Shown here one piece after another: positions 1-64,000 of a DNA stretch of 64,000 nucleotides. The position numbers were made by a program, and so were the translations under genes. Source of the DNA: an uncultured Solirubrobacterales bacterium (GTDB lineage: Bacteria; Actinomycetota; Thermoleophilia; Solirubrobacterales; 70-9). Under the pieces are notes generated by a model. The model ran no database searches and had not been told where the DNA came from. It saw only the letters and a list, made by a program, of their open reading frames with translations. Every line of letters starts with the position of its first letter. Within the stretch, counting starts at the first letter, position 1. The stretch spans positions 133,570 to 197,569 of the forward strand of contig CAWGQG010000002.1 of assembly GCA_963824785.1 (NCBI GenBank). The letters are read 5' to 3'.

Positions 1-675
1 AACATGGGTTGTCCCGTGCGGAAGGTCTGCAAGACGGGCGCGGGGGCGGCGCTGCTCTCCCAGCCCGAGCTAGCGATCGAGCTGGCGCGGGCCGCCGCGG
101 AGGGCGCCGGACGCCCGGTGACGGTGAAGGTCCGATCCGGGCTCCAGCCGGGCGAGCGCCAGGGGTTCGACCTCGCGCTGCGGCTGGCCGAGGAGGCCGG
201 CGTGGCCGGGATCGGCTTCCATCCGCGCGCGGCGGCTACACAGCACAAGGGCAGGCCGGACTACGCGCTGGCCCGCGAGCTGGCCGAGTCGCTCGAGGTC
301 CCGATGATCATCAGCGGCGGGCTCGACACCGCCGAGGACGCGCGCCGCGCCTACGAGGAGTCCGGCGCCGACGCCGTCATGATCGCCCGTGGGTCGCTCG
401 GCAATCCGTGGATCTTCGAGGAGCTCACCGGTCGCCGGGACGTGCCCGCCGAGCGGGACGAGATCGTGGCCGAGCTGCTCTGGGTGATGGACCGGGCCGA
501 GGAGCACCTCGGGCCCGAGCGCGCGGCCCGCTACCTGCGGAAGTTCTACCCCTGGTACCTGGAGCGACTGGATGCCGACAAGGCCGCGACCGCTTCCTTC
601 CAGGAAAGTGAGACGCTGCCCGAGGCACGGGCCCTGGTCGAAGGCCTGCGGCAGGCCGACGCCGCAGCCGCATGA
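1..675 (+). CDS. dus: tRNA-dihydrouridine synthase, C-terminal part (5' end outside window)
   Basis: ORF 4..675 is open from base 1. Dus-family motifs present (GCPVRKV, IISGGL, MIARGSLGNPWIF). ATGA stop/start overlap with the next gene. Confidence 0.85.
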   Translation, partial: NMGCPVRKVCKTGAGAALLSQPELAIELARAAAEGAGRPVTVKVRSGLQPGERQGFDLALRLAEEAGVAGIGFHPRAAATQHKGRPDYALARELAESLEVPMIISGGLDTAEDARRAYEESGADAVMIARGSLGNPWIFEELTGRRDVPAERDEIVAELLWVMDRAEEHLGPERAARYLRKFYPWYLERLDADKAATASFQESETLPEARALVEGLRQADAAAA

Positions 676-1544
676 CCCCCGGCCTGACCGAGCGCGTGAT
701 CGCGTGGCGCGACCGCGGCGTCGGCGAGGACGTCGGCGGACGGACGATTCACGTCTTCCGCCGCGACGGTCGCGAGCCACTTCTGCTCCTGCTGCACGGC
801 TTTCCCTCGAGCTCCTACGACTGGCGGGCGCTACTGGAGCTCGAGACCGAGCACGCCGTGCTCGCCTTTGACTACCTCGGCTTCGGGCTCTCCGACAAGC
901 CGCGGGACGTCGATTACTCGCTCTCGCTCCAGGCGGACATCGCCGAGGAGCTTGTCGCGCGTCACGCAGCCGGGAGGCCCGTCTTCCTGGTGGGCCACGA
1001 CATCGGCACCTCGGTCGCGAACGAGCTGATGGCCCGCGACCTCGAGGGGTCGCTGGAGATGGAGGTCACCGGGGCGCTGCTCTTCAACGGCTCGATGATC
1101 CAGGGGGCCGCCAGCCCGACCCTGGCGCAGCGGCTGCTCCGAGGACGGCTCGGCCCGCTTGCCAGCAGGCTCTCCAGCGAGCGCTTCTTCCGGAAGCAGT
1201 TCGGCTCGATCTTCTCCTCCTCGCACCCGCTGAGCGACGAGGAGGCCGAGGACCAGTGGGCGCTGATCGCCCACGACGACGGCCAGCGGCTCGGGCACAA
1301 GCTGATCCGCTACATGGACGAGCGGGAGGAGAAGGCCGACCGCTGGCACGGCGCGATCCGCGACTGGCCGAAGCCGCTCCACCTCGCCTGGGGGATGAGC
1401 GACCCGGTCGCCACGCAACGGGTCCTGGCAGGGGTCCGCGAGCTGAGGCCGAATGCACCCCTCACCCAATTCGAGGAGCTCGGCCATTACCCGCAGATCG
1501 AGCGTCCAGCGTCGATCTTGAGGGCGCTGAACGCGGCGCTATAA
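672..1544 (+). CDS. alpha/beta-fold hydrolase
   Basis: 290-aa ORF with HGFPSSSYDW oxyanion region, a GHDIG nucleophile-elbow-like motif and a C-terminal GHYPQIE motif. Confidence 0.8.
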   Translation: MTPGLTERVIAWRDRGVGEDVGGRTIHVFRRDGREPLLLLLHGFPSSSYDWRALLELETEHAVLAFDYLGFGLSDKPRDVDYSLSLQADIAEELVARHAAGRPVFLVGHDIGTSVANELMARDLEGSLEMEVTGALLFNGSMIQGAASPTLAQRLLRGRLGPLASRLSSERFFRKQFGSIFSSSHPLSDEEAEDQWALIAHDDGQRLGHKLIRYMDEREEKADRWHGAIRDWPKPLHLAWGMSDPVATQRVLAGVRELRPNAPLTQFEELGHYPQIERPASILRALNAAL

Positions 1545-1659
1545 TGCCGCGCTTCGCCCGGGCCGTCGCAGTGATTTGAGCGTCGGTGCGGGCTCTTTTT
1601 CCGCTGATTTGCAGGGTTTTTCAGCGGATCCGGCAATACGAAGGAGAGGTAGCTCAGCC

Positions 1660-2139
1660 GTGACGCGCGAGACACTGGTCACCCCCGAGGGGCTCGAGAA
1701 GCTGAAGGAAGAGCTCCAGCACCTGGAGAGCGACAAGCGCCGCGAGGTCGCCGAGCGCATCAAGGAAGCGCGGGAGTTCGGCGACATCATGGAGAACTCC
1801 GAGTACGACGACGCCAAGAACGAGCAGGCGATGCTCGAGCAGCGGATCGCCCAGCTTCAGGACAAGCTTCGCCGCGCCGCCCTGATCGACGAGAAGCACG
1901 TGGACACCGAGTCTGTCGGCGTCGGCGCCGTGGTCCACGTCAAGGACCAGAAGTCGGGCAAGTCCCAGAAGTTCCAGATCGTCGGATCCGCCGAGGCCGA
2001 CCCCGTCGAGCACAAGCTCTCGAACGAGTCGCCGATCGGCAAGGCGCTGATCGGCAAGAAGAAGAACGAGGTCGTGCAGGTCGAGGTTCCGCGCGGGCCG
2101 AAGCGCAAGCTCAAGATCACCAAGATCGAGTCGGCGTAG
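1660..2139 (+). CDS. greA: transcription elongation factor GreA
   Basis: GreA coiled-coil and C-terminal domain (LEKLKEEL...REFGDIMENSEYDDAKNEQ...). In-frame GTG at 1660 is preceded by AAGGAGAGG at 1641-1649. The ORF-track start at 1576 is probably too far upstream. Confidence 0.9.
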   Translation: MTRETLVTPEGLEKLKEELQHLESDKRREVAERIKEAREFGDIMENSEYDDAKNEQAMLEQRIAQLQDKLRRAALIDEKHVDTESVGVGAVVHVKDQKSGKSQKFQIVGSAEADPVEHKLSNESPIGKALIGKKKNEVVQVEVPRGPKRKLKITKIESA

Positions 2140-2163
2140 CGCACGGGGCCGGCCGCCGGGGCT

Positions 2164-2214
2164 GCCTCAGAAAGCCCTCGGGGCGGGCGGCCCCCGAGGT
2201 CGCCTCAGAAAGCC
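2164..2214 (+). terminator. GC-rich hairpin after greA, flanked by a 13-nt direct repeat
   Basis: Stem CCTCGGGG (2176-2183) pairs with CCCCGAGG (2192-2199) around an 8-nt loop. GCCTCAGAAAGCC occurs at 2164-2176 and again at 2202-2214. No U-tract follows. Confidence 0.35.
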
Positions 2215-2284
2215 GCCCCACGCCCAGCCCTTTCTTCGGCGACCTCGGGACCCGCCTCGAGGGCGCGTAGCTAGGCTCCGCCGC

Positions 2285-3763
2285 ATGACTGACGAGCAGC
2301 AGCCTGAGCAGTCCACTTCGGATCTCGTTGCCGAGCGGCGGGCCAAGCTTGCGCGGATGCGCGAGGCGGGGATCGAGCCGTTCCCGCACGAGTTTCCGAA
2401 CCGGGACGAGATCGCTGCCGTCCGGGCGGCGCACGAGGGGATCGAGGCCGGCGCCGAGACCGACGACGGCCGCCGCATCGCCGGCCGCCTGACCGCGAAG
2501 CGGGGCCACGGCAAGGCCTCGTTCCTCGATCTCCGCGACGGCAGCGGCGCGATCCAGGTCCAGGCGCGGCTCGACGAGCTGGGGGACACCTACGAGGACC
2601 TGCTCTCCCTCGACCTCGGCGACATCGTCGGGATCGAGGGGAAGGTGTTCGCGTCGAAGCGGGGTGAGCTCACCGTGCGCGCCGAGAGCTGGCAGCTCCT
2701 CGCCAAGAGCCTGCGGCCTCCCCCGGAGAAGTTCCACGGCCTCGAGGACGTCGAGACCCGGTACCGCAAGCGGGAGCTCGACCTGATCGCCAACGAGGAG
2801 ACGCGCGATCGGTTCGCCGCCCGCGCAAAGACCATCGCCGCCACCCGGCGCTGGCTCGACGACCATGGCTTCGTCGAGGTCGAGACGCCGGTGCTCCAGC
2901 CCCTGTACGGAGGCGCACTCGCCCGGCCCTTCACCACCCATCACAACGCGCTGGACCGCGACCTCTACCTGCGGATCGCGACCGAGCTCTACCTGAAGCG
3001 CCTGATCGTCGGCGGGATCGACAGGGTCTACGAGCTCGGCAAGGACTTCCGCAACGAGGGCATCTCGCACAAGCACAACCCCGAGTTCACGATGCTCGAG
3101 TGGTACGAGGCGTACGCGGACTACGGGGACACGGCCCGCGGGCTCGAGGAGCTCGTCTCGAGCGTCGCCGAGGCGGTCCTCGGGACGACCAAGGTCGAGC
3201 GCGACGGCGAGACGATCGACCTGGCGCCGCCCTGGAAGCGGATCACGCTGCGCGATGCGATCAAGGAGGAGGCCGGTATCGACATCGCCGAGCATCCGAC
3301 CCGCGAGGAGCTCGCCAAGGCGATGGACTCCGAGGCCGACCCCAAGGAGGGGTGGGGCAAGCTCGTGGATGGTCTCCTTTCGAAGGCAGTGGAGCCGAAG
3401 CTGATCCAGCCGACCTTCATCACCGACTATCCGGTCGAGCTCTCCCCGTTCGCCAAGTCACATCGCGAGACGGAGGGCCTGGTCGAGCGCTGGGAGGCGT
3501 TCGTCGGCGGAATCGAGATCGCCAACTCCTTCACCGAGCTGAACGATCCCGACGAGCAGCGCCGCCGCTTCGAGCAGCAGCGCGAGGAGTCAGAGCGCGG
3601 CGACGAGGAGACGCAGCCCTACGACGAGGCCTTCATCGAGGCCCTCGAGGTCGGCATGCCTCCGACCGGCGGCGTCGGCCTCGGCATCGACCGCCTGGTG
3701 ATGATCCTGACCGGCGCGTCGAGCCTGCGCGAGGTCGTGCTGTTCCCCGCGATGCGGACCTGA
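2285..3763 (+). CDS. lysS: lysine--tRNA ligase, class II
   Basis: 492 aa with an N-terminal OB anticodon-binding domain and class II core motifs (FRNEGIS..HNPEFTMLEWY, GGVGLGIDRLVM). Confidence 0.95.
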   Translation: MTDEQQPEQSTSDLVAERRAKLARMREAGIEPFPHEFPNRDEIAAVRAAHEGIEAGAETDDGRRIAGRLTAKRGHGKASFLDLRDGSGAIQVQARLDELGDTYEDLLSLDLGDIVGIEGKVFASKRGELTVRAESWQLLAKSLRPPPEKFHGLEDVETRYRKRELDLIANEETRDRFAARAKTIAATRRWLDDHGFVEVETPVLQPLYGGALARPFTTHHNALDRDLYLRIATELYLKRLIVGGIDRVYELGKDFRNEGISHKHNPEFTMLEWYEAYADYGDTARGLEELVSSVAEAVLGTTKVERDGETIDLAPPWKRITLRDAIKEEAGIDIAEHPTREELAKAMDSEADPKEGWGKLVDGLLSKAVEPKLIQPTFITDYPVELSPFAKSHRETEGLVERWEAFVGGIEIANSFTELNDPDEQRRRFEQQREESERGDEETQPYDEAFIEALEVGMPPTGGVGLGIDRLVMILTGASSLREVVLFPAMRT

Positions 3764-3766
3764 CCG

Positions 3767-4267
3767 TTGCGGCCGGTGGCCGCCGTCGAAATCCGAGACG
3801 CGACGCCGGCCGACGCGGACGCCGTCTGGGCGATCCTCGAGGCGGTCGTCCGCGCCGGCGACACGTTCATGAACGACCCCGGCTCCAGCCGCGAGGAGGT
3901 GTTCGCCACCTGGGAGGGGCCGGCGACGCACAACTACGTCGCCGAGCTGGACGGCGAGATCGCCGGCGCCTACCTGTTGCGGCCGAACCAGGCCGGCCCC
4001 GGCTCGCACGTCGCGAACGCCTCGTTCGCCGTCGCGCCGCCGGCCCGGGGCCACGGCGTCGGCCGGGCGATGGGGGAGCACGCCCTCGACGAGGCGGGGC
4101 GGCTGGGGTTCCGCGCCATGCAGTTCAACGCCGTCGTCTCGACGAACGAGGGCGCGATCGCGCTGTGGAGGAGCCTCGGCTTCGAGGAGATCGGCCGCGT
4201 CCCGGAGGCGTTCCGGCTCGAGGGCGATCGCTACGTCGACACGCTGGTGATGTTCCGGAGGCTCTAG
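3767..4267 (+). CDS. GNAT family N-acetyltransferase
   Basis: 166 aa with a GNAT acetyl-CoA motif (RGHGVGRAMGEHALDEA, FNAVVSTNEGAIALWRSLGF). TTG/GTG start directly after lysS. Confidence 0.8.
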   Translation: MRPVAAVEIRDATPADADAVWAILEAVVRAGDTFMNDPGSSREEVFATWEGPATHNYVAELDGEIAGAYLLRPNQAGPGSHVANASFAVAPPARGHGVGRAMGEHALDEAGRLGFRAMQFNAVVSTNEGAIALWRSLGFEEIGRVPEAFRLEGDRYVDTLVMFRRL

Positions 4268-4270
4268 GGC

Positions 4271-5536
4271 TCAGCCGCAGCCGCGGAAGCTGAGCTTCCG
4301 GGTGCCGACGAGCCCGGCCCGGTCCGTGGCCGTCAGCCTCAGCACGTGCGGGCCGGGCTTCGAGCCCAGCTTGAACTTCACCGCAGACTGGTTGAGCCGT
4401 CGCAGCACGCGCTTGCCGTCGAGCGTCGCGACGAGCGTCTGGGTCGGCGAGTCGTCCGTCACCGACAGCCGCAGTTTGAGCGATCCATCGGCGCAGCCTC
4501 CCGGCAGGCCCTTCACGCCCAGCTTCGGTTTCAGGAACGAGAAACGGGCGATCACGTCGCGAATCACGTCGTTGGTGCGGATCTGCGTCGGGTCGCTGAA
4601 CCAATCGTGGGCGCCGCCGGTGATCCGGTAGAGCCGGACAGTCGCGTACGAAGCGCAGCCGTCGTACCCGAGCTCGTCGACCTGGCTCACGACCGGGCGC
4701 ACCACGAGGGAGGGCGTGCACCCGTTCAAGCGCCCCCACGCCGCCAGGGCCTCCGGCACGCTGTACTGCCAATAGGCCGCGCCGCCCCCGTCGTAGGGGT
4801 TGGTGCCGTCCGCGGTTCCGTGGAGGGCGAAGATCGGCAGCGGGCGGGCGGGTGCGCAGGTCGAGGGATCGGGAGTGGCGCCGCCGGCCGCCGGGGCCCC
4901 GGCCCGCAGGCCGGCGTCCGCGACGATCGCGGTGATGCGATCCGCCGCATCACAGGCCAGCGCGGAGGTCATCCGGGCCCCGCCGGAGTACCCGGTCGAG
5001 AACACCTTGGCGCGATCCTGGCAGGCGATCGCCTGAATCTTGCTGACGACGGCGAGCAGATACTTCACGTCGTCAGGGAAGCCACCCGGCGGCTCGGTGC
5101 CGTTGGGGGGAACGCCGGGTACTACCCAGGCAAATCCGGCTCCGGCGATCGCGCCACCGCTCGGCGCGGCGACGAGGAACCCGCCCGCGTCCGCGGTCGC
5201 TCGGAGGCCTGAGACGTCCATCTGCCCCGGGCCAGTGCCGCCGCTGCCGTGGAGGTTGAGCAACACGGGGAGGCTCTTGCGGCCGTTGTATCCATTCGGG
5301 ACGTAGAGCACGAATGGCCGAGAGCGTCCGTCCACCGTCAGCTGCACGGTCTGGTCTCCGGCGGGAAGCGGCCGGTTGCAGCTCGAGCCCTTCTTCTTCT
5401 TTTTCTTGGGCTTCTTCTTTGCCGGCGCGGCATCCGGTGAGGAGGATGCGAGTGCGGGCAGGCAGCCGAGGAGAAGCGCCACGACGGCCACGAGCGAAGC
5501 GACCGCGACCTTTCGAGCCATCCCCTGATTCGTCAT
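4271..5536 (-). CDS. secreted lipoprotein esterase, PHB-depolymerase/LpqC family
   Basis: ATG at 5536 gives MTNQGMARKVAVASLVAVVALLLGC (lipobox LLGC). HGSGG and GYSGGARM serine-esterase motifs. Extra C-terminal beta-rich domain. The ORF-track start at 5743 overlaps the upstream gene. Confidence 0.75.
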   Translation of the reverse strand: MTNQGMARKVAVASLVAVVALLLGCLPALASSSPDAAPAKKKPKKKKKKGSSCNRPLPAGDQTVQLTVDGRSRPFVLYVPNGYNGRKSLPVLLNLHGSGGTGPGQMDVSGLRATADAGGFLVAAPSGGAIAGAGFAWVVPGVPPNGTEPPGGFPDDVKYLLAVVSKIQAIACQDRAKVFSTGYSGGARMTSALACDAADRITAIVADAGLRAGAPAAGGATPDPSTCAPARPLPIFALHGTADGTNPYDGGGAAYWQYSVPEALAAWGRLNGCTPSLVVRPVVSQVDELGYDGCASYATVRLYRITGGAHDWFSDPTQIRTNDVIRDVIARFSFLKPKLGVKGLPGGCADGSLKLRLSVTDDSPTQTLVATLDGKRVLRRLNQSAVKFKLGSKPGPHVLRLTATDRAGLVGTRKLSFRGCG

Positions 5537-5538
5537 TC

Positions 5539-5820
5539 TCAGCCGCTGAGCCTCTCGTCCAGGTGGACCCGGACGGAGTCGCCGAGGCCCTTGCCGACTG
5601 CCCTCCGCAGCTCGGCCTTGACAGGCAGCATATGCGTTCCGTCCCCAAGCGCCATGAATGAGCTGCGGAACTCGTGGCCGTCGATCGTCCCTCGCACCTT
5701 GACGAGCCCCTTGGTCCCGAAGAACTCGGTGGACTCGGGCCACTTCACGCAGGTCCAGGCGCCCTTTGCCTCGCTGCTCTTGGTCAGGGTCGCCTCGAAC
5801 GTCTTGTCCAGCTTCGCCAT
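5539..5820 (-). CDS. DUF1905 domain protein
   Basis: 93 aa with a DUF1905-like pattern ([10 protein letters not shown]...[25 protein letters not shown]). Ends 2 nt before the esterase start, so probably an operon. Confidence 0.7.
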
Positions 5821-5942
5821 CTCGGCCTCCTTGGTTGCTCAGCTACAGAGACCGCCGCGCGGGGGCGATTCTCATCGCAACTGTGCACTTGTGGGGGCTA
5901 TAGCCCCCCTGATCGCACAGTTGTCGATCGTCGACAGGTTGG

Positions 5943-6506
5943 TCAGCCGGGGTAGGTGCCCGCGGTGGCCTGATCCGACTCGTCGTCGCCGGGCGCCCCG
6001 CCCGCGATCGGCGGCGACTCCTCACTGCCGCTGTTGAGTCCATCACCGCCATTGAGGTGGCGGATCAGCAGGTAGACCCCGACGAACGGGGCGATCACAA
6101 GCGCGACCGCCAGGAACACCGCCGGCCAGCTGACCACGACGCCGAGGCCGGCGGTGGTCCCGTTCTCGGAGGTCACGTAGATGGCCCACCCGATCCAGGC
6201 CAGCACCAGCAGCACCCCCAGGATCGCGGCGATTCCCATGGCCGGGCTGGACTTGAACTTCTCCTTGGCGGCGTTCCACGGAGGCGAGGTCTTCGCGGCG
6301 ACCGCGTCGCGGGCGCCCTTGGTCTTGGCGGCCACCGCACGCCCTCCGGACTTCGTCTGCGAGGCGACTCCGCCCCCCGCCCACTTGAAGCCTCCCGCCA
6401 CGGAGCTCGCCGCAGCGCGTGGCTTGGCCACCATCGCGCGCCCGGCGGACTTCGCCTTCTGGCCGGCGGAGGCGGCTCCGGACCGGATCTTCGGGAGCGG
6501 ATTCAC
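5943..6506 (-). CDS. hypothetical membrane protein (basic N-terminus, two TM helices, acidic C-terminus)
   Basis: 187-aa ORF with hydrophobic segments AILGVLLVLAWIGWAIYV and VVVSWPAVFLAVALVIAPFVGVYLLI. No family recognised. Confidence 0.5.
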   Translation of the reverse strand: MNPLPKIRSGAASAGQKAKSAGRAMVAKPRAAASSVAGGFKWAGGGVASQTKSGGRAVAAKTKGARDAVAAKTSPPWNAAKEKFKSSPAMGIAAILGVLLVLAWIGWAIYVTSENGTTAGLGVVVSWPAVFLAVALVIAPFVGVYLLIRHLNGGDGLNSGSEESPPIAGGAPGDDESDQATAGTYPG

Positions 6507-6817
6507 GCGCGCAAATTACCGCCCGCGGGAGGGAAAGTCCCCCACATACGGCGAACCTTCAGCAAATCCCGCGTATTGCAGGAACTTCGATTCAGGCCCC
6601 AGGCACCCGTCAGGGCCGAAAAGGGCCGTGGCTATACTGGCCCTCTCGCCGTCCCACTACTAACCGGAGGTCAGATCAAGGCATCGGCAGCCAGGAGCCG
6701 ATACGGATTAGGCCCCCGGCCAGTCTGCGACCTCGAAACACCTTCATCAGAACCCAACCAAGCGACCGCAACTAGACACTTCCGAGCCGATTGATAGACA
6801 CGAGAGCGATCGACTGA

Positions 6818-9409
<2,592 letters not shown>

Positions 9410-9506
9410 CTAGAAGCACGCTCCCCGACGCCTGAGGAAAAGATTGGGGGTGGGGTTAGGGGGGTTCCTCGATGTGCCCGGGGCCGTTCATGGCGAAGAT
9501 CGCGCC

Positions 9507-11280
9507 ATGAACAAAATCAAGAACACCGCACTCGCTCTGCCCCTGGCCATCGCCCTCCTCGCCGCGCCCGCCGCGCTCGCCGCGCCGGCCGACGGCGACC
9601 TCGACAAGTTCTTCGACGGTGACGGGCGCCTGATCACCGATCTCGGCGGCAGCCACGGCAACTTCGGGCCCAAGGCCGTGACCGACTCAAGTGGCCGCCT
9701 GGTGCTCGCCGGCGTCTTCGGCGGCAACATGGGCGTCGGCCGGTTCAACCCCGACGGGTCCCGCGACACGACGTTCGCCGGCGACGGCAACGTGGAGATC
9801 GACTCCGGCGCCACCAGTCGGCGGGGAGCGGGCGCATCGGCCGTTGTCATCCAGGACGACGGCAAGATCCTGATCGTCGGCAACGCGTCCATCGCGGCGA
9901 GCGGCGACACCTCCGACCTCGTCCTCGCGCGGCTGAACGAGAACGGGACCCTCGACAACACCTTCGACGGGCCCAGCGGGAACGGCAATGGCCTCTTCCG
10001 TCTCGACGTGAACGAGGCCGGCGAGGAAGCGCGCGACGTGCTGATCAGCGGGACGAAGATCGTCATCGGCGGGCATGCCGGCTCACCCCTCGCTCCGTTC
10101 GTTACCCGGCTGGAGTCGAACGGCACGGTTGACTCCGACGAATTCGCGACCGGCAGCGACGGTGTCCTCACCTGGACCTTCCCGGGCGGGCCCGAGCTCG
10201 TTCCTCACCTCGCTGGCTCTGCAGGTCGACGGGAAGATCATCGCCGCGGGCTCGCCGAACAGCGGCAGCAACGGCGTAAACGTCGCTCGGATCACCACCA
10301 GCGGCGCGCTCGACACGGAGACCTTCGGAAGCCCCAACGGCTACGTCCAGCTGCCCGCTCCGTCGCCGTACTTCAACCGGGACGCCCTCGACGTGCTGGT
10401 TGACGGTGATCAGAAGATCGTGGTGGCCGGCAACGCCAGCGGTATCAACGGCCTCCAGGACCCGTTCCTGACGCGTCTCACCAACACCGGTGCGGCCGAC
10501 GGGACCTTCGACGGCGACGGCTTCGCCGTGCTGCCGCTCGGCAACGACGGCGACACCTCGTCCGCGAGCAGCATCGTCCGCCAGCCCGACGGCAAGCTGC
10601 TGATCGCCGGGACGGTCGGGCCCACCAGCCCGGAGTTCGCCCTCAGCCAGTTCGTGGCTCGATTCACGAGCAGCGGCGCCGTCGACAACACGTTCAGCGC
10701 GGATGCCCCCGCGGGGGCGAGCGTGATCACCAACCCCGGCATCTCGACCACCGGCAGCTCGCTGGCGCTCTCAACGGACGGCATCGCGTACGTGGCGGGC
10801 CTGACCCAGACCGGGGACCCGAACCGGGTGGGGCTCGCCGCCGTCTGCGCCACGGTCCCGCCCGCCTGCCCCGTACCCGAGACGCCGATCGACCTGGCCG
10901 TCGCCCCCGCGAGCGGCGCGAACGACAACAACCCGCGCGTGCAGGGCCTGGTCCCCGACGGCGAGGAGCCCACCGGTGTGACCATCTACACCGATTCCGC
11001 CTGCACCGGCCCGATCGCGGGAACCGGAACCCAGGCTACCTTCGAGACGGACGGGATCTCGGTCACGGTGCCCGACAACAGCACTACGACCTTCTACGCC
11101 AGGGCCAATGGCGCTCACGGGGACTCCGGGTGCTCCTCCACCGGCGTCGCCTACACCGAGGTGACCCCGCCTCCCGCCGCCGTTGCGCCCACCCCGCCCG
11201 CGGCAAAGAAGAAGTGCAAGAAGGCCAAGAAGAAAGCTGCGCCGGTCAAGAAGAAGAAGTGCAAGAAGAAGCGGACGTAG
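9507..11280 (+). pseudogene. secreted delta-60 repeat protein with Lys/Cys-rich C-terminal tail; apparent frameshift near 10185-10200
   Basis: ATG at 9507 gives the signal peptide MNKIKNTALALPLAIALLAAPAALA. Repeated ...FDGDG...DGKI.v.G units run in the frame of ORF 9444..10403, then continue in the frame of ORF 10075..11280. The junction lies in the run CCCGGGCGGGCCC. Confidence 0.7.
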
Positions 11281-11284
11281 CCGG

Positions 11285-12532
11285 CTAGACCGGCAGCTTC
11301 TTCGCCTTCTTCAGGCAGTTCGCCCGCGCCCGGCCCTTCTTCTTCTTGCATTTCTTGATGGCCGCCGCGCGCCTGCCGGTCGGGCCGGGCTTCGCGTTCC
11401 CGCCACCACCGCCCCCACCGCCGCCCGGCGGGGTGGTGGGAGGAGGGCCGCAGGGCGTGACCGCGTAGCAGGCGACGTAGGGCTCGCTCGGGGCCTTCGG
11501 ATAGTTCATCGTCGTCTGGTTCGCATAGGTCTGAGCGTTGCCGAAGTCGGTGGTTCCCGTCATCGTGTTCACGCCTGGCATGGGGTTGGTGCAGGCGGGG
11601 TCGGCGAAGCTCGGCCGGGTTGGGACCGCCGGCCCCGGGTTGTCGAGGGCGTCGATCGCCAGCAGGTAGGCGGCGTTGTTGACGGTGCCGATGTAGAGGT
11701 GATCCGTATACGGGGCGTTGGGGTTCGTGCAGACGTCTTGGACCGCGACGTTGGTGATCTCCCCCGCGATGTCGCCCGGCCGGAGCGAGGAGCTGCCGTT
11801 GTCATCCGCGTTCGGCTGGACGATGCTGTCGTTCTTCGTGTAAATCGCCGTGTAGTCGATTCCGGTGAAGGTCTCTTGATGCGAGTTGAGCGCCGCGATG
11901 AACGAGGCGCTGGCGAGCTGCTGCCAGATCGCGGGCGCGCAGCCCTGGAACGCGCACCCGTTGACGGCGATCGCGGCAGTCGTGCCGTGGTTGCTGGGAG
12001 CAAGCCCGACCAGGTCGTCAACCATCGCGCGGGTGTCGGGCCAGAACCGCAACGCCCAACGGGGCAGCATCCCGCCCTGGGAGAAGCCGAGCACGTCGAT
12101 CGGGTCGTCGTACTCCTCGGACATCGACCGAATCGCGTTGACGACGTACTCGCCGGCGATCTGGACGTCCGCCATCGCCGAGTCGGGAAGCGCGACCGTG
12201 CACCACTCCCAGTTCAGAACATCGTCGAAGGCCGGGATCCAGTTCCAGTCCCAGTTGTGCTCCGGCGTCAGCGACGTCCCGTGGACGAGCAGGACGGGCG
12301 GGCGGGTCGCGGTGGAGAGGTCCTCGACGCTGCAGTCGAGCGCCGCGTCGAGCGTGGCCTGCGGCACGGAGAGGGCGGGGCCGGGGGTGCTGACCGGCGT
12401 GTACGTCTGAGCCGAGGCGAGGCCGGAGGCGAACAGCAGAATGCTGCAGTTGCCGCAAGGGATGTGAGCGCCCGCTTCAAAGGTTTCGCCCCCCTGCCCT
12501 TCACAGTAGGCAGCCGCGAGGCGGCAACGCAA
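11285..12532 (-). CDS. secreted triacylglycerol lipase-like alpha/beta hydrolase (CalB/lipase class 2-like) with Lys/Cys-rich tail
   Basis: TTG start at 12532. Signal-like CSILLFASGLASA. VLLVHGT oxyanion region and GFSQGG nucleophile elbow. Poly-Gly/Pro linker, then the tail IKKCKKKKGRARANCLKKAKKLPV. Confidence 0.75.
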   Translation of the reverse strand: MRCRLAAAYCEGQGGETFEAGAHIPCGNCSILLFASGLASAQTYTPVSTPGPALSVPQATLDAALDCSVEDLSTATRPPVLLVHGTSLTPEHNWDWNWIPAFDDVLNWEWCTVALPDSAMADVQIAGEYVVNAIRSMSEEYDDPIDVLGFSQGGMLPRWALRFWPDTRAMVDDLVGLAPSNHGTTAAIAVNGCAFQGCAPAIWQQLASASFIAALNSHQETFTGIDYTAIYTKNDSIVQPNADDNGSSSLRPGDIAGEITNVAVQDVCTNPNAPYTDHLYIGTVNNAAYLLAIDALDNPGPAVPTRPSFADPACTNPMPGVNTMTGTTDFGNAQTYANQTTMNYPKAPSEPYVACYAVTPCGPPPTTPPGGGGGGGGGNAKPGPTGRRAAAIKKCKKKKGRARANCLKKAKKLPV

Positions 12533-12596
12533 CCTCAGTTCTGGGGGTTCAGCATCTGCGGTTGACCGTCGGCATGACCGGCGGTAGGCTCGCCCA

Positions 12597-14186
12597 ATGG
12601 GGAGAGGGACCAGAAGCGTGCGTCAGGCGGTGGTGCTCAGCGTCGCCGCTGTCCTCGCGACCCTCGTGGCGGTGACTCCCGCGCTCGCCGCCCAGGGCAA
12701 CTGGGACCGGGCGTGGGGGGAGGACGTCGACTCGGTCGCCGCCGGCGTCGGGTTCGAGGTGTGCACCATCGCGGCGAACTGCAAGACGGGCGTCAGTGCG
12801 GGGGCGGCCCTCGGTGGCGAGATCGATGGCACCTTCGGCGTTGCCACCGACGCGGCCGGGAACGTCTACGTGGCCGACACCAATAACAACCGGATCCAGA
12901 AGTTCAGCGCCGTCGGCGCCTTCGAGCGCGCCTGGGGCGAGGACGTGGTCAGCGCGGGGCCGGGCAACACCGGCGTCGGATTCGAGATCTGCGTGGCGGC
13001 GAACGGCGACGTCTGCAAGGTCGGCTCGGTCACGGGCCCGTCGCTCGGCGGCGAGCTCGCCGGGCCAATTGACGTCGCCACCGACGCGGCCGGGAATGTC
13101 TATACGACCGACAGTTTCCTGCGTGTGCAGAAGTACAGTTCCGCCGGGGCCTTCGAGCGCACCTGGGGCGGGAATGTGGTCAGCTCTGGCCCCGGCAACA
13201 CCGGGACGGGCTTCGAGATCTGCGTGGCGGCGGACGGCGACGTCTGTCAGACGGGCGGCGTGACCAGCGGGCTCGCCGGCGAGTTTGCCGCACCCGCCGG
13301 GATCGACGCCGACCCGGCCGGGAATGTCTACATCACGGACAACGCCTTCAACCGGGTCCAGAAGATGAGCGCCGCCGGCGTCTTCGAGCGCGCCTGGGGC
13401 GAGGACGTGGTCAGCTCCGGGCCGGGCAACACCGGCGTGGGAGCCGAGATCTGCGTGGCCGCGCGCGCCGACGTCTGCAAATTCGCAGCGCTGGCGGGCC
13501 CGGCGCTCGGGGGAGAGTTCAGTGTCGTAAGCGGGGTCACGGTGGATGCCGCCGGAAACGTGTACACCGGGGACCTCTCCAATCACCGGGTCCAGAAGTT
13601 CAGCGCCGCCGGCGTCTTCGAGCGGGCCTGGGGAGAGGACGTGGTCAACGGCGGCGGCACCGGTTTCGAGGTCTGCGTGGCGGCGAACGCCGACGTCTGC
13701 AAGATCGGCGTGGTCAGCGGCGCTGCGGTAGGCGGCGACTTCAACAATCCGCAGGGCATGGACACCGACGCGGCGGGCAACCTCTACGTCGCGGATACGT
13801 TCCACCGCCGGATTCAGAGATTCAGCCCTACCGGCGTCTTCGAGCGCACCTGGGGCGAGGACGTCGCCAGCGCGGGACCTGGCAACACCGGCGTCGGGTT
13901 CGAGATCTGCGTTGCGGCGAACGGCGACGTCTGCAAGACCGGGCAGGCCCCGGCGCCGGCGCTCGGCGGCGAGTTCGCCTCTCCGGCGGCCGTCGCCATC
14001 AACGCGGCAGGAGATCTCTACGTCGCGGACACAACGCACGACCGCGTCGAGAGGTTCGTGGACCCGCCGGCCGTGGTTCCCCCGCCAGGCACAACCCCGA
14101 CTCCTCCCTCTGCCAAGAAGAAGTGCAAGAAGGGTCAGAAGCTGAAGAAGAACAAGTGCGTCAAGAAGAAGCGGAAGAAGAAATGA
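12597..14186 (+). CDS. secreted six-bladed NHL-repeat protein with Lys/Cys-rich tail
   Basis: Signal peptide VVLSVAAVLATLVAVTPALAA. Six units ending in AAGNVYVAD..N.RIQKF. C-terminal tail AKKKCKKGQKLKKNKCVKKKRKKK. Confidence 0.8.
   Translation: MGRGTRSVRQAVVLSVAAVLATLVAVTPALAAQGNWDRAWGEDVDSVAAGVGFEVCTIAANCKTGVSAGAALGGEIDGTFGVATDAAGNVYVADTNNNRIQKFSAVGAFERAWGEDVVSAGPGNTGVGFEICVAANGDVCKVGSVTGPSLGGELAGPIDVATDAAGNVYTTDSFLRVQKYSSAGAFERTWGGNVVSSGPGNTGTGFEICVAADGDVCQTGGVTSGLAGEFAAPAGIDADPAGNVYITDNAFNRVQKMSAAGVFERAWGEDVVSSGPGNTGVGAEICVAARADVCKFAALAGPALGGEFSVVSGVTVDAAGNVYTGDLSNHRVQKFSAAGVFERAWGEDVVNGGGTGFEVCVAANADVCKIGVVSGAAVGGDFNNPQGMDTDAAGNLYVADTFHRRIQRFSPTGVFERTWGEDVASAGPGNTGVGFEICVAANGDVCKTGQAPAPALGGEFASPAAVAINAAGDLYVADTTHDRVERFVDPPAVVPPPGTTPTPPSAKKKCKKGQKLKKNKCVKKKRKKK
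12693..14069 (+). repeat. six tandem intragenic repeats of about 78 aa (NHL blades)
   Basis: RAWGEDVVS.GPGNTGVGFEICVAANGDVCK...AAGNVY..D....R.QKFS..G.FE recurs six times in the translated ORF. Confidence 0.8.
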
Positions 14187-15999
14187 CCGCCTCCGCTGCC
14201 TCCACCGCCTGATCGACCTGTTCCTCGACCAGGTCGAGGCCCGATTCCCAGAAGCTGGGGTCGGTGAGGTCCACGCCGACGATCTGGCCCAGCTCCTCGG
14301 GTGAGCGGGAGCCGCCCGCGGCGAGCATCTCCAGGTAGGAGGGGACGATCTCCTCGCCGCGCTCCTGGTAGAGGCGGTAGACGGACAGCGCGAGCAGCTG
14401 GCCGTAGGCATAGGCGTAGACGTAGCCCGGCGACGCGATGAAGTGGGGGATGTAGGACCACCAGATCCGGTAGTTGTCGGTGATCTCGACCGAGTCTCCG
14501 AGGAACTCGGACTGGGTCTCCGTCCAGAGCTCGCCGAAGCGCTCGACCGAGAGCTCCCCCTCGTCTCGCCGGGCCGTGTGAACACGGTCCTCGAACTGGT
14601 TCATCGCGATCTGCCGGAACACCGTGGCGATCTGGCCCTCGACGGCCTCCGCCAGCAGTCCGAGCCGCGAGCCGGGCTCCTCGGCCGCGTCGAGCAGCCG
14701 GCCGAGGACGATCTCCTCCGCGAACACCGACGCGGTCTCGGCGACCGTCAGCGGCGTGTTCTGGTGGAAGATCCCCTGGTCGCGAGCCAGGGTCTGGTGC
14801 AGCCCGTGTCCGAGCTCGTGGGCGAGCGTCAGGACGTCGCGGCGGCGGTCGGTGTAGTTGAGCATCACGTAGGGGTGGACCGAGGGCACGGTCGAGGCGC
14901 TGAAGGCGCCGCCTCGCTTCGAGGGACGCGGCGGGGCATCGAGCCAGCGCCCGCTGAAGAACTGCTCGACGGTTTCGGCCGCCCGGTCGGAGAACGACGC
15001 GAACGAGTCGAGGACGAGCTCACGCCCCCGGTCCCATTGGATCTCCTCATCCTCTCCGCCCACGGCGGCCATCCGGTCGTAGTCGGCGAGCCGGTCGATT
15101 CCGAGCAGCTTCGCCTTCGTCCGGTACCAGCGGCGCGCGAGCTCGTAGCGCCCCTTGACCGCCTCTACCAGCGCCTGGACGGACTCGTCCGACGCCTCGT
15201 TGGAGAGGTTGCGGGTCGCGAGCCAGTGCGGGTAGTCGCGCAGGCGGTCCACAATCGCCTTCTCTTTTAGGAGCGTGTTGAAGACGTAGCCGCGGGTTCG
15301 CAGCCCTGGCTCCAGCGCCTCGGTGACCGCCTCCTGCGTCGAGCGGCGGACGTTGCGGTCGGGATCGAACATCTTCGAGAGAGCGACGTCGAGGGGGACA
15401 GCTACGTCCTCGCCCTTCATATCCACGCGGATCGCCGAGCTGAGCTCGTCGAAGAGGCGACTCCAGGCGCCGCGGCCGGTCACCGACAGCTCGGTCGCGA
15501 TCCGCTCCTCGGGCTTGGAGAGGAGGTGCGGGCGATAGCGGCGCTCCAGGTCGAGGTGGTGCCGGCAGAACTCCAGGCCCTCGGTCGCTAGCAGCTCCTC
15601 GGCGCGCTCGTCCGGGATCTCCACCCACTCGAGCTCGAAGAAGAGGAGCTTCGTCTGGATCGCGGTGGCGCGCTCGGTCACGACCTGCACCAGCGCGCCG
15701 TTCTCGGGAGCCTCGGTGTCCGCGGAGAAGCGCAGCTGCGCGTAACTCCCGGCGCGGCCGACCAGGTCGCTGAGCCGGCCCAGCTCCCTCATCGCCTCGA
15801 TCAGGCCGGCACCGTCGAGCTCGCCGACCTTGCCCTCGTACCGCTCCGCGAACTCGCCGGCGATCTCGTCGGCACGGGTGAGCAGGACGCCCACCGCCGC
15901 CTCGGGGTCACCGTCCAGCTTCAGGTCCTCGAGGCCCTGCAGCAGGTGCGAGAGGTCCCAGGTGACCTCGTTCAGCTCGGTGGGGGCGGCCGCTTCCAC
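14161..15999 (-). CDS. pepF: oligoendopeptidase F family (M3B) metallopeptidase
   Basis: 612 aa with the HELGHGLH zinc motif and PepF-like N- and C-terminal regions. Its 3' end overlaps the NHL gene tail by 26 nt. Confidence 0.9.
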   Translation of the reverse strand: MEAAAPTELNEVTWDLSHLLQGLEDLKLDGDPEAAVGVLLTRADEIAGEFAERYEGKVGELDGAGLIEAMRELGRLSDLVGRAGSYAQLRFSADTEAPENGALVQVVTERATAIQTKLLFFELEWVEIPDERAEELLATEGLEFCRHHLDLERRYRPHLLSKPEERIATELSVTGRGAWSRLFDELSSAIRVDMKGEDVAVPLDVALSKMFDPDRNVRRSTQEAVTEALEPGLRTRGYVFNTLLKEKAIVDRLRDYPHWLATRNLSNEASDESVQALVEAVKGRYELARRWYRTKAKLLGIDRLADYDRMAAVGGEDEEIQWDRGRELVLDSFASFSDRAAETVEQFFSGRWLDAPPRPSKRGGAFSASTVPSVHPYVMLNYTDRRRDVLTLAHELGHGLHQTLARDQGIFHQNTPLTVAETASVFAEEIVLGRLLDAAEEPGSRLGLLAEAVEGQIATVFRQIAMNQFEDRVHTARRDEGELSVERFGELWTETQSEFLGDSVEITDNYRIWWSYIPHFIASPGYVYAYAYGQLLALSVYRLYQERGEEIVPSYLEMLAAGGSRSPEELGQIVGVDLTDPSFWESGLDLVEEQVDQAVEAAEAVISSSASS

Positions 16000-16025
16000 C
16001 CCTCGAACGCTAGTGGGTCGCGGCC

Positions 16026-16325
16026 TCAGGCTGAGGCCAGCTTGCGGCGCAGCACGTAGTCCCCGATCAGGGACCCGAGCGGGCCGCCGGTGACCACGAC
16101 CAGGGCGGGAAACAACCAGTCCCAGCGTTCTTCGACCACGCCGCGGATGCAGAGGACCAGCAGCAACAGGAAGCCGATCCCGTGGATCGGGCCGAGGACG
16201 TGGACGAGTCCCTCGCGGTCGCCGAGCGAGGCCCAGAGCAGGACGGCGAGCAGGACGGCGTCCGCAATCGCGACCACAGCGATCAGGTTGAGGCGGCGCA
16301 GGGTCGTGACCCTCTGGGCCGACAT
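16026..16325 (-). CDS. DUF3817-type small membrane protein
   Basis: ATG at 16325 gives 99 aa with three hydrophobic helices and the motif GPIHGIGFLLLLV. The rest of ORF 16026..17750 is antisense to the next gene and Arg/Ala-rich. Confidence 0.65.
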   Translation of the reverse strand: MSAQRVTTLRRLNLIAVVAIADAVLLAVLLWASLGDREGLVHVLGPIHGIGFLLLLVLCIRGVVEERWDWLFPALVVVTGGPLGSLIGDYVLRRKLASA

Positions 16326-16380
16326 GGAGTTAGCGGGTCCCAGGTCGAGCGGCAAGGGGCGGCAAGGTAGCGTTTCCGCG

Positions 16381-17519
16381 GTGAGAGAGCCCGGCGAGAA
16401 CCGCGATCGGAACCTGGAGCGGAGGGCGCTTCCTGCATTTCGGCGAGGCGATCGACGAGGACCGCCTGGTCGCGCTGCTGCGGCCCGGCGACGGCATCGA
16501 CACGGTGCTGACCGCCGACACCTACGCACAGGGCGAGGCGGACGCGGTGCTCGGGCGCGCGCTCGGGGACGTCGACCGCGGACTCCTATTCGCTCGTGGG
16601 CGCCGTCGGCCACGACTTCTACGAGGGCGAGCGGGACGGGCCGCGGGGCTTTCCCCGCTTCACGGATCCGAGCCTGCGCGGACCGGACCAGTACGGCGCG
16701 TACCTCCGCATGGCCGCCGAGCGCAGCCTCGAGCGGCTCGGCGCCGACCGCTTCGACCTGCTGCTGCTGCACAACCCCGACCGCACCGGCTACGAGAGCG
16801 AGGCCGTTTGGGACGGGATGGCGGCCCTCCGCGACGCTGGCATCACCGGGCTGATCGGCGTCGCGCCGGGGCCGGCCAACGGCTTCACGCTCGACCTGAT
16901 CGGCTGCCTGGAGCGCTTCCGCGAGCGGATCGACTGGGCGATGGTGATCCTGAACCCCTTCGAGCCCTGGCCCGGGGAGCTGGTCCTTGACGCCGCCGAA
17001 CGCCACGGCGTCGGCGTGATCACGCGGGTCGTGGATTACGGCGGGATCTTCTGGGACGACCTGCTTCCGGGCACAGAGCTGCCCCGCGCCGACCACCGCT
17101 CCTTTCGTCCCGAGGGCTGGATCGAGGACGCCCGCGACCGCCTGGAGCGAGTGCGGCCGATCGCCGAGGCGGCAGGCCTGACGCCGATGCAGATGGCCTG
17201 CCAGTGGAACCTCGCCCACCCGGCCGTGCGCAGCGTCGTCCCGACGCTGATCCAGGAGGCCGGGCCCGAGGCCCGGCCGATCGAGGAGAAGCGCGCGGAG
17301 CTCGCGGCCCTGCCCGCCGAGCAGCGCCTCTCGGCCGAGGACGTCGCCGCGATTCGCGCCATCGGCGACAACCGCGGCTGCATGACGCTGAAGGGGGCGA
17401 GTCCGGAGCATGAGGGCGACGAGCGGCCGGATCGCTGGCCACTGACGCCGGAGCTGTCCGATCTCGCATCCAGGTGGTCGATCGACCCCTCGCGTGACCT
17501 GAGTCAAATCGCTTCCTGA
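16381..17519 (+). pseudogene. aldo/keto reductase, apparently frameshifted
   Basis: The N-terminal AKR region (IGTWSGG..., DTVLTADTYAQGEADAVLGRALG) is in the frame of ORF 16505. It is blocked upstream by TGA at 16382. The rest (YSLVGAVGHDFY...LLLHNPD...) is in ORF 16596..17519, with the junction near 16575-16590. A second shift near 16395 may be needed to reach GTG 16381. Confidence 0.65.
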
Positions 17520-17631
17520 GAACCCCTCGCAGCTGCGACGCGGTCGCAAAAGTGGTTCGTTTGCAGGGATCTTCTGATCCGCTCCCTCCCAGGGCCCCGT
17601 AGCACGAGCAAACGAGGTCAAGGAGGATGAA

Positions 17632-19185
17632 GTGAAGAAGCTCAGTATCGCCGCGGGCCTGGCGGCTCTTGCGATAGCCGCGCCCTTGAGCATCGGCTCA
17701 TCGCATCGCGAGGCCCCACTCACATCGATAGATCCCACGGGGGATGACACCGACCTCTACGCCTTCACGGCCGAGGACGCCCCCGACGCGTTGACGATCG
17801 CCTCCAACTGGATCCCGTTCGAGGATCCGGCCGGCGGTCCGAACTTCTACAAGTTCGACGACAACGCGCACTATTACCTGAACATCGACAACACGGGCGA
17901 CGGACGCCCCGACGTCCGCTACCTGTTCGACTTCGAGACCGAGAATCGCAACCCGAAGTCATTCCTGTACGCGAACGGGATGCCCGTCGAGACGGTTGAC
18001 GGAGAGGCCCTGAACATCGTTCAGACCTACTCGATCACCCGTGAGGAGCCCGGTGGCGGCTCCGAGGTCATCGCCGAGGACCTCCCGGTCGCCCCCAGCA
18101 ACGTCGGCCCGAAGACGGTTCCCGACTACGAGGCAGTCGCGGCCGGTGCCGTCAAGGACCTGCCGGGTGGCGGCAAGGTGTTCGCGGGCCAGCGCGAGGA
18201 TCCGTTCTTCGCGAGTCTGGGCCGCATCTTCGACACCGTCAACCTCGAGGGTGCCGGGCTCGGCAACGAGGGCGGCGGAGTCGACGACCTGGCCGGCTAC
18301 GCGGTCCATTCGATCGTGTTGCAGGTCCCAGAGGCTGACGTGACCGTCGACGCCAAGCCCGTCGCGGATGAGAAGGCCTCCAACGCCGTCGTCGGAGTCT
18401 GGACCTCCACGGAGCGCCAGACGATCAGCCCCGACGGCAGCGCGAGCGGGGACTACCAGCAGATCTCCCGTCTGGGGAACCCGCTGGTCAACGAGGTGAT
18501 CATCCCCGTGGGCGACAAGGACCGGTTCAACCGGACCACCCCCGACCAGGACGCGGCCAACTACGGCCAGTACGTGACCGAGCCGGAGCTCGCGAAGGTG
18601 CTCAACGTCCTGTACCCGGACGTGGCAGCGCCCGAGAAGAACCGCACGGACATCGTCCAGGCGGTCCTGCAGGGCGTGCCGGACCTGAACGCGTTCCCCG
18701 GCAAGGCCGGGATGAACGCGACGGACACGCTCAAGCTCAACCTGGGCGTGGCGCCGGCCGCCGAGCCGGACCGGCTGGGAGTGATCGCCGGTGACACCTC
18801 CGGTTACCCCAATGGCCGCCGCCTGATCGACGACGTGGTCGACATCGACCTCCAGGTCGTGGCCGGCGCGTTGAAGGGGAATGAGGTCCCATTGGGTGAC
18901 GGGGTCAACCAGAACGACGTCGAGTTCCTGACGTCCTTCCCGTACCTCGCCGCCCCCAAGCCGGGGGCCAACCCCGACGCGGGATATGGCTCGCAGCTGA
19001 AGGCGCTCGCGGGCGCTGACGGCAGCGGGACCCTCCCGTCCTTCTCGGCCGGTGACGGCGGGGGAGATGAGGACGACGACGACGGCATGGGTGCCCTCGT
19101 CTGGATCCTGGTGGCGGCCGGAGCCCTGGCTCTGGCCGGGATCGCCTACCGGGCCGGTCGCGGCTCGGGAGGCTCAGCCGCCTAG
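17632..19185 (+). CDS. DUF4331 domain protein, secreted with C-terminal TM anchor
   Basis: Signal peptide followed by the family-typical SSHREAP motif, then DLYAF, NFYKFDD and YLNIDN. C-terminal acidic stretch, then helix ALVWILVAAGALALAGIAY. Confidence 0.85.
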   Translation: MKKLSIAAGLAALAIAAPLSIGSSHREAPLTSIDPTGDDTDLYAFTAEDAPDALTIASNWIPFEDPAGGPNFYKFDDNAHYYLNIDNTGDGRPDVRYLFDFETENRNPKSFLYANGMPVETVDGEALNIVQTYSITREEPGGGSEVIAEDLPVAPSNVGPKTVPDYEAVAAGAVKDLPGGGKVFAGQREDPFFASLGRIFDTVNLEGAGLGNEGGGVDDLAGYAVHSIVLQVPEADVTVDAKPVADEKASNAVVGVWTSTERQTISPDGSASGDYQQISRLGNPLVNEVIIPVGDKDRFNRTTPDQDAANYGQYVTEPELAKVLNVLYPDVAAPEKNRTDIVQAVLQGVPDLNAFPGKAGMNATDTLKLNLGVAPAAEPDRLGVIAGDTSGYPNGRRLIDDVVDIDLQVVAGALKGNEVPLGDGVNQNDVEFLTSFPYLAAPKPGANPDAGYGSQLKALAGADGSGTLPSFSAGDGGGDEDDDDGMGALVWILVAAGALALAGIAYRAGRGSGGSAA

Positions 19186-19280
19186 GCACCGAGCCCAGGG
19201 GCCGTCGCCGCATTCGTGGGCGGCGGCGGCCCCGCCGGCTCATTGACCCCCGGACTTGACAACGACATTTCAGGAGAGCC

Positions 19281-20543
19281 ATGAACCCCGCACGTGACAG
19301 GCACTTCCTCTTCAGCCTCGCTGCCGCGGCGCTGACCTGTGTGGCCGTCCTGGCCGGCATGCGCGCCCTCGATTCGCCCAGCGTCTCGAGCAGCGGCAGC
19401 GGCATGGACAGCACGGGCGAGCCGACGGACGCGAGCGGCTTCGCCGAGCGCGGCGCCGCCCACCTCCAGCGCGTCGGCGAGACCGAGGACCCCTCCTTCT
19501 ACCCCGAGGCCCAGGCGGCGTTCGAGGAAGCTTTGCGCCTAGACCCGAACCACTTCGAGGCGACGGCCGGCCTGGCCGACTACGAGCTCTCGCGCCATCA
19601 CTTTCGCCGTGGCCTGGCACTCAGCCTGCGTGCCCGCGAGATCAATCCCACGGTCGGGCGCATCGACGGCCAGATCGCCGACGCCCAGATCGAGCTCGGG
19701 CGCTATGGCGCCGCCGAGCGCACGTTGGAGCGCTATGGCTCCCGCCAGCCGGAGTTGGGTTCCTACGCGCGAGTCTCCTACTTCAGGGAGCTCAACGGTG
19801 ACCTGCCCGGCGCCGTGGCGGCGATGGGCCTGGCGGCCAGCTCCGCCGGCGAGGGCAGCGCTGACTCGAGTTTCGCGCGAACCCTGCTCGCCAAGCTGGA
19901 GGCCGATCGCGGCAACTACGCCGAAGCCGAGCGCATCTACCGGGCCGTCCTCTCCAGCGATCCCGCGGCTCCCGACGCCAACCTCGGCCTGGCGGCGATC
20001 GAGGCGGGGCGTGGAGAGATCGAGGCCGCCATCGAGCGCTATCGCACCGTGGCGGAGGCGATTCCCGCGCCCGATCACCTGATCCTCCTGGGCGAGGCCG
20101 AGCAGGTCTCGGGCGACGCCGATGCCGCGCGCGAGGCCTACTCGGCCGCGGCGGCCGCCTACGAGGATCTCGAGGAGGTCGGGATGCGCGTGGATACAGA
20201 GCTCGCCGTGTTCGAGGCCGACCACGGCAGCGCGACCAGGGCGGTCGACGCCGGTGCCAGGGCCTGGCGGGGGACGCCGAGCGTCCGCGCCGCCGACGCC
20301 TACTCATGGGCGCTCAGCGCCGCGGGCCGCCACGAAGCGGCGATGCGCTTCTCGAGCGAGGCCATGAGCCTTGGCTCGCGAGACCCCCACTTCCTCTTCC
20401 ACGCGGGGATCGTCTCCCTGCGCGCCGGGAACGAGGACCGGGCGCGCGCGCTGCTCGGGCGTCTCGTGGCGCAGAGCGCCGAGTTCAGCCCGTTGTTCGG
20501 CCCAAGTGCCGAACGGACGCTGGAGCGGCTCGGCTCACGTTGA
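19281..20543 (+). CDS. tetratricopeptide-repeat protein (N-terminal membrane/signal segment)
   Basis: 420 aa, Ala/Leu-rich TPR-like helical repeats throughout. N-terminal hydrophobic LFSLAAAALTCVAVLAGM. Confidence 0.7.
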   Translation: MNPARDRHFLFSLAAAALTCVAVLAGMRALDSPSVSSSGSGMDSTGEPTDASGFAERGAAHLQRVGETEDPSFYPEAQAAFEEALRLDPNHFEATAGLADYELSRHHFRRGLALSLRAREINPTVGRIDGQIADAQIELGRYGAAERTLERYGSRQPELGSYARVSYFRELNGDLPGAVAAMGLAASSAGEGSADSSFARTLLAKLEADRGNYAEAERIYRAVLSSDPAAPDANLGLAAIEAGRGEIEAAIERYRTVAEAIPAPDHLILLGEAEQVSGDADAAREAYSAAAAAYEDLEEVGMRVDTELAVFEADHGSATRAVDAGARAWRGTPSVRAADAYSWALSAAGRHEAAMRFSSEAMSLGSRDPHFLFHAGIVSLRAGNEDRARALLGRLVAQSAEFSPLFGPSAERTLERLGSR

Positions 20544-20577
20544 TCCGCGGGGCTCCCGGCGACGCAATGGGTGGTGA

Positions 20578-21006
20578 ATGCCGCAGCTCGCCACCACAAC
20601 CTCCGTTCTGGAGGCGCTCCGCCGCAACGGCCTGCGGGTCTCGACGCCGCGGCGGGTGATCGTCCGGACGCTGGTCGAGGCCGACGGGCCGCTCACGGCG
20701 CACGAGATCGCGGCGGGAGTGGACGGCGGGCGGACGAACCTCGACGTCGCCTCGGTCTACCGCAACCTGGAGACCCTCGCCCGCGTTGGCCTCGTCCGTC
20801 ACCTGCACACCGGCGCGGGACCCGGCAGGTACGTGCTCGCTCGGCCGGGCGGGCGGGAGTACCTCGAATGCGAGCGCTGCGGCTCGTTCGTGGAGATCGA
20901 ATCGAGCGAGCTCGACGGGGTGAGAGACGAGCTGATGACTCGCTTCGGGTACCGCGTCCGCTTCACCCGGCATCCGATGGTGGGACTGTGCCCACGCTGC
21001 CGCTAA
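20578..21006 (+). CDS. Fur family transcriptional regulator
   Basis: 142 aa with a winged-helix region (RVSTPRRVIVRTL...HEIA...SVYRNLETLARVGLV) and CERCG...CPRC structural zinc cysteines. Confidence 0.85.
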   Translation: MPQLATTTSVLEALRRNGLRVSTPRRVIVRTLVEADGPLTAHEIAAGVDGGRTNLDVASVYRNLETLARVGLVRHLHTGAGPGRYVLARPGGREYLECERCGSFVEIESSELDGVRDELMTRFGYRVRFTRHPMVGLCPRCR

Positions 21007-21039
21007 CCTGATTCGCGGCGGTTCGGCCGCCAAGGAAGG

Positions 21040-21480
21040 GTGATGACCGAGGTGGTACAGGCAATCCGCAGGGCCCTGCTCGGCACGGGCTCGGCCGCGT
21101 TCACGCTGATCGGATCCATCGTGATCGGCTTCGGCGTTCCCCTGTTCTGGGTCTTCCTGGCCTCGAAGCTCTACGGCAAGCCGGGCGCGGTCAACGGATC
21201 CGTGGCGATCTTCATCTTCACCGGCATCCTGGTCAGCTACTGGGGCCTGCTGCTACTCGCCTCCTGGATCCGCGGCCGGCTGATGGGGCTCGGCGCGGAG
21301 CCGGGCCCGAGGCGCCAGTCGTGGAACCGCAGCATGCGCGACGCCCGCTACAAGCCCGGCGAGCACCAAAGCGACCCGGTCGAGCGGCTGTTCGTGACCA
21401 CGGCGATCATCTCGATGATCGGGTTCCTGATCTGGTTCGCGTTCTTCGCGGGCGCGCCGTTCCCGACGAGCCCGGCCTAG
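21040..21480 (+). CDS. hypothetical membrane protein (four predicted TM segments)
   Basis: 146-aa ORF with clearly hydrophobic segments. No family recognised. Confidence 0.5.
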   Translation: MMTEVVQAIRRALLGTGSAAFTLIGSIVIGFGVPLFWVFLASKLYGKPGAVNGSVAIFIFTGILVSYWGLLLLASWIRGRLMGLGAEPGPRRQSWNRSMRDARYKPGEHQSDPVERLFVTTAIISMIGFLIWFAFFAGAPFPTSPA

Positions 21481-23162
21481 CAGCCGCGCTTGCGCAGCTT
21501 GCTGCGCAGCTTCCGCTTCGCCTTCTTCTTCTTCGCCTTCTTCAGCTTCTTGCGCAGCTTTGCGCAGGCCGGATCGGCGCCTCTCTCGGCGCCCTTCTGA
21601 GCCGGACACCCCTGCAGGCTCTGGGGACCGTCGACCGACGGGCAGGAGTCGCCGGCGTCGGGAGTCCCGTCGCCGTCGCTGTCAGGTCCGCCGCCCCCGG
21701 TGCCGGAATCGGGCGTGTTGGCGAAGGCGACGAAGTCGAAGGCCGGATCGGCCGGCGTGGCCGGGCAGCCGGCCCTCATGTCGTTCGAGGTCGCGGGTGC
21801 GCCGCCTGACAACGTGAAGTCGTAACGCGAGCGGAAGTAGAACGAGAACATGTTGCCGTCGCCGTTCTGATCGACATCCTTGGTCAGCGCGTCGTCGCAC
21901 CAGCGGTCGGTCAGCAGCCTGGCGTCCGCCGTCGCGTCGCCCTTCACGTACTTGTCGAACCAGGCGAGCGTGTACCAGGCGACGAGGTCCTGTCCCCGCC
22001 GGGTGCCGGTGCCGAGGACCGGGATCGTGTTGCCCGGGATCAGGGATGACTCGTAGTGGGTGCCGCCGCGGATGTTCACCTGCATCGAGTCCACGCCGGC
22101 GGTCTGGTAGTCGCTGAACCCGGCGTTCTTCCCCTCGGGATTGGGATCGCTCGTGAAGGGCGTCGGCGTCAGGCCGTAGTCGTTCGAGATTCCCATGGCG
22201 GGCTTGGTGAGCGCCGGGCCCTCGCGGGAGTCGGGGTTCGACGGGCATTCGTGGTTGCCGAAGACGCCTTCCTCGGGCGCTGACAGGTTGTCCCAGGCGA
22301 CCAGCGTGTCGACCCGCGGGTCGCGCTGCCCGATGAACGAGACGGCGCTGGCGCCGAGCGAATGGCCGGCGATGCCGATTCGGCTCGAATCCACCAGCGA
22401 GTGCATGGGATTGAACGCGGCGGCCAGGCCCTCGCCGACTCGCCGATCGTGCTTCGGCGAGTGATCGGTGCCGACGTCCTCGTTGGCGTTGCCACAGCTG
22501 GGCCGGGGGTCAAAGGGCTGCGCCGGGGTGGAGAGCAGGAAGTCGAGCGCGTCCTCGGTGCCGTCGAAGAACGGCTGGCCCTGCTGGGAGGGGACGCCCT
22601 CCTGCTCGTCGGGCGCCTCCCCGAAGGTGTCGGAGCGGCCCTGGCCCTGGACGTCGTAGGTGAGGACGATGTAGCCGGCCTTGGCGAAGGTCGCGGCGAG
22701 GCCCCAATAGAGCGTCTCCGGAGCCTGCACCGACCCGGTGGTGATGACGATCGCGGGCCGCTGGACGGGTCCGCCCGCCGTTCCCCACACCGCGCCGGAG
22801 ATGACCGATCCGTTGCGCGCGGTGAAGAGCACCGGGGTCATCACGCCGTAGCCGCTCTCCTCCCAGTCATAGAAGCGGACGTCGCCAGCGCACTCGTTCT
22901 TGCGGTTGGAGCAGACGTTGGTGGGGTTGCGCTCGGGATCCTCGAGCAGGAGCTGCTCGAGGACGCCGACGTCCTCGATGTTCTGCTGCTGCAGTCGGGT
23001 CTGGAACTCGGGCGTCCCCGTGACGTAGACGTTGCGTTCGCTGACCTTGGCGAAGTTCTTGGCCTCGAGCGCGGGGTCGAAGGCGCCGGCCGCCGCGGGC
23101 AGGCCGAGGACCGCAACAAGCGCGGTCCCCGCAAGGACGAGTGTCAGTTTCGCTCTCCGCAT
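21477..23162 (-). CDS. secreted alpha/beta hydrolase with Asp-rich Ca-binding-like motif and Lys/Cys-rich tail
   Basis: ATG at 23162 gives signal peptide MRRAKLTLVLAGTALVAVLGLPAAAGA. GIAGHSLGAS nucleophile elbow. GPDSDGDGTPDAGDSCP motif. Tail CAKLRKKLKKAKKKKAKRKLRSKLRKRGC. The upstream part of ORF 21477..24698 is antisense to radA. Confidence 0.7.
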   Translation of the reverse strand: MRRAKLTLVLAGTALVAVLGLPAAAGAFDPALEAKNFAKVSERNVYVTGTPEFQTRLQQQNIEDVGVLEQLLLEDPERNPTNVCSNRKNECAGDVRFYDWEESGYGVMTPVLFTARNGSVISGAVWGTAGGPVQRPAIVITTGSVQAPETLYWGLAATFAKAGYIVLTYDVQGQGRSDTFGEAPDEQEGVPSQQGQPFFDGTEDALDFLLSTPAQPFDPRPSCGNANEDVGTDHSPKHDRRVGEGLAAAFNPMHSLVDSSRIGIAGHSLGASAVSFIGQRDPRVDTLVAWDNLSAPEEGVFGNHECPSNPDSREGPALTKPAMGISNDYGLTPTPFTSDPNPEGKNAGFSDYQTAGVDSMQVNIRGGTHYESSLIPGNTIPVLGTGTRRGQDLVAWYTLAWFDKYVKGDATADARLLTDRWCDDALTKDVDQNGDGNMFSFYFRSRYDFTLSGGAPATSNDMRAGCPATPADPAFDFVAFANTPDSGTGGGGPDSDGDGTPDAGDSCPSVDGPQSLQGCPAQKGAERGADPACAKLRKKLKKAKKKKAKRKLRSKLRKRGC

Positions 23163-23272
23163 CGCTCCCGATCCGGCCGCCCCCGGGCGACCGGCCTGGA
23201 AAGTAGCCGATCGTTTTCGGTTAGGTCGCAGTTCCCCTGGGTGGCGTCGGCCCCGGTTCCTAAGCTCGGTCG

Positions 23273-24653
23273 GTGGCGAAGGCGAAGACCCAGTACCTCT
23301 GCTCGGACTGCGGGCACGTCGCCCTGGCGTGGACCGGCAAGTGCCCGGGGTGCGGGGCCTGGAACACCCTCGAGCAGGGCGCCGTCGCGTGCGCCCCGGG
23401 GCGGCGGGGGCGGGCCGTCGCGCCGTGCGGCGAACGCGGGGCGTCCGGTCCCGCTCCGGGCGGTGAAGGCGGAGCGGTCCCACAGGCTGCAGACCGGGAT
23501 CGCCGAGCTGGACCGGGTCCTGGGCGGGGGGCTCGTCCCCGGATCCCTGATCCTGCTCGGCGGCTCCCCCGGCATCGGGAAGTCCACTCTGGCGGCGATG
23601 GCCCTCTCCAACCTCGGGGCGGCCGGCCACGACGTCCTCTACTCCTCCGGAGAGGAATCCGCCCAGCAGATCCGGCGGCGAGCCGAGCGGCTCGGCGAGG
23701 CGGCCCTCGACGTCCCGGTCCTGGCCGAGCCTTCGCTGGAGGGACTGCTGGCGACCGTTGAGGCCGAGCGCCCCGCCGTCTGCGTGATCGATTCGGTGCA
23801 GACGCTCTCGGTGGGCGACACGACACCGGGAAGCGTCGGCGCGGTGCGGGAGGCGACGAACGGGTTGATGGAGGCCGCCAAGCGCCTCGACGTGACCATG
23901 GTGCTGATCGGGCACGTGACCAAGGAGGGCTCGCTGGCGGGACCGCGGGCCCTCGAGCATCTCGTGGACTGCGTCCTTCACTTCGAGGGGGAGCGCGAGC
24001 GGACCATCAGGACGGTCCGGGCGCTCAAGAACCGCTTCGGCGCGACTAGCGAGGTCGGCGTGTTCGAGATGAAGGAGGCGGGCCTGGTCGAGGTGCTCGA
24101 CCCGTCGGCCCGGTTCGCCGGGGAGGCGCAGCCGGCGCCCGGTTCGGTCGTCCTCTGCGCGATGGAGGGAACGCGGCCGCTGCTGGTGGAGGTCCAGGCC
24201 CTGGTCGCCCCGACCGAGATCGAGCATCCGCGCCGCACCGCGACCGGGATCGACCGCAACCGGATGGCGCTGGTGCTCGCGGTGCTGGCCCGGCACGCCG
24301 GCGTCTCGCTGGGCAACGCCGACGTCTTCGTCAACGTCGCCGGCGGGGTCCGGGTGGACGAGCCCGGGGCGGACCTGGCGATCGCGCTCGCGATCGCGTC
24401 GGCGCACTCCGGCCGCCCGCTGGAGTCGAACGGGCGACCCCTGGCCTGCTTCGGCGAGGTCGGGCTGACCGGCGAGATCCGCTACGTCGCCCACGCCGAC
24501 CGCCGAGTCGCAGAGGCCCGCAAGTTCGGCCTCAACCAAGTCCTGGGCCCGGACCCAGGCGACGAAAAGGTCGCCGGCCTGACCACAGCGGGGACGATCG
24601 TGGAAGCCGTGAGAGCGGCTGGGACAAGGAGTTCTTTGAGGAAAGCGGCGTAA
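23273..24653 (+). pseudogene. radA: DNA repair protein RadA, apparent frameshift near 23385-23400
   Basis: GTG at 23273 gives the zinc ribbon MAKAKTQYLCSDCGH...CPGCGAWNTL. The rest (RLQTGIAELDRVLGGG, GSPGIGKST, KNRFG, Lon-like C-terminal domain) is in the frame of ORF 22362..24653. The junction lies in CCCCGGGGCGGCGGGGGCGGG. Confidence 0.85.
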
Positions 24654-24738
24654 CTCGGGCGGGTGGCAGCGCGGGGGCCCCGAGGACACGCCTCGCACGA
24701 GGAGGGCCCGGCTGACAGGCCCGCCAGCGACCCAGCAC

Positions 24739-24767
24739 TTGACAAGCCCTTATCCGACGTATCCACT
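24739..24767 (+). promoter_or_regulatory. candidate promoter upstream of disA
   Basis: TTGACA (24739-24744), 17-nt spacer, TCCACT (24762-24767), followed by a T-rich tract. Sequence pattern only. Confidence 0.3.
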
Positions 24768-24818
24768 GCGAATTCCCCGCACCCCACCCCTTTTTTCTTT
24801 TTGCAACCATCAACAGTG

Positions 24819-25934
24819 ATGCCGCCCTCGGTACCGGGAGACGACCTTCAGGAGTTGGAGGCGCGACAGGACCCCCGGCTGCTCAGGGCCCTGGACATGG
24901 TTGCCCCCGGCACCGCGCTGCGCGAGGGCATCGACAACATCGTCCACTCCCGCACCGGCGGCCTCATCGTCATCGGCGAGACGGAGGACATCTCGTTTCT
25001 CTTCTCGGGTGGGCTCTCGCTGGACGTGGACTACACGCCGGCGCTGCTCTACCAGGTGGCCAAAATGGACGGCGCGATCGTCCTCAACGCTCAGGCGACC
25101 AAGATCGTCTGCGCCAACGTCCAGCTGATGCCGGACCCGACGATCCTCTCGACCGAGACGGGAACCCGCCACCGCACCGCCGAGCGCGTCAGCAAGCAGA
25201 CCGACTCGCTGGTGGTCGCGATCTCGGAGCGCCGCGACGTCGTTTCGCTCTACCTGGGCGGGATGAAGTACATCCTCCAGGACATCCCCGCGGTCCTCGC
25301 CAAGGCGAACCAGGGGCTCGCGACGCTCGACAAGTACCGGGTCCGCCTCGACAGCGTCTCCGGCCGCCTCACGCTGCTGGAGTTCGAGGGCCGCTCCGTC
25401 CTCTACGACGCGCTCTCGGTCCTCCAGCGCGCGGAGCTGGTCACGCGGATGGCCGTCGAGGTCGAGCGCTACATCGTCGAGCTCGGCACCGAGGGCCGCC
25501 TGATCGAGATGCAGCTCGAGGAGACGATGGTCGGGGTCGCCGCCGACAAGGCCGCGCTGATCCGCGACTACTCGGTCGAGGACAGCGAGGAGAACCTCGC
25601 CACCACGCTCACGGCGATCGCCCGCCTGCCCCATCAGGACCTGCTCGACTTCGGCCGCCTTGCCGAGCTGCTCGGCTACGACCGCAAGGTGAGCGCACTG
25701 GACTTCCCGGTCTCCTCACGCGGCTATCGCGTGCTCGGACGAATCCCGCGACTGCCGAAGCTGGTGGTCCAGCGGATCATTCACGAGTTCGGAGGACTGG
25801 AGGAGATACTCGCTGCGAACGATGACGACCTCGAGGCTGTCGAGGGCGTTGGAACCACGCGGGCGAAGGACATCCGCGAGGGCGTTCGCAGGCTTCAGGA
25901 GGTCGATTCAGTCGACCGGACCTTGCAAAGTTGA
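24819..25934 (+). CDS. disA: DNA integrity scanning protein DisA (diadenylate cyclase)
   Basis: DAC domain (GGLIVIG, DGAIVL, TGTRHRTAERVS), linker and C-terminal HhH (AVEGVGTTRAKDI). ATG at 24819. Sits directly downstream of radA, as in Bacillus and Mycobacterium. Confidence 0.9.
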   Translation: MPPSVPGDDLQELEARQDPRLLRALDMVAPGTALREGIDNIVHSRTGGLIVIGETEDISFLFSGGLSLDVDYTPALLYQVAKMDGAIVLNAQATKIVCANVQLMPDPTILSTETGTRHRTAERVSKQTDSLVVAISERRDVVSLYLGGMKYILQDIPAVLAKANQGLATLDKYRVRLDSVSGRLTLLEFEGRSVLYDALSVLQRAELVTRMAVEVERYIVELGTEGRLIEMQLEETMVGVAADKAALIRDYSVEDSEENLATTLTAIARLPHQDLLDFGRLAELLGYDRKVSALDFPVSSRGYRVLGRIPRLPKLVVQRIIHEFGGLEEILAANDDDLEAVEGVGTTRAKDIREGVRRLQEVDSVDRTLQS

Positions 25935-26027
25935 CGGCCCGTACCTGCCGCCGTCTGACCAAAGGAGAGACCAATTCCTGAGCTAACAGAGGAGGTACTC
26001 GACGAGGGGGCTGTCGAAGACCTCGAG

Positions 26028-26555
26028 ATGATTGATGTTCCACTGATCAAGTTCGAGGTCGGAGACCACGTCGTCTACCCGCACCATGGTGCTGGAGTGG
26101 TCCTGAAGAAGGAGACGAAGGACCTGTTGGGAGAGAAGCGGGACTACCTCACGATCAACATCCTGCACAACAACATGACCGTGATGGTCCCCTGTGAGAA
26201 CGCGCATCGGGCGGGTCTCCGCCGCGTCATCGACGAGGAGCAGGTGAAGAAGGTCATAGGGGTACTCACCGATGACGTCTCCGAGATGCCGAAGAACTGG
26301 AACCGCCGGTTCAAGCACAACCGCGAGAAGATCAAGACCGGCGACATCTTCGAGCTCGCCGAGGTGGTCCGGAACCTCGCGATCCGGGAGATGGAGAAGG
26401 GGCTCTCGACCGGCGAGAAGCAGATGTACACGCGCGCAAAGAAGATCCTCGCGTCCGAGTTCATGTACTGCCTGGACAAGGACGAGGAGGGCGCGGAGGA
26501 GTACCTCGACGGGCTGCTGGAGAAGGGCTTTGGCGGGGTCAAGGCGACTGCCTAG
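26028..26555 (+). CDS. carD: CarD family transcriptional regulator
   Basis: FEVGDHVVYPHHGAGVV Tudor-like N-terminus and NWNRRFKHNREKIKTGD motif. Confidence 0.9.
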   Translation: MIDVPLIKFEVGDHVVYPHHGAGVVLKKETKDLLGEKRDYLTINILHNNMTVMVPCENAHRAGLRRVIDEEQVKKVIGVLTDDVSEMPKNWNRRFKHNREKIKTGDIFELAEVVRNLAIREMEKGLSTGEKQMYTRAKKILASEFMYCLDKDEEGAEEYLDGLLEKGFGGVKATA

Positions 26556-26559
26556 GTAG

Positions 26560-27249
26560 TTGCCCGCCGCTACGGCCGTGATCGCGGCCGCCGGTTCCGG
26601 GGAGAGACTCGGAGCCGGCGGCCCCAAGGCCTTCGTAAAGCTCGGAGGACGGCCGATGCTGGCCTGGTCGCTCACCGCCTTCGACGAGGCCGACTCGGTC
26701 GGCTCGATCGTGGTCGCCGCGCCCCCGGGTGACGAGGACCGCGTCACCGAGCTTGCAGGAGAGGCGGGGGTGAAGGTCTCGGTCGTGGCCGGGGCGGAGT
26801 TTCGGTCCCAGTCGGTGGCGAACGCGCTTGACGAGGTGAAGGACGAGGTGGCCGTCGTTCACGACGCCGCCCGGCCGATCGTCTCCTCCGAGCTGATCGA
26901 CCAGATCGTCGGCCGCCTCGACCGCGATTCCGACGCGATGGGCGTCGTCGCGGCGACCCCGGTCGCGGACACGATCAAGGAGGCGTCGGTCTCGCGCCGG
27001 GTCCTGCGGACCCCGGACCGCTCGCGGCTGTGGGCGGCTCAGACGCCGCAGGCATTCCGTGCCGACGCGCTGCGTGACGCCCTCGCGGCCGGCGGCGAGG
27101 ACCTCGCCAAGGCGACCGACGACGCGATGCTGGTCGAGCGGATGGGCGGTGAGGTGCTGATCCACAACGCACCGCCCGAAAACCTGAAGGTGACGACGCC
27201 GCTCGACTTCCAGGTCGCCGAGCTGCTGCTCGCCGAGCGCCGGGACTAG
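26560..27249 (+). CDS. ispD: 2-C-methyl-D-erythritol 4-phosphate cytidylyltransferase
   Basis: AVIAAAGSGERLG..PKAF, VHDAARP and LWAAQTPQAFR motifs. Confidence 0.9.
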   Translation: MPAATAVIAAAGSGERLGAGGPKAFVKLGGRPMLAWSLTAFDEADSVGSIVVAAPPGDEDRVTELAGEAGVKVSVVAGAEFRSQSVANALDEVKDEVAVVHDAARPIVSSELIDQIVGRLDRDSDAMGVVAATPVADTIKEASVSRRVLRTPDRSRLWAAQTPQAFRADALRDALAAGGEDLAKATDDAMLVERMGGEVLIHNAPPENLKVTTPLDFQVAELLLAERRD

Positions 27250-28256
27250 CGTTCCTCGGTCTCCGGCACTCCCGCCTTGCGGCTGCGACCGACCGGCAGG
27301 CCCGCGGCCTCGCGGGCGTCGTGATGAAGGTGCTCTCTGCGGCGCCGCTGGTAGAGCTTGCGCTGGATGAAGAGGATCGCCACGCCGGTGAGGATGATCG
27401 CTGAGAGGTTCATCGCGAGCTGCTGCATCGCACCGACCATTTCATCGCCGTCCCTATAGGCGGCGGCGACGGCAATGTTGGCCGCCGCGGGAATGGTGGT
27501 CACCGAGATCAGAACGCCCACCAGCGCTCCGGACTTGGACGTGGTCAGCGAGAGCACGCCCGCGGCGCCGGCCAGGATCGCCACGATCAGAGAGAACCCG
27601 TCGGGGTCCGAGATGAACTGGGTGTTCGGATGCTCGGAGGCCGAGAAGTTGTCCGGGGGAAGTCCGATCGCCTCCACCCCGAGCGTGAACAGGTAGGCGG
27701 CGACGATCGCCAGCGGAAAGCCGACGATCAGGGGGAGCAACGAGCGCCTCGCCTTGCCCCAGCGGCGCTGGACGAACGCGACGCTGAGCGCCGCCATCGG
27801 GCCGAACTCCGGTCCGACGACCATCGCCCCAACCAGCAGGATCGGCGAGTCGAGCATGATCGCCGCCGCGGCGAGGAGACACGACAGCACCATGAAGATC
27901 AGGAAGCTGCCCGAGAGCTCGGTGTCCTCGGAGGTGCGGGCCTCCACCTCCTCCCACACCACCGCGTCGGACGGCATGCCGGCCGCGGCCCGCTCGGCCT
28001 CCTCGGCCGCGAATGAGATCTGCGAGTCGATCTCCTCGATGGCGATCGACCCCTCACGGTCGATCTCGAGCTCCCGGAGGTCGCTGATGACGACGCTCGC
28101 GTCCTCACGTGCGACGTCGGCAAGGATCACGTCGCCCTCCGGCTTCTGGGCGGCACCGGGCAGATAGATGACGTTGAGCGCCGAGTGCGTCGCCTTCAGC
28201 AGGGCAACGGCCTGGTCGGCGGTGTGGCCGGGGACGACGATCCTCAGGTGAACCAT
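27246..28256 (-). CDS. DUF389 / TIGR00341-family membrane protein
   Basis: 336 aa with a cytoplasmic N-domain (MVHLRIVVP...) followed by multiple TM helices with GPEFGP and similar DUF389 motifs. Confidence 0.75.
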   Translation of the reverse strand: MVHLRIVVPGHTADQAVALLKATHSALNVIYLPGAAQKPEGDVILADVAREDASVVISDLRELEIDREGSIAIEEIDSQISFAAEEAERAAAGMPSDAVVWEEVEARTSEDTELSGSFLIFMVLSCLLAAAAIMLDSPILLVGAMVVGPEFGPMAALSVAFVQRRWGKARRSLLPLIVGFPLAIVAAYLFTLGVEAIGLPPDNFSASEHPNTQFISDPDGFSLIVAILAGAAGVLSLTTSKSGALVGVLISVTTIPAAANIAVAAAYRDGDEMVGAMQQLAMNLSAIILTGVAILFIQRKLYQRRRREHLHHDAREAAGLPVGRSRKAGVPETEER

Positions 28257-28275
28257 TCGGCACTAGCCTAGTCAC

Positions 28276-29139
28276 GTGCTCACCGACTACCACCTGCACC
28301 TGCGCCCGGATGACGTCGGCACGGCCGACGAGCACTTCACCGACGAGAACGTCAGGCGCTACCTGGACGCCGCGGAGGAGGCGGGGATCGGCGAGCTCGG
28401 CGTCTCTGAGCACATCTACCGCTTCACCGCGGCGCTCGAGCTGTGGCAGCACGACTTCTGGCGGGAGCAGGCTCGCGACGACCTGGACGCCTACTGCGAG
28501 TTCGTCAAGCAGACCCCCCTTAGGCTCGGAATCGAGGCCGACTACGTTCGCGGCGCCGAGGACCGCACCGCCGCGTTGCTCGAGGCGCGCGACTTCGATT
28601 ACGTCGTCGGCTCGGTCCACTTCATGGGCGACGACGGCGCCGTCGACGACAGCCGCTACGACGTCTGGCAGGCCGACGGCGACCCGGACTCCCTCTGGCG
28701 GCGCTACTTCGAGTGGATCGCCGAGGCAGCCCGCTCGGGCCTGTTCGACATCCTCGCCCACCCCGACCTGATCAAGGTCTGGGGCGACGCTCGCCCGCTG
28801 CCGGAGAAGGACCCCCGCCACTACTACGAGCCCGCGGTCGAGGCCGTGGCCGAGTCCGGCATCGCGGTCGAGGTCTCCACGGCCGGCCTGCGCAAGCACG
28901 TCGGCGAGCTCTACCCGTCCCGCGCCTTCGCGGAGATGTGCGTCGAGGCGGGCGCTGCCTTCGCGCTTTCCTCGGACGCCCACGCCCCCGAGCAGGTCGG
29001 CTTCGAGTACGGTCGCGCGCTGGAGTTCCTCGACGAGCTGGGGGTGGACGAGATCTGCGTCTTCGAGGGTCGTCGGAGGCGCCTGGAGCCGCTCGGCCCC
29101 GCCCGGGTGACGCCTGCCGCCGACGGGGTGGAGGGCTGA
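28276..29139 (+). CDS. hisJ: PHP-family histidinol-phosphatase (HisJ type)
   Basis: LTDYHLH...GVSEHIYRF...GSVHF...ILAHPDLIK...SSDAH metal-ligand pattern typical of PHP histidinol phosphatases. Confidence 0.7.
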   Translation: MLTDYHLHLRPDDVGTADEHFTDENVRRYLDAAEEAGIGELGVSEHIYRFTAALELWQHDFWREQARDDLDAYCEFVKQTPLRLGIEADYVRGAEDRTAALLEARDFDYVVGSVHFMGDDGAVDDSRYDVWQADGDPDSLWRRYFEWIAEAARSGLFDILAHPDLIKVWGDARPLPEKDPRHYYEPAVEAVAESGIAVEVSTAGLRKHVGELYPSRAFAEMCVEAGAAFALSSDAHAPEQVGFEYGRALEFLDELGVDEICVFEGRRRRLEPLGPARVTPAADGVEG

Positions 29140-29597
29140 TGGCCGCGCGGGTGGGCATCGGCTACGACAGCCATCGCCTCGAGGCCGGGGGGCGGCTCGT
29201 GATCGGGGGCGTCGAGATCGATCATGACAAGGGCCTGACCGGGCACTCCGACGCCGACGTCCTCACCCACGCCCTGATCGACGCCCTGCTCGGCTCCTGC
29301 GGGCTCGGCGACCTCGGCGGGCTCTTCCCGGACGACGACGAGCAGTGGCGCGACGCCGACTCGCTCGACCTGCTGAGGATCGTCGTCGGCAAGCTCCCCG
29401 GCCGCCCAGTGAACGCCGACGCGACCGTGATCTGCGAGGAGCCGAAGCTGGGCCCCCACCGGGCCGAGATGGAACGCATCCTGAGCGAGGCGATCTCGGC
29501 GCCGGTCAGCGTCAAGGCCAGCACTAACGAGGGCATGGGCGCGATCGGCCGCGGCGAGGGAATCGCCTGCATGGCGGTCGCTTTGGTCGAGACCTAG
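29139..29597 (+). CDS. ispF: 2-C-methyl-D-erythritol 2,4-cyclodiphosphate synthase
   Basis: MAARVGIGYDSHRL...GHSDADVLTHALIDALLG...STNEGMGAIGRGEGI. The ATG overlaps the hisJ TGA (TGATG). Confidence 0.92.
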   Translation: MAARVGIGYDSHRLEAGGRLVIGGVEIDHDKGLTGHSDADVLTHALIDALLGSCGLGDLGGLFPDDDEQWRDADSLDLLRIVVGKLPGRPVNADATVICEEPKLGPHRAEMERILSEAISAPVSVKASTNEGMGAIGRGEGIACMAVALVET

Positions 29598-29626
29598 GAG
29601 CGCGTCCCCGAATACTCTTCCTGCAG

Positions 29627-31303
29627 ATGCTCGAGTCGATCACGTCGCGTCAACCCGTCAAAGCGGTCGCGGACAACGTCTGGGCCATCAGCGTGCTCAC
29701 GCAGACCGGCCTGGTCCGCCCGCTGCGGCCGGACAAGGCGATGCGCATCGGGGAGCGAGCGATCCGCTGGGGGGTCAGCCCCGCCCTCGCCAGCGCAGCC
29801 GGTGCGATCCAGCGTCCCGACGAGACGGCCATCGTCGACGAGATGGGCACGCTCACCTTCTCCGATCTCCACCGCCGCTCGAACGCGCTGGCTCGGTCGC
29901 TGCAGGACGAGGGCGTCGGCGAGGGCGACGGCGTCGCGATCATGTGCCGGAACCACCGCCACTTCGTGGAGGCCACCCTGGCCTGCTCGAAGCTCGGCGC
30001 CGTAGGCCTCTATCTGAACACGTCGTTCGCCGGACCGCAGCTCGCGGAGGTGATGAAGCGCGAGCAGCCTGCCGCGCTGATCTACGACGACGAGTTCGCG
30101 GAGATCCTCGACGCGGAGGACCAGGACACGCGTCGCTACGTCGGCTGGAGCGAGGGGGAGAGCGGCGACTCCACGATCGAGGACCTGGTCGAGGCGGCGG
30201 ACGACGACGACCTGAAGCCCCCCTCCGAGCACGGCCGCTTCACGATCCTCACCTCGGGGACCACGGGCACCCCGAAGGGCGCTCAGCGCGAGTCACCGTC
30301 CGGGCTCGTGCCGCTGGCGGCGCTGTTCTCGAAGATCCCGCACCGCGTCGGCGAGAAGATGGTGATCGCCGCGCCCCTCTTTCACTCGTGGGGCTTCACG
30401 CACTTCATGCTCGGGTTGCCGCTGGGCGCCACGATCGTGCTGCGCCGCAAGTTCGACCCCGAGGCGACCCTGCAGGCGATCGCCGAGCACCGGGCCGAGG
30501 TGCTGGCCGTCGTGCCGGTGATGATGCAGCGCATCCTCCAGCTGCCCGAGGAGACGCGGCAGCGCTACGACGTCTCGTCGCTGAAGATCACCGCGGCAAG
30601 CGGATCGGCCCTTCCCGGCGAGCTCGCCACCAAGTGGATGGACGAGTTCGGGGACAACCTCTACAACCTCTACGGCTCGACCGAGGTCGCCTGGGCGACG
30701 ATCGCCACTCCCGAGGACATGCGCGAGGCGCCCGGCACCGCCGGGCGGGTGCCGCGAGGGACGGTTGTGAAGATCGTGGACGACGACGGCAACGAGGTGG
30801 ACACCGGCGAGACCGGCCGCATCTTCGTCGGCAACGACATGTCCTTCGAGGGCTACACCGGCGGCGAGGACAAGGAGCGGCTCGGCGACCTGCTCTCCTC
30901 CGGCGACGTCGGCCACTTCGACGAGGACGGCCGGATGTTCGTCGACGGCCGTGACGACGAGATGATCGTCTCGGGAGGGGAGAACGTGTTCCCGCGCGAG
31001 GTCGAGGACCTGCTGTCCGACCACGAGGCCGTGGACGAGGCGGCGGCGGTCGGGGTCGACGACGAGGAGTTCGGCCAGCGGCTGAAGGCCTTCGTGGTGA
31101 CCAAGGGCGGCAAGGACGCCTCCGAGGACGACCTCAAGGCCCACGTCAAGAAGAACCTCGCCAACTACAAGGTGCCGCGCGAGATCGTCTTCCTCGACGA
31201 GCTGCCCCGGAACTCCACCGGCAAGGTGCTGAAGCGGGAGCTCGCCGAGAGCGACGACGGCGACGATGGCGACGGGGACGGTGACGGAGATGGCGGCGGC
31301 TGA
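29627..31303 (+). CDS. acyl-CoA synthetase / AMP-dependent ligase
   Basis: 558 aa with the AMP-binding motif ILTSGTTGTPKGA, YGSTE, and a C-terminal domain with GKVLKREL. Asp/Gly-repeat tail. Confidence 0.85.
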   Translation: MLESITSRQPVKAVADNVWAISVLTQTGLVRPLRPDKAMRIGERAIRWGVSPALASAAGAIQRPDETAIVDEMGTLTFSDLHRRSNALARSLQDEGVGEGDGVAIMCRNHRHFVEATLACSKLGAVGLYLNTSFAGPQLAEVMKREQPAALIYDDEFAEILDAEDQDTRRYVGWSEGESGDSTIEDLVEAADDDDLKPPSEHGRFTILTSGTTGTPKGAQRESPSGLVPLAALFSKIPHRVGEKMVIAAPLFHSWGFTHFMLGLPLGATIVLRRKFDPEATLQAIAEHRAEVLAVVPVMMQRILQLPEETRQRYDVSSLKITAASGSALPGELATKWMDEFGDNLYNLYGSTEVAWATIATPEDMREAPGTAGRVPRGTVVKIVDDDGNEVDTGETGRIFVGNDMSFEGYTGGEDKERLGDLLSSGDVGHFDEDGRMFVDGRDDEMIVSGGENVFPREVEDLLSDHEAVDEAAAVGVDDEEFGQRLKAFVVTKGGKDASEDDLKAHVKKNLANYKVPREIVFLDELPRNSTGKVLKRELAESDDGDDGDGDGDGDGGG

Positions 31304-32361
31304 GGAATCCCAGGAGCCCGTCGCCCTCGACGCGGAGGGAATCCGCGCGGAGATCGACGCCGCGCGCGACGCCACCGACCGCTTCCGGGACAAGGCCGCC
31401 GCGCTGGTCGAGGAGCTGCGGGACCGCGAGGCGAAGGCCCGCGACGCGGCTGACCGTGCCCGCGTCGCCGCCAAGACGTCCCGCCGGGAGGCCGAGGCGG
31501 CGATCGCGAAGGCGCGCAAGACCGAGGAGCGCACGATCGGCCGCGCCCAGGAGGTCGTCCGCGAGGCGAGCCGGCGCGCCGGTGAGTCCGAGCGCCGGGT
31601 GCACGAGGCCGAGCGGCGAGCCGCCGCCACCGAGAGCGCCCTCGCGGACGCTCAGGAGGCGACCCGTGGCCAGGCCGAGCGAATGGAGCAGCTGGAGCAG
31701 CAGCTCGGCGCAGCCACGGATCGTGTGAAGAAGGCGGAGCGCGCTGCGTCCGAGGCCGAGCAGCGGGTGGATGAGATGCGAACGCGAGGCCAGGAGGCCG
31801 TCGAGCGGGTCAAGCGCCAGGCGCGCAAGCGGATCGCGGAGGCGACCGCCGAGTCGAGCGAGCAAGCCCGCGCGGCGGAGGCGCGGGCGGAGGAACTGAC
31901 GGCGCAGCTGAACGAGGCCGAGCAGCGGACCATCGCCGCCGAGGACCGCGCCGAGGCGGCCACGGAGAGCACGAGGGCGGAGGTGGAGCGGGTCAAGGCG
32001 GAGATGGAGACCCGCATCGCGGCCGCTGCCGAGGATGCTCGCCGCGATTCCGAAGAACGGGTCAGGCGGCTGGCGGACCGGGTCGCGCAGGAAGCGGAGG
32101 CCCGGGCCCGGGCGGAGGCGGAGGCCCGGCTCAGCCAGGAGGCCGTGAAGCTGCAGCGTGAGGCCGAGGAGCGAGTCGATGCCGCCCGTCGGCGGGCGGA
32201 GCAGGAGGTCGCCGACAAGGTCGAGCGGGCTCGCGAGTCCGCGCTCGCCGGGATCGCTGCCGGAGGACGCGGAGGTGGCCGACGCCCCGCCGTCAGAGAC
32301 CCCTGCGGGCGAGCCGGCGGGGACCCGCTACGTCGGCGGCCGTCGGCTGCGGACGTTCTAG
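31290..32361 (+). CDS. Ala/Glu/Arg-rich coiled-coil protein; 3' end uncertain
   Basis: Long heptad-like AEARA/ERV repeats. ORF 31266..32816 runs 450 nt into the convergent gene. A switch near 32260-32275 into ORF 32158..32361 gives a natural-looking end (...PSETPAGEPAGTRYVGGRRLRTF*) just before that gene. Confidence 0.45.
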
Positions 32362-32366
32362 ACCGC

Positions 32367-33797
32367 TCAGCCGGCGCCCTCGACCACGCGCTTCGCGGCC
32401 TCGGCGCCGTTGGCGTGAGTGCCGTTACCGTTTGCAGACGCGCCGTTCCCGTTCAGGCGGGCGGGGCGGAAGCGGCGGGCGACGCGGCTGATGCGCGTGG
32501 CCGCCCGGGTCGCGGGCGAGACGGTGACGGAATCCATGAAGTCGTGGATCAGGCCGTTGGTGTCCTCGGGCAGCTCGACCTGGGGGACGTGGCCGCACTG
32601 TTCCAGCACGATCTGGCGAGCATCTGGCAGCAGCTCGGAGACGTGCCTGCAGAAGCTGTGCGGGACGAGCGGGTCCTCGTCGCCCCAGATGAACATCGAC
32701 GGCGGCTGGAGTCCCGCAAGCCGGGTCCAGAAGCCATCCGGGCCGAAGGGCTCCTCCAGGTAGATGCTGCGCGCCGAGGAGTGGAAGGCGACCCGGGCGG
32801 CCTGGACCCGGTATGAGGCCAGGAACTCCTGGACGGCGATGTCTGCGACGGACGGATGCAGCCGCTCGGGGCGAGCGAACATGCTCCAGAACTGCCGCCG
32901 CACGACCGCGCTGCTCATCGGATGCGGAATCGCGGCCAGCTCCGGGCGGGCGAGCTTCACGATCGGGACGAAGACCCTGTGCTTGCGCCACGCCATCGAG
33001 GGCGTCAGCAGGCTGAGGCTGTGGACCCGGTCCGGGGCGGTCAGCCCCACCTCGAGCGCCACGCGCCCGCCCAGCGAGTTCCCGACGAGGTGAGCGCGCT
33101 CGATCTGCATCGAGTCGAGGAAGCGCAGAACCGAGCGGGCGAACCAGGCCGCGTTGAAGGGGGCCCGGCCTGGCTTCGAGGACGACCCGAAGCCGGGCAG
33201 GTCGATTGCGTGCACGGTGTAGTGGGGTGTCAGCGCCGACGCGGTCTCGTAGAAACTGACCTTGTTACCCCCGAGCCCGTGGATCAGCACGACGGTCTCG
33301 TGACCCTCACCGGAGGTCAGGGTCGAGATCTTCGCCTTGCCGGCCTCGACGTCGTGCAGGTGCAGCAGCGGGGGGCGGCCGTTGGGGAGGCGGAAGAAGC
33401 CCTCGAAGGCGACGGCGAGGTCGATGCTGCCGCGCGCCCACAGCCGGCGGGTGCGAAACGCGTCAAGTCCGGAGAGCCGGCCCTCGCGCAGCGCCAGCCA
33501 CGTCGCGGCGTCCGTGCCGATGACGACGTCGGTGTCGGGCGGGGGACTGGAGAGGACGCGTGCCTCGGATTCATCGAGCTCCACACCCCAGCTCAGCGCG
33601 AGGTCCTCGAGCTCGATGCGGTAGCTGGCGCGGAACCCGGGCTCAGCGCCCAGATAGCGCTGGGGGAGCGAGGCGAATGCCTCCTCGACCCTGCCGTGCA
33701 CGTGCTCCTCTAGAGACGCCCTCTCCAAAGCGTCAGCAGAGTAGCCACCGGAACGGCTGTTCCCCCCGTGGCGATCGGCACTTAACTCGTCATTCAC
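32367..33797 (-). CDS. SCP2 sterol-binding domain fused to alpha/beta hydrolase
   Basis: N-terminal SCP2-like region (IGTDAATWLALREGRLSGLDAFRTRRLWARG). Then VVLIHGLGG, GNSLGG nucleophile elbow and C-terminal CGHVPQ. Confidence 0.8.
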   Translation of the reverse strand: MNDELSADRHGGNSRSGGYSADALERASLEEHVHGRVEEAFASLPQRYLGAEPGFRASYRIELEDLALSWGVELDESEARVLSSPPPDTDVVIGTDAATWLALREGRLSGLDAFRTRRLWARGSIDLAVAFEGFFRLPNGRPPLLHLHDVEAGKAKISTLTSGEGHETVVLIHGLGGNKVSFYETASALTPHYTVHAIDLPGFGSSSKPGRAPFNAAWFARSVLRFLDSMQIERAHLVGNSLGGRVALEVGLTAPDRVHSLSLLTPSMAWRKHRVFVPIVKLARPELAAIPHPMSSAVVRRQFWSMFARPERLHPSVADIAVQEFLASYRVQAARVAFHSSARSIYLEEPFGPDGFWTRLAGLQPPSMFIWGDEDPLVPHSFCRHVSELLPDARQIVLEQCGHVPQVELPEDTNGLIHDFMDSVTVSPATRAATRISRVARRFRPARLNGNGASANGNGTHANGAEAAKRVVEGAG

Positions 33798-33908
33798 GGG
33801 ATTTCCTGCCTATTTGCGGGTTTTCGGCGTCCATGCTCGGCGACTCGCTCCGCGATCATGCCCCAGAGCAGCCGGTTTTACACCCTGTTCTGTGACTAAG
33901 CTCGCCCG

Positions 33909-35258
33909 ATGCGCAGGGTGGTCATCCAGGACACGCTCAGCGGCGAGGCCCGTCCGCTGGAGCCCGGTGAGCATGGCCGCGTGGGGATCTATGCCTGCGG
34001 GCCCACCACCTACGGCCGCATCCACATCGGCAACGCCCGCCCGTTCGTGGTCTTCACCCTGCTGCGCCGGTTCCTCGCGCACGAGGGCTATGAGCCGAAG
34101 CTGGTGATCAACGTCACCGACATCAACGACAAGATCTACGACGCGGCGCGCGAGGCCGGCGTGCCCTCGGCGCGCTTCGCCGAGGAGATGACGGCGGCGT
34201 ACATCGACGACACGGATCGCCTCGGCCTGGGGCGCCCGGATGCCGAGCCGCTCGCCACCGAGACGATCGGCGAGATCGTGGCGCTGATCGAGGACCTGAT
34301 CGAGGGCGAGCACGCCTACCAGGCGAACGGCGACGTCTACTTCCGCGTCCGGAGTTTCGAGGGCTACGGGAAGCTCTCCAACCGCGACACCGACGACATG
34401 GACCAGGGCGAGGAGGCCGGGACCGCCTCGCTGAAGGAGGACCCGCTCGACTTCGCCCTCTGGAAGGGCCAGAAGGAGGGGGAGGACACCTCGTGGGAGT
34501 CGCCCTGGGGCCCCGGCCGGCCCGGCTGGCACATCGAGTGCTCGGCGATGGCCGAGAAGGAGCTCGGCGGCGAGTTCTCGGTCCACGGAGGCGGCTCGGA
34601 TCTGGTCTTCCCCCACCACGAGAACGAGATCGCCCAGACCGAGGGCGCCCGCGGCAAGCCCCTGGCCAAGGCCTGGATGCACAACGGCATGGTCCAGCTC
34701 GACGAATCGAAGATGTCGAAGTCGGTGGGGAACGTCTTCCAGCTCTCCGAGGCGCTCGACCGCCACGGTCCCGAGGCGGTGGTGGCGTACCTCGCCTCCG
34801 GCCACTACCGCCAGCCGCTCGCGTTCTCGGACGAGGCCCTGGCCGAGGCGAAGGCCCGGGTGGAGCGGATCCGCAACTACGCGGCGACGGCTCCCGGCGG
34901 GGAGCCGGACGAGTTCCTGGCGGACCGCCGGGAGGCCTTCCTCGATGCGCTGGCCGACGACTTCAACACCCCGCGGGCGTTCGCGGCCCTGGCGGAAATC
35001 GTCGCCGAGGGCAACCGGCGCGAGCTGCCCGGCGCCCGCCCCCTGCTGGAGGAGCTGCTCCCGCTGCTCGGCCTCGAGTCGGCCCTGGCCGAGCAGGAGG
35101 GTCCGGACCCCGAGGCCGAGCGGCTGCTCACCGAACGCGAGCAGGCGCGCGCCGACAAGGATTTCGACCGCGCCGATCAGATCCGGGACGAGCTGGCGTC
35201 GCTCGGCTGGGAGGTCCGCGACGAGGCCGGCGGCGCGCGCCTGGTGCGGCGCGGGTAG
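33909..35258 (+). CDS. cysS: cysteine--tRNA ligase
   Basis: HIGNARP (HIGH), WHIECS and KMSKSVGN motifs; 449 aa. Confidence 0.95.
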   Translation: MRRVVIQDTLSGEARPLEPGEHGRVGIYACGPTTYGRIHIGNARPFVVFTLLRRFLAHEGYEPKLVINVTDINDKIYDAAREAGVPSARFAEEMTAAYIDDTDRLGLGRPDAEPLATETIGEIVALIEDLIEGEHAYQANGDVYFRVRSFEGYGKLSNRDTDDMDQGEEAGTASLKEDPLDFALWKGQKEGEDTSWESPWGPGRPGWHIECSAMAEKELGGEFSVHGGGSDLVFPHHENEIAQTEGARGKPLAKAWMHNGMVQLDESKMSKSVGNVFQLSEALDRHGPEAVVAYLASGHYRQPLAFSDEALAEAKARVERIRNYAATAPGGEPDEFLADRREAFLDALADDFNTPRAFAALAEIVAEGNRRELPGARPLLEELLPLLGLESALAEQEGPDPEAERLLTEREQARADKDFDRADQIRDELASLGWEVRDEAGGARLVRRG

Positions 35259-35263
35259 GGCGC

Positions 35264-35941
35264 GTGTCCGTGCCCGACGAGAACCGCGAACGCATCTACG
35301 GCGTGCAGCCGGTCGCCGAGGCCGAGCGCGGCCGGCGCCGCGTTCATCAGGTCTGGCGCGCCCCGGAGACCCCGGCGGAGGAGCTCGAGCGGCTCTGCGG
35401 CTCGCCCGACCACCAGGGCGTGGTCGCCGAGGTCGATCCGTATCCGTACGCCCACGCCGACGCGCTCCTCGAAGGCGAGAACCCCCTGGTGGTGGCCCTC
35501 GACGAGGTCCAGGACCCGCACAACCTCGGCGCGGTCATTCGCGCCGCGGAGGTCGCCGGGGCCACCGGCGTCGTCATCCCGGAGCGGCGCGCCGCCTCGG
35601 TGACCGCCGCCGTCTGCAAGGCCTCGGCGGGGGCGGTCGAGCACCTGCCCGTCGCTCGCGTCCGGAACCTCGCCGACTGGCTCGCCCGCGCCAAGGAGCA
35701 GGAGGCGTGGATCTACGGAGCGGCGGCCTCGGCTCGCCAGCTCTACACCGAGGTGGACTGGACCGGGGCGGCGGTTCTGGTGCTCGGCTCGGAGGGGAAG
35801 GGGCTGCGGCCCCGGGTCACATCGACCTGCGATGAGCTGATCTCGGTGCCGGTGCGGGGCAAGGTCGCGTCCCTGAACGTCTCGGTCGCGGCGGCCGTGA
35901 TCCTGTTCGAAGTGGCCCGGCAACGTACGCTGCGCGCGTAA
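35264..35941 (+). CDS. rlmB: 23S rRNA (guanosine-2'-O)-methyltransferase RlmB / TrmH family
   Basis: SpoU motifs (LDEVQDPHNLGAVIRAAEVAG, LVLGSEGKGLR, VASLNVSVAAAV). GTG at 35264, 6 nt after the cysS stop. Confidence 0.85.
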   Translation: MSVPDENRERIYGVQPVAEAERGRRRVHQVWRAPETPAEELERLCGSPDHQGVVAEVDPYPYAHADALLEGENPLVVALDEVQDPHNLGAVIRAAEVAGATGVVIPERRAASVTAAVCKASAGAVEHLPVARVRNLADWLARAKEQEAWIYGAAASARQLYTEVDWTGAAVLVLGSEGKGLRPRVTSTCDELISVPVRGKVASLNVSVAAAVILFEVARQRTLRA

Positions 35942-36023
35942 ATCGGTACCAGGGCCCACGGACGGAAGCCTCAAAATTGGGGAGGCCAGGCACGGATCCT
36001 GCAACCGATCTTGCATCGCCCTA

Positions 36024-36052
36024 TTGACAGCGACCGCGCCGACAGATAGTTT
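36024..36052 (+). promoter_or_regulatory. candidate sigma-70-type promoter of the sigH-like gene
   Basis: TTGACA (36024-36029), 17-nt spacer, TAGTTT (36047-36052). An approximately 130-nt leader follows, then AAGGAGG before GTG 36182. Confidence 0.4.
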
Positions 36053-36181
36053 TCCGCGCGAGGGTGAACCTCAGGTTGAGCCTGATGGAAGGCGACGCCG
36101 GAGAGACAGCATCCTCAGGGAGGGGCGCCCCCCGGGGGAGGTGCGGAGCGCCACAGAGACCACCGTTCTAAGGAGGCTGCT

Positions 36182-36880
36182 GTGGCTGTACCAACCCCAA
36201 GCACCAAAGAGCAGGCCGCGGTCACCGCAAAGGGACTGCCGGATACCACCAGAAGGACCCATCCCGGGCCGGACGACGAGTTTCTGGTCGCCCTCGCCAA
36301 GAATGGGCGCAACGACGCCTACGACCAGCTGGTCAGGCGCTATCGCCGCTTCGTCCGCGTCAAGTCCTCGTCCTACTTCCTGCTCGGCGGCGACGCCGAC
36401 GACCTGATGCAGGAGGGGCTGCTGGGCCTGTTCAAGGCGATCCGCGACTACAAGCCCGAGCGCGAGGCCAGCTTCCGCGGCTTCGCCGAGCTCTGCATCA
36501 CCCGTCAGATCATCACCGCCGTCAAGACCGCGACCCGCAACAAGCACGGCGCCCTCAATCACTACGTCTCGTTCAGCCAGACGCCGGCCGCGGCCGGCCC
36601 CGACTCCGAGACCACCCTCGAGGAGGTCCTTCCCGGGCCCTCGGTCAGGGACCCCGTCAATCAGGTGATCGCGAGTGAGGAGCTCGACAGCCTCGTTTCG
36701 TGCCTCACCAGCGTCCTCTCGGAGCTGGAGAGCCACGTGCTGGCGCTCTACCTCGACGGCCACTCCTACGAGGTGATCGGGGAGCGGCTCGAGTGCGACA
36801 CCAAGACGGTGGACAACGCGCTGCAGCGCGTGAAGCGCAAGGTGGGAATCCACCTGAGCTCGCGCGAGGTGAAGATCTGA
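36182..36880 (+). CDS. sigH: RNA polymerase sigma factor, Bacillus Spo0H (sigma-H) type
   Basis: Near-identical blocks to B. subtilis SigH as I recall it: SSYFLLGGDADDLMQEGLLGLFKAIRDYK, SFRGFAELCITRQIITAVKTATRNKH, LYLDGHSYEVI, DNALQRVKRKV. Position after cysS-rlmB matches the Bacillus order. Confidence 0.8.
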   Translation: MAVPTPSTKEQAAVTAKGLPDTTRRTHPGPDDEFLVALAKNGRNDAYDQLVRRYRRFVRVKSSSYFLLGGDADDLMQEGLLGLFKAIRDYKPEREASFRGFAELCITRQIITAVKTATRNKHGALNHYVSFSQTPAAAGPDSETTLEEVLPGPSVRDPVNQVIASEELDSLVSCLTSVLSELESHVLALYLDGHSYEVIGERLECDTKTVDNALQRVKRKVGIHLSSREVKI

Positions 36881-36955
36881 GCTTCCACAGCTAGGCAGGC
36901 GGTACCCGGCGGCCGCCCTCGGGCGGTCGCCGCGCTTCTGCGGTGATAGCTTCGG

Positions 36956-37546
36956 GTGGAGGTGAGCGGGAAGCTGGCAGCCGGAAGCGTCGGAAGGGGG
37001 GACCGGCGCCGTGCGCTCTCGATCGCCATCACCATCGTCCTCGCCGTCGCCCTGGTCGTCACCGCATTCGTGGTGGCCCGCAACGAGCGCGGGACCGCCG
37101 GCTCCGACCACCTCGCGGGGACCGCGGCGGCCGATGTGCTGCGGGGCCGCAGCGGGGGCGATCTGCTGAAGGGACTGGGTGGCCACGACCGGCTGCTCGG
37201 GGTGCGTGGAAACGACTTCCTGATCGGGGGGAACGGCAGGGACAGGCTCGTCGGCGGCAGCGGACGGGATCGGCTGAAGGGCGGCAAGGGGAGGGACAAG
37301 CTGCTCGGCGGCAAGGGACCCGACCAGCTGCTGGCGGGTGGCGGCGGTGGGGTGATGAAGGGCGGGCCCGGCTACGACACCTTCAACGGCAAGGAGGGGG
37401 CCCAGAAGGGCGGGGCGGGCGACGACGTGATCAAGGCCCGAGACGGCAACGAGGACTTCGTCAACTGCGGCGGCGGCAACGACGTCGCGACCGTCGACGC
37501 CTCCGAGGACGGGCTCTTCGGATGCGAGGAGATCAGGGCGCCGTGA
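36956..37546 (+). CDS. membrane-anchored protein with hemolysin-type (RTX-like) calcium-binding repeats
   Basis: N-terminal TM ALSIAITIVLAVALVVTAFVV. Then tandem nonapeptide-like units (GGNGRDRLVGGSGRDRLKGGKGRDKLLGGKGPD...). Confidence 0.65.
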   Translation: MEVSGKLAAGSVGRGDRRRALSIAITIVLAVALVVTAFVVARNERGTAGSDHLAGTAAADVLRGRSGGDLLKGLGGHDRLLGVRGNDFLIGGNGRDRLVGGSGRDRLKGGKGRDKLLGGKGPDQLLAGGGGGVMKGGPGYDTFNGKEGAQKGGAGDDVIKARDGNEDFVNCGGGNDVATVDASEDGLFGCEEIRAP

Positions 37547-39063
37547 ACCGCCGGACCAGGATCCCCAAGCTCGAGGCGGCCGACCGCGAGCGGGCCGAGA
37601 GGCTCGAGCGGGAACACGACGCGAATCCCGACGAGGCGATGCGCAGACGCGAGTTTCTGGGCAGGACCGCGGCCCTTGCGGGCGCGGCCGGACTGGCTAC
37701 GGCCCTGCCGATCGAGACACTGGTGGGCGAGGCCGCGAAGCAGCAGTCGCTGGCCTCGCAGCTGCCGAGCGCACGGAAGATGCCGATCGACACCTTCGTC
37801 GTGGTGATGATGGAGAACCGCTCCTTCGACCATTACTTCGGCTGGCGCGAGGACGCGGACTCAAAGAACGCGGGCCTGTCCTATCCGGACGCGAACGGCA
37901 ATCCGACTCCGACCCATCACCTCGGGTCCGACTTCCAGGGCTGTTCGTTCAAGGACCCGAACCACTCCTGGGATGGCGGTCGCCACCAATACAACGCCGG
38001 CAAGATGGACGGCTTCGTTCAGGGAAACAAGCAGGGAACGGGCTCGGACAGCTTCGCGGCGGGCTACTACCTGAAGCAGGACCTGCCCTTCATCCCGCAC
38101 GTCGCCGACGCGTTCCAGCTCCACGACCGCTTCTTCTGCTCGGCGATGGCCTCGACGTACCCCAACCGCCACTACATGTGGGGTGCTCAGGCGGGAGGGC
38201 AGAAGAGCAACGTCATCAACCCCAACCTGAACACCTGGGAGACGATCTTCGACCGCTCGCGGAGGATGGGGGTCAGCGCGACCTACTTCCAGACCGACGT
38301 CCCGTTCTCGGCGCTCTACGCCCCGCGCGGGAACCTCTGGACCGAGCAGATCACCGACTACTACGAGCGCGCGGCGGCCGGGACGCTGTCCAACATCAAC
38401 TACGTGGATCCCGCGTTCGGCTCCGCCGTGAACGGGGTCTCGGGCGACGAGCACCCGCACGGGGACGTTCGCACCGGCCAGGCCTGGATGGCCGACGTGG
38501 TGAACGCGTTCATCGAATCGCCGCAATTCGAGCGGGGAGCGCTCTTCATCGTCTACGACGAGTGGGGCGGGTTCTTCGACCATGTTCCGCCGCGATCGGT
38601 GCCCGACGATCGCCAGAGCAACGAGATCTACTTGAACCACGGGCTCACCGGATTCCGGATCCCTGCGGTGACGGTCAGTCCGTACGTCCGCCAGGGGAAG
38701 GTGAGCCACGCGACCTGCGCCTTCGAGTCGATCCTGAAGCTGATCGCCTACCGCTTCCGCCTCGGTTACCTGAACAAGCGGCACCGTTACGCCTTCAACA
38801 TCGGCCGGACCTTCGACTGGAACAACCCGGACTTCAGCCGCCCGCCGCTGCCGGATCCGGTCAACGTCGTCTCACAGCCGTGCTCGGGCCCACGTGGCGA
38901 TGCCGCGCGGCCCAAGGACCACGACATGATGGAGCTGCAGACCAGCGGACTGCTCGATCGTTACGGCTTCGAGTTCCACCCGGCGACGCCCGAGCGGATG
39001 TTCCGCCAGCCGGACTCGGTCCAGCAGGCGCTGCGCGAGTCGTCGCCCTGGCTAGCCGACTAG
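37543..39063 (+). CDS. Tat-secreted phosphoesterase family protein (non-haemolytic phospholipase C / acid phosphatase type)
   Basis: Twin-arginine signal MRRREFLGRTAALAGAAG. VVVMMENRSFDHYFGW, YPNRHYMW and DEWGGFFDHV motifs. GTG 37543 overlaps the upstream TGA. An alternative ATG lies at 37639. Confidence 0.8.
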   Translation: MNRRTRIPKLEAADRERAERLEREHDANPDEAMRRREFLGRTAALAGAAGLATALPIETLVGEAAKQQSLASQLPSARKMPIDTFVVVMMENRSFDHYFGWREDADSKNAGLSYPDANGNPTPTHHLGSDFQGCSFKDPNHSWDGGRHQYNAGKMDGFVQGNKQGTGSDSFAAGYYLKQDLPFIPHVADAFQLHDRFFCSAMASTYPNRHYMWGAQAGGQKSNVINPNLNTWETIFDRSRRMGVSATYFQTDVPFSALYAPRGNLWTEQITDYYERAAAGTLSNINYVDPAFGSAVNGVSGDEHPHGDVRTGQAWMADVVNAFIESPQFERGALFIVYDEWGGFFDHVPPRSVPDDRQSNEIYLNHGLTGFRIPAVTVSPYVRQGKVSHATCAFESILKLIAYRFRLGYLNKRHRYAFNIGRTFDWNNPDFSRPPLPDPVNVVSQPCSGPRGDAARPKDHDMMELQTSGLLDRYGFEFHPATPERMFRQPDSVQQALRESSPWLAD

Positions 39064-39368
39064 CGGCGGCGCCCGCGGAGGGCGGCGGAGCTCGCGATGG
39101 TCTTGATCAGCTCGCGGGGCTCGACCTTGCCGATCAGGCGCTGAAGGTCCTTGCGCTCGCGATCGTCGAGGTTCGACGGCCTGCCCTTCGAGGTCTTGAC
39201 GATCTCGACCAGACGGCGGCGGTCCCGCTCGTCGAGGCGCGAGGTGAGGTGGTTGCGGACGGCGACCAGGGCCTCGGCAGCGGCCAGCAGCCAGGCGCCG
39301 CGGGCGAGCCAGCGGCCGCGCGCGGCCGCGGAGCCGGGTCCGGTGAGCGTCTTTCCGAGCGGAGCCAT
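39060..39368 (-). CDS. hypothetical protein
   Basis: ATG at 39368 gives 102 aa (MAPLGKTLTG...LDERDRRRLVEIVKTSKGRPSNLDDRERKDLQRLIGK...). No family recognised. Confidence 0.4.
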   Translation of the reverse strand: MAPLGKTLTGPGSAAARGRWLARGAWLLAAAEALVAVRNHLTSRLDERDRRRLVEIVKTSKGRPSNLDDRERKDLQRLIGKVEPRELIKTIASSAALRGRRR

Positions 39369-48423: not shown

Positions 48424-49320
48424 GTGGGCTGGACCTCCTTGAAGTCGACTCCCTGCGGCGCGGTCCACCCTATCCGGGTGCAGCAGATGGGCCAGCAGCT
48501 CCGTCCCCTCGACCAGGCGGGGCCCGGGCCGCGAGAACGAGGCGGCCGCGTCCACCGCGTACACCCGCCGCGCCCCAGCTCCTCGATCCTGTCCCAGTGG
48601 GCGAGCACCTCCTCGCGCGCCCGGCCGGAGTCCCAGCCGCAGGGCATCGCGACGACCACCTCCGGCCGCGCCGCGCGAAGCTCCTCCCAGGTCACCGTGC
48701 GCGATTTCGCTCCTGCCTCGCCGATCGGGTCGACACCGCCCGCGATCTCGATCATCTCCGGGATCCAGTGGCCGCCGATGAAGACCGGGTCGAGCCACTC
48801 GAGCGCCGCGACCCTGGGCCGCTCCGCGCCCTCGGTCGCGCCGCGGACCGCCTCCAGCCTGCTCTCGAGCTCGGACCGGAGCGCCGCCGCGGCCTCCGGC
48901 GCGCCCGCCGCCTCGCCCAGCCGCGGGACGTCGGCGAGCACGTCAGCCAGCGACTCCGGGTCGAGGGAGATCACGTCGGGGGAGCCGGGCAGCCGATCCG
49001 CGACGGCTCGGACGTCGTCGTAGGAGACCGCGCAGACCTCGCAGACCGCCTGGGTCACGATCAGGTCCGGCTCCAGCTCGCGCAGCGCGTCCTCGTCGAG
49101 CTCGTAGAGGTGGCGGCCGGCGCCCACCGCCTCGCGGACGGCCTCGTCTATCTGTCCGGCGGCGAGGCCCTCCGGGGATGATGCTGCGGGTCAGGTGGCG
49201 CCTGGAAGCGGCCTCGGGCGGGTAGTCGCACTCGTGGGTGACGCCGACCACCTGGTCGCCGAGGCCGAGGGCGAATAGCATCTCCGTCGAAGAGGGCACC
49301 AGGCTCGCGATGCGCACCAC
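48414..49320 (-). pseudogene. BtuF/TroA-like periplasmic (cobalamin/siderophore type) binding protein, frame-disrupted
   Basis: [37 protein letters not shown] is in one frame. [12 protein letters not shown]...[28 protein letters not shown]...GGHWIPEMIEIAGG is in a second (shift near 49170). ARRVYAVDAAASFSRPGPRLVEGTELLAHLLHP is in a third (shift near 48570). The third frame has no stop before the next gene. Confidence 0.65.
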
Positions 49321-49341
49321 GACGAATATGGCACTTCTGAA

Positions 49342-49620
49342 ATGACACTTCTGAAAGAAGATGAAATAGAGAAGCGGCTCAAGGACCTGCCGGGCTGGCG
49401 GCACCGCCTCGAGTCGATCGTGAAGAGCTTCGACCGCGGCGACTTCAAGGGCTCGGTCGAGTTCGTCAACAAGATCCTCGAGCCCGCCGAGGAGATGGAG
49501 CACCACCCGGACATCGCGATCTCCTGGAGCCAGGTCGAGGTCGCCATCTCCACGCACTCCGAGGGCGGCCTGACCGAGAACGACTTCGAGCTCGCGAAGA
49601 AGATCGAGGCGCTCGCCTAG
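49342..49620 (+). CDS. 4a-hydroxytetrahydrobiopterin dehydratase (PCD/DCoH)
   Basis: 92 aa with LPGW...F..FVN.I...AEEM.HHPDI...W..V.V...TH motifs. Confidence 0.9.
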
Positions 49621-49736
49621 CCACGCACGGCTGGCCGGATGTTCGGCAGTCGCAGGCTTGACGGGGCTGCGGCCGGCGACTACCTTCGCTGTGGAGCTTG
49701 CACCGGTGATCCAGCCGCTGTGAGCGACGCGCCGGT

Positions 49737-51095
49737 GTGTGCCGGCACCCCAGCTTGGACGCCGGGAACAGAACCGTCACGGGAGACAAGCGCAGCATCC
49801 GCGGCCTGATCGCCGGGCTCGCCGTCGCGCTGCTCGCCCTGATCGCACCCGCCGCTGCGTCCGCCGCGTTCCCGCCCGGTCAGAACGGCGTGATCGCTTT
49901 CACGTCGTTCGACGCGCGGAGCAACCCCGCGCTGTTCGGGGTGTGGACCATCAACCCGGACGGCACGGGGGCGCGCAGGCTGATCGCCGGCACAGACACC
50001 TACAAGCCGACCTTCTTCCCGAACGGCCGGCAGCTTGCCGTCGTCAGACGGGACAGCGACGACTCGACGAACTTCTACTCAATCGGTACGGATGGCGGCC
50101 CGCTCACCGCGCTGACCACGTTCGATCGCAGCTCCGTCGACGACCCGGCAATCACGCCCGAGGGAAACACCCTCGCTTTCACCGGTTTTCTGCCGGCCGG
50201 GGGGTCGAACGATCTCTGGATGATGCGGATCGGGTTGGACCCGATCCGGGTCAGGAGCACTCCGGGCGAGCGCCAGTACACGCCGGAGTTCTCCCCGGAC
50301 GGGCGGCGGCTCGTCTTCCGCCGGATCGACGAGCATCAGGGAGACGGGGACCAGAGCGGCATCAACTCGATCGATCTGACCACCGACTTCGAGACTCGAT
50401 TGACCACCGATCTCTTCGACCGCTACCCGGCCTACTCGCCGGGAGGCGACACGATCGTCTTCGTGCGCAGCACTGGCACCGGCGGCGATGAGCTCTGGGC
50501 CATGAATCCGAACGGGACCAACGAACGCCAGATCCCGATGGACATCTCGTTCAACCAGATCGAGACCCCGAGATTCTCGCCCGACGGCAGGTTCATCGTC
50601 TTCGGCGGTTCGCACTTCCAAAAGCAGGACCTCGACCTCTACGTCATCAACGCCGACGGAACAGGCATCAGGAACATCACGGCGGGTCGGCCCACCAACG
50701 ACTTCAGCCCGTCATGGCAGACCCTGCCACGAGGATCCGGTGGGGTCGCTGGCGAAGTCGGCGGGACGAGGTGCGCGGCGGGAAAGATCACCATCAGGGG
50801 CACCGGGCGCCGGGATGTGATCAGTGGCACCCGCGGCACCGACGTGATCGCAGCCGGTCCAGGGGCGGACACCGTGTTCGGCCGCGGGGGCAGGGACGTC
50901 ATCTGCGGAGATCAGGGCCGCGACATACTGCTCGGCAACGGAGGACGCGACCTGCTGCTGGGCGGCCGCGGGAGGGACGGGCTCTGGGGCGGACCGCGGC
51001 GGGATGCCCTGTTCGGTGGACCGGGCTTGGACCAGTTGACCGGTAACGGTGGCCGAGACTTCTACGGCCCCGGCAGGGATCTCATCTTTCCCTAG
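49737..51095 (+). CDS. secreted TolB-like (PD40) beta-propeller protein with C-terminal RTX-like calcium-binding repeats
   Basis: Signal [20 protein letters not shown]. Repeated ...P.FSPDGR.lvF... blades. C-terminus [38 protein letters not shown]. Confidence 0.7.
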
Positions 51096-51242
51096 CCGCG
51101 CCTCTCATCGGCAGCGACGAGCACCCGCCAGAAGAAACGCTAGCCTTCGCACGTCGCCGATGACCGACGACGACGACCTTCGAGTACGGCGCCCCGCGCG
51201 GGCGCATCCGTCTCCGGCGCGCCCTGAGCGAGTGAGCGGGCG

Positions 51243-52532
51243 ATGACCGCTGTCGCTCTCGCGGCCCTGTTCCTGCTCGTGTTGATCAACGGCCTCTTCG
51301 TCGCGGCCGAGTTCGCGCTCGTCCGCACCCGGCGCGGCCGGATGGAGCAGCTCGCGGAGGAGGGCGACCGCGCCGCCGCCCGTGTGCTGAAACAGCTCGA
51401 CCGCATCGACGAGTACCTGTCGGCCTGCCAGCTCGGGATCACGATGGCGTCGATCGGGATCGGGTTCCTCGGCGAGCCAGCCATCGCCGACCTGATCGAA
51501 CCGCTGATCGACGGCTGGGCGGGACATGCCGTGGCGACCTCGCTCTCCTTCGCGATCGCCTTCACGCTCGCCACCTCGCTCCACATCACGACCGGCGAGC
51601 AGGTCCCGAAGCTGATGGCGATCAGCCGCGCCGAGGGGACCGCGCGGCGGCTCGCCCGGTTCCTCGACTGGTTCCTGGCGGCCACCAAGCCCCTGACGGG
51701 CGCGCTGACCAAGGTCTCGAACGCGATGCTGCGGGTGATCGGGATCCGCGCCGGGGACATCGAGGAGAAGCACACCTCGGAGGACCTCCAGGTCCTGATC
51801 ACCCAGTCGGCGGTCGGGGGCGAGCTCGATCCCGGCGAGGCCGTGATGCTTCGCGGCGTCTTCCACCTCCACGAGCAGGAGGCCCGCGAGGTGATGACCC
51901 CGATCCCGGCGGTCGTCACGGTGGACTTCTCAGCGACCGCCTCCGAGGCGCTGCACCTGTGCTGGTCCTCGGGCCACAACCGGCTCGTCGTGGTGGACGA
52001 CGGCAACCCGGATCGCGTTCGCGGCGTCGTCCACGCGCTCCGGCTGACCCGGCTGCTGATGCAGGAGGAACCCGAGGCGCCGATCGAGTCGGCGGTCCGC
52101 GACGCCCTGATCGTTCCCGAGACGAAGCCGCTCGACGATCTGCTGACGGAGCTTCAGCGCGAGCGCTCGTCGATGGCCGTCGTGGTGGACGAGTACGGCA
52201 GGACGGTCGGGATCGTCACGATCGAGGACATCCTGGAGGAGGTGGTCGGAGAGATCGAGGACGAGACCGACCCGCTCGCCGGCTCCCTGCGCCAGCTCGC
52301 CAACGGCGACTGGTACGTGCGCGGCCACGTCTCGCTCGGGGACCTGGCGGACCGGGCGATCGAGCTGCCGGTCGATACGGACGCCTACAACTCGGTCGGC
52401 GGGTACGTGTTCGCCGAGCTCGGCCGCCTGCCGAAGCGCGGCGACGTGATCAGCGGCGACGATTACGAGATCCGCGTGGAATCGGTCCGCGAGAACCGAA
52501 TCGAGGCGCTCCGGATCCGCAAAACGGCATAA
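51243..52532 (+). CDS. hemolysin-family / CNNM (DUF21-CBS-CorC) membrane protein
   Basis: DUF21 N-terminus (LINGLFVAAEFALV...CQLGIT), a CBS pair, and the CorC-HlyC C-terminal domain. Confidence 0.9.
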   Translation: MTAVALAALFLLVLINGLFVAAEFALVRTRRGRMEQLAEEGDRAAARVLKQLDRIDEYLSACQLGITMASIGIGFLGEPAIADLIEPLIDGWAGHAVATSLSFAIAFTLATSLHITTGEQVPKLMAISRAEGTARRLARFLDWFLAATKPLTGALTKVSNAMLRVIGIRAGDIEEKHTSEDLQVLITQSAVGGELDPGEAVMLRGVFHLHEQEAREVMTPIPAVVTVDFSATASEALHLCWSSGHNRLVVVDDGNPDRVRGVVHALRLTRLLMQEEPEAPIESAVRDALIVPETKPLDDLLTELQRERSSMAVVVDEYGRTVGIVTIEDILEEVVGEIEDETDPLAGSLRQLANGDWYVRGHVSLGDLADRAIELPVDTDAYNSVGGYVFAELGRLPKRGDVISGDDYEIRVESVRENRIEALRIRKTA

Positions 52533-52615
52533 GCAGGGGTTTTTCGGTCCGTCCGCGCACGCCTCTAGCTTGCCCGCAATCGAGTCCGCCGGGGACTCAC
52601 CGCAAGGAGGCCGGC

Positions 52616-52927
52616 ATGTGGATTGTGCGGCTCAGCGATAAGCAACTCGAGGTCGTGAGGGCGGTGCTTCGCTCCGAGGAGCATCGCGGTCCGGCGCTCG
52701 AAGGAGCGCTGGAGGCGCTGGACCTGGCTCGCTGGGACGACCTGCCGGAGGCTCAGCTGCCGTGGGGGGAGGTCGAGTCGGAAGCCTCGAAGCAGGGCGT
52801 CTCCGAAGCCGACGTGATCTGGGATCGTTGCGGCCGTCATGACGAGCCCGCAGTCCCGCCGATCCGCGCCAAGACCCGCCGCGCCAAGCGCAAGGGCAAG
52901 GCCGCGGGCGGCAAGCAGGCGGCGTAG
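52616..52927 (+). CDS. hypothetical protein
   Basis: ATG at 52616 preceded by AAGGAGG (52604-52610). 103 aa with a basic C-terminus. No family recognised. Confidence 0.4.
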   Translation: MWIVRLSDKQLEVVRAVLRSEEHRGPALEGALEALDLARWDDLPEAQLPWGEVESEASKQGVSEADVIWDRCGRHDEPAVPPIRAKTRRAKRKGKAAGGKQAA

Positions 52928-53792
52928 CGCAGCTGCGCTGCTGCTGGCCCTGCCGCTGATCGCGGCGGGCTGCGGCGGGGATGACGACGGCGGCTCCTCG
53001 CCGGACCGCTTCGACTCCGATCGGGCCTTCGCCCTGATCGAGGAGCAGGTCGCGTTCGGTCCCCGCCCGGCCGGATCCGAGACGCTGCAGCGGCTCGGGC
53101 GGAAGCTGCTCCGCCGGCTCCCGAACGGCGAGGTGCAGCCCCTCGCGGGCGGGCTGCGCAACCTGATCGGCACGATCCCCGGCGAGGCACCGGCGATCCT
53201 GGTCGCCGCCCACTACGACACGGAGGCGACCGTCCCGAACCACGTCGGCGCCAACGACGGCGCCGCCGGGACGGCGGCCGTGATCGAGCTGGCGCAGGCG
53301 GTTGAGGCCGATCTCCCGGAGGGCCACCGCGAGGTCCGTTTCGTCCTCTTCGACGGCGAGGAGGAGCCCGCCGGATGTCCGGACTCGCAGTTCGCCGAAT
53401 GCGCCCTGCGCGGCTCGAAGGCGTATGCAGCGGCCCACCCCGGCGAGATCGGCGAGCTGATCCTGCTCGACTACATCGCCAATCGCGGCCTGCTGCTGCC
53501 ACGGGAGGGGAACTCGGACCTCGAGCTCTGGGCCCGCCTTCGGGAGTCCGCCGACGAGGTCGGTGCCGGCGACCGCTTCCCCGACGGCACAGGCGCGGCG
53601 GTGATCGACGACCACATCCCGTTCGTCCAGCAGGCAGTGCCGTCGATCGACCTGATCGACTTCACCTACGCCTACGCCGACACGGCCCAGGACACGCCGG
53701 ACAAGCTCGATCCGGAGGTGCTCGACGATGTCGGCGAGGCAGTGGCCGAGCTGGTCATCGACCTCTCGGGCGAGACCCCTGCCGCGCCCTAG
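52839..53792 (+). CDS. M28 family peptidase / glutaminyl-cyclase-like lipoprotein
   Basis: Lipobox LIAAGC. AAHYD...GANDGAAGTAAV...FDGEE...DDHIPF metal-ligand pattern. The true start may lie downstream of 52839. Confidence 0.8.
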   Translation: MTSPQSRRSAPRPAAPSARARPRAASRRRSAAALLLALPLIAAGCGGDDDGGSSPDRFDSDRAFALIEEQVAFGPRPAGSETLQRLGRKLLRRLPNGEVQPLAGGLRNLIGTIPGEAPAILVAAHYDTEATVPNHVGANDGAAGTAAVIELAQAVEADLPEGHREVRFVLFDGEEEPAGCPDSQFAECALRGSKAYAAAHPGEIGELILLDYIANRGLLLPREGNSDLELWARLRESADEVGAGDRFPDGTGAAVIDDHIPFVQQAVPSIDLIDFTYAYADTAQDTPDKLDPEVLDDVGEAVAELVIDLSGETPAAP

Positions 53793-54616
53793 CCGTAGTC
53801 GTAGAACCCGGCGCCGGTCTTGCGGCCGAGCTTGCCCTCGACGGACAGCTCAGTGAGCCTCCCGGGCGGACGGTGATGGCTCTCGTTCGAGTCGGCGAAG
53901 AGCGCCTCGCCGATCGCGATCGCGACGTCGATCCCCACCAGGTCGAGCAGGGCCAGCGGCCCCATCGGATAGCCGGCGCCGAGGGTCATGCAGCGATCGA
54001 CCTCCTCCGGCTTCATCCCCGTCTGCTCGAGCAGTCGCACGGCGTCGAACAGGTAGGGGAAGAGCAGCCGGTTGACGACGAAACCCGGCTCGTCGGGAAC
54101 CTCGACGACCGTCTTGCCCATCTCCTCGCACCAGGCCCGCGCGCGAGCGGCGATGTTCTCGTCGGCACCCTGTGGAACGCAGAGCTCGATCAGCTCCATC
54201 CGGACGACCGGGTTGAACGGGTGCAGGCCGAAGGTCCGATCGGGGCTGCCGCTTGCCTTCCCCAGCCCCGCCACCGAGAGCGATGACGTGGTGGTCGCCA
54301 GGTCGGCGTCCGGGCAGGCATCGCTGAGCGTCTTCATCAGCTCCACCTTCGCCTTCTCGTCCTCGACGATCGCCTCGATCGCCAGGTCGCACTCGGCGAG
54401 GTCATCCGGATCGGTCGTGACCTTGACCCGCGAGGGGTCGCCGTCTTCCACCTTCGCGCAGAGCGAGTGGGACTGCTCCTCGGCTCGCCAGGCCGAGGCG
54501 TCGGAGCGTGCGAGCAGCATCGTCTTGGACAGCGCGCTGGCGCTGGCGGCGAGCCCGCAGGCGATCGTGCCGCTGCCTGCGATCGCCGGTCGCTCGTATC
54601 TGGACTCGCCAGCCAC
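53789..54616 (-). CDS. 3-hydroxyacyl-CoA (3-hydroxybutyryl-CoA) dehydrogenase
   Basis: N-terminal Rossmann IAGSGTIACG. GFVVNRLLFPY, GYPMGPLALLDLVG and TGAGFYDY motifs. Confidence 0.9.
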   Translation of the reverse strand: MAGESRYERPAIAGSGTIACGLAASASALSKTMLLARSDASAWRAEEQSHSLCAKVEDGDPSRVKVTTDPDDLAECDLAIEAIVEDEKAKVELMKTLSDACPDADLATTTSSLSVAGLGKASGSPDRTFGLHPFNPVVRMELIELCVPQGADENIAARARAWCEEMGKTVVEVPDEPGFVVNRLLFPYLFDAVRLLEQTGMKPEEVDRCMTLGAGYPMGPLALLDLVGIDVAIAIGEALFADSNESHHRPPGRLTELSVEGKLGRKTGAGFYDYG

Positions 54617-54701
54617 GGGGCGAGTTGTCTATCACGCGGGGTCGCCCGGCGAGCCGCGCCGAGGGCCACCGCCGTCCTCTGTGAGTGGTGGGCACAACAG
54701 T

Positions 54702-54724
54702 ACTGGCTGACTGACCAGTCAATC
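54702..54724. promoter_or_regulatory. 23-nt conserved site with 6-2-6 palindrome (TGACTG-AC-CAGTCA) in the hbd/thiolase divergent intergenic region
   Basis: ACTGGCTGACTGACCAGTCAATC is identical to 60650-60672. The palindrome is at 54708-54721, 67 nt upstream of the thiolase ATG. Confidence 0.55.
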
Positions 54725-54787
54725 GGGTAGGCTTGTGCCAGAGGCCGCTTCGGGCCTCGCCAACGACTTGATACGGAGGCAATCCGC

Positions 54788-55976
54788 ATGAGTGGTAACG
54801 GGAACTTCCAGGGCCGCGAGGTCGTGATCGTCGAGGCCGCCCGCATCCCGATCGGGCGCGGCCACGAGGAGAAGGGCTACTACAAGGACACCCATCCCTC
54901 GACCCTGCTGGCCAAGACCTACAGCGAGGTCATCGACCGCGCCGGGATTCCGGCCGAACGAGGTCGAGGACGTCGTCGCCGGCTGCGTCCAGCAGTTCGG
55001 CGAGCAGGGGATCAACATCGCGCGCAACGCCTGGCTCGAGGCCGGGCTGCCGATCGAGACTCCCGCCACGACGGTCGACCGCCAGTGCGGCTCCGGCCAG
55101 CAGGCCGTCAACTTCGCCGCGGCGATGGTCGCCTCCGGCGTCCACGACGTGATGATCGGCGGCGGCGTCGAGCACATGGGCCACATCTCCTTCGCCGACT
55201 CCTTCTCGGTGATGCAGGAGCACGGGATGGCCTTCAGCCCGGAGCTGATGGAGCGCTACAACCTCGTCCCGCAGGGCATCAGCGCCGAGATGATCGCCGA
55301 CAAGTGGGAGATCCCTCGCTCGGAGCTCGACGAGATCGGCCTCCGCTCCCACGAGCTCGCCCACAAGGCGACCGAGGAGGGCCGCTTCGAGCGCGAGATG
55401 ATCCCGTGGAAGAGCAACGGCGACACCTACGTCACCGATCAGGGCATCCGGCCCCCCGGCCCCGAGAGCGCGGAGAAGCTGGCATCGCTGAAGCCGGCCT
55501 TCAAGGAGGACGGCAAGATCACCGCCGGCAACTCCTCCCAGGTGTCGGACGGCGCCGCGGCCGTGCTGGTGATGACGGCCGACAAGGCCAAGGAGCTCGG
55601 CGTCACCCCGCGCGCCAAGATCGTCGACCAGACGACCGTCGGCGTCGACCCGGTGATGATGCTGACCGGCCCGATCCCCGCGACCCGGAAGATTCTGGAG
55701 CGCAACGGGATGAAGATGGACGACATCGACCTGATCGAGATCAACGAGGCGTTCGCCTCTGTCGTCGCGGCCTGGCGCCGTGAGCTCGAGCCGGACATGG
55801 ACCGCGTCAACGTCAACGGCGGCGCGATCGCGCTGGGCCACCCGCTCGGCTCGACCGGCGCGCGCCTCCTCACCACCCTGCTCCACGAACTGGAGCGCTC
55901 CGACAAGGAGACGGGCCTGGTGACGATGTGTTGCGGCGGCGGGCTCGGTACCGGCACGCTGATCCAGCGCGTCTGA
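54788..55976 (+). pseudogene. acetyl-CoA acetyltransferase (thiolase), apparent frameshift near 54945-54958
   Basis: The N-terminus (REVVIVEAARIPIGRG...) is in ORF 54788. The rest (EVEDVVAGCVQQ...VDRQCGSGQQAV...NEAFA...GGAIALGHPLG.TGARL...CCGGGLG) is in ORF 55125..55976. Confidence 0.85.
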
Positions 55977-55987
55977 TTTTCCTGAGG

Positions 55988-56540
55988 ATGTTCTTCGAGA
56001 CGAGGGCCCTCCGCGCGGGGGCCCTCGCCTTGCTTGCGCTGGCGGGCGCGGTGCCGGTCGCCTGCGGGGGCGACGGCGACGATCCGGTCACGACCGACGC
56101 CGACGCGCTCGTCCCGAGCAAGCGCGACTACATCGTCTCGGCGGACACGATCTGCTCCCGCTCCCAGGACGCGCTTCAGCAGGAGGCGGAGCTGCAGTTC
56201 AAGATCGACTCGAACGACTTCACCGTCACGCCAAGCGGCGAGATCGTCTTCAAGCCCGGCCGCCGCCCCAGCGCCGCGGAGGTGGAGAGGTTCGGGCGCG
56301 AGACGGCGATCCCCTCCCTGCGCATGCAGGTGGCGGACCTTCGCGCGCTCACCCCGCCGACGGGCGATGCGGCCGAGCTCGCTGCGATCTACGACTCCGC
56401 TGACGCGGCGATCGACCGGCTCGAGGCGGACCCGTCGCTCTTCAACGACGAGGGCGCGGTCGCACGGGAGCTGAATGAGGCGAAACGCCTCGGGACGTCG
56501 CTACGGCTTCTTCAATTGTGGGGTCTACTCAGGGCCATGA
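55988..56540 (+). CDS. hypothetical lipoprotein; 3' end frame-disrupted (reads in frame into the next gene)
   Basis: ATG at 55988 gives MFFETRALRAGALALLALAGAVPVAC (lipobox). There is no in-frame stop before the glycosylase ATG. A shift near 56490 would end it at TGA 56538-56540, which overlaps that ATG (ATGA). Confidence 0.5.
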
Positions 56541-57172
56541 GCAAGTGGACGAAGGACGACCGCGCGCTGATGAAGGCCGACAAGGTCCTTCGCGGGGTGA
56601 TGGAGGAGCGCGGCCCGATCGACCCGGCGACCGACCGGCGCGGCAGCCGCAAGGACGCCTACGAGGCGCTGGCCCGGGCGATCGTCGGCCAGCAGCTCTC
56701 CACGAAGGCGGCGGCCTCGATCTGGAACAAGCTCCTATCTCAATTCGATGGTGTGGCGCCGACACCCGAGCAGCTGCTGAAGCGGCGCGCCGACCAGCTC
56801 CGCAAGGCGGGCCTGTCGCGCTCGAAGGTCGAGTTCCTGAAGGACCTCGCGAAGCGGGTGGAGGACGGCCGCCTGGACCTGGGCCGGCTCAAGAAGCTCT
56901 CCGACGAGGACGTGATCGCGGCGCTGATCGAGGTCAAGGGGATCGGCCGCTGGACCGCGGAGATGTTCCTGATCTTCCACCTCGCCCGGCCGGACGTCAC
57001 CTCCGCCGGGGACCTCGGCATCCGTCGCGCTGTCCAGATCGCCTACGGGCTCGACGACCTGCCGGGGCCCGAGGACTTCGAGCGCATCTCGGAGGAGTGG
57101 CGCCCGCACCGGACGCTGGCGTCGCTCTACCTCTGGCGCTCGCTCGACAACACGCCGGTCGAGGGGAAATAG
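56537..57172 (+). CDS. alkA: DNA-3-methyladenine glycosylase II-like (HhH-GPD superfamily)
   Basis: IVGQQLS..AA..I, and the HhH-GPD motif LIEVKGIGRWTAEMFLIF...DVTSAGDLGIRRA. Confidence 0.8.
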   Translation: MSKWTKDDRALMKADKVLRGVMEERGPIDPATDRRGSRKDAYEALARAIVGQQLSTKAAASIWNKLLSQFDGVAPTPEQLLKRRADQLRKAGLSRSKVEFLKDLAKRVEDGRLDLGRLKKLSDEDVIAALIEVKGIGRWTAEMFLIFHLARPDVTSAGDLGIRRAVQIAYGLDDLPGPEDFERISEEWRPHRTLASLYLWRSLDNTPVEGK

Positions 57173-57181
57173 GCTCCGCCC

Positions 57182-58207
57182 GTGAGCGCACTCGACCGCA
57201 TTTCCATCGCAGCTATCGGCGACACCGCCGATGAACTGGCCCAGCAGGTCCGCGAGGCGGAGGCCGCCGGCATCGATTGCGTCTGGGCGCCCGAGCTGTT
57301 TCGCAGCTCGGTGACCCAGGCGACCTGGCTCGCTGCGCAGTCGGAGAAGGTCGGCATCGGCACCGGCATCGCGTGGGCCTTCACCCGCAGCGCCTTCATC
57401 CTCGCCGTCAGCGCGCTCGACATCGACGAGATGTCCGGCGGGCGCTTCCGGCTGGGCCTTGGCGCAGGGGTCAAGCGCCTCAACGAGACCTGGCACGACG
57501 TCGAGTACGGTCGCCCGGCGCCGCACCTTCGCGAGACGATCGAGGCGACCCGGCTGATCATGGAGAAGGCCCCGACGGGCGAGCCGATCTCCTACGACGG
57601 CGAGTACCAGCAGATCGACATCAAGGGCTGGATCCGCCCGCACAAGTCCGTTCGCGAGCGGGTGCCGATCTACGCCGCCGCGATGCGCGAGGGGATGTGC
57701 CGGATGGCCGGCGACGTCGCCGACGGCCTGATCGGCCACCCGATGTGCCCGCCGCGCTGGCTCGACGAGATCGTGATCCCGAGCATGGAGGAGGGGCTGA
57801 AGCGATCCGGCCGGAGCCGCGCCGACATCGACTTCCTGCCGACCGTCACCTGTGCCATCGACGAGGACGAGTCTCGGGCGCTCGATGCCGCCCGCCGCAC
57901 GATCGCCTTCTACTCGACGGTTCGCACCTACCAGCCGCTCTGGGAGATGCACGGGTTCGAGGACGCCGCTGGGGCGGCCGGCGACGCCTTCCGCAGGGGC
58001 GACTTGGCTGCCGTGCCGGAGGCGATCCCCGACGAGATGGTGGAGACCTACACCGCCGCCGGCCCGCTGGACAAGGTCCGCGAGCGGGTGCAACAGGCGG
58101 CCGAGCGCGGCGACGGGGTCTTCCTCACCCCGGCCACCTACTTCATCCCGCCCGAGCAGATCGCCGAGTACCAACAGAAGATCATCGAGGCGTTCGGCTC
58201 GGCATAA
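57182..58207 (+). CDS. LLM-class (luciferase-like) F420-dependent oxidoreductase
   Basis: 341 aa with a luciferase-like TIM barrel pattern (AGIDCVWAPELF, GRFRLGLGAG, ...). Confidence 0.8.
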   Translation: MSALDRISIAAIGDTADELAQQVREAEAAGIDCVWAPELFRSSVTQATWLAAQSEKVGIGTGIAWAFTRSAFILAVSALDIDEMSGGRFRLGLGAGVKRLNETWHDVEYGRPAPHLRETIEATRLIMEKAPTGEPISYDGEYQQIDIKGWIRPHKSVRERVPIYAAAMREGMCRMAGDVADGLIGHPMCPPRWLDEIVIPSMEEGLKRSGRSRADIDFLPTVTCAIDEDESRALDAARRTIAFYSTVRTYQPLWEMHGFEDAAGAAGDAFRRGDLAAVPEAIPDEMVETYTAAGPLDKVRERVQQAAERGDGVFLTPATYFIPPEQIAEYQQKIIEAFGSA

Positions 58208-58240
58208 GGCCGCCTCCTCCGCTTCGCGTCCGGGGGCGGC

Positions 58241-64000: not shown

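Follow-up and report, generated by a model that had tools for sequence, protein, structure and literature searches.

Why do neighbouring genes for otherwise unrelated secreted proteins of an uncultured Solirubrobacterales bacterium end in the same kind of basic, cysteine-bracketed tail, and what might such a tail do? The window analyzed here is a stretch of 64,000 nucleotides. The original prediction, made from its sequence, described Lys-rich tails bracketed by two cysteine residues on three adjacent genes, with a fourth copy ending a hydrolase gene (21477-21569). All four tails were located in the ORF translations of the window where they had been placed and as they had been quoted, the fourth as a module at 21480-21566 on the minus strand. 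The genes and their parts are as follows.

9507..11280, plus strand: delta-60-repeat (DUF5122) secreted protein, with signal peptide MNKIKNTALALPLAIALLAAPAALA from 9507
11164..11205, plus strand: Pro/Ala/Thr-rich linker TPPPAAVAPTPPAA of the delta-60 protein, preceding its module
11206..11277, plus strand: type B module KKKCKKAKKKAAPVKKKKCKKKRT of the delta-60 protein, C-x14-C with an Ala-rich centre, stop codon at 11278-11280
11285..12504, minus strand: CalB-like secreted lipase, likely start GTG at 12504 (VKGRGAKPLKRALTSLAATAA...)
11375..11449, minus strand: Gly/Pro-rich linker GPPPTTPPGGGGGGGGGNAKPGPTG of the lipase, predicted to be disordered (pLDDT <50, residues 327-341 of the mature numbering)
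11288..11374, minus strand: type C module RRAAAIKKCKKKKGRARANCLKKAKKLPV of the lipase, C-x10-C, predicted by AlphaFold2 as helix, turn, helix (pLDDT ~92)
12597..14186, plus strand: six-repeat NHL beta-propeller secreted protein, with signal peptide MGRGTRSVRQAVVLSVAAVLATLVAVTPALAA
14061..14114, plus strand: Pro/Thr-rich linker DPPAVVPPPGTTPTPPSA of the NHL protein
14115..14183, plus strand: type A module KKKCKKGQKLKKNKCVKKKRKKK of the NHL protein, C-x10-C, subtype consensus KCKKGxKLKKGKCVKKKRKK, predicted by AlphaFold2 as a beta-hairpin (pLDDT ~91)
21477..23162, minus strand: secreted alpha/beta hydrolase (dienelactone-hydrolase-like), with signal peptide MRRAKLTLVLAGTALVAVLGLPAAAGA
21480..21566, minus strand: type E module CAKLRKKLKKAKKKKAKRKLRSKLRKRGC of the hydrolase, C-x27-C, amphipathic and Leu-containing, with a cysteine residue at both ends

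The assignments of the three adjacent bodies held up. The delta-60 protein matches TIGR02608 and DUF5122, the lipase superimposes on CALB with a Foldseek TM score of 0.84, and the propeller has five stretches that match Pfam NHL and, by eye, six repeats. In the hydrolase, a TSP3-like Asp-rich motif precedes the tail. A Sec signal peptide is present in all four carriers, as had been claimed for the three adjacent genes, with the qualification that two of the genes contain an apparent 1-nt frameshift. That in the delta-60 gene (near 10183-10197) puts the signal peptide at 9507 out of the frame of the tail, the C-terminal part of the protein being in the frame of 10075..11280. That in the lipase gene lies inside the signal peptide (near 12440), and the mature protein starts around QTYTP at 12409. 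Neither frameshift reaches a tail.

Each of the four tails contains exactly two cysteine residues. The predicted spacing of 10-14 residues between them fits the delta-60 (14), lipase (10) and NHL (10) proteins but not the hydrolase (27), whose tail is a distinct Leu-containing amphipathic subtype. Ranked by Lys content of the last 40 residues, the four tail ORFs are the top of the window (15, 15, 14 and 11 Lys, with 8 in the next ORF). Since Lys makes up only 2.6% of the coding-like ORFs in the window, the probability of at least 11 Lys in 40 residues is ~4e-9. At the DNA level, a pattern for the tail grammar matched the window twice, and 100 shuffles gave no match. In the protein at 39472-39876, elsewhere in the window, one half is basic and Cys-bracketed and the other is acidic.

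Beyond the window, the same DNA pattern was found at 113 loci among 185,579 species genomes. 103 of these lie in Solirubrobacterales or Thermoleophilia MAGs, and the remaining 10 do not fit the grammar. An exhaustive search with a type A profile returned 672 clusters at 50% identity. It superseded a word-index profile search whose yield was limited to 23 short gene fragments, the candidate selection having been overwhelmed by Pro-rich and poly-Lys words. The module is restricted to one lineage (Solirubrobacterales/Thermoleophilia), and within Solirubrobacterales it occurs on secreted proteins that number in the hundreds and are unrelated to one another. The tail is kept in lipase and hydrolase orthologues from independent assemblies, short-read and long-read alike. 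For the hydrolase, the closest orthologues (P0145-P0157) retain the module, and a further sequence (P0144) is identical to the window protein.

Synonymous codon variation at the conserved Gly, Leu and Val residues indicates that selection acts on the protein. For the same reason, we rejected the A-rich tract as a DNA or RNA element. Within each subtype, specific residues are conserved (G, L, G and V in type A; RAAAL...KLPV-stop in type C). In a genome of 70% GC, the modules prefer Lys over Arg by 2- to 6-fold, whereas the bodies of their carriers have K:R ratios of 0.3-0.5. Among 120 lipase homologues, the basic tail contains two cysteine residues in 91 and none in 11, and the few odd counts are artefacts of the counting-window setting. 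This distribution fits an intramolecular disulfide, which we consider probable from the sequences and the models. Judged from these counts, the paired cysteines are under selection. A basic tail retained in the cytoplasm to stall translocation was rejected, since the cysteines are paired and N-terminal copies follow the signal peptide and precede a body that is exported.

At least four module subtypes, differing in predicted fold, could be distinguished. The modules are ~23-30 residues in size with a median net charge of +16; the bodies have a median charge of -13, and 82% of them are net negative. The original picture of one C-terminal tail thus survives as a portable module, but not as a single sequence type or a single position. 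The module is C-terminal in 64 of the 79 characterized module-bearing ORFs, and type A sits at the very C-terminus in 131 of 140 listed representatives. ~13 of 92 modules (about 14%) directly follow the signal peptide and are succeeded by a Pro-rich linker and the body. There are thus two mirror-image orders, body-linker-module at the C-terminus and signal peptide-module-linker-body at the N-terminus. Tandem modules and module-only secreted proteins (P0140, P0265) also occur. AlphaFold2, read out as confidence and secondary structure, predicted a beta-hairpin for type A and a helix-turn-helix for type C, both with pLDDT >90 beside a disordered linker. That different predicted folds have only charge and one Cys pair in common points to a physicochemical role, rather than to a single recognition motif.

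The carriers are otherwise unrelated proteins united by secretion, as had been proposed. The signal-peptide score was positive for 41 of 49 carriers versus 228 of 601 control ORFs (p=4e-10), an enrichment in line with the original prediction, and most of the carriers missed by the scoring show a visible signal peptide on inspection. The outcomes named beforehand as refuting the original prediction (no enrichment among signal-peptide proteins, absence from orthologues, an origin in assembly errors) did not occur. They belong to at least 49 Pfam families, all extracytoplasmic, including trypsin, PhoD, purple acid phosphatases, penicillin amidase, FG-GAP, cadherin-like, Ig-like, NHL and DUF5122. 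An NCBIfam scan placed choice-of-anchor Q in 17 and choice-of-anchor D in 5 of 79 carriers; in other lineages, the choice-of-anchor families take assorted anchoring signals (LPXTG, PEP-CTERM). Even within a single lipase family, members end in a type A, B or C tail, in a Cys-free poly-Lys/His tail, in a TM+RRRR end or without a tail. Solute-binding proteins, wall-synthesis enzymes and other proteins obliged to remain on the producing cell are missing from the commonest carrier families.

We compared the module with known sorting signals and binding domains. As originally noted, the tail has no hydrophobic helix, and this extends from the four window tails to ~90 module-bearing ORFs, none of which shows an LPXTG-type motif with such a helix (pentapeptide, hydrophobic helix of ~15-20 residues and short basic tail at the extreme C-terminus). 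A combined regex and hydropathy scan of ~1,300 ORFs turned up no true LPXTG end where only ~two were expected, so it is uninformative on sortases in the order. No NCBIfam sorting domain (PEP-CTERM, GlyGly-CTERM, MYXO-CTERM, PGF-CTERM and related, for which we required a curated HMM match with motif, TM helix and Arg-rich end) matched whole carriers at E<=0.1 or tails alone at E<=10. The claim that the tail is unlike curated sorting signals is therefore sustained, as no Pfam or NCBIfam model covers it. No Pfam family over the module was common to the 79 and the 127 carriers scanned, and a tail-only scan at E<=10 returned noise only. LysM, SLH, SH3/GW, CWB2, ChW and choline-binding domains were absent from the 25 most frequent of the 49 and of the 34 Pfam families hit in the two carrier scans. 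An EGF-like domain has six cysteines in three disulfides; the module has two cysteines and no EGF Pfam match. A full-text literature search, whose limited coverage leaves novelty unproven, returned no description of the module, nor do the consulted parts of Haft's 2023 sorting-signal preprint and of surface-display papers contain one.

The explanation that we favor, at little better than even confidence, is that the modules are disulfide-stapled polycationic knobs on Pro-rich tethers, which bind an anionic envelope polymer non-covalently. The carriers would be exported by Sec and their signal peptides removed, after which the two conserved cysteines would form an intramolecular disulfide. So stapled, type A would fold compactly as a beta-hairpin and types C and E as a helical hairpin, and the Lys-rich stretch would be shielded from proteases as well. 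The cationic knob would then attach, reversibly and multivalently, to something anionic in the envelope of the producer itself; a wall polymer of teichoic or teichuronic type, an acidic polysaccharide and the head groups of acidic lipids are candidates. In this way the cell would retain its enzymes and adhesin-like repeat proteins and display them at the tips of the tethers, the role that LPXTG, PEP-CTERM or lipid anchors play in other lineages. We infer a polyanion-binding anchor from charge, tether architecture, signal peptides and carrier families; binding itself, the ligand, the localization and the assignment of the surface to the producer are all parts of this reading. Three observations count against it. 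The conservation within subtypes and the C-terminal bias of type A would be given equally by a recognized signal, pure electrostatics does not predict the preference for Lys over Arg, and the commonest carrier families lack proteins that are bound to remain on the producer.

Three other explanations were weighed. It is scarcely credible that the tails are artefacts, produced by frames or stops called wrongly in an assembly prone to indels, or that they are neutral low-complexity extensions without function. The two apparent single-base frameshifts in the window genes, and related long-read MAGs in which some tails are frameshifted and read EEEE or RRRR, speak for it. Against it stand the conservation of orthologue tails across many independent assemblies, short-read included, the 672 clusters of type A, the retention of the Cys pair and of Gly, Leu and Val under synonymous codon change, the very low probability of Lys-rich frames in 70% GC DNA, and the confident AlphaFold2 structures of two subtypes. 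Alternatively, the modules might direct exoenzymes and adhesins, once released, to anionic targets beyond the producer instead of to its own wall. Such targets could be particles of clay or humic matter, the eDNA or acidic polysaccharide in the matrix of a biofilm, or other microbes' surfaces. We regard this reading as unlikely, if by no means negligible. The lineage is found in soil, the carriers are mostly scavenging hydrolases (lipase, proteases, phosphatases, phytase-like proteins, acylases) and adhesin-like repeat proteins, and the module-only peptides and the protein at 39472-39876 resemble free cationic peptides. Moreover, since proteins that must stay on the cell are missing from the most frequent carrier families, external anionic material is equally compatible with the data. 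However, the modules are joined to their bodies by a Pro-rich spacer, in either orientation, just as the anchors of wall-spanning surface proteins and lipoproteins are, the carrier families overlap those that are cell-anchored in other lineages, and lytic or toxin domains are not prominent among the carriers.

It seems improbable to us that the module is a genuine sorting or attachment signal, recognized by machinery of its own once Sec has exported the protein. In one version, an L,D-transpeptidase or transglutaminase-like enzyme would couple a Lys epsilon-amine to peptidoglycan; in another, a candidate enzyme would process the module or couple it through cysteine. Braun's lipoprotein is attached covalently to peptidoglycan through its C-terminal Lys. 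By this analogy, we arrive at a specific and quite improbable proposal, a new helix-free signal in which Lys-rich stapled knobs are substrates for covalent, sortase-independent wall coupling, which could run from the Lys epsilon-amine to the peptidoglycan stem peptide or through a Cys-mediated linkage. Covalent coupling would explain the preference for Lys over Arg at 70% GC and the sequence-specific conservation of each subtype. More generally, the motifs conserved within each subtype, the strongly C-terminal position of type A, the invariant Cys pair, the carrier families that bear sortase- or exosortase-type signals in other lineages, and a Lys preference that runs against GC mutational pressure and suggests Lys-specific chemistry all argue for a recognized signal. 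Against one, no hydrophobic helix would hold the module at a membrane enzyme, each of at least four subtypes of differing predicted fold would need recognition, modules also occur N-terminally, in tandem and alone, orthologues include Cys-free and Arg/His-rich variants, and no candidate enzyme came to light in the present analysis.

The Solirubrobacterales, for the most part uncultured, rank with the most abundant Actinomycetota of soil. Each genome encodes at least tens of secreted proteins with this portable module of ~25 residues, and hundreds of protein clusters carry it, which makes it a cheap sequence marker for the surface and secreted proteome of the order. Annotation pipelines need a model for it, as such C-termini are now unannotated and frameshifted copies are mis-called. 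Read as a stapled polycationic anchor, the module leads to a testable hypothesis, namely that the lineage has an anionic envelope polymer. It would also be a minimal natural display or immobilization tag, provided that it binds the wall or a polyanion. Its several predicted folds, with only charge and one Cys pair in common, make it an instructive case of selection on a physicochemical grammar and not on homology.

Among known systems, the LPXTG/sortase, PEP-CTERM, GlyGly-CTERM, MYXO-CTERM and PGF-CTERM signals share with the module the form of a short terminal add-on behind a low-complexity linker, on many unrelated signal-peptide proteins of one lineage. They also share its carrier families (choice-of-anchor Q and D, delta-60, NHL/ScyF-like and rhombotarget-like proteins). 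The module differs in lacking a signature motif with hydrophobic helix and any NCBIfam match, in occurring also N-terminally, in tandem or alone, and in comprising several unrelated sequence and fold subtypes. The mycobacterial proteins HBHA and Hlp/MDP1 have surface-exposed, Lys/Ala/Pro-rich C-terminal domains that bind polyanions (heparan sulfate, DNA). They too are actinobacterial proteins with polycationic Lys-rich ends, and type B likewise has an Ala-rich centre. However, their repeats are longer and contain no Cys pair, they comprise only two protein families and are not portable, and no sequence relationship to the module was detected. The host-defence peptides lactoferricin, bactenecin, thanatin and the 'Rana box' are single-disulfide cationic loops that bind anionic bacterial envelope polymers. 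They resemble the module as short, strongly basic segments with one Cys pair, the spacings C-x10-C and C-x14-17-C being in the same size range. Those peptides are free, amphipathic and membrane-active, whereas the module is tethered to large enzymes or adhesins and is much poorer in hydrophobic residues.

The hairpin of the EGF-like C-terminal sub-domain has the pattern C-x2-G-[FYW]-x-G-x2-C. Type A (C-K-K-G-[QFYW..]-x4-G-K-C-V), with its confidently predicted two-stranded hairpin, mimics only this C5-C6 hairpin; it has one Cys pair against six cysteines, and the resemblance is one of local pattern and shape only. The K-Ras4B hypervariable region and the MARCKS effector domain are likewise Lys-run electrostatic anchors, for acidic lipids. 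In K-Ras4B, a cysteine adjoins the Lys run, and its prenylation at a CaaX box is required (PMC6888304 for K-Ras). Both are cytoplasmic and eukaryotic, whereas the module is extracytoplasmic and has no CaaX box. The LysM, SLH, GW/SH3, CWB2 and choline-binding repeats of Gram-positive bacteria differ from the module in being folded, in their length of 40-80 residues per domain or repeat, and in having specific glycans as ligands. They resemble it in their modular placement at either end of a protein and in the reversible retention on wall polymers that we propose.

The ORF listing and a six-frame scan bore out the original prediction that four ORFs in the window end in Lys-rich, Cys-bracketed tails.

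Tail-bearing (carrier) proteins of the window
Tail ending at 11280, + strand: delta-60/DUF5122 protein
Tail ending at 11285, - strand: lipase
Tail ending at 14186, + strand: NHL propeller
Tail ending at 21477, - strand: alpha/beta hydrolase

Each tail contains exactly two Cys residues. Ranked by Lys in the last 40 residues, the carriers are the top four ORFs of the window (15, 15, 14 and 11 Lys), and the fifth has 8. Coding-like ORFs in the window (GC ~70%) contain 2.6% Lys and 9.6% Arg; at this Lys content, at least 11 Lys in 40 residues has P ~4e-9. A DNA pattern written for the tail grammar has two matches in the window, and 100 shuffles gave none. The bodies are those originally named: TIGR02608 and DUF5122 matches mark the delta-60 repeat protein and NHL repeats the propeller, while the AlphaFold2 model of the CalB-like lipase (mean pLDDT 90.7) gives a TM of 0.84 to Candida antarctica lipase B. 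All four carriers have ordinary Sec signal peptides, once two frameshifts are allowed for. Around the carriers lie core housekeeping genes (ClpC, PepF, aldo-keto reductase, DUF4331, TPR protein, Fur and RadA), and thus the carriers are not on an obvious island.

The delta-60 gene contains an apparent single-base frameshift (10183-10197), probably a homopolymer indel introduced in assembly: its signal peptide and initial repeats share the frame of 9507, and everything downstream of the shift, tail included, follows that of 10075. On the - strand, the lipase signal peptide contains an apparent single-base deletion near 12440 (12430-12504), with VKGRGAKPLKRALTSLAATAA (GTG at 12504) and ILLFASGLASAQTYTP read in different frames; comparison with the lipase homologue P0007 revealed the intact form. 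Both frame changes look like single-base assembly indels, and neither affects the tails. Elsewhere, frameshifted tails in some assemblies read EEEE or RRRR (loci L048 and L089, homologues P0015 and P0060), the expected product of indel errors in AAG runs. Retention in orthologues had been named as a test of the prediction, and orthologues do keep the tails. The 120 best lipase homologues all come from metagenomes or MAGs, and 111 of them end in a basic tail; 91 of these tails have two Cys and 11 have none, the few odd counts being due to the placement of the counting window. The closest hydrolase orthologues retain the unusual Leu-containing tail C-AxLRKxLKR...KLRxKLRKxGC-stop, and in more distant ones the tail is of another type, is replaced by RTX repeats or is missing. 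In addition, the conserved Gly, Leu and Val residues are encoded by several synonymous codons among 34 distinct type-A coding sequences, so it is the peptide and not the DNA that is under selection. An artefactual origin of the tails is effectively excluded. Many hydrolase homologues (P0151-P0263) carry RTX calcium-binding repeats in place of the poly-Lys tail, and these RTX-type ends contain another Cys-bracketed motif, C-G-P-G-R-D-R-V-x-A-D-x-x-D-x-L-G-x-G-C.

The shared tail had been described as a single type. The charge and the Cys pair are indeed shared, but at least four subtypes with different predicted folds recur across unrelated proteins.

Module subtypes
Type A: KCKKG-x-KLKKGKCVKKKRKK-stop, C-x10-C (window NHL tail)
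Type B: KCKKKKHR-(S)AAAA-KKKKCKKKKRR-stop, C-x12-21-C (window delta-60 tail)
Type C: PTGQRAAALKKCKKK...KKCKKKAxKLPV-stop (window lipase tail)
Type E: Leu-containing amphipathic, C-x27-C (window hydrolase tail)
Further tandem form: KAAIIKCKKIK...KCIKKARKRYR

In the pattern-derived set, KCKK and CxKK were dictated by the search pattern itself; no such constraint applies to the Gly/Leu/Val positions, to the spacing, or to the lipase and profile sets, which were found independently. AlphaFold2 predicted the lipase, from an 81-sequence alignment, to have a disordered linker (pLDDT <50) followed by a type-C module (pLDDT ~92) of helix 346-354, a KKKKG turn and helix 360-369. The type-A tail was predicted as a beta-hairpin (strands 27-30 and 33-36, pLDDT ~91).

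To survey the distribution, the DNA pattern AAGTGCAAGAAG-N15-45-TGCNNSAAGAAG was scanned in one genome per species across 185,579 species, giving at least 113 matching loci. Of the 113 listed, 103 are titled Solirubrobacterales, Solirubrobacteraceae, Thermoleophilaceae, Thermoleophilia or unclassified MAGs named Actinomycet-, and none belongs to a cultured genus. The other 10 come from Verrucomicrobiota, Planctomycetota, Myxococcota, Pseudomonadota and Enterococcus, and the terminal module grammar was not seen in these listed non-Thermoleophilia loci. L002 and L082 (Verrucomicrobiota), L098 (Phycisphaeraceae) and L014 (Phycisphaerae) encode different Cys/Lys-rich low-complexity proteins, with repeats in such matches including KCKKCDKDKDED units and KPCGKKPCGKK. 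One 2.0-Mb contig holds 10 pattern loci with at least 15 modules, implying at least tens of modules per genome. An exhaustive hmmsearch of 1.84 billion cluster representatives with a type-A profile returned 672 matches at E<=1e-3 and 64 at E<=1e-10. Carrier genes often stand two to four in a row (L026, L027, L035, L046, L050, L056, L068, L071, L089, L099, L112), like three of those in the window; some neighbours are paralogues and others unrelated.

The predicted enrichment of signal peptides among carriers was evident at the fetched loci: a crude heuristic called a signal peptide in 41 of 49 complete carriers and in 228 of 601 control ORFs (Fisher p=4e-10), and for most of the eight carriers missed, a signal peptide is visible or the frame is disturbed upstream. 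Matches to 49 Pfam families on 79 carriers are all of extracytoplasmic types, among them trypsin, P-domain, NHL, FG-GAP, laminin-G, purple acid phosphatase, PhoD phosphatase, penicillin amidase, cadherin-like, Ig-like, beta-helix and phytase-like; 127 additional type-A carriers add InlB B-repeat, TSP3, PMP and SdrD-B. NCBIfam choice-of-anchor Q was found on 17 of the 79 and choice-of-anchor D on 5, with further matches to ScyF (PEP-CTERM NHL), rhombotarget A and myxosortase-dependent peptidase. These NCBIfam families occur with assorted anchoring signals in other lineages.

The module had been described as a C-terminal tail. This holds overwhelmingly for type A (131 of 140), but in 13 of 92 module ORFs the module is N-terminal (such as L001, L013, L035, L066, L086 and L111), in the order signal peptide, module, Pro-rich linker, body. 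There are also tandem modules (L036, L061, L096, L100, P0265), a protein with one internal and one C-terminal copy (L059) and module-only secreted peptides (P0140). Median net charge is +16 for the module and -13 for the body, and the median number of Pro in the 30 residues adjoining the module is 6. Lys outnumbers Arg in modules (K:R 2-6), and the bodies to which they are joined have a K:R of 0.3-0.5. In this comparison (sets A1 and A6, lipase and hydrolase homologues), Arg is favoured 2- to 3-fold in bodies.

Four other proteins of the window were also noted. A small secreted protein (39472-39876, +), matching no Pfam model, has a Cys-bracketed basic stretch, YCKAQKKKLGKKAFSKRYGKSKPMKSCIKKQRK, after its signal peptide. 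Its C-terminal half is strongly acidic, contains two further Cys and ends DEEEEF; the protein resembles a module that may be neutralised by its own acidic partner. An esterase-like protein (4271-5476, -; no Pfam match at E<=1e-3) has a lipobox-like LLLGC and the run AKKKPKKKKKKGSSC directly after the signal sequence, which would place poly-Lys at the mature N-terminus. At the C-terminus of the DUF4331 protein (17632-19185, +), an acidic/Gly-rich stretch is followed by a hydrophobic helix and RAGRG (GDEDDDDGMGALVWILVAAGALALAGIAYRAGRG); L085 ends similarly, and this would be a C-terminal membrane-anchor pattern of another kind within the lineage. ClpC has an unusual C-terminal extension (9230-9409, +), Lys-rich for 18 residues and then acidic for 20.

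The signal peptides, the choice-of-anchor extracytoplasmic families, a flexible-tether architecture found in both orientations, the paired Cys and predicted folds that share only charge point to an autonomous polycationic unit, held by one putative disulfide, rather than a sortase-type signal. Such a module would retain its secreted carrier reversibly and electrostatically on an anionic envelope component. We consider this most economical reading somewhat probable. Alternatives remain because of the subtype-specific sequence conservation, the type-A C-terminal bias and the Lys preference. The preference for Lys over Arg in a genome of 70% GC, together with the His-rich variants (KHKKHKK) common in lipase tails, is unexplained by a charge-only model. 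That a dedicated system recognises the module, or attaches it covalently through Lys, seems to us quite improbable. That the module targets external anionic material (matrix, eDNA, minerals or other cells) finds its main support in the predominance of scavenging hydrolases among carriers, and we regard it as unlikely, if less so than dedicated attachment.

As for reversible envelope retention, the proposed role would make this a terminal surface-retention module, and its breadth across an abundant, poorly known soil order gives it fairly high interest. It had not been recognised as a described module, and we found no description in Pfam 2025, NCBIfam June 2026 or a full-text literature search; no Pfam or NCBIfam model covered the tails in whole-protein scans or, at E<=10, in tails alone. 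It is proposed to act as an anchor, as LPXTG-type and related sorting domains do, yet falls outside every tested membership criterion for these, for known wall-binding modules and for EGF. By analogy of function it comes closest to the Lys-rich termini of HBHA and Hlp and to the cationic loops, closed by a single disulfide, of host-defence peptides.
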